Origin: an uncultured Thermus sp.
GTDB taxonomy: Bacteria; Deinococcota; Deinococci; Deinococcales; Thermaceae
Assembly: GCA_947085095.1 (NCBI GenBank)
Contig: CAMTVD010000022.1
Location: 1-64,000, forward strand
DNA: 64,000 nucleotides
Direction of reading: 5' to 3'
Part shown: one piece after another, positions 1-64,000 of the stretch
Layout: each line of letters starts with the position of its first letter
Numbering within the stretch: the stretch's first letter is position 1
The notes under the pieces: model-generated
Databases searched by the model: none
The model's input: the letters and a program-made list of their open reading frames with translations, nothing else
Told to the model about the DNA's origin: nothing
Position numbers and translations under genes: made by a program

Positions 1-140
1 AGGGTGTGTGGCGGCGGGTGAAGGGGTTTTTGATGCCTCGGCGGCACTACGGGGGGGTTGAGGAGCTTAGGGAGGCGGTGGTTCAGGCCCTCAAGGCCCT
101 GGGGGGTGTGGAGTTGAAAATCTTGGGGGAGGGTACTTAG
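1..140 (+). mobile_element. 3' end of an IS630-family transposase / IS right end (runs off the window)
   Basis: Frame from nt 3 reads GVWRRVKGFLMPRRHYGGVEELREAVVQALKALGG...EGT*, matching the (NPIE)xxWxxxK C-terminus of IS630 DDE transposases; stop TAG at 138-140 overlaps a TA dinucleotide, the IS630 target. Confidence 0.75.
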
Positions 141-142
141 CT

Positions 143-769
143 ATGGTGGGCCTTGGCCTCTTTAGGGAGGTGGGCCTGGGGCGGGTGGGCCTCATGGCCT
201 TGCTTCTCTTTCCCCTTTACGCCCTGGCCCTTTGGCTTTCCTTCCGCTACGCTCGGCGCTTTCCCCGGGAGGAGGCCCAGGAAGAAGCCTACGCCCACAT
301 CCCCCTTCGGCTGGCCTTGGCCCGCTACGGGGTGGGGGCTTTGGTCCTGGTGGCGGCGGCCGCGGTCCTGCCTGTTCTGGCTGACCGCCTGGCCCAGGAG
401 ACCGGCTTGGGGGATGCCTGGGTGGGCACCTTTCTGGTGGCCCTGGTCACCACCCTACCGGAGGCCACGGTGATGATGGCGGCGGCCCGGATGGGAGCCG
501 TGGACCTGGCTGTGGGCAACGTCGTGGGAAGCACCCTTTTCAACACCTTTCTCCTGGGGGTGGGGGATTTCGTCTACCCCATACCCCTCCTGGAGGTGGC
601 GGCCAAGGGGCATGCGGCCACGGTCTTTGTCCTTCAGGCTATGGCTGGGGTGGTCCTGGTGAGCCTCATGTACCGCAGCCTGCGCAAGTTATGGGTCCTC
701 TCCTACGATAACTGGGCGGTGCTTTTTCTCTACTTCTTGGCCATGGCCTATGGGCTTGTCCTGCGGTGA
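143..769 (+). pseudogene. Na+/Ca2+ antiporter family protein, 5'-truncated by the IS
   Basis: Only the second alpha-repeat (LVTTLPE...AVGNVVGSTLFN) is present; ORF begins immediately after the IS end. Confidence 0.7.
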
Positions 770-1194
770 GGCACCAGGAGGATGGGCTTGGGGCTTTTCC
801 GGACCACCTCCTGGGCCACGCTCCCCAGAAGGAGCCGGTCCAGCCCGGTGCGCCCGTGGGTGCCCATGACGATCAGGTCGTGCTTTTCCGCCTCCTTGAG
901 GATGACCTCCGCCGCCCGGCCCTCCAGAAGGTGGGCCTCAAAGAGGACCGTGAGCTCCTCCGCCATCCGGGTGGCCCGGTCCAAAGCGGCCAGGCCCTCC
1001 CGGCGCAGGTCCTCCACCAGTTCCCGGTAGTAGGGCAGGGTCTCGGGGCCCAGGAGGAGCTTGGGCCCTAGGGGCTCCAGGGCATAGAGGAAGGCCACCC
1101 TGGCTTTCAGCGCTTTGGCCAGCCTGAGGCCCTCCTGAAGTCCCGCCTCCGCCGCCTCGCTGCCGTCTGTGGGAAGGAGCAGGCTCTTGTACAT
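748..1194 (-). CDS. Universal stress protein (UspA family)
   Basis: LLPTDGS N-terminus and VMGTHGRTGLDRLLLGSVA motif. Confidence 0.95.
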   Translation of the reverse strand: MYKSLLLPTDGSEAAEAGLQEGLRLAKALKARVAFLYALEPLGPKLLLGPETLPYYRELVEDLRREGLAALDRATRMAEELTVLFEAHLLEGRAAEVILKEAEKHDLIVMGTHGRTGLDRLLLGSVAQEVVRKSPKPILLVPHRRTSP

Positions 1195-1197
1195 TCT

Positions 1198-2928
1198 TCA
1201 CCCCTCTATGACCACCGGCAGGATCATGGGGTCCCGGCCTGTGGCCTTCTTCAGGAACTTTTTCACCGGGTAGTAGATGTCGTCACGGATACGCTCTAAG
1301 GGCTTCTTTTCCCGGATGCCGGCCAGGAGGGCCTCGAGGGCCATCCGCCGCACCTCGCCAAGAAGCTTCTCCCCGGCCTTCACGAAGCCCCGAGAGACCA
1401 CCTCCACCACCGGGTCTTCCCCCGCCAGGGCGGTGATGACCACCAGGCCCTCCTCGGCCATGTGGCGGCGGTCGGCCAGGATCTCCTCGGTGATGTCCCC
1501 CACCCCCAGGCCGTCCACGTAAAGGACCCCGTGGGGCACGGTGCCCACCTTCTCAAAGGTGTGGGGCGTGAGGCGGTAGATGGCCCCGTTTTCCCCGATC
1601 AGGGTCTTCTCCGGGGGGCGGCTCATGCTCTCCGCCAGCCACTTGAAGTTGGTCTGGTGGCGCACCTCCCCGTGCCAGGGCAGGAAGAACCTGGGCGTGG
1701 TGAGGTTCAGGATCAGCTTGAGCTCCTCCTGGGAGGCGTGGCCCGAGGCGTGGACCTTGTAGGTGGGGGGGTAGAGGACGTAGGCCCCCAGGGCGTAGAG
1801 GCGGTTGATGACCCGGTTCACCGCCTCCTCGTTGCCGGGGATGGGGCTGGAGGAGAGGATCACCGTGTCGCCGGGCTTGATGGCCATCCGGGAGTGCCCC
1901 TCAAAGGCCAGCCGGTGGAGGACCGACATGGGCTGGCCCTGGCTTCCCGTGGCCAGGATCAGGACCTGGTGGTCGGGGAGGTCCATGACCTCCTCGAGGG
2001 CGTAGAGGCGGTCCTTCACCTTCAGGTAGCCCAGCTCCATGGCGATGCGGCTGAACTTGGCCATGCTCCGCCCCTCCATGGCCACCTTCCGCCCGTACTT
2101 CTCCGCGGCCCAGATCACCGACTGGATGCGGTGGATGTGGCTGGCGAAGGTGGTCACGAAGACCCTTCCCGGGGCGCGGCCGATCACCCGGTCCAGCTCC
2201 TTGGCGATCTCCATCTCGCTGGGGGTGTAGCCGGGCCTTTCGGCGTTGGTGGAGTCGGCGATGAGGAGCAAGACCCCCTCGGCCCCCGCCTGGGCCACCT
2301 TGGCCAGGTGGGAGACCTTCCCGTCTATGGGGGTGGCGTCCAGCTTGAAGTCCCCGGTGTGGACGATGGTGCCGATGGGGGTGCGGATCACCAGCCCCGA
2401 GTTGTCGGGGATGGAATGGGTCATGCGGAAGAGGTCCAGGGTGAAGTACCGCCCCACCTGGATGCGGTCGTCGGGGGAGATCTCCTTCAGGTTGAAGCTC
2501 CCGGGCCTCAGGCCAAACTCCTCCAGCTTGCCCTTTAAAAGCCCCAGGGTGAGCCTGGCGCCGTAGATGGGCACCTGGCTCTCCTTGCCGAATACCATGG
2601 GCAGGATGAAGGGAAGCCCCCCGATGTGGTCCTCGTGGCCGTGGGTGAGCACCCAGGCCTTGATGCGGTGGCGGTTTTCTATGAGGAAGTCCACCCGGGG
2701 GATGAGGAGGTCCACCCCCGGCATCCCCTCGTCGGGAAAGGCCAGGCCCCCGTCCAGGACGAAGATCTCGTCCCGATAGCGAAAGGCCGTGATGTTCTTG
2801 CCGATCTCCCCCATCCCCCCTAGGGGGATGATTTCCACGCCTTCCCCACTTACCCCTTGGGGTAGGGAAGGTTCCTCCTGCGGCCGCCTGCGCCGCCTTC
2901 TTCTGGGTTTCCGCTCAGGGTTCTCCAT
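1198..2928 (-). CDS. rnj: Ribonuclease J
   Basis: PLGGMGEIGKN, THGHEDHIG metallo-beta-lactamase motif, HASGH. Confidence 0.97.
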   Translation of the reverse strand: MENPERKPRRRRRRRPQEEPSLPQGVSGEGVEIIPLGGMGEIGKNITAFRYRDEIFVLDGGLAFPDEGMPGVDLLIPRVDFLIENRHRIKAWVLTHGHEDHIGGLPFILPMVFGKESQVPIYGARLTLGLLKGKLEEFGLRPGSFNLKEISPDDRIQVGRYFTLDLFRMTHSIPDNSGLVIRTPIGTIVHTGDFKLDATPIDGKVSHLAKVAQAGAEGVLLLIADSTNAERPGYTPSEMEIAKELDRVIGRAPGRVFVTTFASHIHRIQSVIWAAEKYGRKVAMEGRSMAKFSRIAMELGYLKVKDRLYALEEVMDLPDHQVLILATGSQGQPMSVLHRLAFEGHSRMAIKPGDTVILSSSPIPGNEEAVNRVINRLYALGAYVLYPPTYKVHASGHASQEELKLILNLTTPRFFLPWHGEVRHQTNFKWLAESMSRPPEKTLIGENGAIYRLTPHTFEKVGTVPHGVLYVDGLGVGDITEEILADRRHMAEEGLVVITALAGEDPVVEVVSRGFVKAGEKLLGEVRRMALEALLAGIREKKPLERIRDDIYYPVKKFLKKATGRDPMILPVVIEG

Positions 2929-2983
2929 AGACCTCCTTTTTCCCGGGTAGGCCGGGACTGGGTTTGAACCACCCCCCGGGGGG

Positions 2984-5125
2984 TTAGCGCCGCCTCGGGG
3001 GGATCTTGCCTTCCAGCTCGGGGCGGATCAGGTCAATCTTGCCCTTTTCGTCAATGCGGTGGACCTTGACCTTGATCACATCCCCCACCTTGAGGTGGTC
3101 CTCCACCCGTTCCACCCGGCCAGGGGCCACCTGGCTGATGTGGAGAAGCCCCTCGGTGCCCGGGAAGAGGCTGATGAAGGCGCCAAAGGGGGTGATCTTG
3201 GTGACGGTGCCCTCGTAGACCTCCCCCACCTTGGCCTCGCGGGTGAGCTCCTCTATGCGGGCCTTGGCCCTCTCCGCCTTTTCCATGTCGCTGGAGTAGA
3301 TGCGGACCGTCCCGTCCTCCTCAATGTCCACCTCCACCCCAAGCTCCTCCAAGGCCCGCACGTTCTTCCCTCCGGGGCCGATGACCAGGCCGATCTTCTC
3401 CACGGGGACCTTGAGGGCGAGGATGCGGGGAGCAAAGGGCTTGAGGCTTGGGCGGGGGGCGGGCAGGACGCTTTCCATGAGGTCCAGGATCCTAAGCCGG
3501 GCCTCCCGGGCCTGCAGCAGAGCCTCCTTCAGGACCTCCCGGGGGAGGCCGCCCACCTTGTTGTCCATCTGCAGGGCGGTGACCCCCTGGCGGGTTCCCG
3601 CCACCTTGAAGTCCATGTCCCCCAGGGCGTCTTCCAGCCCCAGGATGTCGGTGAGGATCACGGCCTTCTCGTTCTCCCACACCAGGCCCATGGCCACCCC
3701 GGCCACCGGGGCCTTGACGGGCACCCCGGCGTCCATGAGGGCCAGGCTCCCGGCGCAGACCGTGGCCATGGAGCTACTGCCGTTGGACTCCAGGACGTCC
3801 CCCACCACCCGGATGGTGTAGGGGAAGGCTTCCTGGGAGGGGAGGACCGCCCTCAGGGCCCGCTTGGCCAGGTTGCCGTGGCCCACCTCACGGCGGGACA
3901 CCCCTCTGAGGCGCTTGACCTCCCCGGTGGAGAAGGGGGGGAAGTTGTAGTGGACCAGGAAGGGGTCGGTCTCGTCAATGCCCAGGTCGTCAATGATCTG
4001 CTCGTCGCGGCCCGTGCCCAGGGTCACCGTGCCCAGGACCTGGGTCTCCCCCCGGGTGAAGACGGCGGAGCCGTGGGCCCTGGGTAGCACGTCCGCCTCA
4101 ATCCAGATGGGCCTCAGGTCCTTGGGCCCGCGCCCGTCCGCCCGCTTACCCTCCTCCAAGACGAGCCGCCTCAGCTCCCGGCGCACGATCTCGTCAAAGG
4201 CGCTCTCGTAAAGAGGCTTTCTGCTCTCGTCAGGGGCGCCGTCTTCCAGCCTGGGCAGGGCCTCGAGGATAAGGCTCTCGGCAAAGGCCGAAAGGGCCCG
4301 GCTCCTCTCCCCCTTGCTGGCGGTCTGGAGCACCTGGGAGAGCCCCTTTTCCAGGGCCAGGCGGTAGAGGGCTTCCTTCTCCTCCTCCGGGAGGGTTTCC
4401 GGCGGGGTCCAGGCCATCTTGGGCTTGCCCAGCTCCCGGGCCATCCGCTCCTGGAGGTCCAGGATGGGCTGCATCTCCCGGTGGGCGAACTCCAGGGCCT
4501 GGACCAGGGTCTCCTCGTCCACCTCCTGGGCCCCGGCCTCCACCATGAGGATGGCGTCCCGGCTCCCCGCCACCACCAGGTCCAAGGCGCTTTCTTCCAG
4601 CTCTTGAAGCGTGGGGTTCAGGACCAGCTGGCCCCCCAGGAGGCCCACCCGCACCGAGGCCACCGGCCCCTCCCAGGGGATGTCGGAGAGCATGAGGGCG
4701 GCGCTGGCCGCTATGGGCCCCAGGATGTCGGGCGGGTTCTTCTGGTCGGCGGAGAGGACGGTGACGATGACCTGCACCTCGTGGCGGAAGCCCTTGGGGA
4801 AGAGAGGACGGATGGGCCGGTCCGTCATCCGGGCGGAGAGGATGGCCTTCTCCCCGGGACGGCCCTCCCGGCGCATGAAGCTCCCCGGGATCTTGCCCAC
4901 GGCGTAGTGCCTCTCCTCAAACTCCACCGTGAGGGGCAGGAAGTCCGCCTCTATGGGCTCGTCCGAGGCCTGGGCCGTGGCCAGGACCACGGTGTCCCCG
5001 TAGCGCACCAGGACCGAACCCGAGGCCTGCTTGGCGTACTTGCCGGTCTCCAGGACCAGCGTCCTGCCGGCGATCTCCGTCTCGTAGCGGAAACTGGGTG
5101 GGGTGTTGGGTGTGGCTTCTGGCAT
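2984..5125 (-). CDS. pnp: Polyribonucleotide nucleotidyltransferase (PNPase)
   Basis: Two RNase PH domains, [20 protein letters not shown] and S1 domains; ATG chosen at 5125. Confidence 0.98.
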
Positions 5126-5183
5126 GGCATCCCTCAAAGGAAAGGCGGAGCCCTAAGGCCCCGCCCCCGACCTAAGCCCCAGT

Positions 5184-5453
5184 TTACTTCCTGAGCCCCA
5201 ACTTCTCAACCAGGGCCTTGTACCTCTCCGAGTCCTCGCGTTCCAGGTAGCGGAGAAGCCTCCGCCGCTTTCCCACCAGCATCAAGAGGCCCCGGTGGGA
5301 GTGGTGGTCGTGCTTGTGCGCCTTGAGGTGCTCGGAAAGGCGGTTGATGCGCAGGGTGAGCAGGGCCACCTGCACTTCGGTGCTCCCCGTGTCCCCGGGG
5401 AAGCGGGCGAACTCCTCCATGACCTTTTGCTTTTCTTCCTTAGTGATGGGCAT
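5184..5453 (-). CDS. rpsO: 30S ribosomal protein S15
   Basis: [10 protein letters not shown]...[14 protein letters not shown]...[10 protein letters not shown], 89 aa; upstream of pnp. Confidence 0.98.
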
Positions 5454-5549
5454 TTTTCCCTCCGTCAGGGGGGAAGGCGCTACCGCCCCTTCCTCCTCAG
5501 AGGCCCCTTGGGCCTTCCTAAGGATAGGGGGGCCGGTCCTTTTCGTCAA
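5454..5549 (-). promoter_or_regulatory. rpsO promoter (TTGACG-N17-TATCCT) and structured 5' leader, likely S15 autoregulatory site
   Basis: -35 at 5549-5544, -10 at 5526-5521; leader contains helices AGGCCC/GGGCCT and GGAAGG/CCTTCC ahead of the RBS; S15 leader regulation is established in T. thermophilus. Confidence 0.75.
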
Positions 5550-5636
5550 TGGTCGCCCTCCACCGGGCCGATGGCCCCTGGGCTTGCGCCCAGGCCCGCG
5601 AGGAGGAGGGGGAGGAGGCCCAGGAGGTGGGTAGCC

Positions 5637-6134
5637 TCAAGGGCGGAGCCTCCAGAGGAGCCAAAGGAGCAGGGGCTCGGGCAGGACCATGATGAGGGAG
5701 AGGGGGTCCAGGGGGGCGGGGGAGAGGAAGGCGGGGCCCAAGGGGGTGGAGAAGGGCAGGGGAAGGGTGCGGGTGAGGAGGAAGAGGGCGAGGAGGGTCA
5801 GGGATAGCCCCACACCCACCCGCCACACCAGAGGGGCGAAAGGGGGGTCCTGGTCGGGGTACATGAAGCGGAGGACCATAAGTCCCAGGGCGTAGGTGAC
5901 CTTGAGGGCCAGGAGGATGAGGAAGAGCTGCCCGTAGAGGTAGTACTCGGAGACCAGGCCGTAGCGCACGGCCTCCACTTCGGAAACGAACAGAGCGCTC
6001 CCGCAGAGGCCCTGGCCCAGCTTTTCCGAAAGCCCCAGGCCCAGGAACTGGAGGAGGAAGGGCAGGAGGGAAAGGCCTGCGATCCAGGGAAGGCCTTTTC
6101 CAGAAACAAAGCCCACTGGTTCAGTTTCCCGCAA
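5637..6134 (-). CDS. cbaX: Membrane protein, CbaX-like ba3 oxidase assembly factor
   Basis: Hydrophobic ~160 aa ORF directly downstream of cbaA, as in T. thermophilus; start uncertain. Confidence 0.65.
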   Translation of the reverse strand: MRETEPVGFVSGKGLPWIAGLSLLPFLLQFLGLGLSEKLGQGLCGSALFVSEVEAVRYGLVSEYYLYGQLFLILLALKVTYALGLMVLRFMYPDQDPPFAPLVWRVGVGLSLTLLALFLLTRTLPLPFSTPLGPAFLSPAPLDPLSLIMVLPEPLLLWLLWRLRP

Positions 6135-6188
6135 TCCAAGAAAAACCTCAAGGGCCAGGTGTCCCTGGCCCTCGAGGTGCTCACCCCT

Positions 6189-7880
6189 TTACCAGAGCCG
6201 CCAGCCGGGCACCAGGTTCAGGTTGCCGAAAAGCTGCACCAGGGTCGGCCCGTAGGCCAGGACCACCAGGAGGACCGCCAGGGCGAACCAGAACCAGATC
6301 CGGTCCAGAAGCCGCATGGCTGGGGTGTCCCCGCCATCGGAGAGGACCTCGGCGAAGGGCACCTCCGCCGCCGCCACCTCCGCGTGCCGCTCCTTCCTGA
6401 GGAGCAGGGCGAAGAAAGCGTAGAAGAAGAGGATGATGGCCAAGAGGAGGATGATGCCCGCGAGGATGTTAAAGACCATGGGCACCGCGGCGTGGGTATA
6501 GGCGTCGGGGGCCTGGGCGATGTGGGCGCGCCGGGGCACGTTGAGGAGGCCCTGCCAGTGCATTCCCACCGCCATGACCAGCATGCCCACGAACCACAGC
6601 CACACCCCCGCGAGCCCCGCCTTGCGGATGCCCTCGGTGAGGGGCTTGCCCGTGAGCTGGGGCACCAGCCAGAAGACCGCCCCCATCATGGTCATGGTCA
6701 CCAGGGTGCCCACCTGGAGGTGGAGGTGGCCGGGCACCCAGGCGGTGTTGTGGACCACATAGTTCAGGGTGTAGCTGGCGTTCACGATGCCCCCCGCTCC
6801 TCCGGGGATGAAGGCGATGAGGCCCAGCACCGGGGCCACGAAGGCGGGGTTATCCCAGGGCAGGGCGCGAATCCAGCCGAAAAGGCCCTTCCCTCCCCGC
6901 ATCCGCCCGGCCAGCTCCAGGCTGGCGGCCACGGTGAAGGCGGTGATCAGGCTGGGCACGGCCACGAAGAGGGTGAGGACCGCATGGACGAACTTCCAGG
7001 TGGGGGCGATCCCGGGGTCAGCGTACTGGTGGTGGAAGCCCACGGGCACGGAGAAGAGGAGGAAGAGGAGGAAGACCACCCGGGCCAGGGGGTCGGAGAT
7101 GAGCTTGCCCCCCGCCAGCTTGGGCAGGACCAGGTAGAGGATGGCGTAGGCGGGAAGGAGCCAGAAGTAGACGATGGGGTGGCCGGTGTACCAGAAGAGG
7201 GTCCGGGCCAGGAGGGGGTCCACCCCCTGGGTAAGGCCCAGGGACCAGGGGATGAGCAGGAAGAAGCTTTCCACCACCAGCCCCAAGGAGGCCAGGAGCC
7301 ACATGAGCCAGAAGGTGACCGCCATGTAGGTGGCCAAGGGCGTGATGCGCTCCGGGTGAAGCTTCTTGAAGCGTAGCCACATGCCGATGACCAGGAGGCC
7401 CACCACCAGGCTGGCGGCCACGAAGACCGTGGCCCCCACGTAGAAGGCCCAATGCCCCTTCAAGGGGGGGTAGAAGGTGTAGAGGACGGTGGCCTCGTTG
7501 GCCAAAAGGGGCAGGGCGGCCACCAGGAGGCCCAGGAAGGCCATCCACCAGGCCACCCATCCCCAGGTGAGGTTGGGGCGGACCCCATAGGCCCTAAGCT
7601 CCCTGGCGGGGAGGTAGAACATGACCGCCATGGCCAAAAGCTGGGTGAAGACGATGGCGTTCAAGACCCCGTGCAGGGTGAGGCCCTGGTAGTAGGACTG
7701 GACGAAGGGAAGGAGGCGCTTCAGGAGGGGGTAGGCGTCCACGTTCCCGTAGTTCAGGGCCTGGAAGGGGCCGAAAAGGCTTCCCACCAATAGGGCCACG
7801 AAGCCCAGGACCAGGTAGTAGAGGGTGAGCTTCTTCTCGGGGCTTTCCGCGTAGACTTGGGGAAAAGGCTTCACCGCCAT
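6189..7880 (-). CDS. cbaA: Cytochrome ba3 oxidase subunit I (B-family heme-copper oxidase)
   Basis: LTLHG, GHPIVY, GFHH and PGHLH ligand motifs; C-terminus PGWRLW. Confidence 0.97.
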   Translation of the reverse strand: MAVKPFPQVYAESPEKKLTLYYLVLGFVALLVGSLFGPFQALNYGNVDAYPLLKRLLPFVQSYYQGLTLHGVLNAIVFTQLLAMAVMFYLPARELRAYGVRPNLTWGWVAWWMAFLGLLVAALPLLANEATVLYTFYPPLKGHWAFYVGATVFVAASLVVGLLVIGMWLRFKKLHPERITPLATYMAVTFWLMWLLASLGLVVESFFLLIPWSLGLTQGVDPLLARTLFWYTGHPIVYFWLLPAYAILYLVLPKLAGGKLISDPLARVVFLLFLLFSVPVGFHHQYADPGIAPTWKFVHAVLTLFVAVPSLITAFTVAASLELAGRMRGGKGLFGWIRALPWDNPAFVAPVLGLIAFIPGGAGGIVNASYTLNYVVHNTAWVPGHLHLQVGTLVTMTMMGAVFWLVPQLTGKPLTEGIRKAGLAGVWLWFVGMLVMAVGMHWQGLLNVPRRAHIAQAPDAYTHAAVPMVFNILAGIILLLAIILFFYAFFALLLRKERHAEVAAAEVPFAEVLSDGGDTPAMRLLDRIWFWFALAVLLVVLAYGPTLVQLFGNLNLVPGWRLW

Positions 7881-7881
7881 C

Positions 7882-8394
7882 TTACTCCTCCACCACAATC
7901 TTTCCAAACATCCGGTGGTGCCCTACGCCGCAGTACTGGTTGCAGATGATCCGGTACTCCCCGGCCTTTTGGAAGGTGTAGCGGACGGTGGTTACCTCGC
8001 CGGGCAGGACCTCCACGTTGACGTTGGTGCCCTCAATGTGGAAGCCGTGGATCACGTCGGGGCTGGTGGCCTTGAAGACGATCTCCGCCCCCTTGGGGAC
8101 CACGATGGGGTTGGGCTGGTAGCCGTAGGAGAAGGCCAGGACGTACACGGTGTACTGGTTGGGCCCGGTCTGCACCACCGCCTGGGCGGGATCGGCCCAG
8201 GGGCCCTCGCTGCGGACCGTTTTGGGGTCCACCCGCTCCAGCTGGCCCACGGGGATCACCCCCCGGAGGCCGTGGTTGGCCAGGGTGAAGGCGATGATGG
8301 CGGTGAAGAGGAGAACGGTGAAGACGGAGAAGGCGATCCACTTCTTCTCGTAAGCCAGAAGGGCTTTTTTGAGTTGGGCTTCCCGTTCGGTCAT
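7882..8394 (-). CDS. cbaB: Cytochrome ba3 oxidase subunit II (CuA)
   Basis: DVIHGF and CNQYCGVGHHRM CuA motif; one N-terminal TM helix. Confidence 0.97.
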   Translation of the reverse strand: MTEREAQLKKALLAYEKKWIAFSVFTVLLFTAIIAFTLANHGLRGVIPVGQLERVDPKTVRSEGPWADPAQAVVQTGPNQYTVYVLAFSYGYQPNPIVVPKGAEIVFKATSPDVIHGFHIEGTNVNVEVLPGEVTTVRYTFQKAGEYRIICNQYCGVGHHRMFGKIVVEE

Positions 8395-8396
8395 GG

Positions 8397-8501
8397 TTAC
8401 CCCCTAGCCAGGAAAACGGCCAGTACCCCGAACCAGAAGACGAGGATCACGAAGGCCAGAATCGCCACCACGCCTAAGGCGCCTACCGGTTTTTCCTCCA
8501 T
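8397..8501 (-). CDS. cbaD: Cytochrome ba3 oxidase subunit IIa (34 aa, absent from the ORF track)
   Basis: Manual translation MEEKPVGALGVVAILAFVILVFWFGVLAVFLARG*, with GGAGG upstream. Confidence 0.92.
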   Translation of the reverse strand: MEEKPVGALGVVAILAFVILVFWFGVLAVFLARG

Positions 8502-8697
8502 ACCCTTCCTCCCTTACGGCTGGTTGCCGTATACGCGCCCCATGCTAGCGAAGGACCCGGAAAAGTGAAAAGTACATTTGTCCCTTGGCAAAGGAGTCGT
8601 GCCGGGGGGCCGTCACCTGTGGGTGGCTGCAGCAATACCCCTATTGGGTAAAGGTATGGGCCCCCCTAGGTATAAGGGGGGCAGAGGCCCGAAACCG

Positions 8698-9288
8698 TTA
8701 AGCGTGGCTCCCCACCCGGGCCAGGACCAGCCGGCTCACCTCTTTCAAGGTCTCAAACACCCCTTTGCCCTCGGTGGCCACCGCCTCAAACACGGGGAAG
8801 CGCCCCTCGGGGTCCACCACCGTCCGGACCATATCCACGGGTAGGGCCTCGGGCAGGTCCCGCTTGTTCACCTGGAGCACCACGGGGAGGTCCTCCACCT
8901 TGAGGCCGTATTCCGCCAGGTTCTCCCGCATGTTGCGCATGCTCTCGGCGTTGGCCCGGAGGCGGTTAGGGGCGGAGTCCGCCACGAAGACGATCCCATC
9001 CACTCCCCGGAGGATGAGCTTGCGGCTGGCGTTATAAAAGACCTGGCCGGGGACGGTGTAGAGGTGGAAGCGGGTCTTAAAGCCCTTCACCTCGCCCAGG
9101 TCCAGGGGCAGGAAGTCAAAGAAGAGGGTGCGCTCGTCCTCGGTGGCCAAGGAGACCATCTCCCCTTTGCGCCCCTCGGGGATTCTTCCATAAATCCATT
9201 TCAGATTAGTGGTCTTTCCCGAGAGCCCAGGGCCGTAGTAGACGATCTTGAAGTTGATCTCGCGGTTGGCAAAGTTGATGGTGCTCAT
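8698..9288 (-). CDS. mglA: Small GTPase MglA
   Basis: [29 protein letters not shown]. Confidence 0.97.
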
Positions 9289-9289
9289 G

Positions 9290-9781
9290 CTAGTTGCCGA
9301 AGAGCTCGTCCAGAAGGGCCTTGGCGCCTTCGCGGTACTCGGTGTCCAGGCTCAGCCTGGGAGGATTCGCCAAGGCCTCCTCGGCGATTTTGGCCAGGGC
9401 CTCCGCCACCCGTTTGCCGTAGAGCTTCACCTTGCCCAGGGGAGCGTTTTCGTCAAAAACCAAGAGGAGAAGGGCGTGCTCCCCCGCCTCGTCCACATAG
9501 AGGCCCATCCTCTCCCCCTGGTGGACCAGCTCCTGGAAGCGGACCTCCCCCAGGAGCTTGGCCAGGGCCTGGGTGGCGGCGGCGTTGCCGGCGACCAGGG
9601 TGGCCAGGGAGTCCAGGGGCGGGGGCTTGGGGGCCCAGAGGGCCTCCTTGTGGGCCAGGACGAAGCCTTTGCGGTCTATGAGGAGGGCGTAACGGGCACC
9701 GGTTTCCCGGAGGGTGTCCTCCAGAAGCCCCAGCGCCCGCTCGTAAAGGGCCCCGTAGAGGACCAGGGAGGGTTCCACCAT
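9290..9781 (-). CDS. mglB: MglB roadblock/LC7 GTPase-activating protein
   Basis: Roadblock fold ([21 protein letters not shown]); adjacent to mglA. Confidence 0.93.
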
Positions 9782-9798
9782 AGTATGCTCAGTCTACC

Positions 9799-11121
9799 AT
9801 GAGCGCCTTTTTAGAGGAGGCCAAGGCCCTTTTGGCAGAGCTTGTGGCCCTGCCCACCGTGAGCGCGGAGGGGAGGGCTCTGAGGGAGGGGGCGGAGAGG
9901 GTGGCCGAGGTCCTCGAGGGCCTGGGGCTTTCCGCTACCCTCCACGAGGGGTACGGTCCCCCGGTGGTCTACGCCGAGGGCGGGGAGGGGGATAGGGTCC
10001 TTCTTTTTTACAATCATTACGATGTACAACCCCCAGACCCCCTGGAGCTTTGGGAAAGCGACCCCTTCACCCTGGTGGAGCGGGACGGGGCCTGGTACGG
10101 AAGGGGGACCCACGACGACAAGGGGGAACTGGTGGCCCGGGCCATGGCCCTCAAGCTTTTCCGGGAAAAGCACGGTTTCCTCCCCCGGGTGAAGTTTGTG
10201 GTGGAGGGGGAGGAGGAGGTGGGAAGCCCCCACCTCCCCGCCTACGTGGCGGACAAGAAGGACCTCCTGAGGGCCGAGGCCGTGATCTGGGAGGCGGGGG
10301 GCGTGGACGCCAGGAACAGGCCTTACCTCTACGCTGGCCTCAAGGGAATCGTGGCCTTGGAGCTGAGGGTGCGCACAGCGGCCTTTGACCTCCACTCCTC
10401 CTACGGGGCGGTGGTGGAGAACCCCATCTACCGCCTCTCCCGGGCCCTTGCCTCCCTGAGGGACGAGGAGGGGCGGGTGCTGATCCCCGGTTTTTACAAC
10501 CGGGTCCGCCCCCTCACCTCGTTGGAGATGGAGGTTCTGGCCTCCATCCCCGACGAGTCCGAGGCCCTTAAAGAGGCCTTCGGGGTGCGGGACTTCCTGG
10601 GCGGGGCCAGGGATCTGGAGTTCCACCAGCGCCTCTTTACCGAGCCCTGCGTGAACATGAACGGCTTCCACTCGGGCTACGGGGGGCCTGGCTCCAAGAC
10701 CGTCCTTCCCGCCGAGGCGGTGGCCAAGCTGGACTTCCGCCTGGTGCCGGACCAGGACCCCGAGGAGATCCCGGGGCTCCTTAGGGCCCACCTCGAGGCC
10801 CAAGGCTTCCACGATGTGGAGGTGGTGGTCCTGGAAAAGGGGGAGCGCCCGGCCCGCTCGGACCTGGCCCACCCCTTCGTGGCTCTGGCGAAGGCGGCTC
10901 TGGAGGAGGCCTTTGGGGAGAGGGCGGTGCTCTACCCCAACATGCCGGGCTCCGGGCCCATGCACCCCTTCCTCCACCACCTGAAGGCCCCCGTGGTGGG
11001 CCTGGGGGTGGGCTATCCCGGGAGCCGGGTCCACAGCCCCAATGAGCACATCCGCATCCAGGACTTTGAGCGGGGCACCCTGGCCATCCTCCGCCTCTTG
11101 GAGCGCTTCTTGGGCGTTTAG
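9799..11121 (+). CDS. M20/M25/M40 metallo-hydrolase (dipeptidase-like)
   Basis: NHYDVQP, DDKG, EGEEE, HSPNE. Confidence 0.93.
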   Translation: MSAFLEEAKALLAELVALPTVSAEGRALREGAERVAEVLEGLGLSATLHEGYGPPVVYAEGGEGDRVLLFYNHYDVQPPDPLELWESDPFTLVERDGAWYGRGTHDDKGELVARAMALKLFREKHGFLPRVKFVVEGEEEVGSPHLPAYVADKKDLLRAEAVIWEAGGVDARNRPYLYAGLKGIVALELRVRTAAFDLHSSYGAVVENPIYRLSRALASLRDEEGRVLIPGFYNRVRPLTSLEMEVLASIPDESEALKEAFGVRDFLGGARDLEFHQRLFTEPCVNMNGFHSGYGGPGSKTVLPAEAVAKLDFRLVPDQDPEEIPGLLRAHLEAQGFHDVEVVVLEKGERPARSDLAHPFVALAKAALEEAFGERAVLYPNMPGSGPMHPFLHHLKAPVVGLGVGYPGSRVHSPNEHIRIQDFERGTLAILRLLERFLGV

Positions 11122-11138
11122 GGTATCCTCCTTGGGGT

Positions 11139-12005
11139 ATGTGCCTGGTCTTCGGCGAACGCGAAGCGGCCTACGAAGAGGCCCGGGTGGTGGTCCTGCC
11201 TGTGCCCTACGACCTTTCCCTCTCGTTCCTGCCCGGGGCCAGGCGGGGCCCCGAGGCCATCCTCCTGGCCAGCCGAGAGCTGGAGCCTTTTCTCCTGGAG
11301 CTCGGCGTGGCCCCCGAGGAGGTGGGCATCCACGCCGCCGAGCCCGTGCCCTTCGTGGCGGGGAGCGCCGAGGAGAGCCACCGCCTCATCCGGGAGGCGG
11401 CCTTGGGCCACCTGAAGGCGGGCAAGTTCCTGGTGGCCCTCGGGGGGGACCACTCCATCACCCATCCCCTGGTCCTGGCCCACCGGGAGGCGCTAGGGGA
11501 CTTCTCCATCCTCCACATTGACGCCCACGCCGACCTTTACCCGGAGTGGCAGGGCTCGGTCTACTCCCACGCCTCCCCCTTTTACCGCCTCCTGCGGGAA
11601 GGCTTTCCCCTGGTGCAGGTGGGGATCCGGGCCATGGACCGGGACTCCCTGACCCTGGCTCAGGAAAAGGGGGTGGCCCTGTTCCCCGCCCACCGCATCC
11701 ACCGGGAGGGGCTTCCCCTGGAGGCGATCCTCGCCGCCTTGGGGAAGCGGGTCTACATCTCCTTTGACTTTGACGCCCTGGACCCCTCCCTCATGCCCAG
11801 CGTGGGCACCCCGCTTCCCGGGGGGCTTTCCTACCGGCAGGCGGTGGACCTCTTAGAGGCCATTTTCCGGGAGAAGGAGGTGGTGGGCATGGATTTTGTG
11901 GAACTCTCCCCCAACGGCCAGTTCCACGCGGAGATGACCGCCGCCCAGCTGGTCTACCACGCCATCGGCCTGAAAGGCCTTCAGGCGGGCTGGCTTCAGC
12001 CCTAG
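11139..12005 (+). CDS. speB: Agmatinase / N1-aminopropylagmatine ureohydrolase
   Basis: GGDHS, DAHAD, DFDALDP ureohydrolase motifs. Confidence 0.93.
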   Translation: MCLVFGEREAAYEEARVVVLPVPYDLSLSFLPGARRGPEAILLASRELEPFLLELGVAPEEVGIHAAEPVPFVAGSAEESHRLIREAALGHLKAGKFLVALGGDHSITHPLVLAHREALGDFSILHIDAHADLYPEWQGSVYSHASPFYRLLREGFPLVQVGIRAMDRDSLTLAQEKGVALFPAHRIHREGLPLEAILAALGKRVYISFDFDALDPSLMPSVGTPLPGGLSYRQAVDLLEAIFREKEVVGMDFVELSPNGQFHAEMTAAQLVYHAIGLKGLQAGWLQP

Positions 12006-12044
12006 GGCACACTTCCTGGCCCTTTCTGACCTTAGGCTTGGGCC

Positions 12045-12932
12045 ATGCCCCTAGGGCTGGCTCTGCTCCTACTCCTTTCCCTGGCCCACGCCCAGGTCCT
12101 CACCATTCCCCAGCTCCGGGCCAGGGCCTATGGGGAAGGGGGCTTCCGGGTGGAGCGGGTCTTGGAGGAGGGGCCTGCTTTCACCCGCGTGCAGTTCTCC
12201 TATCTCTCCGGTGGCTTCCGTGTCCACGGCTTCGCCAACCTGCCCAAGGGCCGGGGCCCCTTCCCGGTGGTGGCGGTCCTCCACGGCTACGTGGAGCCCT
12301 CCCGGTACCGCCTCCTGGCCTACACCACGCCCTACGCCGACTTCCTGGCCGAACGGGGGTTTTTGGTCCTCCACCCCAACTACCGGGGCCACCCGCCCTC
12401 GGAGGGTCCACCCGCCCAGGGCCTGCGCCACGTCTATGCCGTGGACGTTCTCAACCTCCTGGCCGAGGTGCGCCGAGGCGCCTTTCCCCAGGCTGACCCC
12501 AGCCGGATCGCCCTCTTCGGCCACTCCATGGGGGGCGGCGTGGCCCAGGTGGTGAGCCTGGTGGACCCCGGGCTGAAGGGAGTAGTCCTCTACGCCAGCA
12601 TGAGCGGGGATGAAAGGCTGAACCTGGAGCGGATCCGTTACTGGTCCCAAGGAAGGCGGGGCCAGGAGCTTTTTACCCTGCCCGAGGCGGTGTTAAGGGA
12701 GGCTTCTCCCTGGACTTACCTTCAGGAGCTCGGGGTGCCTTATAGTGTCCACCACGGCACCCTGGACACCCAAGTGCCCCCGGAGTGGTCCTTTGCCCTC
12801 TGCCACAGGCTAAAGAGGCTGGGCAAGCCCGTGGAGTGCTTCTCTTACCCTGCGGGCCACCTCTTCCAGGGGGAGGCGGAGCAGGCCTTCCGCAAGCGGG
12901 TCCTGGCCTTCTTCAACCGGGTCCTCCGCTAG
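12045..12932 (+). CDS. Secreted alpha/beta hydrolase (S9 peptidase-like)
   Basis: Signal peptide ending AHA; GHSMG nucleophile, HGTLD, AGH. Confidence 0.88.
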   Translation: MPLGLALLLLLSLAHAQVLTIPQLRARAYGEGGFRVERVLEEGPAFTRVQFSYLSGGFRVHGFANLPKGRGPFPVVAVLHGYVEPSRYRLLAYTTPYADFLAERGFLVLHPNYRGHPPSEGPPAQGLRHVYAVDVLNLLAEVRRGAFPQADPSRIALFGHSMGGGVAQVVSLVDPGLKGVVLYASMSGDERLNLERIRYWSQGRRGQELFTLPEAVLREASPWTYLQELGVPYSVHHGTLDTQVPPEWSFALCHRLKRLGKPVECFSYPAGHLFQGEAEQAFRKRVLAFFNRVLR

Positions 12933-12941
12933 ACTTGGGTC

Positions 12942-13106
12942 ATGCGGGCCTTTATGGAGAACCTTCCCGCCCTTTTCCTTTCCCTGGCCTTCGGCGCCGC
13001 CCTGTTTGGGGTGTTGGCCAGGCTTCTGGGGTCCCGGCGGGTCTGGCCCTTTTTTCTCCTCGCCCTTTTGCTTCTGCTCTTGGCCCTTGTGCTCCGGGTA
13101 GAATAG
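12942..13106 (+). CDS. Small two-TM membrane protein (absent from the ORF track)
   Basis: MRAFMENLPALFLSLAFGAALFGVLARLLGSRRVWPFFLLALLLLLLALVLRVE*; TAGACT 6 nt upstream of ATG. Confidence 0.6.
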   Translation: MRAFMENLPALFLSLAFGAALFGVLARLLGSRRVWPFFLLALLLLLLALVLRVE

Positions 13107-13112
13107 CCCTCC

Positions 13113-14027
13113 GTGGCCAAGCGCGTGGTTTCTGTGTCCTTGGGTAGCAGCCGCCGCGACTCCGTGGCCGAGCTGGAGGTCCTGGGGGAAAAGGTGGTGC
13201 TGGAGCGGCGGGGGACGGATGGGGACGTTCAGGGGGCCCTCTGCCTCATCCGGGAACTGGACGGCCGGGTGGACGCCATCGGCCTGGGGGGGATTGACCT
13301 CTACCTGGTGGCGGGAAGGAAGCGTTACCCCATCCGGGATGCTAAAAAGCTGAAGGAGGCCGCCAAGAAGACCCCGGTGGTGGACGGCTCAGGCCTTAAG
13401 CACACCCTGGAGCGCCGAGCCGTCTACGAGCTCGCTTCCCTTTTTGAATGGAGGAACACCAAGGTGCTCCTTCCCTCCGCCGTGGACCGCTTCGGCCTCG
13501 CCGAAGCCCTGGACCAGGTGGGGGCTAAGGTCCTTTACGGGGACTTCATCTTCGCCCTGGGGCTTCCCATCCCCCTTTATCGGCTTTCCCTCTTGCAGAA
13601 GCTGGCCCACCTTCTTCTCCCCGTAATGACCCAGCTTCCCTTCGGTCTCCTCTACCCCACGGGGGAAAAGCAGGAAGAGCGGGTGGTGGACTGGCGGAGC
13701 CGCTACTACCGCTGGGCGGACCTGGTGGCGGGGGACTGGCACTACCTCAAGCGCCACATGCCCGAGGGGATGCGGGGGAAAAGCGTCCTCACCAACACCA
13801 CCACGAGGGAGGACGTGGCTTTCCTGAGGGCGAGGGGGGTGAAGTACCTCATCACCACCACCCCGAGGCTTTCGGGGAGGAGCTTCGGCACCAACGTCAT
13901 GGAGGCTCTTCTTGTGGCCCTGGCAGGGCGGGAGCTAGGGGAGGAGGACTACCTTCGGTATATTGACCTATTAGGGCTGAAGCCCCAGGTCTTGGACCTG
14001 GAGGAGCCCCAGGAGGAGGAAGCATGA
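13113..14027 (+). CDS. Conserved uncharacterised protein (family often auto-labelled quinate 5-dehydrogenase)
   Basis: VVSVSLGSSRRD, VDGSGLK, GRSFGTNVMEA; stop overlaps the efp start. Confidence 0.75.
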   Translation: MAKRVVSVSLGSSRRDSVAELEVLGEKVVLERRGTDGDVQGALCLIRELDGRVDAIGLGGIDLYLVAGRKRYPIRDAKKLKEAAKKTPVVDGSGLKHTLERRAVYELASLFEWRNTKVLLPSAVDRFGLAEALDQVGAKVLYGDFIFALGLPIPLYRLSLLQKLAHLLLPVMTQLPFGLLYPTGEKQEERVVDWRSRYYRWADLVAGDWHYLKRHMPEGMRGKSVLTNTTTREDVAFLRARGVKYLITTTPRLSGRSFGTNVMEALLVALAGRELGEEDYLRYIDLLGLKPQVLDLEEPQEEEA

Positions 14028-14578
14028 TTAGCGTGACCGACCTGCGCCCGGGCACCAAGGTGAAGATGGAGGGCGGGCTTTGGGAGTGCGTGGAGTACCA
14101 GCACCAGAAGATCGGCCGCGGCGGGGCCAAGGTGGTGGCCAAGTTTAAGAACCTGGAGACCGGGGCCACGGTGGAGCGCACCTTCAACTCCGGGGAAAAG
14201 CTGGAGGACATCTACGTGGAGACCCGGGAGCTCCAGTACCTCTACCCCGAGGGAGATGAGCTGGTCTTCATGGACCTGGAGACCTACGAGCAGTTCCACG
14301 TTGCCAAAGATCATGTGGAGGCGGCCCGCTTCCTCAAGGAGGGCATGACTGTCCTGGGGGACATGTACGAGGGGCGCCCCCTCAAGATCACCCCGCCCAC
14401 GGTGGTGGAGCTCAAGATCGTGGACACGCCGCCTGGGGTCCGGGGGGACACGGTCTCCGGGGGAAGCAAGCCGGCCACCCTCGAGACCGGGGCCGTGGTT
14501 CAGGTGCCCCTCTTCGTGGAGCCGGGGGAGGTCATCAAGGTGGACACCCGCACCGGCCAGTACGTGGGCCGGGCGTAG
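14024..14578 (+). CDS. efp: Elongation factor P
   Basis: HQKIGRGGA loop, PGVRGDT...KPATLETG. Confidence 0.98.
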   Translation: MISVTDLRPGTKVKMEGGLWECVEYQHQKIGRGGAKVVAKFKNLETGATVERTFNSGEKLEDIYVETRELQYLYPEGDELVFMDLETYEQFHVAKDHVEAARFLKEGMTVLGDMYEGRPLKITPPTVVELKIVDTPPGVRGDTVSGGSKPATLETGAVVQVPLFVEPGEVIKVDTRTGQYVGRA

Positions 14579-14592
14579 ATCCTCTCGTGGCG

Positions 14593-14624
14593 GGGACCCG
14601 GCCCTGGGCCCGGGTCTTTTGCTT
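14593..14624 (+). terminator. Probable intrinsic terminator after efp
   Basis: GGGACCCGG...CCGGGTCT stem followed by TTTGCTTT. Confidence 0.55.
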
Positions 14625-14686
14625 TGACCAAGTCCAAGGGTTTATCGGGGCTTTCTGGGGTAAGCTTTATGCCACGAGGTGCGCCC

Positions 14687-15163
14687 ATGACGCCGAAGGA
14701 GCTGAGACAGATCCTGCAAGCCTTGGTGGAGCACGGGGTGAGCGAGCTCACCCTAGAGACCCCCGACTACAAGCTCACCGTGCGCCGCGGCGGAGAGGTG
14801 CAGGCGGTGGCCGTGCCCCAGGTGATCCCGGCCCCCATGCCCGCCCCGGCCCCGGTGGCTGAGCCCGCCCCGGCCCCCGTACCGGTGGAGGCCCCGAAGC
14901 CCCAGGAGGAAGGGTGCCCGGGGTGCGTGGAGGTCCGCGCCCCCATCGTGGGCACCTTCTACCGGGCCCCCGCCCCCGATGCTCCGCCTTACGTGAAGGA
15001 GGGGGACCGGGTGGAGAAGGGCCAGGTCCTCTGCATCATTGAGGCCATGAAGCTGATGAACGAGATTGAGTCCGAGGTCTCCGGTATCGTCAAGAAGATC
15101 CTGGTGCAAAACGGGGAGCCCGTGGAGTACGGCCAGCCCCTTTTCCTCATCCAGCCCGTATGA
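14687..15163 (+). CDS. accB: Acetyl-CoA carboxylase biotin carboxyl carrier protein
   Basis: EAMKLMN biotinylation motif, Pro/Ala linker. Confidence 0.97.
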
Positions 15164-16497
15164 AGAAGGTGCTGATCGCCAACCGGGGCGAGATCGCCCT
15201 GAGGATCATCCGGGCGGCCAGGGAGCTCGGCCTCAAGACCGTGGTGGCCCACTCCACCGCCGACGAGAAGAGCCTCCCTGTCCTCATGGCGGATGAGGCC
15301 ATCTGCATTGGACCGCCGCCATCGGGCCAGAGCTACTTGAACATCCCAAGCATCCTGTCTGCAGCCATCGTCACCGGGGCGGACGCCATCCATCCCGGGT
15401 ATGGCTTCCTCTCGGAAAACGCCACCTTCGCCGAGATGTGCCGGGAGCATGGCATCACCTTCATCGGCCCCACCCCGGAGAACATGCGGGCTTTGGGGGA
15501 CAAGGCCACGGCCCGGAGGGTGGCCCGGGAGGCGGGGGTGCCCACGGTCCCGGGCACGGACGAGCTCGCTAGCGTGGAGGAGGCCAAGCGGGCTGCCATG
15601 GAGATCGGCTATCCCGTGATCCTCAAGGCCTCGGCCGGGGGCGGGGGAAGGGGCATGCGGGTGGTGCACACCGAGGAGGACCTGGAGCGGGCGGTGCAAC
15701 AGGCCCAGGAGGAGGCCCGGGCCGCTTTTGGCAACCCCGCCATCTACCTGGAGAAGTACATTGAGGAGCCCAAGCACATAGAGATCCAGGTCCTGGGGGA
15801 CGGGGAGCGGGTCGTGCACCTCTGGGAGCGGGACTGCTCCATCCAGCGCCGCCACCAGAAGCTCCTGGAGGAGGCCCCCAGCGTCCTGCCCCTGGAGACA
15901 AGGAGGGCCATCGCCGAGGCGGCCAGGAGGCTGGCGGAGCACGTGGGCTACGTGTCCGCGGGGACCCTGGAGTTTCTGGTGGACAAAGAGGGCAACTTCT
16001 ACTTCATAGAGATGAACACCCGCATCCAGGTGGAGCATCCCATCACCGAGATGATCACCGGCGTGGACCTGGTGCAGGCCCAGTTCCGCATCGCCATGGG
16101 GGAGAGGCTCTGGCTCAGGCAGGAGGAGATAGAGGTGCGGGGCCACGCCATAGAGGCCCGCATCAACGCCGAGGACCCGGAGAAGGGCTTTAGGCCTTCC
16201 ATTGGCAAGGTGGAGACCCTGCTCTTTCCCGGGGGGCCGGGGATCCGGGTGGACAGCCACCTCTATGCGGGCTACCAGATCCCCCCCAACTACGACAGCC
16301 TCATCGCCAAGATCATCGCCTGGGCCCCGACCCGGGAGGAGGCCATCAGGCGCATGGAACGGGCCCTGGCGGAGACGGTCATTGAGGGGCCTGGCCTCAA
16401 GACCACCGTTCCCTTCCACCAAAAGGTCCTGCAGAACGCCTTCTTCCGCCGGGGGGCCGTGTACACCAACTTCGTGGCCCGGCGGTTGGAGATGTAG
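15160..16497 (+). CDS. accC: Biotin carboxylase
   Basis: [24 protein letters not shown]. Confidence 0.98.
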
Positions 16498-16506
16498 ACT
16501 GGGCCT

Positions 16507-16839
16507 GTGATGGTGGACTACGAGATCAGTGACCACGCCCTCGAGGGCCTGGTGGCCCACGCCCTGGAAGGCCTCGAGGGGGTTCGGCTTTTGGAGGCGG
16601 CCCCCCGCTCCTTAGGGGAGGTTTTCCGCCGCACGAAGCCCGTCAAGGTGGAGCGCCTCCCCGATGGGCTTTCTGTGGACCTGGTCCTCTCCGTGAACTT
16701 TGGGGTGGCCATACCCGAGCTGGCCAAGGAGGTGCAAAAGTCCGTTGCTGAGGCGCTCTTTCTGGCCACCGGGGAAAGGGTGAAGGCGGTGAACCTCACC
16801 GTGGCCCAGGTGGAGTACCGGCCGGGGGGCCATGCGTAG
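16507..16839 (+). CDS. Asp23/Gls24 family protein
   Basis: Typical accC-asp23-nusB-folD synteny; IPELAKEVQKSVAEAL. Confidence 0.85.
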   Translation: MMVDYEISDHALEGLVAHALEGLEGVRLLEAAPRSLGEVFRRTKPVKVERLPDGLSVDLVLSVNFGVAIPELAKEVQKSVAEALFLATGERVKAVNLTVAQVEYRPGGHA

Positions 16840-17287
16840 GCGGGCGCGGGAGCTGGCCATGCGGGCCCTCTTCGCCCATACCCAAGGGGGGGTGGACCTG
16901 GAGGAGGCCTTGCGCCACACCTTGGAGGAGATGGGCGGGGAGGAGGACCCCTATGGGGACCCTCTGGACGAGGAGGGGGTGGCCTTCGCCCGCAGGCTCC
17001 TTTCAGGCTACAAGGCCCACCAGGAGGAGGTGGACCGCGTCCTGAAGGAGACCGTGGAGGGTTGGGATTTTGCCCAGATGTCCAAGACCGACCTCACCGT
17101 GTTGCGCTTAGCCGCCTACGAGATGCTTTACGAGCCCACCCCCTTTGCCCCCCTCATTGAGGTGGCGGTGAAGATCGCCAACCGCTACGGGGGCGAGCAC
17201 TCCGGAGCCTTCGTGAACGGGGTGCTGGGGCGGCTCTTCCGGCGTATCCAGGAGGGGGAGGTTTTGGCGGTGTCCAAGGAGGACTAG
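16832..17287 (+). CDS. nusB: Transcription antitermination factor NusB
   Basis: RRRARELA, FVNGVLG. Confidence 0.96.
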   Translation: MRRRARELAMRALFAHTQGGVDLEEALRHTLEEMGGEEDPYGDPLDEEGVAFARRLLSGYKAHQEEVDRVLKETVEGWDFAQMSKTDLTVLRLAAYEMLYEPTPFAPLIEVAVKIANRYGGEHSGAFVNGVLGRLFRRIQEGEVLAVSKED

Positions 17288-18139
17288 GTGACCCAGGCAC
17301 GCATCCTTTCTGGTCATGAGGTGGCGGAAGCGGTCTATAGGGAGCTTAGGGAAACCCTGGCCTCTCTACCCTTTGTGCCCTCCCTGAGGGTGATCCGGTT
17401 GGGAGAGGACCCTGCTTCGGTGTCCTACGTGCGCCTCAAGGACAAGCGCGCTAGGGAGCTGGGCCTGAGGAGCCAGGTGGAGGTCTACCCCGAGGACTTT
17501 CCCGAGGAGGCGCTCCTTGCAAGGATAGAAGAGCTCAACCGGGACGAGGATGTGGACGGGGTCCTGGTCCAGCTCCCCCTGCCTCCCCATATCCGGGCGG
17601 AGCGGGTCCTCGAGGCCATCTCCCCCCTAAAGGACGTGGACGGCTTCCACCCGGTGAACGTGGGGAGGCTCTGGAGCGGGGGCGAGGGGCTCTTCCCCTG
17701 CACGCCTTTAGGGGTGGTGCGCCTCCTCAAGCACTACGGGGTGGGCCTCAAGGGGAAGGAGGTGGTGGTCCTGGGCCGCTCCAACATCGTGGGCAAACCC
17801 CTGGCCGCCCTCCTCCTTCGGGAGGACGCCACCCCCACCCTGGCCCACTCCAAGACCCAGGACCTCCCGGAGGTGACGAGGCGGGCCGAGGTGCTGGTGG
17901 TGGCCGTGGGCCGGCCTCATCTGGTCCGCAAGGGCTGGGTGCGCCCCGGGGCGGTGGTGGTGGACGTGGGCGTGAACCGGGTGGAGGGGAAGCTTCTGGG
18001 GGACGTCCACCCCGAGGTGGCGGAGGTGGCCTCGGCCCTCACCCCGGTCCCCGGGGGCGTGGGGCCCATGACCGTGGCCATGCTCATGGCCAACACCGTG
18101 AAGGCGGCCCTTTTGAGGCGGCATGGAGCTCCTCGCTAA
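17288..18139 (+). CDS. folD: Bifunctional methylene-THF dehydrogenase/cyclohydrolase
   Basis: KDVDGFHP, GRSNIVGKP, PVPGGVGPMT. Confidence 0.97.
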   Translation: MTQARILSGHEVAEAVYRELRETLASLPFVPSLRVIRLGEDPASVSYVRLKDKRARELGLRSQVEVYPEDFPEEALLARIEELNRDEDVDGVLVQLPLPPHIRAERVLEAISPLKDVDGFHPVNVGRLWSGGEGLFPCTPLGVVRLLKHYGVGLKGKEVVVLGRSNIVGKPLAALLLREDATPTLAHSKTQDLPEVTRRAEVLVVAVGRPHLVRKGWVRPGAVVVDVGVNRVEGKLLGDVHPEVAEVASALTPVPGGVGPMTVAMLMANTVKAALLRRHGAPR

Positions 18140-18578
18140 CCAGATTTTCTGGACCGCCATCCTGGCCAACTTCCTGGCTCAGACCCTGAAGCTTTTCATC
18201 TACTACCGCCTCGAGGGCCGCTTCCAGTGGGAGCGCTTCCTGGAGACCGGGGGGATGCCCTCCAGCCACTCCGCCACGGTGAGCGCCCTGGCGGTGAGCG
18301 TGGGCTTGAAGGAGGGTTTTGACAGCGCCCTCTTCGCTGTGGCCGCCATTTTCGCCCTCATCGTCATGTACGACGCCACGGGGATCCGCCGGGCGGCGGG
18401 GCTCCACGCCCAGCTTCTGAACCAGCTGGTGCAGGAGCTCCGCCGCCTCCAGGAGCTGGGCCCCACCCCCACCCCCCTGAAGGAGCTCCTGGGCCACACC
18501 TACCTGGAGGTCCTGGTGGGCGCCCTCCTGGGCCTCTTGGTGGCCTTGGGGGTCTATGCCCTCTTCCCCACCACGTAG
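18123..18578 (+). CDS. Divergent PAP2 family protein (DUF212)
   Basis: GGMPSSHSA, VMYDA, LGHT. Confidence 0.92.
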   Translation: MELLANQIFWTAILANFLAQTLKLFIYYRLEGRFQWERFLETGGMPSSHSATVSALAVSVGLKEGFDSALFAVAAIFALIVMYDATGIRRAAGLHAQLLNQLVQELRRLQELGPTPTPLKELLGHTYLEVLVGALLGLLVALGVYALFPTT

Positions 18579-18757
18579 AAGGCCAGGGTCTGGCCGATGA
18601 GGAAGACCAGAAGGCCCAGGGCGGGGCTCAGGAAGAAGACGAAGAAGCTCAGGAAAAGGACCAGGACGATGGGCAGCAGGGGCTTTTGGAAGCGGTGGAA
18701 GACAAAGAGGTTCAAAAGCCCGAAGAAGAGGAGCACCAAGAAGGCCACGGTTTCCAC
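18554..18757 (-). CDS. Small hydrophobic membrane protein
   Basis: 67 aa hydrophobic ORF; TACAAT upstream. Confidence 0.6.
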   Translation of the reverse strand: METVAFLVLLFFGLLNLFVFHRFQKPLLPIVLVLFLSFFVFFLSPALGLLVFLIGQTLAFYVVGKRA

Positions 18758-18822
18758 GGGAGGCCATTGTACGCCCTTGTCAGGCTCGGGGAATGGGGTA
18801 AACTTTTACCGAGTATAAGGAG

Positions 18823-20805
<1,983 letters not shown>

Positions 20806-20817
<12 letters not shown>

Positions 20818-21328
20818 GTAGACGGCAAAGACCCTAAACCCTTCCATCCACCCCTCCCCGTAGGCCCGGAGATGGAGGCCTGGGGGAGGGGTGAGGAGCT
20901 CCAGGGGTTCCCAGTAAAAGGGGCTTTCCCCCCTGCCCCGCCTCAGGGCCTCCTTGCGCCTGAAGCCCTCCAGGAGGAGAAGCCCGCCGGGGAGGAGGAG
21001 GGGCGGGAGTAGGGCGAGGAGGGGGCGGTTCACGTAGTAGCTCATGAGGATGGCGGCGAAGGGGCCTGGGGGGAGGCTTAGGGGGGTGGCCTCGAGGTCC
21101 AGCTCCAGGAGGCTTAGCCCCGGGGTCCCGGCAAGCCTCTTGAGGGCCTCCCGGCTCCGTTCCACCAGGATCACGGGGTGCCCCCTTTGCAGAAAGTAGC
21201 GGGCGTTCCGCCCCAGGCCCCCTGCCAGGTCCAAAACCGGTCCTTTCGGCACGAAAGGCCCGTAGGCCCGCACCACGAAGGCGGGGGCCCGCTCCTCCTC
21301 CCCTTCCCGGTAATGGGCATCCCAGTCC

Positions 21329-21336
<8 letters not shown>
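20806..21336 (-). CDS. Class I SAM-dependent methyltransferase (TehB-like)
   Basis: VLDLAGGLGRNA. Confidence 0.85.
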
Positions 21337-24722
<3,386 letters not shown>

Positions 24723-24803
24723 CCTTCCAGAATACGCCTGGCTGAGGCCCCCTTTGCATGAAAAAGATTCGTGCACTAAACTTGACATAGGTAGGCTTAG
24801 GCT

Positions 24804-27269
24804 ATGGATGAAGCCGGAGGAACGCTTGCCAGGGAAAGGAGGGAAACCATGCTGCCAGAAACCCTGCCCGTCTGCCCCGTGAGGGGGTCGGTCATCTACC
24901 CCACCATGGTCATGCCCATTGATGCGGGCCGGCCCATCTCCATTCGCGCCATTGACGAGGCCTTAACCCGGGAACGGGTGCTTCTCATCGTGAGCCAGAA
25001 GGACAAGGAGGTGGAAAGCCCCGGGCCCTCGGACCTCTACGAGGTGGGCACCGCCTGCAACATCCTTAAGATGCGCAAGAACCCCGATGGGTCGGTGCAG
25101 GTCTTGGTGCAGGCCTTCGCCCGGGTGCGGGTCAAGGCCTGGCTGGACCGGGGGGACCACCTCGAGGCCCAAGGGGAGGTCATCCCCGACGAGCCCGGGG
25201 ACCCCATCACGGTGAAGGCCCTGATCCGGGAGGTGAAGGACAAGTTCCAGGCCCTTCTCAAGGAGGGGAAGTACCTGCCCCCCGAGGTGGCCCAGTTCGT
25301 CCTCAACCTGGAGGACCCCAGCCAGCTTGCCGACTACATCGCCTTCCACATGGACTTCCGTCTGGAGGACAAGCAGCGGGTTCTGGAGACCGCCGACGTG
25401 GCCGAGCGCCTGAAGCGGGTCCTGGTCCTCCTCGAGGCCGAGCTGGAGCTCATTGAGACGCAAAGGCGCATCCAGCAGCAGGTCAAGGAGGAGATTGATC
25501 GGAACCAGCGGGAGTACTTCCTCCGCGAGCAGATGAAGGCCATCCAGCGGGAGCTTCACGGGGAGGAAGGGGCGGAGGAGGTGGAGGAATTCCGAAAGAA
25601 GATTGAGGCCCTGAACCTGCCTCCCGTGGTGCGCCAGGAGGTGGAGCGGGAACTCAACCGCTTCGCCCGCATGCACCCCGACTCGGCGGAGGCCAGCGTG
25701 GTCCGCACCTACCTGGACTGGATCGTGAACCTCCCCTGGAACGCCCGCACCCAGGACAACCTGGACCTCCACCGGGCCAAGGAGATCCTGGAAAGGGACC
25801 ACTACGGCCTGGAAAAGGTGAAGGACCGGGTTCTGGAGTTCTTGGCGGTGCGCAAGCTGAAGGCGGAACGGGCCAAGCGGGGGGAGATCCCCGAGGAGGA
25901 GGTCAACAAAGGCCCTATCCTCCTCTTCGTGGGTCCGCCCGGGGTGGGGAAGACCTCCATCGCGAGGAGCATCGCCGAGGCCCTGGGGCGGAAGTACGTG
26001 CGCATCTCTTTAGGGGGCGCTCGGGACGAGTCCGACATAAGGGGCCACCGCCGCACCTACATCGGGGCCATGCCCGGCCGCATCATCCAGGGCCTGAGGC
26101 AGGCGGGCACCAAGAACCCCGTCTTCCTCCTGGACGAGGTGGACAAGCTGGGCATCTCCTACCAGGGGGATCCGGCGGCGGCCCTCCTGGAAGTCTTGGA
26201 CCCCGCCCAGAACAAGGAGTTCGTGGACCACTACCTGGGGGTGCCCTTTGACCTCAGCGAGGTGATGTTCATCTGCACCGCCAACTTCCCCCAGAACATC
26301 CCCGCCCCCCTCATGGACCGCATGGAGGCCATTGAGTTCACCAGCTACATTGAGCAGGAGAAGCTGGAGATCGCCAAGCGCTACCTCCTCCCCCGGCAGA
26401 TGCGGGAGACGGGCCTCTCCGAGGGGCAGGTGGTGGTGACCGAGGCCGCTCTTATGCGCCTCATCACCCACTACACCCGGGAGGCGGGGGTCAGGCAGCT
26501 GGAAAGGGAGATCGGGGCCCTTTTGCGCAAGGCCGCAAGGCAGATCCTGGAGGAGGGCAAGAAGCGGGTGCGCATCCTGGAGAAGGACCTGGAGAAGTAC
26601 CTGGGCCCCCCCCGCTTCCTCCCCGAGAGCGAGGCCCGCGAGCCCCAGGTGGGCGTGGCCACGGGGATGTACTACACCCCGGTGGGCGGGGACATCATGT
26701 TCGTGGAGGTCTCCGTGATGCCCGGCAAGGGCAACCTGATCCTCACCGGGCAGCTGGGGGACGTGATGAAGGAATCGGCCCGCGCCGCGCTTTCCTACGC
26801 CAAGAAGAACGCGGGGCGCTTCGGCATCCCCCTGGACCGCTTTGAGAAGAGCGACATCCACATCCACGTGCCCGCGGGGGCCATTCCCAAGGAGGGGCCT
26901 TCGGCGGGGGTGGCCATCGTGAGCGCCCTGGTCTCGGCCCTCACCGGGGTGCCCGTGCGCCACGATATCGCCATGACCGGGGAGATCACCCTCACCGGGA
27001 GGGTGCTCCCCATCGGCGGGGTGAAGGAGAAGGCCCTGGGGGCCAGGCGGGCGGGGATCCGGGAGGTGATCCTGCCCAAGCAGAACGAGCCCGACCTGGC
27101 CGACATCCCGAAGCCCCTCCGGCAGAACATGACCTTCCACTTCGTGGAGCACCTGGACCAGGTCCTGGACCTGGCCCTGGTGGGGGGGATGAAGGCCCTC
27201 GAGGCCCGCGCCCAGGAGGGCAAGACCCCGGCCAAGCGGAGGAAGAAGGAGCTCGTGGCCCACGCCTAA
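24804..27269 (+). CDS. lon: ATP-dependent protease La
   Basis: [25 protein letters not shown]; start may be 24849. Confidence 0.97.
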
Positions 27270-27280
27270 GGCTCCCTGGG

Positions 27281-28375
27281 CTATTCCAAGGCTTTCTCGT
27301 AGACCTCGAGGTACTGCCGGGTGATCCGTTCGGGGTGGAAGCGCTCGGTGGCGTAGGCCCGGGCCCTCGTTCGCATCCGGGGCAGGTCGGGGCTTTCCAG
27401 GAGGGCGAGGACGGCTTCGGCGAAGCCCTCCAGGTCCCCAAGCTCCACCAGCCTCCCCACCTCGGGGGTGATGAGCTCGGGCACCCCGCCCACGGCGGTG
27501 GCCACCACGGGCACGCCCGAGGCCAGGGCCTCGAGGGCCGCCTGGCCGAAGGACTCCTCCTCCGAGGCTAAAAGGAAGAGGTCCCCCGCCCCCAAGACCT
27601 CCTCCGGATGGGGGGTAGGGGGGTGGAAGGTGACCCAAGGGGCCACCCCCAGTTCCTCCGCCACCCGCCGGGCCTCGCCCTCCTCGGGGCCCTTCCCCAG
27701 AAGGAGAAGGCGGGCCTTCACCCGTTTGCGCACCTTGGCGAAGGCCCGCACGATGTCCGGTACCCGCTTGATGGGGCGGAAGTTGGAGGCGTGGAGAAGA
27801 AGCCACTCCCCCTCCTCGGCGTAAAGCCTTTTCCGTTCTGGACGGGGGTGGAAGCGCTCAGGGTCCACGGCGTTGTGGATGACCTGGGGGCGCACGCCGA
27901 AGGCCTTTTCCGCCTCCCTCGCCAGGGCCCGGCTCACGGCGGTGGTGGCCCTGGCCGCCTGGAGGGCCCTTTTGGTGGGCCCGTGGAAGGCGGGGTCTAA
28001 GCCCAGGACGGAAACGTCGGTGCCGTGGAGGGTGTGCACCAGGGGGAAGTCCGTCCCAAAGGCCAGGTAGGCGGCGGCGGCGTGGGGGATGGCGTAGTGG
28101 GTGTGGACCAGATCCAACCCCAGACGCTTGGCCTCCCGCTCCAGGGTGCCCGCCAGGGAAAGGGTGTAAAGGGGGCCGGGGAAGACGGGGTAGTAGGGCA
28201 GGTCCACGGGCACGAAGGCCACGGGGCTCCCCCTGGGGAGGCGGAAGGGGCGCTCGGTGGCGAAAAGGTAGACGCGGTGGCCCAGCCGGGCCAGGCGCTC
28301 CGCCAGCTCCGTGGCCACCACCCCGCTTCCCCCAAGCCCGGGGTAGGCCGCAAGGCCCAGGCGAAGGGGCCTCAC
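27281..28375 (-). CDS. bshA: N-acetyl-alpha-D-glucosaminyl L-malate synthase (bacillithiol)
   Basis: YPGLGGSGVVATEL, HYAIPHA, SNFRPIKR, EESFG. Confidence 0.9.
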   Translation of the reverse strand: MRPLRLGLAAYPGLGGSGVVATELAERLARLGHRVYLFATERPFRLPRGSPVAFVPVDLPYYPVFPGPLYTLSLAGTLEREAKRLGLDLVHTHYAIPHAAAAYLAFGTDFPLVHTLHGTDVSVLGLDPAFHGPTKRALQAARATTAVSRALAREAEKAFGVRPQVIHNAVDPERFHPRPERKRLYAEEGEWLLLHASNFRPIKRVPDIVRAFAKVRKRVKARLLLLGKGPEEGEARRVAEELGVAPWVTFHPPTPHPEEVLGAGDLFLLASEEESFGQAALEALASGVPVVATAVGGVPELITPEVGRLVELGDLEGFAEAVLALLESPDLPRMRTRARAYATERFHPERITRQYLEVYEKALE

Positions 28376-28483
28376 TCCTGGCCCCCCTCGGTCCGAGGGA
28401 GGGGAGTGGGTCTCCTTTCTCCCAGCGCCTCCATCTCTGGGGTCGCACCGCACCCAGGCATGGCCTGAGTTTAGCCCAGAACC

Positions 28484-28723
28484 TCAGAGGTCGGGACCTT
28501 CCCCCTCCATCCCCCGGAGGAGGGCCTCCGCCTCCTCCATGTAGGAATCCCAGGGAATGAGGGCGAAACCAGCCCCTCCCCGGGCGGCGTAGTAGGGCAG
28601 GTCCAGACGCAAGGGGGTGCGCACCTCCCAGGACTCCCGCACCAGGGCGGGCGGGGGCTTGGGGTGGGGACGGGGCAGGAGGCGTTCCAGCAGGAGGGCG
28701 AGGCGGTAGGGGATGAGGCCCAT
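28484..28723 (-). CDS. Hypothetical protein
   Basis: 79 aa ORF coupled to the VWA gene stop. Confidence 0.6.
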   Translation of the reverse strand: MGLIPYRLALLLERLLPRPHPKPPPALVRESWEVRTPLRLDLPYYAARGGAGFALIPWDSYMEEAEALLRGMEGEGPDL

Positions 28724-29952
28724 CAGTTCCTCCGCACCTTCTTGTTGAGGAAGTCCAGGAGGAGGTAGCGGCCGATGTTGCCGGGATGGGTGAGGTAGGC
28801 CTTGCCCCGGGTGATCTGGGAAAGCTTTTTCACAAAGGCCAAGAGCTCTGGCTCCCGGGCCAGCATGAAGGTGTGGATGGGGATCCCCTCCCGGCGGGCC
28901 AGGGTGGCCTCCTTGAGGGTTTCCGCCAGGATCAGGGGGTCCAGGCCCCAGGCGTTTTTGTAGATCTCCCCGCTGGGCAGGGTCAGGGCCGAGGGCTTGC
29001 CATCCGTGATAAGGATCATCTGCCGCATCTCCCCGCCCATCTTCTTGAGGAGGGTGCGGGCCAGTTCCAGCCCCGCCTTGGTGTTGGTGTGGTAGGGGCC
29101 CACCTGGGCCAGGGGCAGTTTGGCCAGGGGGATCTCCTCCGCGGTGTCGTGGAAGAGGACGAAGCGCACCCGGTCCCCGGGAAACTGGGTGCGGATGAGG
29201 TGGGCCAGGGCCAGGGCTACCCGCTTGGCGGGGGTGAAGCGGTCCTCCCCGTAGAGGATCATGGAGTGGGAGCAGTCCAAAAGGACCACGGTGCTCATGC
29301 TGGCGGTGTACTCCGCCAGGTCTATGACCAAGTCCCCCTGGTCCAGGTTCTCCAGGCCTTTGGCCGCTACCTTCTTGAGGGTCTCGGGAACGTTGAGCTC
29401 CAGGGGGTCCCCCCAGTCCCAGGGCTTGGTCTCCCCGGTCTTCTCCACCCCGGGGGCGTGGTGGGGGGTGGGGTGGAGGCCCGGAGGGTTGCGGCCCAGG
29501 GCCCCCAGGAGCTCCCTGAGGCTTTTCAGCCCCAAAAAGTCCGAGGCCTTTTCCGTGAGCTCAAGCCGCGCTTCCCCCGCCTCCCCCCGGTACCCCCCTT
29601 GGGCGGGGTTGGTGGGGTCCTCCCCGGGAAGTCGGAGGTATCCCGCCTCCTTTAGCTTCTGGATCATCCCCTGGATCGCCTGGTAGAGCCGGGTCTCCTC
29701 CTTGCGGTTGGCGAAGCGGGCCTCCCTTAGCCAGTCCTCGGGGACCAGCTCGTTCTTGAGGAGGGCCTGGAGGAGGGCGTCGTAGAGGTCCTCCAGGGTG
29801 GGGGCACGGCTCGGGTCGGGGTCGTAGCGCTGGAAGGGGTCCTGGAAGCCCGAGTCCAGGAGGAAGTCCTCCAGGAGGGCGAGGATCTCCTCGGGGGAGA
29901 GGCCCTCGAGGCCTCCCTGGTAGCGGCTGTAGCGGACGGCCTTAGTTGCCAT
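28723..29952 (-). CDS. VWA domain-containing protein
   Basis: MIDAS DCSHSM, ITDG; start MATKAVRY. Confidence 0.9.
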
Positions 29953-31333
29953 ACCCCCTCGCCCTCTCCGCCGCCTGGTAGCTGGTTTCTCCGCGGGAGA
30001 GTTTCTTCCGGCCCACCAGGCCCTCCAGGACGAACTCCCCCGCGGAGAGGAGGCGTTCGGGGTCTTCCCCCTCCGCCAAGAGATGGGCCGCCTCCACCAG
30101 CCCCGGGACCTCGGCCATGGCGGAAAGGGCCTCTTTGGGGTTCTCGGGCAGGGTGAGGAGGTTCCCTTCCTCAAAGTAGGCCACGATGGGCTCGGTCCTC
30201 AGGCGGTAGCGGGGAAGCACCATGCCGAAGGCCCGCTGGACGAGGTCCTTGGCCACCTTGTCCGCCCCCTGGAGCTCTCCCTCGTACTCCAGCTCCAGCT
30301 TGCCGGTGATGGCGGGGAGGCCCGCGTAGAGGTCTAGGGGCCGGGCCACGGGCCTTCCCCCCTGGAGGAGGGCCCGCCTTTCGGCGCTCGTCGCCACCAC
30401 CTCCAAAAGGCTGATGGCCAGGCGCTGGGAGACCCCTGCCGTCTGGTCCACCCTACGGTCCTCCCGGGCGGCGAAGGCCACGGCCTCCACGGAAAGGCGG
30501 ATCCACTCGGGCACCTCCACCCCTTCGGGGAGGAAGGCCTCCTGGGCGCTGATCCCCGCCCCCTCCTCCAGGGAGCGGGGGTAGTGGGTGCGGATCTCGC
30601 TGCCGATGCGGTCCTTCAGGGGGGCGACGATCCTTCCCCGGGCCGTGTAGTCCTGGGGGTTGGCGGTGAAGACCAGCCAGACGTCCAGGGGGAGCCTTAT
30701 GGGGTAGCCCCGGATCTGGACGTCCCCCTCCTCGAGGATGTTGAAAAGGGCCACCTGGACCTTGGGGGCCAGGTCGGCGAGCTCGTTCACGGCAAAGATG
30801 CCCCGGTTGGCCCGGGGCAGGAGGCCGTAGTGGATGCTTTCCAGGTCGGCCATCCCCCTGCCCCGGCGGGCGGCCTTGATGGGGTCCATATCCCCCAGGA
30901 GGTCGGCCACGGTGGTGTCGGGGGTGGCCAGCTTCTCCACGTACCGCTCCTCCCGCCCCACCCAGACAATGGGGGCCTCGTCCCCGGCCTCCTCAAGTAG
31001 CCTTTTCCCCTCGGGGGAGATGGGGCTTAGGGGATTGTCCCTAAGCTCGGTGGCCAGGGCGGGGATCTCCTCGTCTAGAAGGGAGGTGAGGCTACGGAGG
31101 ATGCGGCTTTTCGCCTGCCCCCGGGTGCCCAGGAGGATGAAGTTCTGCTTGGCCAGAATGGCCTGGACCAGGGCAGGGATGACGGTGTCCTCGTACCCGT
31201 GGATGCCGGGGAAGAGGGGCCCCTTTCGCCTTAACTTCTCCAGAAGGTTCGCCCGCGCCTCCTCCTTCACCGAGCGCTTGAGCTTTGCCAAGGGGTAGGT
31301 GCGCTTGAGCTCGCCGAGGGTTTTCGCCTTCAC
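29942..31333 (-). CDS. AAA+ ATPase (Mg-chelatase / MoxR-like)
   Basis: [18 protein letters not shown]...DRIGSEI. Confidence 0.88.
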
Positions 31334-31440
31334 CCTTCCCAGTTTAGGGCTTTAGCCGGGGAGGTCTGTGGGCGTGGTCCCTATGGGCAGGCCTGGCGCT
31401 GCCTAACGCCTTTCTCATGCCCAGGGGATATCTTGGCAGC

Positions 31441-31983
31441 GTGGAGATCCATGGCACCACCATCCTGGCCGTGCGCAAGGGCGGGGTCACCGCTTTGGCG
31501 GGGGACGGGCAGGTCACCTTCGGCCAGACGGTCCTGAAACGGGGGGCGGTGAAGGTGCGCCGCCTCGAGGTGGGCGAAGGGGTCCTGGTGGGCTTCGCCG
31601 GGGGCGTGGCCGACGCCATGGCCCTTCTGGAGAGGTTTGAGGAGCGCCTTCGGGAGGCCAAGGGGAGCCTGCTTAAGGGGGCGGTGGAGACCGCTAAGCT
31701 CTGGCGCACCGACCGGGTTCTGCGCCACCTCCAGGCCATGATCGTGGCCGCTGACCGGGAGAACATGGTCCTCCTCTCGGGAAGCGGCGAGGTCATCGCT
31801 CCCGAGGAGCCCCTCCTGGCGGTGGGGAGCGGGGGTCCCTACGCCTTGGCGGCGGCCAAGGCCCTTTACCGCCATTCCTCCTTGGGCGCCCGGGAGATCG
31901 CCGAGGAGGCCCTCAAGATCGCCGCGGAGGTGGACCTCTACACCTCGGGCCAGGTCACGGTCCTCACCCTGGGGGAAGCATGA
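31441..31983 (+). CDS. hslV: HslUV protease, peptidase subunit
   Basis: HGTTILAV N-terminal Thr nucleophile, GDGQVT, GSGG. Confidence 0.96.
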
Positions 31984-33230
31984 ACCTGACGCCCGCCGAG
32001 ATCGTAAGGGAGCTTTCCAAGCACATCGTAGGCCAGGAGGCGGCCAAGAAGGCGGTGGCCGTGGCCCTAAGGAACCGCTACCGCCGCAAGAAGCTCCCCC
32101 CCGAGGTGGCCCGGGAGGTGACGCCCAAGAACATCCTCATGATCGGGCCCACGGGGGTGGGGAAGACGGAGATCGCCAGGCGCCTGGCCCGCTTGGCTGG
32201 GGCTCCTTTTGTGAAGGTGGAGGCCACCAAGTTCACCGAGGTGGGCTACGTGGGCCGGGACGTGGACGCCATCGTGCGCGATCTGGCCGAGGCCAGCTAC
32301 CAGCTGGTGCTGGAGGAGATGAAGAAGGAGGTGGAGGAGAAGGCCCTGGCCTTCGCCGAGGAGGAGCTGGCCACCCTGCTCCGCGCCTCCATCGCCGAGG
32401 TGCGCTCGGGCCGCCTGGACGGGCTTTCCGTGGAGGTCCAGGTGGAGGAGGAGGTGGGCCTCCCCTTCATGGGGGTCCTGGGGGGAGAGGCCTTCGGCGG
32501 CATGGGCGAGATGCTCAAGGGCCTCCTGCCCAAGCGCCCCGTGCGCAAGCGCATGACCGTGAAGGAGGCGCGGGAGGTCCTCAAGAACCAGCATGCGGAA
32601 CGCCTCATAGACAAGGAGGAACTCAAGGAGGAGGCGAGGCGCCGGGCCCAGGAGGAGGGCATCGTCTTCATTGACGAGATTGACAAAGTAGCCCGTCGCG
32701 AGGGGACCGTGGGGCCCGATGTGTCCGGGGAGGGGGTACAGCGGGACCTCCTGCCCATCGTGGAGGGAACGGTGGTCTCTACCCGGATTGGCCCCGTTTC
32801 CACGGAGCACGTCCTCTTCATCGCCGCCGGGGCTTTCCACGTGGCCAAGCCCTCGGACCTGATCCCCGAGCTCCAGGGGCGTTTCCCCATCCGGGTGGAG
32901 CTTTCCCCCTTAGGCCCCGGGGAGTTCTACCGCATCCTGAAGGAGCCCGAGAACTCCCTCATCCGGCAGTACACGGAGCTTCTCCGCGCCGATGGCACCG
33001 AGCTCGTCTTTGAGGACGAAGCCCTTTGGGCCATCGCCCAGGCGGCTCACCGGGCCAACCAGGAGCTGGAGGACATCGGGGCCAGGAGGCTGGCCACGGT
33101 GTTGGAGCGGGTGCTGGAGGAGGTGAGCTTCCAGACCGACCTGGGCCGGGTGGAGATCACCCGGGCCTATGTGGAAAAGCGCTTGGAGGCGGTTTTCGCC
33201 TCTCCGGACCTGACGCGGTTTGTCTTGTAG
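31980..33230 (+). CDS. hslU: HslUV protease, ATPase subunit
   Basis: [20 protein letters not shown]. Confidence 0.97.
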
Positions 33231-33240
33231 GAGGAAGGAT

Positions 33241-34305
33241 ATGCGCTGGTTTCTCTTGAGTCTAGGCTTGTTGGCGACTTCCGTTCTGGCCCAGACCCCC
33301 CCACCCCCCCCCGGTCAGGTGCAGCAGGACTCCTTGAAGATGGGGGTGCAGCTTTACGCTCTGGGGCGGTACGAGGCGGCCCTAGCCTTCTTTGAGCGGG
33401 CGGTCAGGGAGAGCCCTCAGAACCCCGATGCCCTTTACTGGTTGGCCCGGGCCCAGCTGAAGATGGGCCTTCTCAACCCCGCTTTGGAGAACGCCAAGGG
33501 TTTGGTGGCTAGGAACCCCCGCTATACCGGGGGGTACATGGTCCTCGCCGAGGCCTACGTGGCCCTCTACCGGGCCGCGGAGGACCGGGAAAAGGGGAAG
33601 GTTCACCTGGAGCAGGCCCTTTCCGTACTGCGGGATGCGGAAAGGATCAATCCTCGGTACGCCCCCATCTTTGCCCAGCGGGGCCTGGTTTACGCCTTCC
33701 TGGGGCAGATGGACAGGGCCGAGGAGGCCTTTAAGCGGGCCCTGGCCCTCGAGGACACCCCCGAGGTGCGCTCGGCCTTGGCTGAGGTCTACTTGGCCAC
33801 AGGCCGCCTGGACGAGGCCTTGGAGCAGTACGCCAAGGCGGTGGGCCTGGCCCCCAAGAACCTGGACCTCCGGGTGCGCTACGCCTCGGCCCTGCTCCTC
33901 AAGGGGAGGCCGGAGGAGGCCGCGAAGGTCCTGGAGGAGGGGCACAGGCTCAAGCCCCTGGACGCCGAGGGCTGGTATACCTTGGGGCAGGCCTATCTGG
34001 CCCTGGGGCGGGCCAAGGAGGCTGGGGTAGCCCTGGAAAACGCCGTGGCCCTGGCTCCCTTGCGCTTCCCCGCCGCCTACTACTACTTGGGCCAGGTCTA
34101 TTTGGCCTTGGGGGAACACGAGAAGGCCAGGGGCCGCCTCACGGTGGCGGTGCGCCTCGAGCCCAAGAGGGCGGAGTACCGCTACCTCCTCTGCCTGGCC
34201 AATGAGCGGCTGGGGGACAAGGAGGGGGCCCGGTACCAGTGCCAGGAGGCCCTCAAGCTGAAGCCTGGCTACAAGGAGGCGGAGGAGGTCCTGAGGCGCC
34301 TGTAG
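33241..34305 (+). CDS. Secreted TPR-repeat protein
   Basis: Signal peptide and multiple TPR motifs. Confidence 0.88.
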   Translation: MRWFLLSLGLLATSVLAQTPPPPPGQVQQDSLKMGVQLYALGRYEAALAFFERAVRESPQNPDALYWLARAQLKMGLLNPALENAKGLVARNPRYTGGYMVLAEAYVALYRAAEDREKGKVHLEQALSVLRDAERINPRYAPIFAQRGLVYAFLGQMDRAEEAFKRALALEDTPEVRSALAEVYLATGRLDEALEQYAKAVGLAPKNLDLRVRYASALLLKGRPEEAAKVLEEGHRLKPLDAEGWYTLGQAYLALGRAKEAGVALENAVALAPLRFPAAYYYLGQVYLALGEHEKARGRLTVAVRLEPKRAEYRYLLCLANERLGDKEGARYQCQEALKLKPGYKEAEEVLRRL

Positions 34306-34352
34306 CCTTGGGCTTCCCCTTGGGATGGGCCTGGGCTAAGGTGGGAAGGTCC

Positions 34353-35084
34353 ATGTGGCGGTACCAGGGCGGCGCCTTTTTCCCCGAGGCCTTTCCCCTT
34401 CCGGAGGAGGCCAGCCTGCTCCTGGTGCTGAACGGGACCCCGTGGACCTCCCTGAGCTACACCCCAGGAGAGGAGGCCTACCTGGTCTTGGGCCACCTCT
34501 TTCTGAGCGGGGTGCTGGAGGGCCTCGAGGGGGTTCGCCTCCAGGTGGGGGAGGGGGTGGTTCTGGTGGAGCTGCCCTCCCTGCCGGAGAAGGGGTTGGG
34601 CGCACGGGATGCGGGGTGTGCGGCGGGGTTGCGCTATGGGGAGCCCAGGCTGGCCCTCCTACCCCGGGTGCCCTTGGACCCCAGGCTTCCCCTCCAGCTC
34701 ATGGCGGAGCTTCGTGCCCGCTCGCGGCGGTATCCGGAAACCCGGGGCATTCACGGGGCGGCCCTTTTTGACCTCGAGGGCAGGTTGCTTTACCTGAACG
34801 AGGACATTGGCCGCCACAACGCTGTGGACCGGCTGGCGGGCTTCATGCTCCTTGAGGGCATCCGTCCCCCGGTTCTCTTGGCCTCCACCGGCCGGGTGAG
34901 CCGGGAGATGGCCGCCAAGGCCATCGGCCTGGGGGCGGTGCTCCTGGCTACCCGCACCGGGGCCACGGCCCCAGCGGTGAAGCTAGCCCAGGACTACGGG
35001 CTGGCCCTGGCCACCTACGTGCGCCCCGGGAGCTACCGTCTTTATGCCCCCGGAGGGATTTTCCAGGAAGCTCCTAAGCCTTAG
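34353..35084 (+). CDS. fdhD: Formate dehydrogenase accessory sulfurtransferase FdhD-like
   Basis: [23 protein letters not shown]. Confidence 0.88.
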
Positions 35085-35238
35085 GCTCTTCCTTCTTCTC
35101 CTCCCCCTCTTGCAGGCCCTTTTTAAACTCCCGGGCCGACTGGCCGATGCCCCGAGCCAGCTCGGGTAGCTTCTTGGCGCCAAAGAGGAGCAGGATGACC
35201 AGGAGGATGAGGATGATTTCCAGCGGTCCTAGGTGCAT
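35074..35238 (-). CDS. tatA: Twin-arginine translocase TatA/TatE subunit
   Basis: [41 protein letters not shown]. Confidence 0.95.
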
Positions 35239-35257
35239 GGGGCCATAATAGCACGCC

Positions 35258-35286
35258 TTGACCCTCCTTGGGTGAGGTGCTATCGT
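35258..35286 (+). promoter_or_regulatory. Sigma-A promoter of the tRNA operon
   Basis: TTGACC-N17-TATCGT with extended -10 TG. Confidence 0.75.
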
Positions 35287-35308
35287 GGCCTGTGGGTGGC
35301 CACGGCCC

Positions 35309-35385
35309 CGGGGCGTAGCGCAGGCCGGTAGCGCACCTGCTTTGGGAGCAGGGGGTCGCCCGTTCAAATCGGGCCGCCCCGACCA
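35309..35385 (+). tRNA. tRNA-Pro(TGG)
   Basis: Cloverleaf, anticodon stem CCTGC/GCAGG with TTTGGGA loop, GTTCAAATC, CCA end. Confidence 0.96.
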
Positions 35386-35386
35386 C

Positions 35387-35463
35387 GCGGGAGTAGCTCA
35401 GTTTGGTAGAGCATCGGCCTTCCAAGCCGAGGGTCGCGGGTTCGAGTCCCGTCTCCCGCTCCA
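35387..35463 (+). tRNA. tRNA-Gly(TCC)
   Basis: Cloverleaf, CTTCCAA anticodon loop, GTTCGAGTC, CCA end. Confidence 0.96.
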
Positions 35464-35496
35464 CAAAGCCGGGGCTTTGGCCCCGGTGCCTTTCTT

Positions 35497-35572
35497 GGGC
35501 CCGTAGCTCAGGGGACAGAGCAGCCGCCTTCTAAGCGGTAGGTCGGGGGTTCGAATCCCTCCGGGCCCGCCA
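35497..35572 (+). tRNA. tRNA-Arg(TCT), integration target
   Basis: Cloverleaf, CTTCTAA anticodon loop, GTTCGAATC, CCA end. Confidence 0.96.
35527..35572 (+). repeat. attL (3' 46 bp of tRNA-Arg)
   Basis: CCTTCTAAGCGGTAGGTCGGGGGTTCGAATCCCTCCGGGCCCGCCA. Confidence 0.93.
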
Positions 35573-35613
35573 CCTTCTGAAGGCAAAGCTTCCGCACTCG
35601 GAAGCTTAGGAAT

Positions 35614-35713
35614 GGGTCAAGCTGACCCCCATACTTGACCCCCAAAGGAAGGGCAAACCTCTCCCCCGGCCTCGAGGCCGGGGGGCGGTTTTGGGGGTCA
35701 GCTTTAGGGGTCA
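35614..35713. repeat. TGACCCC motifs, putative integrase arm-type sites (left end)
   Basis: Direct copies at 35623 and 35636; inverted copies at about 35614 (partial), 35693 and 35707. Confidence 0.7.
35663..35692. terminator. GC hairpin between the tRNA operon and the integrase 3' end
   Basis: CCCCCGGCCTCGAGGCCGGGGG palindrome followed by GCGGTTTT. Confidence 0.55.
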
Positions 35714-36853
35714 GGCCTGAGGCCTGGGGCCCGCCACCAGGTCCTCCGGGTCAAAGGTCCAGGCCTCCCTCTCCCGGGCCAGCAGGTGGCGGTAAATGTC
35801 CAGCGTGATGGAGGGCCGCGCATGGCCCAGGCGGGCCGCCACCACCTCCGGCGGTGCCCCTTCGGCCAGGAGCATGGAGGCGAAGGTGTGCCGGAGGTCG
35901 TGGGGCCGTATGGGGGGCAGGCCCACACGGGCCACAATCTTCCGAAGGGCGTGGGCCAGGCTATGGGGGTTGAGGGGCTGGGAGGGGTCCTTGGCGCTCG
36001 GGAACACCCAGGCCTCCCGAAGGTCCAGGGGGTCCATACCCGTTTCCACCAGGGCCTCCCACCGGGCCCGCAAGTGCTCCAGGGTCTTGGGGGGAACGGG
36101 AATGGTGCGCAGGCTGGAGGGGGTCTTGGGGGCGGTGAGAAGCCCTTTGCCTCCGAGGTTGGTCCAGGCCCGGCGCACGGCCAGGGTCCCCGCCCTAAAG
36201 TCCAGGTCCCCCCACTTGAGCCCCAGGGCCTCCCCAGGCCGGAGGCCCACCGCCAGGCAAAGGCGCAGGGCCGTGCCTACCTCCCAGGTGGGCCAGGCGT
36301 CCAGGGCCTGAAGGAGGGCGGCCACCTCGTGGGGCTCCAAGGTCCTCCCGGCGGTGCGGCGCGTGGGGGCCTCGAGGCGGATGGAGGCCGTGGGGTCCCG
36401 GTGCACGACTTCCAGGGCCAGGGCCTCCCTGAAGATGGCCCGCAAGTGGGTCAGCGCCTTGCGGATGGCCCTCGGGCCTAGCCCCTGGGCGGCCATGCGG
36501 TCCAAGGCCTCCCGGATATCGGCAGGCCTGATGGCCTGGAGCCGCTTTTCCCCCAAGTGGGCCAGGAGGTAGCCCACTTCCCGCTGGTAGTTGACGAAGG
36601 TCTTGGGGGCCAGGGTGGCCCGCTTGCGGGCAAGCCACCCTTCCGCGAAGGCGGCCAGGGTGGCGGCGCTCTTGGCGGGCAGGAGGCCTTTTTCGTGCTG
36701 GGCCACAAGCTCCCGCGCCTTGCGCAGGGCCTCCTCGGCAGTCTTGCCGAAGACGCTCACCCGCCTATACCGCCCATCGGGCTCCCGGAGGTAAGGGCGC
36801 ACCTCCCAGCGCCCATCCTTACGCTTGCGGGCCTTCAATCCTTTCTTGGGCAT
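35711..36853 (-). CDS. int: Tyrosine recombinase / phage-type integrase
   Basis: N-terminal arm-binding domain (RKDGRWE); GLRPGE, PKT, HDLRH, LGH and catalytic Y (IYRH) all present; GGAGG RBS. Confidence 0.96.
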   Translation of the reverse strand: MPKKGLKARKRKDGRWEVRPYLREPDGRYRRVSVFGKTAEEALRKARELVAQHEKGLLPAKSAATLAAFAEGWLARKRATLAPKTFVNYQREVGYLLAHLGEKRLQAIRPADIREALDRMAAQGLGPRAIRKALTHLRAIFREALALEVVHRDPTASIRLEAPTRRTAGRTLEPHEVAALLQALDAWPTWEVGTALRLCLAVGLRPGEALGLKWGDLDFRAGTLAVRRAWTNLGGKGLLTAPKTPSSLRTIPVPPKTLEHLRARWEALVETGMDPLDLREAWVFPSAKDPSQPLNPHSLAHALRKIVARVGLPPIRPHDLRHTFASMLLAEGAPPEVVAARLGHARPSITLDIYRHLLAREREAWTFDPEDLVAGPRPQA

Positions 36854-37095
36854 AACCTCCTCTACCCTACCATTCCACGGGGGGGCGGCGTGGGCTTCGC
36901 GAAAGTTTTGTTTCGCGAAGGTTGCCGGGGGCAACCCGTCAACCCATGACGCGAAGGGGGAGTAGCCTGGGGGTTCGCCCCCGGGTTTTTCCCGGCGAAA
37001 GTTTGCGCCATTTCCCCCACGCTGAGGGGAAGGCTCCTCCCCCTCGTGTGGGGAAGGTTCTGGGGCTTTCTAGCCCTGCCGTTTTCCAAAGAGGG

Positions 37096-37377
37096 CTACC
37101 CCTCCTCGTCCAAGGGCCACTCCGCCGCGGTGAAGGAGAGGGGATGGGGCTCCGCCTTCGGCGCGGCGGCCAGGGCCAGCTTGAGGGCCAGGGCGGCCAC
37201 CCGGGCCTTGTGCTCCGGGTTGAGGCCTTCCGCCTCCTCCAGGGCCTTCTCCAGGACCGCCACGGCCTTGCCCCCAAGCCCGGCCAGGCGCGTGCGCCAG
37301 GCCTCGGCCTCCTCCCACCGGGCGCGGGCGGCCTCGTACCGCTCAGTCCACTTCGGCTTCGCCTTCGCCTTCCTCAT
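37096..37377 (-). CDS. Small helical hypothetical protein (93 aa)
   Basis: AGGAGG RBS before ATG 37377; overlaps the upstream gene. Confidence 0.65.
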   Translation of the reverse strand: MRKAKAKPKWTERYEAARARWEEAEAWRTRLAGLGGKAVAVLEKALEEAEGLNPEHKARVAALALKLALAAAPKAEPHPLSFTAAEWPLDEEG

Positions 37378-37912
37378 CTTCCACCTCCTTGAGCTTGAGC
37401 CCGGAGAAGAGGGCTTCCAGCGCCTTGCGGAAGTCTTTGCCCAGGTCCTCGGCCAGGGCCTCGGGGAAGGCCCGGAGGGCGTACCTCCCCCACATGGGCA
37501 GGCCAAGGTCCAGGGCCCGGTCCTTCCCCCCTCTCCGGGCCTGTGAGAGGTAGCCCAGGTGGGCGCACTTCCTGCAGAGGAGCCCCCGGTGGACCAGGTA
37601 GAGCACCCGGCGGTTCCCCCCGCACCCGGGGCAGACGAAGACCCACTCCACCCCGAAGGGGTGCCTCACCCCCTTTAGGCTCACCACTTGCTCCCCGAAG
37701 GCCAGGCAAACGGGCGGCCTCTCGGGGAGGGGGCGGCCCGTCTTCATCCGCCACCACTCCGCCAGCCACGCGGCCCAGATTTGGGGGGTTCGTTCGGCAA
37801 TCCCCTCCCAGGGCCTTCCCGGTCCCCTCCCCAGCCCGGGGAGAGGGCCGCGCCTTCCCGCCCCGAGGGCGGCCCTAAGCGCCAGGTCCAAGTCCCTGAT
37901 TTCCTCCATCAT
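37343..37912 (-). CDS. Zinc-finger hypothetical protein
   Basis: CPGC...RVLY...CRKCAHLGYLSQ. Confidence 0.75.
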   Translation of the reverse strand: MMEEIRDLDLALRAALGAGRRGPLPGLGRGPGRPWEGIAERTPQIWAAWLAEWWRMKTGRPLPERPPVCLAFGEQVVSLKGVRHPFGVEWVFVCPGCGGNRRVLYLVHRGLLCRKCAHLGYLSQARRGGKDRALDLGLPMWGRYALRAFPEALAEDLGKDFRKALEALFSGLKLKEVEDEEGEGEAEVD

Positions 37913-37937
37913 CGTCTAACCCCCATGCCGAACGGGC

Positions 37938-38273
37938 TTACGCCCCCACCTCCTCACGCCGCTTCACCCGGGCCCGGGCGATGGGCTCAAGCCGGGGCGG
38001 GTTCCCGGCCCAAACTCCCAGAAGCTCCACCTCCTGGGCTTCCGGCCAGGCCTCCTCCAGGAAGCTCAACCGCTCCACCAGCCAGGCCTCGAGGCTCGGG
38101 GCGTTCTGCCCAGGCCAGGCGGCGTGGGCCTCCAGGTCCTCCTCCTCCGGCATGGCCAGAGCCCAGTAGAGCACCCGGCCATCGGCCACCACCCGGACCT
38201 TAGGCGGGCGCATGGCGCGCACCTTGGCCGCGAGGTCCGGGGCCAGGGTGATGAGCTTCCGCCAGGGGCTCAC
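37938..38273 (-). CDS. Hypothetical protein
   Basis: GTGA overlap with the helicase stop; GGAGG RBS. Confidence 0.7.
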   Translation of the reverse strand: MSPWRKLITLAPDLAAKVRAMRPPKVRVVADGRVLYWALAMPEEEDLEAHAAWPGQNAPSLEAWLVERLSFLEEAWPEAQEVELLGVWAGNPPRLEPIARARVKRREEVGA

Positions 38274-40183
38274 AGCTCCACCTCCACCTCGTCCTCCTCT
38301 TCCCCCCGGGCCGTTTTAGAAAGAGGAGGGGCAACACCTCCCGCATCCCCCGCATCCCCCGCAAACGGCGTCCTGGAGCCGTTTAGTACGCGCGGGGGTT
38401 GTGCGGGGGTTGCGGGGGATTGCGGGGGTTGTGCGGGGGGTTGCGGGGGTTGCCCCTTCCATCCCCCGCGCTCAGGAGTGTCGTCCTGGAGCCGGGTTAC
38501 GGGGGTTGCGGGAGTTGCGGGGGATGCGCCGCTACTCCTTTCTAAAACCCAGAGGAGGCGCTTGACCCGGGCGTCCCGCACCCCCTCCACCTTCAGCCCC
38601 ACCCCCCGGAGGGCGGCCTGGACGCGGGGAAGATGTTTGCCCAGCCCGGCGGGGGTGCGGGGCCACCCTTCGGGCTTGACCCGGGCGTCCTTGAGGCCCA
38701 TCGCCTCCTCCAGGGCGGCCAAGAGTTCCGATGCGGAAAACACGGCCCGGTGCCCCTCCGGCCAGTCGGCGGTGAAGAGGAGGAGGGCCTGGGCCACGGG
38801 GTCGTTGTCCAGAAGGTCCTGGTTGAGCCCGGCCTGCACCGCGTAGAAGGCCGCCACCACCTCCCCGGCCTCAAGGCCCAGGGCGGGGGCGGCGGCCTCA
38901 GCCCAGATGGCCCAATCGGCTAGGCGGGGCAAGGAGGGCAGGGCCTTCCGCGCCACCTCCCAGCGCCTCAGGGCCAGGACCACGGCGTCCAGGAGGGCCC
39001 CCAGGGCCTGGGGGTGGGCCCGGGCAAAGGCCTCCCAAATCTCCCGTTCGGGGCGGCGCTCCCCGTCCTCCAGCCGCACCAGGTTGACCATCGCCACCCG
39101 GTCGGCCAAGTCGTCCCGGAGGATGCCGAAACCTATCCCCGTGAGGATGACGGGCCGTTGCGCCTCCAGGACGTGCTCTTCCGAGTCCGAGTAAAGCTCC
39201 CTCTTGCCCAGCCCGCCCCCGGTGGAAAGGCGGCATAGGGCGTCCGAAAGCCAGGTGGGTATCTTGGAAAGGTTGTCAAAGGCCAGTACCCAGGACCCCT
39301 TGGCGCCCACCATCAGCGCCTCCACGTCCTTGGGCTCAGCCCGTAGGGCGGCCTCCTGGGGGTCCACCAGGGCCTTGAGCACCCTCGCGGCGGTGCTCTT
39401 CCCCGCCCCCTTCTCCCCGGCCAGGACCAGGATGGGGTACGGGCCTTGAGGGGAGAGGGCCCCCACCAGCCACCCCAGGACCAGGGCCACGTCCCGGCGC
39501 TCCCTCAGGGGCAGGAGTTCCAGGAGGGGGGCTAGACTGCCGCCACGCTCAGGGAGGGGGAGGGGCTTCTGGTGCCGCCCCCGGCGGAAACGCACCGGGG
39601 CCTCATGGGCCGGGATGATGCGCCACCCCGAGGGGTCTACCTCCACCACGCTCCAATCGGGCCGGGCCAGGTCCAGGTACACCTTGCCCTCCCACCCGGC
39701 CAGGCGTGTGTGCACCTCGTGCTCCTCCCCCTCAAAGAGGGCCTTCGCCTCCAGGACGGCCAGGGCGTCTTGGAGGGCCTGGGCGTAGAGAGGCTTGCCC
39801 CTTTCCGCGTAGTAGAGCCCGGCGAGCCAGGTGCGAAACTCCTTGCCCCGCAGGGGATGATGCTCCACGTGCCCCTCCCGGGACAGGGTGGCCCAGGCCT
39901 CCTTGCTGGGGGTGTGCCAGAGCTTAGGGCCGGCCTTCAGGGCCAGGTCTACGGCGTCCTTGGCGGCGGTGGCGTCCTCCTTCTTGGGGCCCAAGAAGTC
40001 CTGCCAGGCCAGCCGCACCGCCTGCAGGGTGGCCCCCACCCGCTTGGCGGCCTCCCGCAAGACGGCTTCCGCCTCCACGGCGTCCAGGCCCGCCTCCACG
40101 ATGGCCTCAAAGAGGGACTGCCTGACCCGGCCCCAGTTCTCAGGGGCCAAGCCCTCCAAGATGGCGCGGATGGCCTCACTCAT
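38270..40183 (-). CDS. Primase-associated P-loop helicase/ATPase
   Basis: Walker A GEKGAGKST, Walker B VLAFDN, downstream of PrimPol; low-complexity C-terminus. Confidence 0.85.
   Translation of the reverse strand: MSEAIRAILEGLAPENWGRVRQSLFEAIVEAGLDAVEAEAVLREAAKRVGATLQAVRLAWQDFLGPKKEDATAAKDAVDLALKAGPKLWHTPSKEAWATLSREGHVEHHPLRGKEFRTWLAGLYYAERGKPLYAQALQDALAVLEAKALFEGEEHEVHTRLAGWEGKVYLDLARPDWSVVEVDPSGWRIIPAHEAPVRFRRGRHQKPLPLPERGGSLAPLLELLPLRERRDVALVLGWLVGALSPQGPYPILVLAGEKGAGKSTAARVLKALVDPQEAALRAEPKDVEALMVGAKGSWVLAFDNLSKIPTWLSDALCRLSTGGGLGKRELYSDSEEHVLEAQRPVILTGIGFGILRDDLADRVAMVNLVRLEDGERRPEREIWEAFARAHPQALGALLDAVVLALRRWEVARKALPSLPRLADWAIWAEAAAPALGLEAGEVVAAFYAVQAGLNQDLLDNDPVAQALLLFTADWPEGHRAVFSASELLAALEEAMGLKDARVKPEGWPRTPAGLGKHLPRVQAALRGVGLKVEGVRDARVKRLLWVLERSSGASPATPATPVTRLQDDTPERGGWKGQPPQPPAQPPQSPATPAQPPRVLNGSRTPFAGDAGDAGGVAPPLSKTARGEEEDEVEVEL
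38335..38528. repeat. Iteron-like TGCGGGGG(T/A) array, putative replication origin
   Basis: About 9 direct copies at 9-11 bp spacing and about 4 inverted copies. Confidence 0.7.
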
Positions 40184-41066
40184 GGGCCACCCCCTTCGCC
40201 CGGGCCCGGCGGTTCAAGGCCCAGCGCATCCGAGGGGGGAGGGGGTGAGGGTCCTCTAGGATGAGCGGCCTCGCCTCTCCTACCCTCAGCCCCCACCGCG
40301 CCGCATCCCGGGCCTCCCGCTCAGGTAGCCCGGCCCGCATAGCGGCGGCTACCAGGGCCTCTTCCGCCTCCTCCGGGGAGAGTCCATGGGGGATTAGCCC
40401 CCCCGCGGCCACGGCGTAACGGATGAGGGTGTTGTGCCTCTGCCCCTCCGGGGTGCGGGCCACTTGGGCGGCGTAGGCCTGGAGAAGGGCCTGCAGGCGC
40501 TTGGGGCTCGTCCCCCCCTCGGGAGTCCACACGCTCCTGGGAGGAGGAGGCGGCGGGGGGAGGAGCTTCAAGAGGAGGCCCCGGGGCACCGGGGGAAGCC
40601 CCTCCGGCCTCACCAGGGGCACCTCCCACTCGTAGCCCCTCCCGTCCTTGAGCCCGGTAGGCGCGGCCACCACATAAGCCCGACCCATGCCCCGGAGGTC
40701 TACCCCCTCCAAAACCCGCACGCTGGCGGAAAGCCTCACCCCCTCGGGAAGCCGGAGGAAAAGGTGTACCCCTCCCTTGGGAGTCCTTTGCCTTGGGGCG
40801 GCCTCGAGGGCGGGGTGCTCCTGCCTCAACCCCTCCCAGGCCGTGGGGTCGTCAAAGTCCAGGACCAAGACCCCCTCCGGGGCCAAGAGCCCCACCCCGG
40901 CCTCGGGGCAGGCCCGCCACCAGGCCTCGAGGGTGGCGGGGTCCTGGGAGGCCTCCTTGAGCCCGTGGGGCACCAGCCGGGGGTGGGGGCGCTTCTCCCC
41001 GGGGAGGAGGGGAAGGACGGCGTAGCCCAGACGGGCGTAGCCCAGGACGTGCTCAATCGGCCTCAT
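40176..41066 (-). CDS. Bifunctional DNA primase-polymerase (AEP Prim-Pol), TthPrimPol-like
   Basis: VLVLDFD, TPKGGVHLF, VDLRG motifs and PriCT-like C-terminus (EGQRHNTL); closely resembles T. thermophilus HB27 PrimPol as recalled. Confidence 0.93.
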   Translation of the reverse strand: MRPIEHVLGYARLGYAVLPLLPGEKRPHPRLVPHGLKEASQDPATLEAWWRACPEAGVGLLAPEGVLVLDFDDPTAWEGLRQEHPALEAAPRQRTPKGGVHLFLRLPEGVRLSASVRVLEGVDLRGMGRAYVVAAPTGLKDGRGYEWEVPLVRPEGLPPVPRGLLLKLLPPPPPPPRSVWTPEGGTSPKRLQALLQAYAAQVARTPEGQRHNTLIRYAVAAGGLIPHGLSPEEAEEALVAAAMRAGLPEREARDAARWGLRVGEARPLILEDPHPLPPRMRWALNRRARAKGVAHE

Positions 41067-41247
41067 TACTCACCTCCTCCTCCTGGGCCAGGGCCGCATC
41101 AATGAGGAGGTCAATGCGCTTGCGGGCGTCAATGCGCTCCCCCCAGGGAAGGGCCAGGAAGATAGCTTGAAAAGCGTCTAGCAAGATGGCGGTTTCCTCT
41201 TTGGCCCCCTCGGGCGTTATGATGACCACAACGGCACGCACGGCCAC
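41053..41247 (-). CDS. Small hypothetical protein
   Basis: 64 aa ORF filling the gap between xis and PrimPol, overlapping the PrimPol start. Confidence 0.55.
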   Translation of the reverse strand: MAVRAVVVIITPEGAKEETAILLDAFQAIFLALPWGERIDARKRIDLLIDAALAQEEEVSNEAD

Positions 41248-41250
41248 CCC

Positions 41251-41457
41251 CTACCGCCCCCGAGGCCCCCCCTCGGGGCTCGCCTCCTCGTCCAGGGGCA
41301 TCCCCAGCAGGCGCTCCAGCTCCTTCCTGGGGATGATGAGCCTCGCCCCCAGGCGGGCCGCCCTCAGCTCCCCCCGCCAGACCAGCCGATAAATGTGGTT
41401 TGGATGGACTCCAAGTGCCGAAGCCGCTTCCTTGACGCTCAGTCCAAGCTTACGCAT
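41251..41457 (-). CDS. Excisionase-like helix-turn-helix DNA-binding protein
   Basis: LSVKEAASALGVHPNHIYRLVWRGELRAARLGARLIIPRKEL (HTH_17 pattern). Confidence 0.88.
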   Translation of the reverse strand: MRKLGLSVKEAASALGVHPNHIYRLVWRGELRAARLGARLIIPRKELERLLGMPLDEEASPEGGPRGR

Positions 41458-41536
41458 GTTTTTGCCCCGCTTTTCCGCGCCCAGGGAGGGGCACCCTGGA
41501 CGGGCCTGACGACCTAAAGCCGCAAAACCTACGGCT

Positions 41537-42205
41537 TCAGGCCGCCAGGGGCGGGGCAACAGGGGCGATGACCAGGCTTCGGGTCAGGTTTTGCGTGGGG
41601 TCTTTTGGCGGTGCCCTTTCCTGGTAGCTTTCGGAAAGGGTCTTCTGGGGTTCGTGAGTCAGGCGGATGAGGTCAAAGACCAGAATAAGGAGCGCGCTCA
41701 GAGCTTTAAGTGCGGCTTTAAGAGCTTCGTTAAGCGTCTTGCCGCGCCTTAGGCTCTGCAGGTAAACGAAGAAGAGCTTAAGCACCCGCTCATGGGGCAA
41801 CCTCCGGAAGCGGATCCGCGTCCCCCCGCGCTTGGCGGCCCTCCCCCTGAAGAAAACACCTTGAGCAAGGTGCCGCCCTACTAAAGAGAGGTAGTTCAAT
41901 AGAGGCCTAAGTGCCTCAAAAAGGTTATCCCGCGCGTCTTGCAGACTTCTGATTACAGCCCCTGCCTCTCCGGCCAGGGGGGCCATCGCCTCAAGTGTCT
42001 GGTGTAGCGTCCTCCTGGCGGGTTCCGCCGCCTTAAGTGCCTGGTGTAGAGTCCTCCTAGCGGTTTCCACCGCCTCGTTAAGGTTCCTTAAGGTTTCCTG
42101 GGGAAGGGTCCAGGTGGCGGCGTAGGCCTCAACAGAGGCCTGAAGGTTCCTCACGGCTTCGCTTTGGGCGAAGTGTTGTAGCTTGGCCGTGAGTCCCCCT
42201 TGCAT
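41537..42205 (-). CDS. Orphan cargo/regulatory protein
   Basis: 222 aa, visibly lower GC, internal 42-bp tandem duplication, own promoter. Confidence 0.65.
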   Translation of the reverse strand: MQGGLTAKLQHFAQSEAVRNLQASVEAYAATWTLPQETLRNLNEAVETARRTLHQALKAAEPARRTLHQTLEAMAPLAGEAGAVIRSLQDARDNLFEALRPLLNYLSLVGRHLAQGVFFRGRAAKRGGTRIRFRRLPHERVLKLFFVYLQSLRRGKTLNEALKAALKALSALLILVFDLIRLTHEPQKTLSESYQERAPPKDPTQNLTRSLVIAPVAPPLAA

Positions 42206-42214
42206 CTTGCCCCT

Positions 42215-42243
42215 ACCATAGCACGCCCCCTCTTCACTCGCAA
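42215..42243 (-). promoter_or_regulatory. Putative main promoter of the element
   Basis: TTGCGA-N17-TATGGT with extended -10 TG, 9 nt before ATG 42205. Confidence 0.6.
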
Positions 42244-42309
42244 TACCATGACATCACCCCACAAAACCTTTTCTTGCAAAGGGTTCTTTTCGTGGGATAG
42301 CTTCACGGG

Positions 42310-42356
42310 TTGACCCCCAAACTTGACCCCCATTGACCCCCAAAACTGACCCCTAA
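42310..42356 (+). repeat. Four tandem TGACCCC motifs, putative arm-type sites (right end)
   Basis: Copies at 42311, 42324, 42334, 42347. Confidence 0.72.
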
Positions 42357-42452
42357 CCGGAGGTAATCCAAGGTAATGCCATCCCGGGGAAAACGCGTGT
42401 AGGACGCCGATTTTTGCAATAACGGGTTATCGGAGGTTAGGGGTCTTCGCCT

Positions 42453-42498
42453 CCTTCTAAGCGGTAGGTCGGGGGTTCAAATCCCTCCGGGCCCACCA
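42453..42498 (+). repeat. attR (displaced 3' half of tRNA-Arg)
   Basis: 44/46 identity to attL. Confidence 0.93.
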
Positions 42499-42652
42499 GG
42501 TCAGGGACGCAAAACTTTACCCCTCGGTAGCGTGGCCGGGGGTGCTTTGCTGGTGGAAGGCCTCCCCCAGGAGGGCTGGTCTGGCTGGGGAAGGGGCGTT
42601 TGTAGCTTGCGAGCCCTTGCCCCAAGGGGTAGGCTTGCGGGTGGAGGTTGGT

Positions 42653-43771
42653 GTGGAAACCCTCGAGGCGGTTCGCGAGCTGGCGCGGCGCTTCGCCCGG
42701 GAGAGGGTTCTGCCCGAGGCCCTGAGGCTGGACCGGGAGGCCCGCTTTCCCCGGGAGCTTTTCCGGGAGGCCGCGGCTTTGGGCTTTCCCGCCCTGGTGG
42801 TGCCCGAGGCCTTTGGCGGCGCGGGGCTTGGGCCCAAGGCCTTGGCCCTGGTGGCGGAGGAGCTGGCCTACGCCTGCCCTGGGGTGGCGGCGGCCCTCCT
42901 CCTCAACAACCTGGTGGCCGACGCCCTCCTCCTCTCCGGTAGCCCGTACGCCCAGGCCTTCTTGCCCCGCCTGAAGGAAGAGGTGGCCTCCTACGCCCTG
43001 ACCGAGCCCCATGCGGGCTCGGACGTGGCGGCCATCCGCACCCGGGCGGAGAAGGCTCCGGGGGGCTTCCGGCTTTTTGGGCGCAAGACCTGGATCAGCC
43101 ACGCCCCTGAGGCCAGCTTTTTTGTGGTCTTTGCCAAGGTGGCCGAGGGGCGGGAGGGCATCGCCGCCTTCTTGGTGGAGCGGAAGGAGGGGGTGGAGGT
43201 GGGCCCGCCCCTGCCCAAGATGGGGCAGAAGGCCTCCCCCGCAGCCGAGGTGGCCCTGGAGGGGGTCTTCGTCCCCGAGGAGGCCCTCATCGCCCGGGAG
43301 GGTTTCCGCCTGGCCATGAGGGTCTTTGACCGCTCCCGGCCCATGGTGGCGGCCATGGCCGTGGGCCTCCTGCGCCGGGCCTTGGACGAGGCTCTGGCCT
43401 ACGCCAGGGTGCGGGAAGCCTTCGGCAAGCCCCTTTTTGAGCACCAGGGGGTGGGGTTCAAGCTGGCGGAGATGGCCATGGACCTCGAGGCCGCCCGCCT
43501 CCTCACCCACCGGGCCGCCGGCCTGGCGGAGAGGGGAGAGGCCAACGCTCTGGAGGCGGCCATGGCCAAGGCCTTCGCCGCGGACGCCGCGGTGCGGGGG
43601 GTGTCGGAGGCCCTCCAGGTCTTCGGGGGGAACGGCTACTCGGAGGAGTACCCCATGGCCAAGCTCTACCGGGACGCCAAGGTGCTCCAGATCTACGAGG
43701 GCACCTCGGAGATCCAGCGGGTGATTGTGCTTAGAGAGCTCCTTAGGAGGGAAAGATGGGAGAGCCGGTGA
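42653..43771 (+). CDS. Acyl-CoA dehydrogenase
   Basis: ALTEPHAGSD, KTWIS, QIYEGTSEIQ; GTG start after GGAGG. Confidence 0.94.
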   Translation: METLEAVRELARRFARERVLPEALRLDREARFPRELFREAAALGFPALVVPEAFGGAGLGPKALALVAEELAYACPGVAAALLLNNLVADALLLSGSPYAQAFLPRLKEEVASYALTEPHAGSDVAAIRTRAEKAPGGFRLFGRKTWISHAPEASFFVVFAKVAEGREGIAAFLVERKEGVEVGPPLPKMGQKASPAAEVALEGVFVPEEALIAREGFRLAMRVFDRSRPMVAAMAVGLLRRALDEALAYARVREAFGKPLFEHQGVGFKLAEMAMDLEAARLLTHRAAGLAERGEANALEAAMAKAFAADAAVRGVSEALQVFGGNGYSEEYPMAKLYRDAKVLQIYEGTSEIQRVIVLRELLRRERWESR

Positions 43772-44910
43772 TCCTCGAGGCGGTGCGCACCCCCATCGGC
43801 AAGCGGAACGGGGCCCTAAGGGAATGGCGGCCCGATGCCCTGTACGCCAGGGTCTTGGACGCCCTTCTTGAACGCACGGGAGTGGACCCAGGCCTCATCG
43901 GGGACGTGGTCACGGGTTGCGTGACCCAGGTGGGGGAGCAGGGGGCCAACGTGGGGCGGCTCGCCGTCCTTCTCTCCCGGCTTCCGAAAGAGGTCCCCGC
44001 CGTCACCCTGAACCGGATGTGCGGCTCCAGCCAGCAGGCCATCCACTTCGCTTCCCAGGCCATCGCCGCAGGTGACCTGGACTTCGCCATCGCCGGGGGG
44101 GTGGAGAGCATGACCCGGGTGCCCATGTTCTCGGATATCGGCGGGGGGTTTTCCACCCTTAACCCGGAACTCTTCCAGCGCTACGAGCTCGTTCACCAGG
44201 GGGAGAGCGCCGAGCGCATCGCCGAGCGGTACGGGTTTTGCCGGGAGGAGCTGGACGAGTGGGGCTACCTCTCCCATAAGCGGGCGGCCCAGGCGGAGCG
44301 GGAAGGCCGCTTTCTAGGGCAGATGCTCCCGCTGGAGGGGCTGGACCCGGAAGGAAGGCCCTTCCTCCTCACCCGGGACGAGGGGGTACGCCCCGACGCG
44401 GACTACGGGAAGATGCTCTCCCTCAAACCCGTTTTCCGGGAAAATGGCGTGGTCACCGCGGGGAACTCCAGCCAGGTATCCGACGGGGCCGCAGCGGTCC
44501 TCCTGGGGGACCGGGAGAAGGCCCTGGCCCTGGGCCTCAAGCCCCGGGCCCGCTTCCTGGCCCGGGTGGTGGCGGCGGGGGACCCTACCCTGCAGCTTCT
44601 GGAGGTGATCCCCGCGGCCAAGAGGGCCCTGGAAAAGGCCAGGCTCTCCATCCGGGACGTGGACGTCATAGAGGTCAACGAGGCCTTCGCCAGCGTGGTT
44701 CTGGCCTTCTTGAGGGAGCTTGGCCCCGACCCGGAAAGGCTTAACCCCAACGGCGGGGCCATCGCCCACGGCCACCCCCTGGGGGCCACGGGGGCCGTCC
44801 TCATGACCAAGCTCCTTCACGAGCTGGAGCGGACCGGCGGGGAGTTCGGCCTCCAGGTGATGTGCATCGGCCACGGCCAGGCTACGGCCACGGTCATCCA
44901 GAGGATTTAG
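43756..44910 (+). CDS. Thiolase (acetyl-CoA C-acyltransferase)
   Basis: NRMCGSS, NEAFA, GHPLGATG, CIGHG. Confidence 0.95.
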   Translation: MGEPVILEAVRTPIGKRNGALREWRPDALYARVLDALLERTGVDPGLIGDVVTGCVTQVGEQGANVGRLAVLLSRLPKEVPAVTLNRMCGSSQQAIHFASQAIAAGDLDFAIAGGVESMTRVPMFSDIGGGFSTLNPELFQRYELVHQGESAERIAERYGFCREELDEWGYLSHKRAAQAEREGRFLGQMLPLEGLDPEGRPFLLTRDEGVRPDADYGKMLSLKPVFRENGVVTAGNSSQVSDGAAAVLLGDREKALALGLKPRARFLARVVAAGDPTLQLLEVIPAAKRALEKARLSIRDVDVIEVNEAFASVVLAFLRELGPDPERLNPNGGAIAHGHPLGATGAVLMTKLLHELERTGGEFGLQVMCIGHGQATATVIQRI

Positions 44911-44919
44911 GAGGAGCCT

Positions 44920-45648
44920 ATGGAAAGGAGCGCTTTGGTGACGGGCGGGGCCTCGGGCCTGGGCCGGGCGGCGGCTTTGGCCCTGAAGGCCAAGGGGTAC
45001 AAGGTGGTGGTCCTGGACCTCAGGCGGGGGGAGGAGGACCTCCGCTATGTGGAGGGGGACGTGGCCCGGGAAGGGGATGTGGAGCGGGCGGTGGCGGAGG
45101 CCGTGGCCCAAGGCCCCCTCTTTGCCGTGGTGAACGCCGCGGGGATCGGCCTGGCCAGGAAAATCCTGGGCCGGGACGGCCCCCACGACCTGGAAGGCTT
45201 CCGCAAGGTCATTGAGGTGAACCTGGTGGGCACCTTCAACGTCCTGCGCCTCGCCGCTTGGGCCATGCGGGAGAACCCCCCGGATGGGGAGGGGCAACGC
45301 GGGGTCATCGTGAACACCGCCAGCGTGGCCGCCTACGAGGGGCAGATCGGCCAGGCGGCCTACGCCGCCAGCAAGGGGGGCGTGGCGGCCCTCACCCTGC
45401 CCGCCGCCCGGGAGCTTGCGGACTGGGGCATCCGGGTGGTAACCCTCGCCCCCGGCCTCTTTGACACCCCCCTCCTCCAGGGGCTTCCCGAGAAGGCTAA
45501 GGCCTCCTTGGCGGAGCAGGTGCCCTTTCCCCGGCGCCTGGGCCGCCCCGAGGAATACGCCTCCCTGGTCCTCCACATCCTGGAAAACCCCATGCTGAAC
45601 GGGGAGGTGATCCGGCTGGATGGCGCCCTCCGCATGGCCCCCCGGTAG
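44920..45648 (+). CDS. Type II 3-hydroxyacyl-CoA dehydrogenase (SDR)
   Basis: [23 protein letters not shown]. Confidence 0.93.
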
Positions 45649-46453
45649 GGTCCTGGACCTGACCCGCCTTCTCCCCGGGCCCCTGGCGGGGAAGCTCCTT
45701 TTGGAGATGGGCTTTCCCGTCCTCAAGGTGGAGCCCCCCGGGGGGGAGCCCCTGAGGGCCCTCGCCCCCCAGGTCTACGCCTTTCTCAACGGGGGGAAGG
45801 GGGTCCTGGAGCTAGACCTGAAGACCCCAGAGGGGTGGGAGCGGCTTCTTGCCCTGGTGCGGGAAAGCGCCCTCCTCCTGGAGTCCAACCGCCCTGGGGT
45901 CATGGAGCGGCTCGGCCTTGGCCCCGAGGTGCTCCTTGCCGAGAACCCCCGCCTGGTCTACGTGCGCCTCCGGGGCTACCCGGACTCCCCGGACGCTGGC
46001 CACGACCTCACCTACCTGGCGGAGGCGGGGCTTCTTGGCCGCTTTCCCTGGCAGGCCTTCCAGTTTGCCGACCTGGCGGGGGCCTACGCCCTGGCCCTCA
46101 CCGCCCTAAAGGGCCTCCTCCTGGGAGGGGGCTTCTACGAGGTGGCCCTCTCGGAGGCGGTGAAGAGCGTGGCCTACCCCCCCATCCCCTTTCTGGACGG
46201 CTCCGTCCTCTGCTACGGGGTCTACCCCGCCAAGGAGGGGGAGGTGGCCCTGGGGGCCCTCGAGGCCCACCTCTGGGCCCGGTTTTGCGAAAAGGCAGGC
46301 CTTCCCGAACTCAAGGGGGCAGCCTTCAGCCCTGCTTTGGAGGAGAACCCCGCCTATAGGAGGCTTCGCGCCCGCTTCCTGGAGGAAACCGCCGAGGCCT
46401 GGGAGGCCTGGGCCCGGGAGGAGGGGCTTCCCTTGAGGAAGGTGCGGGGGTAG
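45620..46453 (+). CDS. CaiB/BaiF CoA-transferase family protein (short form)
   Basis: [24 protein letters not shown]; start uncertain. Confidence 0.85.
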
Positions 46454-46499
46454 GGCCTCTCCTGTGGTATCCTCACCCCGGGCCCGCTGGGGCCTTCCC

Positions 46500-47225
46500 A
46501 TGTTGCGGCTGGAAAACATCACCAAGCGCTTTGGCCCGGTGGTGGCCAACCGGGGGGTGAGCCTGGAGGTCCGCAAAGGGGAAGTCCTGGCCCTTTTAGG
46601 GGAGAACGGGGCGGGAAAAACTACCCTGGTGAGCATCCTCTACGGCCTCTACGCCCCCGACGAGGGACGGATCCTCCTAGAGGGCAAGGAGGTGCGCATC
46701 CCTTCTCCCAGGGCCGCCCAGCGGCTTGGCATCGCCCTGGTGCCCCAGCACCCCGAGCTCATAGAGGCCCACAGCGTGGCGGAGAACCTGGCCTTGCGCA
46801 CCTATCCCCGCTACGCCCGCCTTGGGCTTTTGGACTACCGGGCCATGGAGAAGGACGCTGAAGACCTCATCGCCCGCCACCGCATCCAGACCCCTTCCCC
46901 CAAAACCCCGGTGCGGTTCCTTTCGGGAGGCAACGTGCAGAAGGTGATCCTGGCCCGGGAGCTTCGGGAAGGCCCGCGGCTCCTTCTGGCCATGCACCCC
47001 ACCTACGGGGTGGACGTGGGAGCGGCGGAGGAGGTCCACGCCAGGCTTCTGGGCCTGGTGAGGGAGGGGGCGGCGGTGCTCCTGGTAAGCGAGGACCTGG
47101 ACGAGATCCTGGCCCTGTCCCATCGGGTGGCGGCCATGTACCGGGGGCGGCTGGTGGGGCCCATTCCCCGGGAGGCGGCGAGCCCGGAGCGCCTGGGCCG
47201 CATGATGACAGAGGGGCGGGCATGA
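46500..47225 (+). CDS. Nucleoside/sugar ABC ATPase, single chimeric domain (probable internal deletion)
   Basis: Walker A GENGAGKT followed by NBD2-type LSGGNVQK and degenerate Walker B LLLAMHPT; only 241 aa. Confidence 0.8.
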   Translation: MLRLENITKRFGPVVANRGVSLEVRKGEVLALLGENGAGKTTLVSILYGLYAPDEGRILLEGKEVRIPSPRAAQRLGIALVPQHPELIEAHSVAENLALRTYPRYARLGLLDYRAMEKDAEDLIARHRIQTPSPKTPVRFLSGGNVQKVILARELREGPRLLLAMHPTYGVDVGAAEEVHARLLGLVREGAAVLLVSEDLDEILALSHRVAAMYRGRLVGPIPREAASPERLGRMMTEGRA

Positions 47226-48271
47226 GGCTGGAGCTGGACCCAAACCCCACTTCCGGGAAGGTCTTCGCCGCCTACGGCCTTTTTCTCCTCCTGGCCCTTT
47301 TCCTCCTCGGGGTCCTGTTCCTGGCCTACGGGGTTTCCCCCCTTCGGGCCTACGGCCTCCTCTTTTCCCCTCTCGCCGACCCCCTGGGCCTGGCGGAGAT
47401 CGCCCGGCGCACCATCCCCCTTCTCCTCATCGGAGCGGGGCTTGCCCTGGCCTTCCGGGTGGGGTTTTTCAACATCGGGGCGGAGGGGCAGCTCCTCATG
47501 GGGGCCGTGGGGGCGGCCTATGCCGCCCTCTTCCTGCCCGTGGGGCCTTGGACCCTCCCCCTCATGTTCCTCCTGGGCGGGGGGCTTGGGGCCTTGTGGG
47601 CGGGGTTTGCCGCGTGGCTTAGGGTGCGCTTTGGCGCCAGCGAGATCCTCACCACCCTGATGCAGAACTACCTGGCCTACTACCTGGTGGTCTACCTGGT
47701 GGCGGGGCCTTGGAAGGGAAAACTGGTTTTCGGCTTCCTCTACACCGACCGCTTCCCAGAGGAGGCCCAGCTTCCCCGCCTGGGGGATACCCTGGTCCAC
47801 TGGCCCACCCTGCTTCTGGGGGTGGCGGCGGCCGCCCTGCTCCAGGCCTTGCTTTTCCGCACCCCCTTGGGCTTCGCCTGGCGCGTCCAGGGGGAGAACC
47901 CCTTGGCCGCCCGCTACTTGGGCCTGCCGGGGGGGAGGCTTCTCCTCCTTGCCGCCCTTTTCTCCGGCCTCCTCGCCGGCTTCGCCGGGGTGGGGGAGGT
48001 GGCGGGGATCCACCTGAGGCTTCTGGAGCCCGCCCAGATCTCTCTGGGCTACGGCTTTACCGCCATCCTGGCCGCCTGGCTGGCCCGGGGGAGGCCGCTT
48101 TTTGTCCTTCTCACCGCCCCCCTTCTGGGCTTGATCCTGGCGGGGGGGGATGCCCTGAAGATGGCCCTCTCCATGCCCTTTAGGGTGGTGGACGTGGTGA
48201 GCGGGCTTTTGCTCTTGGCCCTGGTAGGGGCCGAAGCCCTGAGCCGGCACCGCATCCTCTGGAGGCGCTGA
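47222..48271 (+). CDS. Nucleoside ABC transporter permease
   Basis: FNIGAEGQ, GYGFTAI. Confidence 0.92.
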   Translation: MRLELDPNPTSGKVFAAYGLFLLLALFLLGVLFLAYGVSPLRAYGLLFSPLADPLGLAEIARRTIPLLLIGAGLALAFRVGFFNIGAEGQLLMGAVGAAYAALFLPVGPWTLPLMFLLGGGLGALWAGFAAWLRVRFGASEILTTLMQNYLAYYLVVYLVAGPWKGKLVFGFLYTDRFPEEAQLPRLGDTLVHWPTLLLGVAAAALLQALLFRTPLGFAWRVQGENPLAARYLGLPGGRLLLLAALFSGLLAGFAGVGEVAGIHLRLLEPAQISLGYGFTAILAAWLARGRPLFVLLTAPLLGLILAGGDALKMALSMPFRVVDVVSGLLLLALVGAEALSRHRILWRR

Positions 48272-49104
48272 TGGAAGAAGCCCTTTTCCGCGCGGTCCTC
48301 TTCGGCACGCCCATTCTGTTGGCCTCCCTGGGAGCCCTCCTCGCTGAGCGGAGCGGGGTGGTGAACCTGGGGGTGGAGGGGATCATGGCCCTTGCCGCCT
48401 TGGTGGCCTTTGGGGTGGCCCTGGGCTTTACCCCCCTCCTGGGCCTTTTGGCGGGGGTGGGGGTGGGGGTCTTAGGCGGGGTCATCCTGGGGGTTTTTGC
48501 CGTGACCCTGCGGGCCAACCAGTTCGTGGCCGGCCTGGCCGTGGCCGCCTTGGGCCTGGGGGCCTCGGGGCTTCTGGGCAAGCGGTACGAGGGGGTGCCC
48601 CTAGACCACCCCCTTCCCGAGGGGGGCTTGGCCCTTCTCGCCCTGTTTCTGGCCTTTTCCCTCCACCACTTCCTGTACCGCACCCGCTTCGGCCTTTACC
48701 TGAGGAGCGTGGGGGAAAACCCCAAGGCCGCGGACCTCTTCGGGGTGAGCGTGGACGGAGTCCGCTACGGGGCCCTGGCCTTGGGGGGCGGGCTCATGGG
48801 GATGGCCGGGGCCTACCTTTCCCTGGCCTACCGCCCCTCCTGGACGGACGGCATGACCGGGGGGCTAGGGTGGGTGGCCATCGCCTTGGTGATCCTGGCC
48901 GCCTGGGAGCCCCTTAGGGCGATCTTCGGGGCCTACCTTTTTGGCCTCCTCTTCTTCCTGCAGTTCCGCCTGCAGGGCAGTGTACCTATACCGAGCGAGG
49001 CTTTTGCCGCCATGCCCTACCTGTTGGTTATCCTGGTCCTGGCCCTTTCGGGCCGCACCCGGGCCCCCAAGGCCCTGGGTGTGCCCTTTGAGCGGGGGAG
49101 GTAA
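48271..49104 (+). CDS. Nucleoside ABC transporter permease
   Basis: ERSGVVNLGVEG, GENP, GWVAIALV. Confidence 0.92.
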   Translation: MEEALFRAVLFGTPILLASLGALLAERSGVVNLGVEGIMALAALVAFGVALGFTPLLGLLAGVGVGVLGGVILGVFAVTLRANQFVAGLAVAALGLGASGLLGKRYEGVPLDHPLPEGGLALLALFLAFSLHHFLYRTRFGLYLRSVGENPKAADLFGVSVDGVRYGALALGGGLMGMAGAYLSLAYRPSWTDGMTGGLGWVAIALVILAAWEPLRAIFGAYLFGLLFFLQFRLQGSVPIPSEAFAAMPYLLVILVLALSGRTRAPKALGVPFERGR

Positions 49105-49109
49105 GGCGT

Positions 49110-50249
49110 ATGCGGAGACTTTTGGTTTTCCTTTTGGCGGCCCTAGGCCTTTCCCTGGCCCAGGGCGAAAAGCTGAAGGCCTGCTTCATTTATGTGGGCC
49201 CCATCGGGGATGCGGGCTGGACCTATGCCCACGATGTGGGCCGGAAGAAGGCGGAGGCCGCTTTGCCCTGGCTGGAAACGCGCTATGTGGAAAGCGTGCC
49301 CGAGGCCCAGGCCCTTCCCGTCATCGACCGCTTTGTGAGGGAGGGGTGCCAGGTGATCTTTGCCACCAGCTTTGGGTACGGAGAGGCGGTCCTCGAGGCC
49401 GCCAAGAAGTACCCGAACATCATCTTCGCCCACGCCACCGGGATCAAGCGGGCTCCCAACGTGGCCACCTACATGGCGGACTTCTACCAGGTCTACTACC
49501 TCAATGGCCTGGCCGCTGGAGCCCTTTCCAAGACGGGTAAGGTGGGGTACGTGGCGGCCTTCCCCATTCCCGAGGTGAAGCGGCACATCAACGCCTTCAC
49601 CCTGGGGGTTCGGGCGGTGAACCCCAAGGCCCAGGTCCTGGTGCGCTGGATCAACGCCTGGTACGACCCCGCCAAGGCCCGCGAGGCCACCGAGGCCCTC
49701 CTGGCCCAGGGGGCCGACGTCTTCGCCTTCACCGAGGACACGCCCACGGTGATCCAGACCGCCGCCAGGAAGGGGGCCTACTCCTTTGGCCACTACACCC
49801 CCATGCTCAAGTTCGCCCCCGACCATGTGGTCTCCGGGCAGATCGTGCATTGGGACGTCATCTACATTGACTTCCTCAAGAAGGTGAAGGAGGGTGTCTA
49901 CACCGCCAAGAACCTGGAGAACGTGGACTACTTCTGGCTCCTCCAGCACAAGGCGGTGGAGGTGGGGGCCGATTACGGGGTGCCCATCAACCCCAAGCAC
50001 GTGCCCCTCTTGCAGAAGGCCCAGATGACCGTGGGAAACAAGAAGGTTTCCGTGTACGAGCGCACCATGGCCCTTCTCAAGGATATGGGGAGCCCCAGGC
50101 CCACCTTTGATCCCTTCACCGGGCCCATCAAGGACCGCAAGGGGGTGGTGCGGATCCCGGCGGGGAGGAAGGCCTCGCTCCAGGAGCTCCTCACCATGGA
50201 GTGGGCGGCCCCCGGGGTGGTGGGGGACTGGCCAGGGGAGCCCAAGTAA
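49110..50249 (+). CDS. BMP-family (purine/nucleoside) substrate-binding protein
   Basis: YVGPIGDAGWTYAHD, TSFGY, WYDP. Confidence 0.93.
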   Translation: MRRLLVFLLAALGLSLAQGEKLKACFIYVGPIGDAGWTYAHDVGRKKAEAALPWLETRYVESVPEAQALPVIDRFVREGCQVIFATSFGYGEAVLEAAKKYPNIIFAHATGIKRAPNVATYMADFYQVYYLNGLAAGALSKTGKVGYVAAFPIPEVKRHINAFTLGVRAVNPKAQVLVRWINAWYDPAKAREATEALLAQGADVFAFTEDTPTVIQTAARKGAYSFGHYTPMLKFAPDHVVSGQIVHWDVIYIDFLKKVKEGVYTAKNLENVDYFWLLQHKAVEVGADYGVPINPKHVPLLQKAQMTVGNKKVSVYERTMALLKDMGSPRPTFDPFTGPIKDRKGVVRIPAGRKASLQELLTMEWAAPGVVGDWPGEPK

Positions 50250-50253
50250 TCCC

Positions 50254-50281
50254 AGGGGCCGGGGGTTTCCCGGCCCCTTTG
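50254..50281. terminator. Hairpin terminator between convergent genes
   Basis: AGGGGCCGGG-GGTTT-CCCGGCCCCT followed by TT. Confidence 0.7.
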
Positions 50282-50283
50282 CC

Positions 50284-51582
50284 TTACAGGCTTCGGAGGA
50301 CGGCCTCGAGGATCTCCAGGCCCATGGCCGCCTCCTCCCGGGAGAGGATCAGGGGCGGGGCCAGGCGCAAAGCGGAAGGACCGGCCGCCAGGGTGAGTAG
50401 GCCCTTCTCAAAGGCCAGCCGCTGGGCCTTGTCCCTCAGGTCCGGCCTCGCCTCCTCCGGGCTCCCGAAGTCCAGGCCGATCATCAGGCCCCGGCCCCGC
50501 ACGTCCCCCAGGGAGGGGAAGCGCTTCTGCATCTCCTTGAGCTCCGAGAGGAGGAAGCCCCCCACCTCCTTGGCGTTTTCCATGAGGCCGCCCTCGAGGA
50601 GGTCCAAGGTGGCGTGGGCCGCCGCCGCCGCCACCGCTTGGCCGCCGAAGGTGGTGCCGTGGGCCCCGGGCCGCCAGCTCCCAAGCTCCTCCCGGAAGAG
50701 GAGGGCGCTTAGGGGGTAGCCGGAGGCCAGGCCCTTGGCCAGGACGTAGACGTCTGCCTCCACCCCCTCGTGCTCCAGGGCAAGGAAGCGCCCCGTGCGC
50801 CCGGCCCCGGTCTGGACCTCGTCCGCCACCAGGAGGATGCCGTGCCGCTCCAGGAGGGCCTTAAGCTTGGGAAGGAAACCAGGCGGGGGCAGGACGTACC
50901 CCCCTTCCCCCTGGATAGGCTCCAGGAAAAAGGCGGCCACCTCCTCCGGGGGTACCACGGTGCGGAAGAGGTGCTCCAGGTGGTCCAAGACCGCCTCCCC
51001 CACCGCCTCGGGCCGGGCCCCCAGGGGGGGGCGGAAGGGGTTGGGGAAGGGGATATGGAGCACCCCGGGGAGGAGGGGGCTGAAGCCCTTGCGGTAGGCG
51101 CTCTTGCTGGCGGTGAGGGAGAGGGCCCCCAGGCTTCGCCCGTGAAAGGCCCCGGTGAAGGCCAGGAGGTAAGGCCTTCCCGTGTGGTGGCGCACCAGCT
51201 TGATGGCGGCCTCAATCCCCTCGGTGCCCGAGTTGCCGAAGAAGACCCGGTAGCCCCCGCCCACCTTGGCCACCAGGCGCTCGGCCAGGGAGAGGGTGGG
51301 CTCGTGGGTGAAGTCGGAGAAGCAGACGTGGGCGAAGCGCTCCGCCTGGGCCCTCACCGCCTCCAATACCTTGGGGTGGGCGTAGCCGGTGGTGTTCACG
51401 GCGATGCCCGCCATGAAGTCCAGGAAGACGTTCCCGTCCACGTCCTCCAGGAAGACCCCTTCCCCCCGGGCGGGGACGAAGGGATAGGGGCGGACATAGG
51501 AGGGGGAAAGCACCCTCTCCCCCCGGTTTAGGAGTTCCTTCGCCCTGGGGCCCGGTAAAGGCGTGGTGACGCTGGGTTTCAT
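50284..51582 (-). CDS. Class III PLP aminotransferase (4-aminobutyrate / acetylornithine type)
   Basis: NSGTE, FHGR, EPIQGEGG, DEVQTG, AKG. Confidence 0.92.
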   Translation of the reverse strand: MKPSVTTPLPGPRAKELLNRGERVLSPSYVRPYPFVPARGEGVFLEDVDGNVFLDFMAGIAVNTTGYAHPKVLEAVRAQAERFAHVCFSDFTHEPTLSLAERLVAKVGGGYRVFFGNSGTEGIEAAIKLVRHHTGRPYLLAFTGAFHGRSLGALSLTASKSAYRKGFSPLLPGVLHIPFPNPFRPPLGARPEAVGEAVLDHLEHLFRTVVPPEEVAAFFLEPIQGEGGYVLPPPGFLPKLKALLERHGILLVADEVQTGAGRTGRFLALEHEGVEADVYVLAKGLASGYPLSALLFREELGSWRPGAHGTTFGGQAVAAAAAHATLDLLEGGLMENAKEVGGFLLSELKEMQKRFPSLGDVRGRGLMIGLDFGSPEEARPDLRDKAQRLAFEKGLLTLAAGPSALRLAPPLILSREEAAMGLEILEAVLRSL

Positions 51583-51655
51583 ACGGGGCCAGTCTACCAG
51601 GGCCTGGAGGGCTTTCCCAGGCCAACTTTATGCGCTCTTTTGCTGGAGTTTTGCG

Positions 51656-52204
51656 CTAGAGGAGGCCCCTTTCCCGCAGGTGGGGCCTGGCGTAGAAGAG
51701 GGTAAGGGCGGTGGAGGCGTCCAACACCTCGCCCCTTTCCAGGAGGGCGTAGAGCTCTTTCAGGGGAATCTCTAGGGTTTCCAAAAGCTCGCCGTCCTCG
51801 AGGGCCGGCTGGCCCACCCGCCTCGCCCCCAGGGCCAAAAAGGGGTGGAAGACCACGGCGGTGAAGGAGGGCTGGGGGTGGAAGGGGGGGAGGGCCAGGT
51901 AGGTGCTGGCCTCCGCCCCCACCTCCTCCAGAAGCTCCCGCCTCGCCGCCTCCAAGGGGCTTTCCCCTGCGTCCACCTTGCCCGCGGGCACCTCCAGGAG
52001 GAACTTCCCCGTGGGGTGGCGGTACTGGCGGATGAGGAGGGCGGTGGCCCCTTCGGTCACCGGCAGGACGAAGCTGGCCGCCACCGGCCCTGGGCGGTAG
52101 ATGTAGGTGATCTCCTTGCCCGTGTGGGTCTTTAGACGCTCTCTGACCAGGCGCACGGGCTCGGAGAGGATCTCCTCTAGGGACAACCGCTTCCAGGGGC
52201 TCAT
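51656..52204 (-). CDS. NUDIX hydrolase (Ndx2-like ADP-ribose pyrophosphatase)
   Basis: GKVDAGESPLEAARRELLEEVG Nudix box. Confidence 0.93.
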   Translation of the reverse strand: MSPWKRLSLEEILSEPVRLVRERLKTHTGKEITYIYRPGPVAASFVLPVTEGATALLIRQYRHPTGKFLLEVPAGKVDAGESPLEAARRELLEEVGAEASTYLALPPFHPQPSFTAVVFHPFLALGARRVGQPALEDGELLETLEIPLKELYALLERGEVLDASTALTLFYARPHLRERGLL

Positions 52205-52587
52205 CGCGTCATGCGCTCAATGACCCGGCGCACCCTCTCCCCGGGGGCCCTGGGCCCTAAGGCCTTGGTCACCGCCCCGATGGCCGCCAGCGGGGTCTTG
52301 AACTGGGCGAAGTCAATGTTCTCCCGGATCCAGGCCTCGAGCTCCTCCTCGGACATCTCCTTAGGGAGGAAGCGGTCCAAGAATTCCACCTCAAAGGCGT
52401 TTCCCTGCTCTAAGGCGATCTCCTTGAGGGCTCTTAGGACCTTCACCGCCTCCTCGTCGGGGAGGGGTTTGCCGTCCCCCTTGCGGTCCAGCTCCGCCTT
52501 CACCACCCGGGCGAAGTCCAGGGTCTTCTGGTCCCGGGCCTTCATGGCCTCCTTGATGGTCTCCTTCAGGGCCTCGTAGATGCTCAT
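52201..52587 (-). CDS. GatB/YqeY-like protein
   Basis: MSIYEALKETIKEAMKARD...FLPKEMSEEEL. Confidence 0.8.
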   Translation of the reverse strand: MSIYEALKETIKEAMKARDQKTLDFARVVKAELDRKGDGKPLPDEEAVKVLRALKEIALEQGNAFEVEFLDRFLPKEMSEEELEAWIRENIDFAQFKTPLAAIGAVTKALGPRAPGERVRRVIERMTR

Positions 52588-52618
52588 CCCCTCCAGTCTA
52601 GCGGGTACAATCCCCCTT

Positions 52619-54109
52619 ATGTGGGCGCTCCTTTCCGTTTCCGACAAGAGGGGGCTTCTCCCCTTTGCGGAAGGGCTGTTGCGGCTTGGGTTCCGCCTTT
52701 TGGCCACCGGGGGCACGCACCAGGCCTTGAAGGAGGCGGGGCTTCCCGTCACCTACATCTCCGACTTCACCGGCTTCCCCGAGGTCCTTGCGGGCCGGGT
52801 CAAGACCCTCCACCCCAAGGTCCACGCCGCCCTTCTGGCCCGGCCGGACCAGGAGGCGGAACTCAAGGACCTGGGGTTTGAGCGCATCGGGGTTTTGGCG
52901 GTGAACCTCTACCCCTTCCGGGAGACCGTGGCCCGGGGGGCCTCCTGGGAGGAGGCTTTGGAGCAGATTGACATCGGGGGGCCCGCCATGCTGCGGGCCG
53001 CCGCCAAGAACCACCAGGCCGTCCTGCCCGTCTGCGACCCCGGGGACTACGGGAAGGTTCTGGAGGCCTTGGAGAAGGGTCCCACCCCGGAGTTCCGAAA
53101 GGAACTGGCCCGCAAGGCCTTCGCCCACACGGCGGCCTACGACGCCGCCATCGCCGAGTGGCTTTCCGGGGAGAAGTTCCCCGAGGACAAGTTCCTGGCC
53201 CTGAAGCGCGTGTCTCCCCTCCGCTACGGGGAGAACCCCCACCAGGAGGCGGCCCTCTACGGGGTGGCGGGGGAGGAGGGACCCCTTCTTAGGGCCCAGG
53301 TCCTCCAGGGGAAGGCCATGAGCTTCAACAACTACCTGGACGCGGAGGCCGCCTGGAACCTGGTCTCCGAGTTCGCCGAGCCCGCCTGCGTGGCCGTGAA
53401 GCACCAGAACCCCTGCGGCGTGGCCCTGGGCCGGGATGCCCTCGAGGCTTACCAGGGGGCCTACGAGGCCGACCCCGTCTCCATCTTCGGAGGGATCGTG
53501 GCCTTCAACCGCCCGGTGGACGGCCCCACCGCCATGGCCATGCGGGAGGTCTTTTTGGAGGTGGTCCTGGCCCCGGACTTCACGGAGGAGGCCCTGGCCG
53601 CCTTTGCCAAGAAGAAAAGCCTGAGGCTCCTTCGGGTGCCCCACCCCGCCCAGGGGCCCTACCTGGACCTGCGGCGGCTTCGGGGGGGGCTCCTCCTCCA
53701 GGATGCGGACACCTCGGACCCGGTGGAGCCCAGGGTGGTCACGGGGAGGGCCCCCACGGAGGCCGAGTGGAATGACCTCTGGTTCGCCTGGAAGGTGGTG
53801 AAGCACGTGCGCTCCAACGCCATCGTGGTGGCCAAGGGGGGGAAGACGCTGGGGATCGGGGTGGGGCAGACCAACCGCTTTGCCGCCGCCAAGCATGCCC
53901 TGAAAACGGCCAAGGAGAAGGCCCGGGGAGCGGTGCTGGCCTCGGACGCCTTCTTCCCCTTTGACGACGTGGTGCGCCTAGCGGCGGACTTCGGCATCGC
54001 CGCCATCATCCAGCCCGGGGGGAGCGTGCGGGACGAGGACTCCATCAAGGCCGCCGACGAGCTCGGCCTGGCCATGGTCTTCACCGGCGTGCGGCACTTC
54101 CGTCACTAG
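52619..54109 (+). CDS. purH: Bifunctional AICAR formyltransferase / IMP cyclohydrolase
   Basis: SVSDK, GRVKTLHP, RYGENPHQ, GVRHFRH. Confidence 0.98.
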   Translation: MWALLSVSDKRGLLPFAEGLLRLGFRLLATGGTHQALKEAGLPVTYISDFTGFPEVLAGRVKTLHPKVHAALLARPDQEAELKDLGFERIGVLAVNLYPFRETVARGASWEEALEQIDIGGPAMLRAAAKNHQAVLPVCDPGDYGKVLEALEKGPTPEFRKELARKAFAHTAAYDAAIAEWLSGEKFPEDKFLALKRVSPLRYGENPHQEAALYGVAGEEGPLLRAQVLQGKAMSFNNYLDAEAAWNLVSEFAEPACVAVKHQNPCGVALGRDALEAYQGAYEADPVSIFGGIVAFNRPVDGPTAMAMREVFLEVVLAPDFTEEALAAFAKKKSLRLLRVPHPAQGPYLDLRRLRGGLLLQDADTSDPVEPRVVTGRAPTEAEWNDLWFAWKVVKHVRSNAIVVAKGGKTLGIGVGQTNRFAAAKHALKTAKEKARGAVLASDAFFPFDDVVRLAADFGIAAIIQPGGSVRDEDSIKAADELGLAMVFTGVRHFRH

Positions 54110-55133
54110 CAAGTTTTCCCGCCTCCCGAAGCCGCCTCGCTGCCTCCTTGAAGCCCACCAGCTTCCGGGTTTCCTCGTCGTGGAGGTGCATGTCGGCGAA
54201 GGCGATCTTGAAGGCGTCCTTCAGGGTGACCGTGGGGGCCACCTTCACCAGGTCCACCTCCTCCTGCACCTTGGGCAGGTGGTAGTTGGGGATCTTGGGG
54301 GCCAGGTGGTGGATGTGGTGGAAGCCGATGTTGCCCGTGAGCCACTGCAGGACCTTGGGGAGCTTCAGGTAGGTGCTCCCCTCCATGGCCGCCTTCAGGT
54401 ACTCCCAGCGGGGGTCGTGCTCCCAGTAGGCGTCCTCAAACTGGTGCTGGACGTAGAAAAGGAAGATGCCCACCATGCCGGCGAAGTACTGGATGGGCAG
54501 GTAGACCAAGAGGAGGGTCTTCAGGCCGAAGGCCAGGTAGATGCCCGCCCAGAGGAGGACCAAAAAGAGGTTGGTGAGGGCCACGGAGTTGCGCACCGAG
54601 GGCTTGTCCGCCCCGTAGCCCAAGGGCAGGCGGTAGGAGAGCATGAAGACGTAGATGGGCCCGAGGAAGAACATGACGAAGGGGTTGCGGTAGATGCGGT
54701 AGGTGAAGCGCTGCCAGGGGCTGGCCTTCAGGTACTCCTCCAGGGTCATGGTGTAGATGTCCCCCACCCCCCGCTTGTCCAGGTTGCCGCTGGTGGCGTG
54801 GTGCCGGGCGTGGGAGAGCTGCCAGTGGTGGTAGGGCACCAGGGTCAGGACCCCGGTGAAGAAGCCCAGGAGGTCGTTCATCCACTTCTTGGGAAAGAAG
54901 GAGCCGTGCCCGGCATCGTGTTGCAGGATGAAAAGCCTGACCAGGAAGAGGGCGGCCACGAAGTCCAGGGCCAGGGTGAGGAGGAGGGAGTAGGAGAGGG
55001 AAAGGTGGGCCAGGTAGAAGAGGCCCAAAAGGGGCAGGAGGGTGTCCGCCACCTGGCGGAGGCTTCGGAGGGTATTGGGTTTGGCGTAGGGTTTGATGAG
55101 GGGGATCCAGTCCTTGGGTTCTACTTTGTTCAT
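54106..55133 (-). CDS. Membrane fatty-acid desaturase (Bacillus Des-like)
   Basis: His boxes HDAGH, HARHH, HHIHH; YVQH. Confidence 0.92.
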
Positions 55134-55361
55134 CTTCACCACGCGCTTTTTAGGAGCGCAACTTATTGTAGGCCTTTTTGAATGAAACACATGAGAGGCG
55201 GGACCGCGGACCTACCCACGATCCCAAGGAGCACGCCGCCCTGATTGAGCTGGATGGGGAAATCGCCACCTTGCGGGGTTTCCGCTTCTACCGGGTCCGG
55301 GCGGGAAAGGGAATCCAGGTGAAGAGGTGGGGGAAGCCCTGGGCCTGGCGGTGCCGACGCC

Positions 55362-55820
55362 CTAGCGGGGCTTAAGGCGGTCTTCCGAGTCCAGGATGAG
55401 GGTTACGGGGCCGTCGTTCACCAGGTGGACCCGCATGTGGGCCCCGTAGACCCCGGTTTCCACGTGCACGCCTTGGGCCAGAAAGGCCTCGAGGGCCGCC
55501 TCGTAGAGGCGCCTGCCCAGGTCCGGGGGGGCGGCCTGGAGGAAGGAGGGGCGGTTGCCCTTGCGGGTGTCGGCGTAAAGGGTGAACTGGCTCACCAGGA
55601 GCACCTCCCCCCCCACCTCCTTCAGGGAGAGGTTCATCTTCCCCTCCTCGTCGGGGAAGATGCGCAGCTGGGCGATTTTCCGGGCCAGGTAAAGGGCATC
55701 CTCCCGGGTGTCCTTTTGCCCCACCCCCAGGAGGACCAAAAGCCCCAGGCCGATTCGGCCCACCTCCTCCCCTCCCACCTCCACGAAGGCCCCGGCCACC
55801 CTCTGGACCACCGCCCGCAC
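55362..55820 (-). CDS. dtd: D-aminoacyl-tRNA deacylase
   Basis: SQFTL, NDGPVT. Confidence 0.97.
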
Positions 55821-55823
55821 CCC

Positions 55824-56666
55824 TCACCTCCGAGGACCGGCGAAGAAGGCGATGGTGCCGGGGCCGGTGTGCACGCTCACCGCCGCCCCGGCCTGCAGGG
55901 TGGAGAGGATCTGCACCCCCTCGGCTCTAAGGAGCTCCCCCAGGGCCCTGGCCCCCTCGGGGTTGGCCGCGTGGGCCAGGTGGACCAGGGCCCCCTCGGG
56001 GAAGTCCTTGCGGAAGAGCTCCACCATCTTGTGCATCCCTTCGCTGAAGCCCCGCACCTTGGGCCCCGCCTCCACCTGGCCCCTTTTCACCAAGAGGACC
56101 GGGAGGATGCGCAGGAGGCTACCCACGAAGCGCTGGAGCCCCCCGATCCGGCCTGAGCGGTGGAGGTAGGTGAGGGTCTTGGGGAGGACGTAGCCCAAGA
56201 CCCGCTCCCGGTAAGGGGCCACCGCCGCCTCCAGGCGCTCCCAGGCCACCCCTTGTTGGAGGAGGCGGCGGGCCTCCTCGAGGACCAGCCAAAGCCCCCC
56301 ATTCACGGACCAGGAGTCCAGCACCTTGACCCTTTCCCCGTACTCCTGGGCCACGGCCTCGGCGGTGGCCACGGTGCCGGAGAGCTTCCCCGAAACGTGC
56401 ACGGAGAGCACCCGGTCGTGGTCCTCTAGGAGCTTCTCGTAGGTGGCCCTGAGGTCCCCGGGGGCCACCTGGCTGGTGGAGAGCTTCTCCCCCTTGGCCA
56501 AAAGGGCCAGGACCTCCTCGGGGGTGATCTCCAGAAGGTCCCGGTAGCTCTTTCCCCCGTGGATCACCTGCTGGGGCACCAGGTGGATGCCGTGCTCCAG
56601 GGCCTCCTCTGGGGAAAGCCCTAAGGTGGAGTCGGCGACGAAAGCGGTCTTAGAGGCTGTAGGCAT
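55824..56666 (-). CDS. DegV family fatty-acid-binding protein
   Basis: DST, STSQ, SGKLSGT, HTGPG. Confidence 0.93.
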   Translation of the reverse strand: MPTASKTAFVADSTLGLSPEEALEHGIHLVPQQVIHGGKSYRDLLEITPEEVLALLAKGEKLSTSQVAPGDLRATYEKLLEDHDRVLSVHVSGKLSGTVATAEAVAQEYGERVKVLDSWSVNGGLWLVLEEARRLLQQGVAWERLEAAVAPYRERVLGYVLPKTLTYLHRSGRIGGLQRFVGSLLRILPVLLVKRGQVEAGPKVRGFSEGMHKMVELFRKDFPEGALVHLAHAANPEGARALGELLRAEGVQILSTLQAGAAVSVHTGPGTIAFFAGPRR

Positions 56667-57492
56667 AAAACCCGTAGGTGCCGGGGCCGGTGTGGCTGGC
56701 GATCACCGCCCCCAGCTCGCTCACCAGGGCCTCCTCCACGGGAAGCCCCGAGGCCAGGACCATCTCCCTAAGCTCCCGCACCGCCTCTTCCTCCCCGCTG
56801 AAGAGGAAAAAGGCCCGGATGCGCCCTCTTCCCGCTGCCCAGGTGCGGAAGTCCTTGGCGATCTCTTCCCGGGCCTTCTTCTCCCCCCGGGCCCGGCCAG
56901 CGGTCTCCACCCGGCCCTCCTTCAGGGTGAGGATGGGCTTGATGTTGAGGAGGGTGCCGAGGAGGGCCTGGGCACCCCCGATGCGCCCGCCCCGCTTCAG
57001 GAACTCCAGGGTGGCCACGGTGAAGCGCACGAAGTGGTCGTCGCGGATGCGCTCCAGCTCCTTGAGGACCTCGGCCAGGCCCTGCCCCTGCTCCAGGAGC
57101 TCGTGGGCCCTCAGGACCATCATGCCAATGCCCAGGGAGGCGGCCTGGGAGTCAAAGACCGTGACCCGTCCCCCAAAGCCTTCCGCCGCCAGCAGGGCGG
57201 ACTGGACCGTACCCGAGAGCTTGGAGGAGATGTGGATGGAAAGGACGTGGTCTGCCTCCTTCAGGACCTCCCCGTACACCCTGGTGAAGTCCTCAGGGGA
57301 GGGTTGGCTGGTGGTGGGGAAGGCCTCCCCCGACCGCACCTTCTGGAAAATCTCCGTAGGGGTGATCTCCTCCCAGTCCCGGTAGACCTTGCCTCCCAGG
57401 TTCACGTAAAGGGGGACCACCCGCACCGAGAGGCGCTCCCTCAGGGGCTTGGGCAGGTCGGCGGTAGAGTCGGTTACCAAGGCTACTTTCAT
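56650..57492 (-). CDS. DegV family fatty-acid-binding protein
   Basis: TDSTADL, TTSQPS, GGRIG, HTGPG. Confidence 0.95.
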   Translation of the reverse strand: MKVALVTDSTADLPKPLRERLSVRVVPLYVNLGGKVYRDWEEITPTEIFQKVRSGEAFPTTSQPSPEDFTRVYGEVLKEADHVLSIHISSKLSGTVQSALLAAEGFGGRVTVFDSQAASLGIGMMVLRAHELLEQGQGLAEVLKELERIRDDHFVRFTVATLEFLKRGGRIGGAQALLGTLLNIKPILTLKEGRVETAGRARGEKKAREEIAKDFRTWAAGRGRIRAFFLFSGEEEAVRELREMVLASGLPVEEALVSELGAVIASHTGPGTYGFYAYSL

Positions 57493-57592
57493 AAGCCCTC
57501 CTTTTGGTCTGGACTAGGATACCACAAGGCCCCGGTGTAGTGTACGGGCCGCCTTGCCGCAAGGGCTTTTCCCGTGCTAGGGTCAAGGGTAT

Positions 57593-59158
57593 ATGTGGCG
57601 GGTGCTCGTTTCCGATGACATGCGCCTGGGGGATGTGAGGTACCCCGGGGTCCTCCTGGACTACCGCCCGGGGATCGGCCGGGAAGAGCTTTTGCAGGTC
57701 ATCCCCGCCTACGATGCCCTCATCACCCGGAGCCGCACCCAGGTGGATGCGGAGCTTCTAAAGAAGGGCAGGCGCCTCAAGGTGGTGGGCCGGGGTGGGG
57801 TGGGGGTGGACAACGTGGACCTCGAGGCCGCAAGCCGCCTGGGCATCCTGGTGGTCAACGTGCCCGAGGCCAACACCCGCTCCGCCGCCGAGCTCGCCTT
57901 CGGCCTCCTCCTCTCGGCCGCCCGGGGCATCGCCCTTTCCGACCGCAAGATCCGTGCCGGGGAGTGGGACCGCAAGTTCCTGGGCGTGGAGCTCAAGGGC
58001 AAGACCCTGGGCATCGTGGGCCTGGGGCGGATCGGCGGCCAGGTGGCCCGCTTCGCCAAGGGGTTTGAGATGCGGGTCCTGGCCTACGACCCTTACATCC
58101 CCCGGACCCGGGCACAGAGCCTGGGGGTGGAGCTTCTGGAGCAGCTGGAAGACCTCCTGCGCCAGAGCCACTTCCTCAGCGTGCACACCCCCCTCACCGA
58201 GGAAACCCGGGGGATGATCGGCCGCCGGGAGCTCTACCTCCTTCCCCGGGGGGCGGTGGTGGTGAACGCCGCCCGGGGCGGGATCGTGGACGAGAGGGCC
58301 CTTCTGGAGGTCCTGGAGGAGGGCCACCTCTTCGCCGCAGGCCTGGACGTCTTCACGGTGGAGCCCCCGCCCAAGGACCACCCCCTCCTCCACCATCCCC
58401 GGGTGGTCCTCACCGCCCACCTGGGGGCCAACACCCTGGAAGCCCAGGAGCGGGTGGGGGAGGCCATCCTGGAGAGGGTGGTGCGCACCCTGGAGGGGGA
58501 CCTCTCCTACGCCCTGAACACCGGCTTTGACCCCGAGGCCCTCGAGGCCCTAAAAGGGTTTTTGCCCCTGGGGGAGGCCTTGGGCAAGCTCCTGGCCCAG
58601 ATCACCCGGGGAAGGCCCCAGGTGCTGGAGGTGGGCTTTTTGGGCCAGTACGAGAAGGACCCCGAGCCCGTGGCCAGCGCAGTGGCCAAGGGCTTCCTCT
58701 CCCGGGTCCTGGGCCAGGAGGCGGTGAACCTGGTCTCCGCCCGGCCCCTCTTGAAGGACCGGGGCATAAGGCTCATCACCCACAGGCAGGAGGAGGCGGG
58801 GGAGTACACCCGGCTTCTGGAGGTGCGCCTCACCACCGACCAGGAGACCCGCCGGGCCCGGGGGGTGGTCATCGGGAGCAAGCCCCGGTTGGTGGGCATT
58901 GACGACTACGCTCTGGAGGTGGTGCCCGAGGGGTACATGCTGGTCTGCGTCAACTACGACCGCCCGGGGGTGGTGGGCCAGGTGGGGACCCTTCTGGGCG
59001 AGGCCGGGGTCAACATCGCCGGGATGCAGCTGGGGCGGGACGTGCCCGGGGGGCGGGCCCTTTTCGTCCTCACCGTGGACCAGAAGCCCAGCCCCGAGGT
59101 GGTGGAGGCCCTAAGGGCCCTCCCCGTCTTGGAGCGGGTGGACCTGGCCGAGCTTTAG
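57593..59158 (+). CDS. serA: D-3-phosphoglycerate dehydrogenase
   Basis: GVGVDNVD, GLGRIG, NAARGG, C-terminal ACT domain. Confidence 0.96.
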   Translation: MWRVLVSDDMRLGDVRYPGVLLDYRPGIGREELLQVIPAYDALITRSRTQVDAELLKKGRRLKVVGRGGVGVDNVDLEAASRLGILVVNVPEANTRSAAELAFGLLLSAARGIALSDRKIRAGEWDRKFLGVELKGKTLGIVGLGRIGGQVARFAKGFEMRVLAYDPYIPRTRAQSLGVELLEQLEDLLRQSHFLSVHTPLTEETRGMIGRRELYLLPRGAVVVNAARGGIVDERALLEVLEEGHLFAAGLDVFTVEPPPKDHPLLHHPRVVLTAHLGANTLEAQERVGEAILERVVRTLEGDLSYALNTGFDPEALEALKGFLPLGEALGKLLAQITRGRPQVLEVGFLGQYEKDPEPVASAVAKGFLSRVLGQEAVNLVSARPLLKDRGIRLITHRQEEAGEYTRLLEVRLTTDQETRRARGVVIGSKPRLVGIDDYALEVVPEGYMLVCVNYDRPGVVGQVGTLLGEAGVNIAGMQLGRDVPGGRALFVLTVDQKPSPEVVEALRALPVLERVDLAEL

Positions 59159-59182
59159 GGGGAGGCCGGCCTCCCCCTTTTT
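59157..59182 (+). terminator. Intrinsic terminator after serA
   Basis: GGGGGAGG-CCGG-CCTCCCCC followed by TTTTT. Confidence 0.8.
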
Positions 59183-59192
59183 GGTCCAAAAG

Positions 59193-59227
59193 TTCAGACT
59201 TGACAGAACAAATGGAACACTTAAAAT
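59193..59227 (+). promoter_or_regulatory. Promoter TTGACA-N16-TAAAAT with overlapping imperfect palindrome TTCAG-N6-CAGAA
   Basis: -10 lies 6 nt before GTG 59234 (leaderless arrangement). Confidence 0.65.
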
Positions 59228-59233
59228 GAGGAC

Positions 59234-59677
59234 GTGGGCTCTCCCTTGAAGGCCTGGGTAGAGGAGACCGCCCTCCTCTTTGAGGGGGTGGGCCTTCCCC
59301 GGATGGCGGGCCGGGTGCTGGCCTGGCTCCTGGTGGCCGACCCGCCGGAGCAGACCCTTCGGGAGATGGGGGAGGCGCTGGGGGTCAGCAAGGGCGCTCT
59401 GAGCCCGGCCCTGCACCTCCTCCTCCGCCTGGGCCTGGTGGAACGGGTCCGCAGGTCCGGGGAGCGCTCCGACCGGTATTTGGTGCGGCCCGGGGCTTGG
59501 AAAAGGCTCCTCATGGAGAAGGCCAGGGCCATGGGCCTCTACCGGGAGGCGGCGGAAAAGGGGCTCGCCCTTCTCCCTCCGGAAAAGGGGGAGCGGCTAA
59601 GGGAGATGCACCGCCTCTACGCCTTTTTTGAGAAGGCCCTTCCCGAGCTTTTGCGGCGCTACGAGGAGGAAGTATGA
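59234..59677 (+). CDS. GbsR/MarR family transcriptional regulator
   Basis: GLPRMAGRVLAWLL, wHTH LGVSKGALS. Confidence 0.9.
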   Translation: MGSPLKAWVEETALLFEGVGLPRMAGRVLAWLLVADPPEQTLREMGEALGVSKGALSPALHLLLRLGLVERVRRSGERSDRYLVRPGAWKRLLMEKARAMGLYREAAEKGLALLPPEKGERLREMHRLYAFFEKALPELLRRYEEEV

Positions 59678-60858
59678 CCCTCTTGCGTCTCGCTTGGCGG
59701 AACGTGCTGCGCCAGAGACGGCGCACCGCCTTGCTCTCCTTGGTGGTGATTTACGTCACTGTGGCTATCCTCTTCATGCTGGGTTTTCTGGACGGCTACG
59801 GGGAGAGCCTGGTGGAAAGCTACGCCGAGTACGTGGAAGCCCCGGTGGTGGTGGCTCCTCTGGCCTGGTGGGAGGACCCTGATCCAGAAAACGGCTTTAG
59901 CGCCCTTCCCCAGGTGGACCACCCCAGGGTTCTGGCCAGGACCCCCAGGCTTTCCCTCTACGCCCTCCTCCGCTCCCCCTATAGGGCCCAGGGGGGTGTG
60001 GTCTTGGGCGTGGACCCGGAAGGCGAAAAGGCTCTCTCCCGGGTACCTTTCAAGGTGGCGGAGGGGCGCTGGCTAGCGGCTCCTGGGGAGGTGGTCTTGG
60101 GCTACCGCCTGGCCCAGCGCCTGGACCTGAAGGTGGGGGAGAGGCTGGTGGTGGAAACGGGGAAGGGGGCCTTGGGCCTCACCGTGGTGGGCCTCGTGAA
60201 GGCAGGGGTTTCCAACGTGGACTTCGCTGGCGTCTACCTCCACCTCCAGGATGCCCAGGCCCTCACCGGGGTTTTGGCCACCCACCTGGCCTTGAAGGTG
60301 CAAAGGGGCCAGGAGGAGGCGGTGGCCCGGGAGCTGAACAAGACGCTTCGCCAGGGGCTAGAGGCCCGGGGGGTCTGGAGCCTTATGGGCCCCATCCGGG
60401 CGGACTACGAGGGAAGCCGCCTCTTCCTGCTGCCCCTCCTGGCCCTCTTCCTCCTTTTAGCGGCCTTGGCCGTGGTGAGCACCGCCTACGTGAGCGTGCG
60501 GGAGAGGCTCAAGGAGTTCGCCGTGGCCGAGAGCCTGGGCCTCACCCCGGGAAAGCTTGCGCTCCAGGTGGCCCTCGAGGCCGCCATAGCCAGCGGCCTC
60601 GGTTTCCTCCTGGGCCTCCTCTTGGGCTACGCCCTCCTCCTGTACACCGCCACTCACGACGTCTTCGGTCCCCTCATGCGCCTTTCCGTGGAGCTCCTCC
60701 CCGAGGCGGGCCTGGCCGAGCACCTGTACACCTCGGTGCGGCCAAGTTACGCCTTCTTCGCCGCCTTGGTGGTGCTCCTCTCTGCCCTCCTGGCCTTCCT
60801 TTTCCCCGGGCGGCTCCTGCTCAGGTTGGAGGTTTCCCGCTACCTAAAGGAGGCTTGA
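59674..60858 (+). CDS. MacB/FtsX/LolE-like ABC permease
   Basis: LAWRNVLRQRRRT, periplasmic domain, ERLKEF. Confidence 0.9.
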   Translation: MTLLRLAWRNVLRQRRRTALLSLVVIYVTVAILFMLGFLDGYGESLVESYAEYVEAPVVVAPLAWWEDPDPENGFSALPQVDHPRVLARTPRLSLYALLRSPYRAQGGVVLGVDPEGEKALSRVPFKVAEGRWLAAPGEVVLGYRLAQRLDLKVGERLVVETGKGALGLTVVGLVKAGVSNVDFAGVYLHLQDAQALTGVLATHLALKVQRGQEEAVARELNKTLRQGLEARGVWSLMGPIRADYEGSRLFLLPLLALFLLLAALAVVSTAYVSVRERLKEFAVAESLGLTPGKLALQVALEAAIASGLGFLLGLLLGYALLLYTATHDVFGPLMRLSVELLPEAGLAEHLYTSVRPSYAFFAALVVLLSALLAFLFPGRLLLRLEVSRYLKEA

Positions 60859-60859
60859 G

Positions 60860-61555
60860 ATGCCGAGAACCCTCTCCCTGGTCCTTTTCCTCCTAGCCCT
60901 GGCCCTGGCCCAGACCCCTTTGGATAAGCTAAAGGCCGCCCTGGACCGCCTGCGGGGCCCGGCCCACCAGGCGGTGTACCTTATCCGGGTGGAGCGGCCA
61001 GGCTCGGAGAAGGTTTACCGCCTCAAGGTCTACGCTGATGGGGAGCGGGCCCACCTCCGGGTGCTGGAGCCTAAGGCGGAGGTCGGGCAGGCCTACCTTT
61101 CCTTGGGGCAGGACCTCTACCTCTACGACCCCCGCCTGGGCCGCACCCTGCGCCTACCCCCCTCGGGGCGGGGCGAGCGCTTTCTGGGTTCGGACCTCAC
61201 GTACCAGGACCTGATGGGCCGGGACCTGGAGGAGCAGTTCCAGGTGGTGGAGGAGAAGGGGGTCCTCCTCCTCACCCCAAAGCCTGGGGCCCCCACCCCC
61301 TATGGGAGGGTGGAGGTCCACCTGAGGGAGGGGCTCGTGGAGCGGGTGGTCTACTACGACCAAAGGGGCCAGGCGGTGCGGGAGCTTCTCCTCAAGGGGT
61401 ACCAGCGCCTGGAGGGGGTCTACCTGCCCCGGGCCATGGAGCTACGGGACCTCCTCCGGACGGGGTATCGGACCCTGGTGGAGGTCCTCGAGGTCCGGGT
61501 GGGCCCCGTGCCTGAGCGCTGCTTCAACCCCCTGTACCTGGAAAGGGGGTGTTAG
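60860..61555 (+). CDS. LolA-like outer-membrane lipoprotein-sorting protein
   Basis: Signal peptide; FLGSDLTYQDL motif. Confidence 0.85.
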   Translation: MPRTLSLVLFLLALALAQTPLDKLKAALDRLRGPAHQAVYLIRVERPGSEKVYRLKVYADGERAHLRVLEPKAEVGQAYLSLGQDLYLYDPRLGRTLRLPPSGRGERFLGSDLTYQDLMGRDLEEQFQVVEEKGVLLLTPKPGAPTPYGRVEVHLREGLVERVVYYDQRGQAVRELLLKGYQRLEGVYLPRAMELRDLLRTGYRTLVEVLEVRVGPVPERCFNPLYLERGC

Positions 61556-61556
61556 G

Positions 61557-62753
61557 TTGCTCAGGATGGCCTGGCGGAACCTCTTCCGCGCCCCCGGGCG
61601 GAACCTGACCACGGGGGGCGTGGTGGCCCTGGTGGTCTTCCTCTCCTTGGTTTTCCTCTCCCTCTATGGAGGGGCCATGGACGCCTTTTTCCGGCTCCTC
61701 CTGGAGCGCACGGGCCAGCTGGTGGTGCGGGTGGAGGGGTACGGGGAAAAGGAGGACCTGGAGAGCCTGGCCTTCCTTCCCCCGGCCCTGGAGCTTCCTC
61801 CTGGGGCCTGGGCGGAGGGGGTTTTGGAGGGGGCGGCCCTCCTCATCGCCGGGGAGCGGAGCCGCCCGGTCCTCCTCACGGGCCTGGAGGCCCAGGGCTT
61901 CGCCCGACACCAGAGGTTCTTGGCGGCCGGGAGGCTTCCCGCAGCCGCTGGAGAGGCCCTTCTCGGGGAGGCCCTGGCCCGGGCCCTCCAGGTGGGCCTT
62001 GGGGAGGAGGTGGTGGCCTACGCCCCGGGGGGGATGGGTCTCGGGGTGTACGCCTTCCGGGTGGTGGGGCTTTTGGACCTACCGGAGACCCTTTTGGAGG
62101 CCCGCACCCTCCTGGTGCCCCTGGAGGATGCCCAGGCCCTCCTCTTCCCCGGGCGGGTGACCCGGCTGGAGGTGCGGCTTTCCGGGGTGGGGCTTTACGA
62201 GACCGCACCCTTGGAAGCCCTGAAGGAGGAGCTCGCCTCCCGCCTCCCCGGCCTGGCGGTGGAAACCTGGCTGGAGGCCAACCCCGCCTACGCCGCCGTC
62301 CTCCCCCTTTACGACCTGGTGATGGCGGTCTACGTGGGCTTCTTCTTCCTCCTCGGGGGCCTGATCCTGCTCAACGCCCTCTACCTCTCGCTGGTGGAGC
62401 GGGTGCGGGAGTTTGGCCTCCTCCACGCCCTGGGCCTCACCGGGGGGCGGGTGGTGGGCCTGGTGCTCTGGGAGAGCCTCTTCCTGGTGGGGGCGGCGAC
62501 CCTGGTGGGTCTGGGCTTGGGCCTTCTCGTCCACCTGGAGATGGCGGACGGCTTCCGCCTGCCCTTGCCGGACTGGGTTTTGGAGCAGTATCGGGAGTTT
62601 GGCCTTCCGGAGGTCCTCTATGGGCGGCTTGGGGCGAAGGAGGTCCTCCTCACCCTGGGCTACGCCTTCGGGGTAGCCCTCTTGGCGGCTCTCTGGCCCG
62701 CCTGGGTGGCCTCGAGGCTGGAGGCGGTGGAGGCCATGCGCTACGTGCCCTGA
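61557..62753 (+). CDS. MacB/FtsX/LolE-like ABC permease
   Basis: MAWRNLFR, ERVREFGLLHALG, LEAVEAMR. Confidence 0.9.
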   Translation: MLRMAWRNLFRAPGRNLTTGGVVALVVFLSLVFLSLYGGAMDAFFRLLLERTGQLVVRVEGYGEKEDLESLAFLPPALELPPGAWAEGVLEGAALLIAGERSRPVLLTGLEAQGFARHQRFLAAGRLPAAAGEALLGEALARALQVGLGEEVVAYAPGGMGLGVYAFRVVGLLDLPETLLEARTLLVPLEDAQALLFPGRVTRLEVRLSGVGLYETAPLEALKEELASRLPGLAVETWLEANPAYAAVLPLYDLVMAVYVGFFFLLGGLILLNALYLSLVERVREFGLLHALGLTGGRVVGLVLWESLFLVGAATLVGLGLGLLVHLEMADGFRLPLPDWVLEQYREFGLPEVLYGRLGAKEVLLTLGYAFGVALLAALWPAWVASRLEAVEAMRYVP

Positions 62754-62763
62754 AGGAGGGGGT

Positions 62764-63447
62764 ATGCCTATTCTGGAAGCCAAAGGCGTGCGCAAGGTGT
62801 ACCGGGGGGATGGCGTGGAAACCGAGGCCCTCCGGGGGGTGGACCTGAAGGTGGAGGCGGGGGAGTTCGCTGCCCTGGTGGGGCCTTCGGGGAGCGGCAA
62901 GAGCACCCTCTTGCACCTCCTGGCGGGGCTGGACCTGCCCACGGAGGGGGAGGTCTGGGTGGGCGGGGTGGCCATCTCCCGGCTTTCCCGGGCTCAAAGG
63001 GCCCGCTTCCGGCTGGAGAGGATGGGCCTGGTCTTCCAGGCCTATAACCTCTTTCCCGTCCTCACCGCCCTGGAGAACGCCGCCTTCGTCCTGGAGGCCC
63101 GGGGGGTGCCCAAGGCGGAGCGGGAGCGGCGGGCGCTTGAATTCTTGGAGGTCTTGGGCCTCAAGGAAAAGGCCCACCGCTACCCCCGGCAGCTTTCCGG
63201 AGGGGAGCAGCAGCGGGTGGCCGTGGCCCGGGCCCTGGCGGCGGAGCCCCTCATCGTCCTGGCGGACGAGCCCACCGCCAACCTGGACTCCAAGACCGGC
63301 TTGGCCCTGATTGAACGCATGAAGGCCCTAAACCGGGAGCGGGGGGTCACCTTCCTCTTCTCCACCCACGACCCCCGCCTCCTGGAGCACGTGGGCCGGG
63401 TGGTGCGCCTGGAGGATGGGCGCATCGTGGGGGAGGAGTGGCGCTGA
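62764..63447 (+). CDS. LolD-like ABC ATP-binding protein
   Basis: GPSGSGKST, LSGGEQQR, ADEPTANLD, STHD. Confidence 0.95.
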   Translation: MPILEAKGVRKVYRGDGVETEALRGVDLKVEAGEFAALVGPSGSGKSTLLHLLAGLDLPTEGEVWVGGVAISRLSRAQRARFRLERMGLVFQAYNLFPVLTALENAAFVLEARGVPKAERERRALEFLEVLGLKEKAHRYPRQLSGGEQQRVAVARALAAEPLIVLADEPTANLDSKTGLALIERMKALNRERGVTFLFSTHDPRLLEHVGRVVRLEDGRIVGEEWR

Positions 63448-64000
63448 GGGCCTGGGCCTTGGCGGCCCTCCTCTCCCTGGCGGCGGCCCAGGGGTACCAG
63501 GTGGGGGGTTACGGCCTCGGGGGGACGGCCACCCTCTACCTGGGGCTTTATGGGGTCTGGCCCTGGGAAGGGGGGCGTCTCACCTTGAGCCTGGCCCCCT
63601 ACCTGAGGCTTCCCGGGGGCGAGGCGGGCCTGAGCGTGGAACGCCTTTTCCTCTCCCTCTTTGAGGGGCCATGGGGCCTCGAGGTGGGCCGCTTCCCCCT
63701 GAGCCTCGGGGTGGGGCGGCTTTTTCCCTTCGCCCTAGGTGAGCCTTCCCCCGGCCTGGGGGAGGTGGGGGTGGTGGGGGGAAGCCTCACCTGGTACGGG
63801 GAGAGGGGGGCGGTGCGGGCGGGCCTCGCCTGGAAGGAGGGCGGGTTCTTGGAGGTCCGCCTGCCTCCCTTCCGGGCCTACGCCTACTCCCGGGGCCTCG
63901 GGCTTGTGGCTGAGGCCCTCTGGGAAGGGGTGGTCCTCTACGGGGAAGGGCGGCTGGCCTCCCTTCAGGCGCAGGGCCTCCTGGGGGCTGCCTGGCGCTG
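63438..64000 (+). CDS. Secreted / probable outer-membrane beta-barrel protein (runs off the window)
   Basis: Manual translation from GTG 63438: signal peptide LRAWALAALLSLAAA then Gly/aromatic-rich amphipathic strands. Confidence 0.6.
   Translation, partial: MALRAWALAALLSLAAAQGYQVGGYGLGGTATLYLGLYGVWPWEGGRLTLSLAPYLRLPGGEAGLSVERLFLSLFEGPWGLEVGRFPLSLGVGRLFPFALGEPSPGLGEVGVVGGSLTWYGERGAVRAGLAWKEGGFLEVRLPPFRAYAYSRGLGLVAEALWEGVVLYGEGRLASLQAQGLLGAAWR

Follow-up and report, generated by a model that had tools for sequence, protein, structure and literature searches.

What kind of element interrupts the tRNA-Arg(TCT) locus of this uncultured Thermus sp. contig, whether it can still excise and replicate, and how it reaches new hosts are the questions raised by 6,926 bp of DNA between two copies of an att core. 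The data pointed to a genuine integrative element that is site-specific and brings its own replication module. We consider it, with a probability of about 0.85, to be an ICETh2-like Thermus tRNA-specific integrative element that presumably can excise, probably replicates by itself and has no recognisable transfer machinery.

Integration site and attachment sequences

In the 64-kb window (the whole stretch of DNA analysed), ARAGORN and Rfam identified an intact tRNA-Arg(TCT) gene at 35497-35572 (+), preceded by tRNA-Pro and tRNA-Gly genes. Its 3' 46 nt constitute the attL core (35527-35572, +), and a displaced 3' part of tRNA-Arg at the far end constitutes the attR core (42453-42498, +). The direct repeats covered 35523-35572 and 42449-42498, with a spacing of 6,926 bp; a core length of 46 bp was retained because identity to the tRNA begins at 35527 in all attR copies compared. 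The tRNA call and this spacing confirmed the preliminary description of an integrative element of about 6.9 kb in tRNA-Arg(TCT), and its att length of 46 bp stood; the two copies are imperfect, being identical at 44 of 46 positions. The two mismatches, G/A at 35553/42479 and 35569/42495, count against the main reading. They affect what we take to be the T-loop purine and the discriminator of the tRNA, and both fell on naturally variable tRNA positions in the alignment. Crossover probably takes place in or near the anticodon loop. Native tRNA-downstream sequence directly followed the attR core, positions 42506-42542 matching at 89% the sequence directly 3' of the uninterrupted tRNA-Arg gene in genome G003. 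The assembled contigs of public runs contained no clean attP or attB junction and revealed neither an excised circle nor an unoccupied site for this particular element.

Both ends carried the arm-type repeats announced earlier, 8 of the 10 matches to YTGACCCCY in the window falling within 35622-35714 and 42310-42354. The integrase-proximal arm (35573-35714) comprised hairpins at about 35586-35607 and 35663-35684 together with four of these repeats, two direct (35622-35643) and two inverted (35693-35714), and its predicted RNA fold (-75.5 kcal/mol, z -4.57) was equalled by 0 of 200 shuffled sequences. The distal arm (42310-42354) comprised four direct repeats.

Genes and candidate replication origin

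Every convincing ORF of the element was located on the minus strand, in agreement with the co-orientation previously noted; they encode a tyrosine integrase, an Xis-type HTH protein, an AEP PrimPol, a D5/SF3-type helicase and five orphan products. The integrase gene (35711-36934, -; PF00589, E 7.6e-29; phrog_1, E 2.4e-78) is an ORF of 407 codons whose true start is likely M28, at 36853. All the catalytic residues ascribed to it were located (R232, K270, H345/R348, H371, Y381), and they aligned with those of the Lalka27a integrase (45% identity over 374 aa, E 7e-98). Substitutions by codon position relative to element L020 were 33/22/67. The HTH protein (41251-41559, -) matched PF12728 (E 1.4e-13), phrog_66 and TIGR01764 (43 bits, cut-off 28.8), which supports its designation as xis-like; it may act as an excisionase or regulator, its true start is likely M35, at 41457, and it shared 45% identity over 51 aa with a Lalka 'transcriptional regulator'.

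The primase-polymerase (40176-41066, -, 296 aa) was assigned, as initially proposed, to the AEP superfamily (PF09250, E 4.8e-30) and to the TthPrimPol group. Its motifs D70xD72, H101 and D123 were located, and residues D70, D72, H101 and D123 were invariant in 24 sequences; identity amounted to 78-86% with T. thermophilus PrimPols, 83% with that of T. oshimai JL-2 and 78% with that of SG0.5JP17-16. The neighbouring 637-aa protein (38270-40183, -) had no family above threshold in Pfam, PHROGs or NCBIfam, but its earlier annotation as a helicase was upheld by an AF2 model (pLDDT 82.3) that matched D5/SF3-type primase-helicases in Foldseek: AsfvPrimPol (8iqi_C, E 9.2e-11), the SaPI5 primase-helicase (7ola_C, E 3.5e-9, TMt 0.59) and further SCCmec Cch (5dgk_B), the NrS-1 CTR, MPXV E5 and VACV D5. 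Its Walker A motif is G256EKGAGKST, and K262 and D303/N304 were invariant in 38 sequences. The C-terminal part of this protein, which probably serves as replication initiator, comprises a winged-helix-like domain (approximately residues 479-549) and a tail that is disordered from residue 554 on.

The iteron array reported previously mapped to the 3'-terminal part of the helicase gene, a location newly described here, in the segment that encodes the disordered tail. Between 38313 and 38548, (T/G)TGCGGGGG occurred in three inverted copies and in two direct sets, of six and three copies, the whole being bracketed by an imperfect inverted repeat of 65 nt. All 5 exact matches to TTGCGGGGG fell within 38347-38523, inside the helicase ORF, as did 10 of the 42 matches with at most one mismatch. 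The core TTGCGGGGG also occurred in L019, L020 and L021, whose helicases are 85-98% identical; L022, with a helicase only 67% identical, showed the same position and layout with the core ATAGCCGCA/TTGCGGC. This comparison, also new here, suggests that the iteron sequence changes when the helicase changes, and the region 38313-38548 is a candidate replication origin.

The five small or orphan ORFs counted in the preliminary description were retained, all on the minus strand. The one at 37096-37506 (136 aa as listed, GC3 0.88) likely has its start codon (ATG) at 37377, for a product of about 93 aa; it was 98.5-99% identical in L020, L021 and L107. Neither it nor the 64-aa acidic protein (41053-41247; 97-98% identical in L020 and L021) had a family match in Pfam, PHROGs, NCBIfam or PADLOC. 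The 189-aa protein (37343-37912) displays a zinc-ribbon motif (CPGC at 94, CRKC at 113) and, judging by its homologues, is a member of a conserved family: 86 representatives were retrieved at E<=1e-3 and 38 at E<=1e-10, with C94, C97, C113 and C116 invariant or nearly so. Its AF2 model (pLDDT 80.1) gave no match in fold searches, and substitutions by codon position relative to L019 were 36/32/61. The 111-aa protein (37938-38273) is conserved beside the helicase in numerous PrimPol elements of Thermus, was 57-99% identical in L020, L021, L022, L106, L107, L108 and L111, and showed 10/11/33 substitutions by codon position relative to L022. The 222-aa protein (41537-42205), encoded by the first gene of the leftward string, had a lower G+C content, a GC3 of 0.67 and a weak coding signature; it was 72% identical in L020 and 100% in L021, with substitutions of 25/25/32 by codon position and no usable match in Atlas. 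ORF 42151-42333, considered as a sixth orphan gene, is probably non-coding, its substitutions by codon position being 9/11/2.

Searches of Pfam, PHROGs, NCBIfam and PADLOC yielded no capsid, terminase, relaxase or T4SS family, although orphan ORFs might still encode such functions; the claim that transfer and capsid genes are missing held for recognisable ones. The element likewise had no divergent master repressor, as stated beforehand, and no regulator was identified in it. A promoter-like TTGCGA-17 nt-TATGGT arrangement, noticed by eye at 42215-42243 (-) with its end 9 nt upstream of the start codon (ATG) of the 222-aa ORF, is proposed tentatively, since a consensus promoter scan of the element gave nothing at threshold.

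For excision, origin function, regulation and transfer route, we infer the following course. The tyrosine integrase would bind the arm sites (YTGACCCCY) of either end and recombine the 46-bp core, the element supplying a replacement 3' half of tRNA-Arg(TCT), and the HTH_17 protein would act as directionality factor. The excised circle would replicate from the iteron origin within the 3'-terminal part of the helicase gene: the helicase would use its C-terminal winged-helix domain to recognise the iterons and would unwind the DNA, PrimPol would prime and a host polymerase would extend. Spread from cell to cell would require outside help. The replicative role of PrimPol is not safe because, in HB27, Ppol was dispensable for ICETh2 replication, and post-excision replication was low (PMC7693054).

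Modular exchange and CRISPR targeting

The same compact element occupied the same tRNA in G004 and G006, its gene set being common to three species, while larger relatives of 13 kb occupied it in G005 and G031. The tRNA-Arg sites of G003 and G013 were empty, and that of G019 held a decayed remnant with a truncated integrase only. The arms (35.5-37.9 kb and 40.9-42.45 kb) were 99-100% identical to L021, which occupies tRNA-Arg in another species of Thermus, and the PrimPol-helicase core (38.3-40.9 kb) showed 99-100% identity to L019, which comes from a third species, lies in tRNA-Val(CAC) and has an integrase only 40% identical to the one studied here; the stretch at 37.9-38.3 kb was 100% identical to L020. 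Judging from these alignments, the element is a three-parent mosaic of modules swapped between Thermus species, which had not been noted before. Left host flanks were 66-87% identical to G004 and 72-90% to G006, and flanks were only 66-87% identical in the species whose element shares the 99-100% identical arms. Since the high-identity blocks begin and end at the att sites and not in the flanks, site-specific integration is a better explanation than uptake of DNA with homologous flanks.

Two CRISPR spacers, one from a phage and one from a host array, matched the element, a further new observation. Spacer 1 of the Cas12r-CRISPR array of phage Lalka27b matched the PrimPol gene at 31 of 32 positions (40615-40646, -; 40615-40649 with its flank). 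The 5' flank of this protospacer, AAG (40647-40649), fits the 5'-ARG PAM published for Lalka Cas12r (bioRxiv 10.64898/2026.04.20.719267, consulted in part); the best matches of the other 12 long spacers reached 18-22 of 32-33. Spacers of Lalka8 matched three related PrimPol loci, L107 at 32/33 and L110 and L109 with 3-4 mismatches. The second protospacer lies in the helicase gene (40034-40065) and matched, at 30 of 32 positions, a spacer of the host array G021:C234 from another Thermus genome (21 repeat copies, 60-62 nt spacing).

Possible modes of spread and related systems

A mobilisable or defence-type island other than a phage satellite has an even chance of being the correct account. Such an island would be excised by its integrase and moved by natural competence or transjugation, as proposed for ICETh2 with ICETh1, and phages would target it because of competition for tRNA att sites or of PrimPol-helicase interference with incoming DNA. 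In HB27, ICETh2 transfer was tied to ICETh1 transjugation, and Ppol was a barrier to competence-acquired DNA (PMC7693054). The 100% identical blocks across species, with breakpoints inside the element, fit frequent exchange in a naturally competent genus, and targeting by a host CRISPR spacer also agrees with this account. Against it stand the blocks that end at the att sites, the lack of any PADLOC defence family at a meaningful level and the translocase content of the host: no TdtA-like second translocase was seen, since an FtsK/SpoIIIE-family search of this 93%-complete assembly returned a single gene, the chromosomal one of 910 aa.

It is possible, though rather doubtful, that the element is a true phage satellite. 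A Lalka-like myovirus, or some other Thermus phage, would then on infection trigger excision, replication from the iteron origin and packaging in helper capsids, probably as concatemers, at a cost that the phage would counter with Cas12r-CRISPR spacers against the replication genes. The satellite-like character put forward initially gained one direct argument, the Lalka27b protospacer with its correct PAM. The Lalka8 matches, the resemblance of the integrase and the Xis-like protein to Lalka proteins (45% each) and the lack of transfer genes among the families searched (Pfam, PHROGs, NCBIfam, PADLOC) are consistent with it, and the same proposal, as possible Lalka satellites, was made for such elements in the part of the preprint consulted, where Lalka spacers target 15 protospacers in them (bioRxiv 10.64898/2026.04.20.719267). 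The replication module further recalls that of SaPIs, in which a Pri-Rep acts with an iteron origin, and the fold match of the helicase agrees with this. However, the element had no capsid-size, terminase small-subunit or packaging gene, no pac/cos similarity and no divergent master repressor; DNA similarity to phages was limited to the integrase (3 records), IMG/VR viral contigs held no close relative (helicase matches only 24-42% identical), the 93%-complete assembly contained no Lalka TerL or capsid gene, and packaging has never been demonstrated for any member.

An immobile deletion remnant of a larger prophage or ICE, to which the imperfect att copies, the true remnant in G019 and the 13-kb elements on the same tRNA might point, is very improbable in view of the compact gene set kept in three species, the blocks 99-100% identical to other species' elements, the coding-type substitution patterns of int, orf189, orf111, hel, ppol and xis, the intact arm sites, the position of both att differences at variable tRNA sites and the CRISPR spacers of two origins.

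The main reading, an ICETh2-like integrative element, can be placed among several known systems. Prochlorococcus tycheposons, likened here by description only, share a tRNA-specific tyrosine recombinase, tRNA-Arg(TCT) among their sites, xis and primase/helicase hallmark genes and, as further likenesses, modular exchange, tandem arrays and decayed remnants beside the tRNA, according to the portion consulted of bioRxiv 10.1101/2020.12.28.424599; they were also found in capsid and vesicle fractions. Tycheposons belong to another phylum and in many cases harbour cargo or capsid and terS genes. Like the present element, SaPI/PICI and SCCmec modules combine an integrase, xis, a primase and an initiator helicase of SF3 type with the logic of an iteron origin, and the helicase model matched both SCCmec Cch and the SaPI5 primase-helicase. 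In contrast to these systems, PrimPol and helicase are separate genes here, with the origin inside rather than beside the helicase gene; the element also has no Stl-type divergent repressor, no recognised packaging or capsid-remodelling genes and no known helper.

Closest were ICETh2 and its relatives. The suggestion of an undescribed Thermus satellite family was not sustained, such elements being already described in PMC7693054 and in the part consulted of bioRxiv 10.64898/2026.04.20.719267. ICETh2 relatives of 7,567-12,041 bp were described in 2020 (PMC7693054, citing Baquedano et al. 2020), some of them, at 7,567-8,726 bp, in the size class of the present element. Since its PrimPol is 83% and 78% identical to those of T. 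oshimai JL-2 and SG0.5JP17-16, both listed as ICETh2 relatives (PMC7693054) and used as proxies for the HB27 ICETh2 proteins, it can be linked to this family. [quoted passage not shown] ICETh2 of T. thermophilus HB27 is larger and inserted elsewhere, as noted earlier (11,276 bp, in tRNA-Val; PMC7693054), against 6.9 kb in tRNA-Arg(TCT) here; the present element has no peptidase or transposase genes, and its integrase is only 40-43% identical to those of the tRNA-Val elements examined.

The Thermus tRNA-specific IEs of the preprint, in the part consulted, are 6-15 kb long and encode an integrase, ppol and a helicase (bioRxiv 10.64898/2026.04.20.719267). All their structural features were found here: the integrase gene lies on the strand opposite to an intact tRNA and 139 bp beyond it, a partial tRNA of 46 bp is present upstream, ppol and a helicase are encoded, the size falls within this range and there is a Lalka protospacer with a 5'-ARG PAM. 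The term 'tRNA-Arg' is absent from the preprint's main text, and the part consulted mentions neither an iteron origin within the helicase gene nor a mosaic of three parents nor a host spacer.

Integration site and its occupancy

The assembly containing the window, as contig C22, comprised 2.08 Mb in 41 contigs and was 93% complete. Its nearest relatives were 31 genomes of the same genus, the named ones all being Thermus species. Three tRNA genes, Pro(TGG), Gly(TCC) and Arg(TCT), were found by ARAGORN, the last of which (35497-35572) was confirmed by Rfam. The 3' part of this tRNA-Arg gene was repeated 6,926 bp downstream (35523-35572 versus 42449-42498, 47 of 50 positions identical). When two uninterrupted tRNA-Arg genes and a remnant were aligned with four attR copies, the similarity of each of the latter to the tRNA broke off immediately to the left of 35527; the att core was therefore set at 46 bp from this position, in agreement with the preliminary description. 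The attL and attR cores were identical at 44 of 46 positions, with G/A differences at 35553/42479 and 35569/42495, which we take to be the T-loop purine and the discriminator base. The T-loop A of the variant copy was also present in the functional tRNA-Arg of another Thermus genome, G019. Sequence following attR (42506-42542) was 89% identical to that found directly 3' of the uninterrupted tRNA-Arg of genome G003, which places the right boundary at 42498/42499, and the working tRNA therefore takes its 3' half from the element. The partial tRNA lay at 42453-42498, and the integrase stop codon was at 35711, against a tRNA end at 35572. Eight of the ten matches to YTGACCCCY in the 64-kb window were located in two arms (35622-35714 and 42310-42354), which is the pattern expected of arm-type integrase sites.

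The same site was occupied, decayed or empty in other Thermus genomes. Genomes G004 and G006 carried the same compact element in tRNA-Arg(TCT), at about 7.1-7.2 kb, and G005 and G031 carried 13-kb relatives. At the G019 site (locus L155, G019:C4:425500-431000), all that was found was a truncated integrase (residues 104-407, 71% identical) accompanied by arm-type repeats; a second att copy was absent, and the right flank was 93% identical to that of the window. This locus is a decayed relative of the element. In G003 and G013 the tRNA-Arg gene was uninterrupted and a second att copy was absent from the next 12 kb.

Assembled contigs of public runs contained no clean attP or attB junction, the uncovered parts being uninformative. 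One low-depth contig (depth 6) of a hydrocarbon metagenome, run X6, joined 42485 back to 35663 with 21 unrelated letters in between; it could represent an attP or a tandem junction of a variant element and is too weak to be used. Contig joints from 35352-35451 to about 42467 were assigned to other tRNA genes, since their anticodon loops differ. RNA-library contigs of run X15 covered parts of 38338-40256, where DNA carry-over is possible.

Gene content and candidate replication origin

The element was filled by ten minus-strand ORFs, and every family match was on this strand. Strong coding composition was displayed by five of them, namely int, orf189, orf111, the 637-aa ORF and a 296-aa ORF (GC3 of 0.86-0.90, well above GC2); the right-hand 1.4 kb of the element had a lower G+C content (57-66%). 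Family searches identified a tyrosine integrase (PF00589, E 7.6e-29; phrog_1, E 2.4e-78), an excisionase-type HTH protein (PF12728, E 1.4e-13; TIGR01764 above cut-off) and a PrimPol (PF09250, E 4.8e-30, positions 3-156 of 158 covered). The integrase motifs R232, K270, H345-x-x-R348, H371 and Y381 aligned with those of the integrase of Thermus phage Lalka27a (45% identity over 374 aa). Residues D70, D72, H101 and D123 of PrimPol were invariant in 24 sequences, and the AEP motifs DxD, sxH and hD, as defined in PMC5862659, were all present. The C-terminal helical domain of PrimPol (residues 176-263; 40176-40541) shared 39% identity (E 3e-9) with the C-terminal portion of a 207-aa Lalka27a 'primase' (L113:20274-20897), which adjoins the DnaB-like helicase of the phage.

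Substitutions relative to orthologous elements followed a coding-type codon-position pattern in int, orf189, orf111, hel, ppol and xis. These counts were uninformative for orf64 and the 93/136-aa ORF, both near-identical everywhere, and gave a weak signal for orf222, the first gene (25/25/32). Within this 222-aa ORF, a 42-nt tandem duplication was observed at 41978-42061 (two copies, 81% identical; repeated peptide RRTLHQ.L.A). A further ORF, orf60 (42151-42333), was rejected as a gene: its substitutions by codon position were 9/11/2 and its start lay inside the arm repeats. No usable match for orf222 was returned by the Atlas search, which placed orf189, a zinc-ribbon orphan, in unnamed clusters; the orf189 model had no fold match (best Foldseek E 0.56 in PDB and 0.09 in BFVD, VIA-wide Z 2.7). 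Against PADLOC, the orphans had two sub-threshold matches alone, mad1 (E 0.0016) and JetC (E 0.0042). A promoter scan of the element found none, and the same scan counted five terminators where 7.4 were expected.

The 637-aa protein had sub-threshold P-loop matches alone, with no sequence-family model in Pfam, PHROGs or NCBIfam. In its AF2 model (pLDDT 82.3, pTM 0.72), an SF3 ATPase core with Walker A and B motifs is predicted between a D5_N-like domain and a winged-helix-like C-terminal DNA-binding domain, followed by a disordered tail from residue 554. Foldseek returned 279 matches at E<=0.001, AsfvPrimPol (E 9.2e-11) ranking first; SaPI5 primase-helicase (Pri-Rep; E 3.5e-9, TMt 0.59), SCCmec Cch, the C-terminal region of NrS-1 and poxvirus D5/E5 were also among the top matches. 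Residues K262, D303 and N304 were invariant. On this structural model, the protein is assigned as a D5/SF3-type primase-associated helicase. Its homologues numbered more than 3,180 among 8,000 candidates scored, many being fusions of about 900 aa to PrimPol, PriCT or toprim domains, and at least 585 loci among 603 candidate stretches were confirmed in genomes of many phyla. The family occurred in Planctomycetota, Chloroflexota, Acidobacteriota and others, and on IMG/VR contigs (loci L026-L105 and L160-L223).

All five exact matches of TTGCGGGGG in the window fell within 38347-38523, as did 10 of the 42 matches with at most one mismatch. This iteron array consisted of three inverted, six direct and three direct copies, flanked by a 65-nt imperfect inverted repeat, and was located inside the helicase ORF, over the stretch coding for the disordered tail. 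The array itself encodes the proline/glutamine-rich tail (residues ~554-637; 38270-38520), the sequence of which may have arisen as a by-product of the origin without being selected for its own sake. The iteron core was conserved where helicases were 85-98% identical. The element of genome G005, with a 67% identical helicase, had an array of equal layout and place, but its iteron was ATAGCCGCA/TTGCGGC. Such joint change of iteron and helicase would be expected of an origin and its initiator, and we infer a putative origin function for the array. SaPI origins follow the same iteron-initiator logic.

Complex prediction weakly suggests that PrimPol contacts the N-terminal 90 residues of the helicase (median score 0.40; runs 0.51, 0.00 and 0.40; run agreement of at least 0%; partner pLDDT of at least 71), the best of three controls scoring 0.00. 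Of 157 solved complexes, 116 reached the mark applied to such scores, as did 2 of 215 mismatches; it was reached at <=0.60 by 18 of 157 and both mismatches. The score was not counted as evidence because custom alignments were fed in.

These results bear out the preliminary description as regards the integrase, the xis-like HTH, PrimPol, the helicase, the orphan ORFs and their common orientation, as well as the arm-type repeats and the iteron array.

Module exchange and CRISPR targeting

Within the genus, present genome included, the helicase was found in 7 of 32 genomes and PrimPol in 11 of 32. Identity in 200-bp steps showed that the element is a three-parent mosaic. Its outer parts (35.5-37.9 and 40.9-42.45 kb) were 99-100% identical to the tRNA-Arg element of G004, the helicase and PrimPol region (38.3-40.9 kb) was 99-100% identical to a tRNA-Val(CAC) element of G006 whose integrase was just 40% identical, and the interval between them (37.9-38.3 kb) was 100% identical to a second G006 element. 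The left flank, belonging to the host chromosome, was 66-87% identical to G004 and 72-90% to G006. The orf136-orf189-orf111 block was 96-98.5% identical at the amino acid level in a tRNA-Val(CAC) element of G003. The high-identity blocks started and stopped at att sites. Such sharing across species is most readily accounted for by recent horizontal movement, together with recombination among elements, and the element records a very recent exchange of whole modules across Thermus species and tRNA sites.

Thirteen long spacers from the arrays of three Lalka phage genomes, which carry Cas12r-CRISPR arrays, were compared with the element. One of them, spacer 1 of Lalka27b, matched at 31 of 32 positions in the PrimPol gene (40615-40646), with AAG directly 5' of the protospacer, which fits a 5'-ARG PAM. 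This protospacer may be listed already in Table S5 of bioRxiv 10.64898/2026.04.20.719267. The best alignments of the remaining 12 to the element were 18-22 of 32-33 positions; the seven spacers of Lalka8 and the single one of Lalka27a had no match to it (best 19-22 of 32-33). Lalka8 spacers matched PrimPol elements of genomes G003, G026 and G029 (L107:6447-6479, 32/33; L110:11648-11681, 31/34; L109:9279-9312, 30/34 aligned). The spacer behind the L110 and L109 matches was present twice in the Lalka8 array. A host array was found in genome G021 (L225, G021:C234:1-1500), with 21 repeat copies at a spacing of 60-62 nt, and one of its spacers matched the helicase gene at 40034-40065 (30/32). Two neighbouring spacers of this array (1049-1079 and 1110-1140) were identical duplicates.

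A second PrimPol element was detected in the same genome, on contig C21 (7,755 bp in tRNA-Val(TAC), ~20119-27925; L010:8120-15926). It had a diverged att copy, and its PrimPol and integrase were 54% and 42% identical to those of the tRNA-Arg element. Its helicase-like gene was of another type (AAA_16 and HTH, 581 aa), with about 60 N-terminal residues common to both helicases. PrimPol in Thermus elements was followed by either of two unrelated helicase types.

Class assignment and the satellite question

A plasmid origin was rejected, as no DNA match of the element was found among 72,556 plasmid records, and so was a phage remnant, as only the integrase matched among 50,697 phage records (three records, 66-74%). 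In IMG/VR, a single-protein query found nothing; with an alignment query, 64 of 577 stretches encoded relatives, all distant (24-42% identity).

Families of capsid, terminase, relaxase, T4SS or defence proteins had no match among the 10-11 ORFs scanned against Pfam, PHROGs, NCBIfam and PADLOC, in line with the earlier statement that transfer and capsid genes are lacking. An ICE in the strict sense differs from the element by its relaxase, coupling protein and mating-pore genes, none of which were matched in these ORFs. PICI-like satellites differ by their divergent master repressor: the plus strand inside the element had no ORF of coding-type composition, and the absence of such a repressor had been correctly noted in the preliminary description. 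No packaging or capsid-redirection family (terS, cpm, ppi or like) was matched in the same four databases, five orphans being left without assignment.

The element corresponds best to classes already described. ICETh2 of T. thermophilus HB27 (PMC7693054) spans 11,276 bp with 13 ORFs and has a tRNA-Val gene as its site, the att being 47 nt long; it is therefore larger and sits in a different tRNA, as the preliminary description stated. Its excision (1e-4 to 1e-5) needs Int2/Exc2 and is UV-induced, Ppol being dispensable for its replication and a barrier to transformation in HB27; relatives of 7,567, 8,006, 8,726 and 12,041 bp occur in other Thermus strains (PMC7693054). The search rule of that report, as far as its available part goes, combines a Ppol of 40% identity or more and a coverage of at least 60%, Hel (TTC0657) within 10 kb of ppol, Int2 of at least 40% within 20-30 kb, and a tRNA beside the integrase with a 45-50 bp repeat of the tRNA 3' end at the far end. 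The PrimPol of our element was 83% identical to that of T. oshimai JL-2 and 78% to that of SG0.5JP17-16 (coverage 88-92%), both listed there as hosts of ICETh2 relatives; the Ppol likeness holds indirectly, through these relatives and not through the HB27 protein. The helicase gene lay next to ppol, and its product shared 59% identity with T. oshimai JL-2 Theos_1692, possibly the Hel of the ICETh2-like element in that strain. The integrase was 40-43% identical to those of tRNA-Val elements (L010, L019, L107, L108 and L110), taken as stand-ins for HB27 Int2, and the 46-bp core (44/46) with its 6,926-bp spacing agreed with the site part of the rule.

The integrative elements (IEs) of bioRxiv 10.64898/2026.04.20.719267, in the part available, are 6-15 kb Thermus elements matched by most Lalka Cas12r-CRISPR spacers (PAM 5'-ARG); they sit in tRNA genes, encode integrase, ppol and helicase, and are proposed as possible Lalka satellites. 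Our element has an intact tRNA before the integrase and a partial tRNA at the other end, a ppol (PF09250) and an SF3-type helicase fold within 6,926 bp, and a protospacer that is matched by a Lalka spacer and carries a 5'-ARG PAM. It has all structural features of IEs and agrees with the ICETh2 rule so far as this is testable. The term 'tRNA-Arg' was absent from the main text of the preprint, and a literature search found no further paper on such Thermus elements. The preliminary description had proposed an excision- and replication-competent element depending on a helper, possibly of an undescribed satellite family. The mechanism stands and helper dependence would still be suspected, but the family had already been described, as ICETh2 relatives (PMC7693054) and as IEs (bioRxiv 10.64898/2026.04.20.719267), in the available parts of both sources.

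That the element is a phage satellite is doubtful. A candidate helper could be the prophage on contig C3 (272-1360 and 11044-12294), whose large terminase shared 97% identity with its counterpart in Thermus phage Riverbug and whose nearby integrase was the closest paralogue of that of the element (47%), or the one on contig C4, where a second, distant terminase (36%) was observed at 3484-4674. Lalka TerL and capsid genes had no match in the 93%-complete assembly, whose incompleteness may hide them, and the FtsK/SpoIIIE family had one match only. A more far-reaching reading, to which we would give a probability of about one in four, is that of a true satellite of Lalka-like Thermus myoviruses. 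Here orf111, the helicase with its built-in iteron origin and PrimPol would form a cassette swapped between elements of different tRNA specificity, partly through escape from phage- and host-borne CRISPR spacers hitting this core; the zinc-ribbon orphan and the 222-aa first gene would be helper-sensing or helper-interfering parts. If this satellite reading is true, the elements would give thermophilic bacteria their first satellite family.

New in our data are the candidate origin in the helicase gene with iterons shifting along with the helicase, the near-identical modules in a mosaic common to several species and tRNA sites, the empty and decayed sites, and the two CRISPR matches. The element is a compact and cleanly bounded example, and since the iteron changes with the helicase, origin and initiator function are directly testable. 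The family is also the source of TthPrimPol, an enzyme for whole-genome amplification. The conflict between phages and elements proposed in the available part of bioRxiv 10.64898/2026.04.20.719267 is confirmed for one concrete element, with the addition that a host CRISPR array also targets the replication core. Should the elements prove to be satellites, Thermus would join ICP1 and PLE as a model system, one that is thermophilic, genetically tractable and equipped with a CRISPR countermeasure encoded by the phage.
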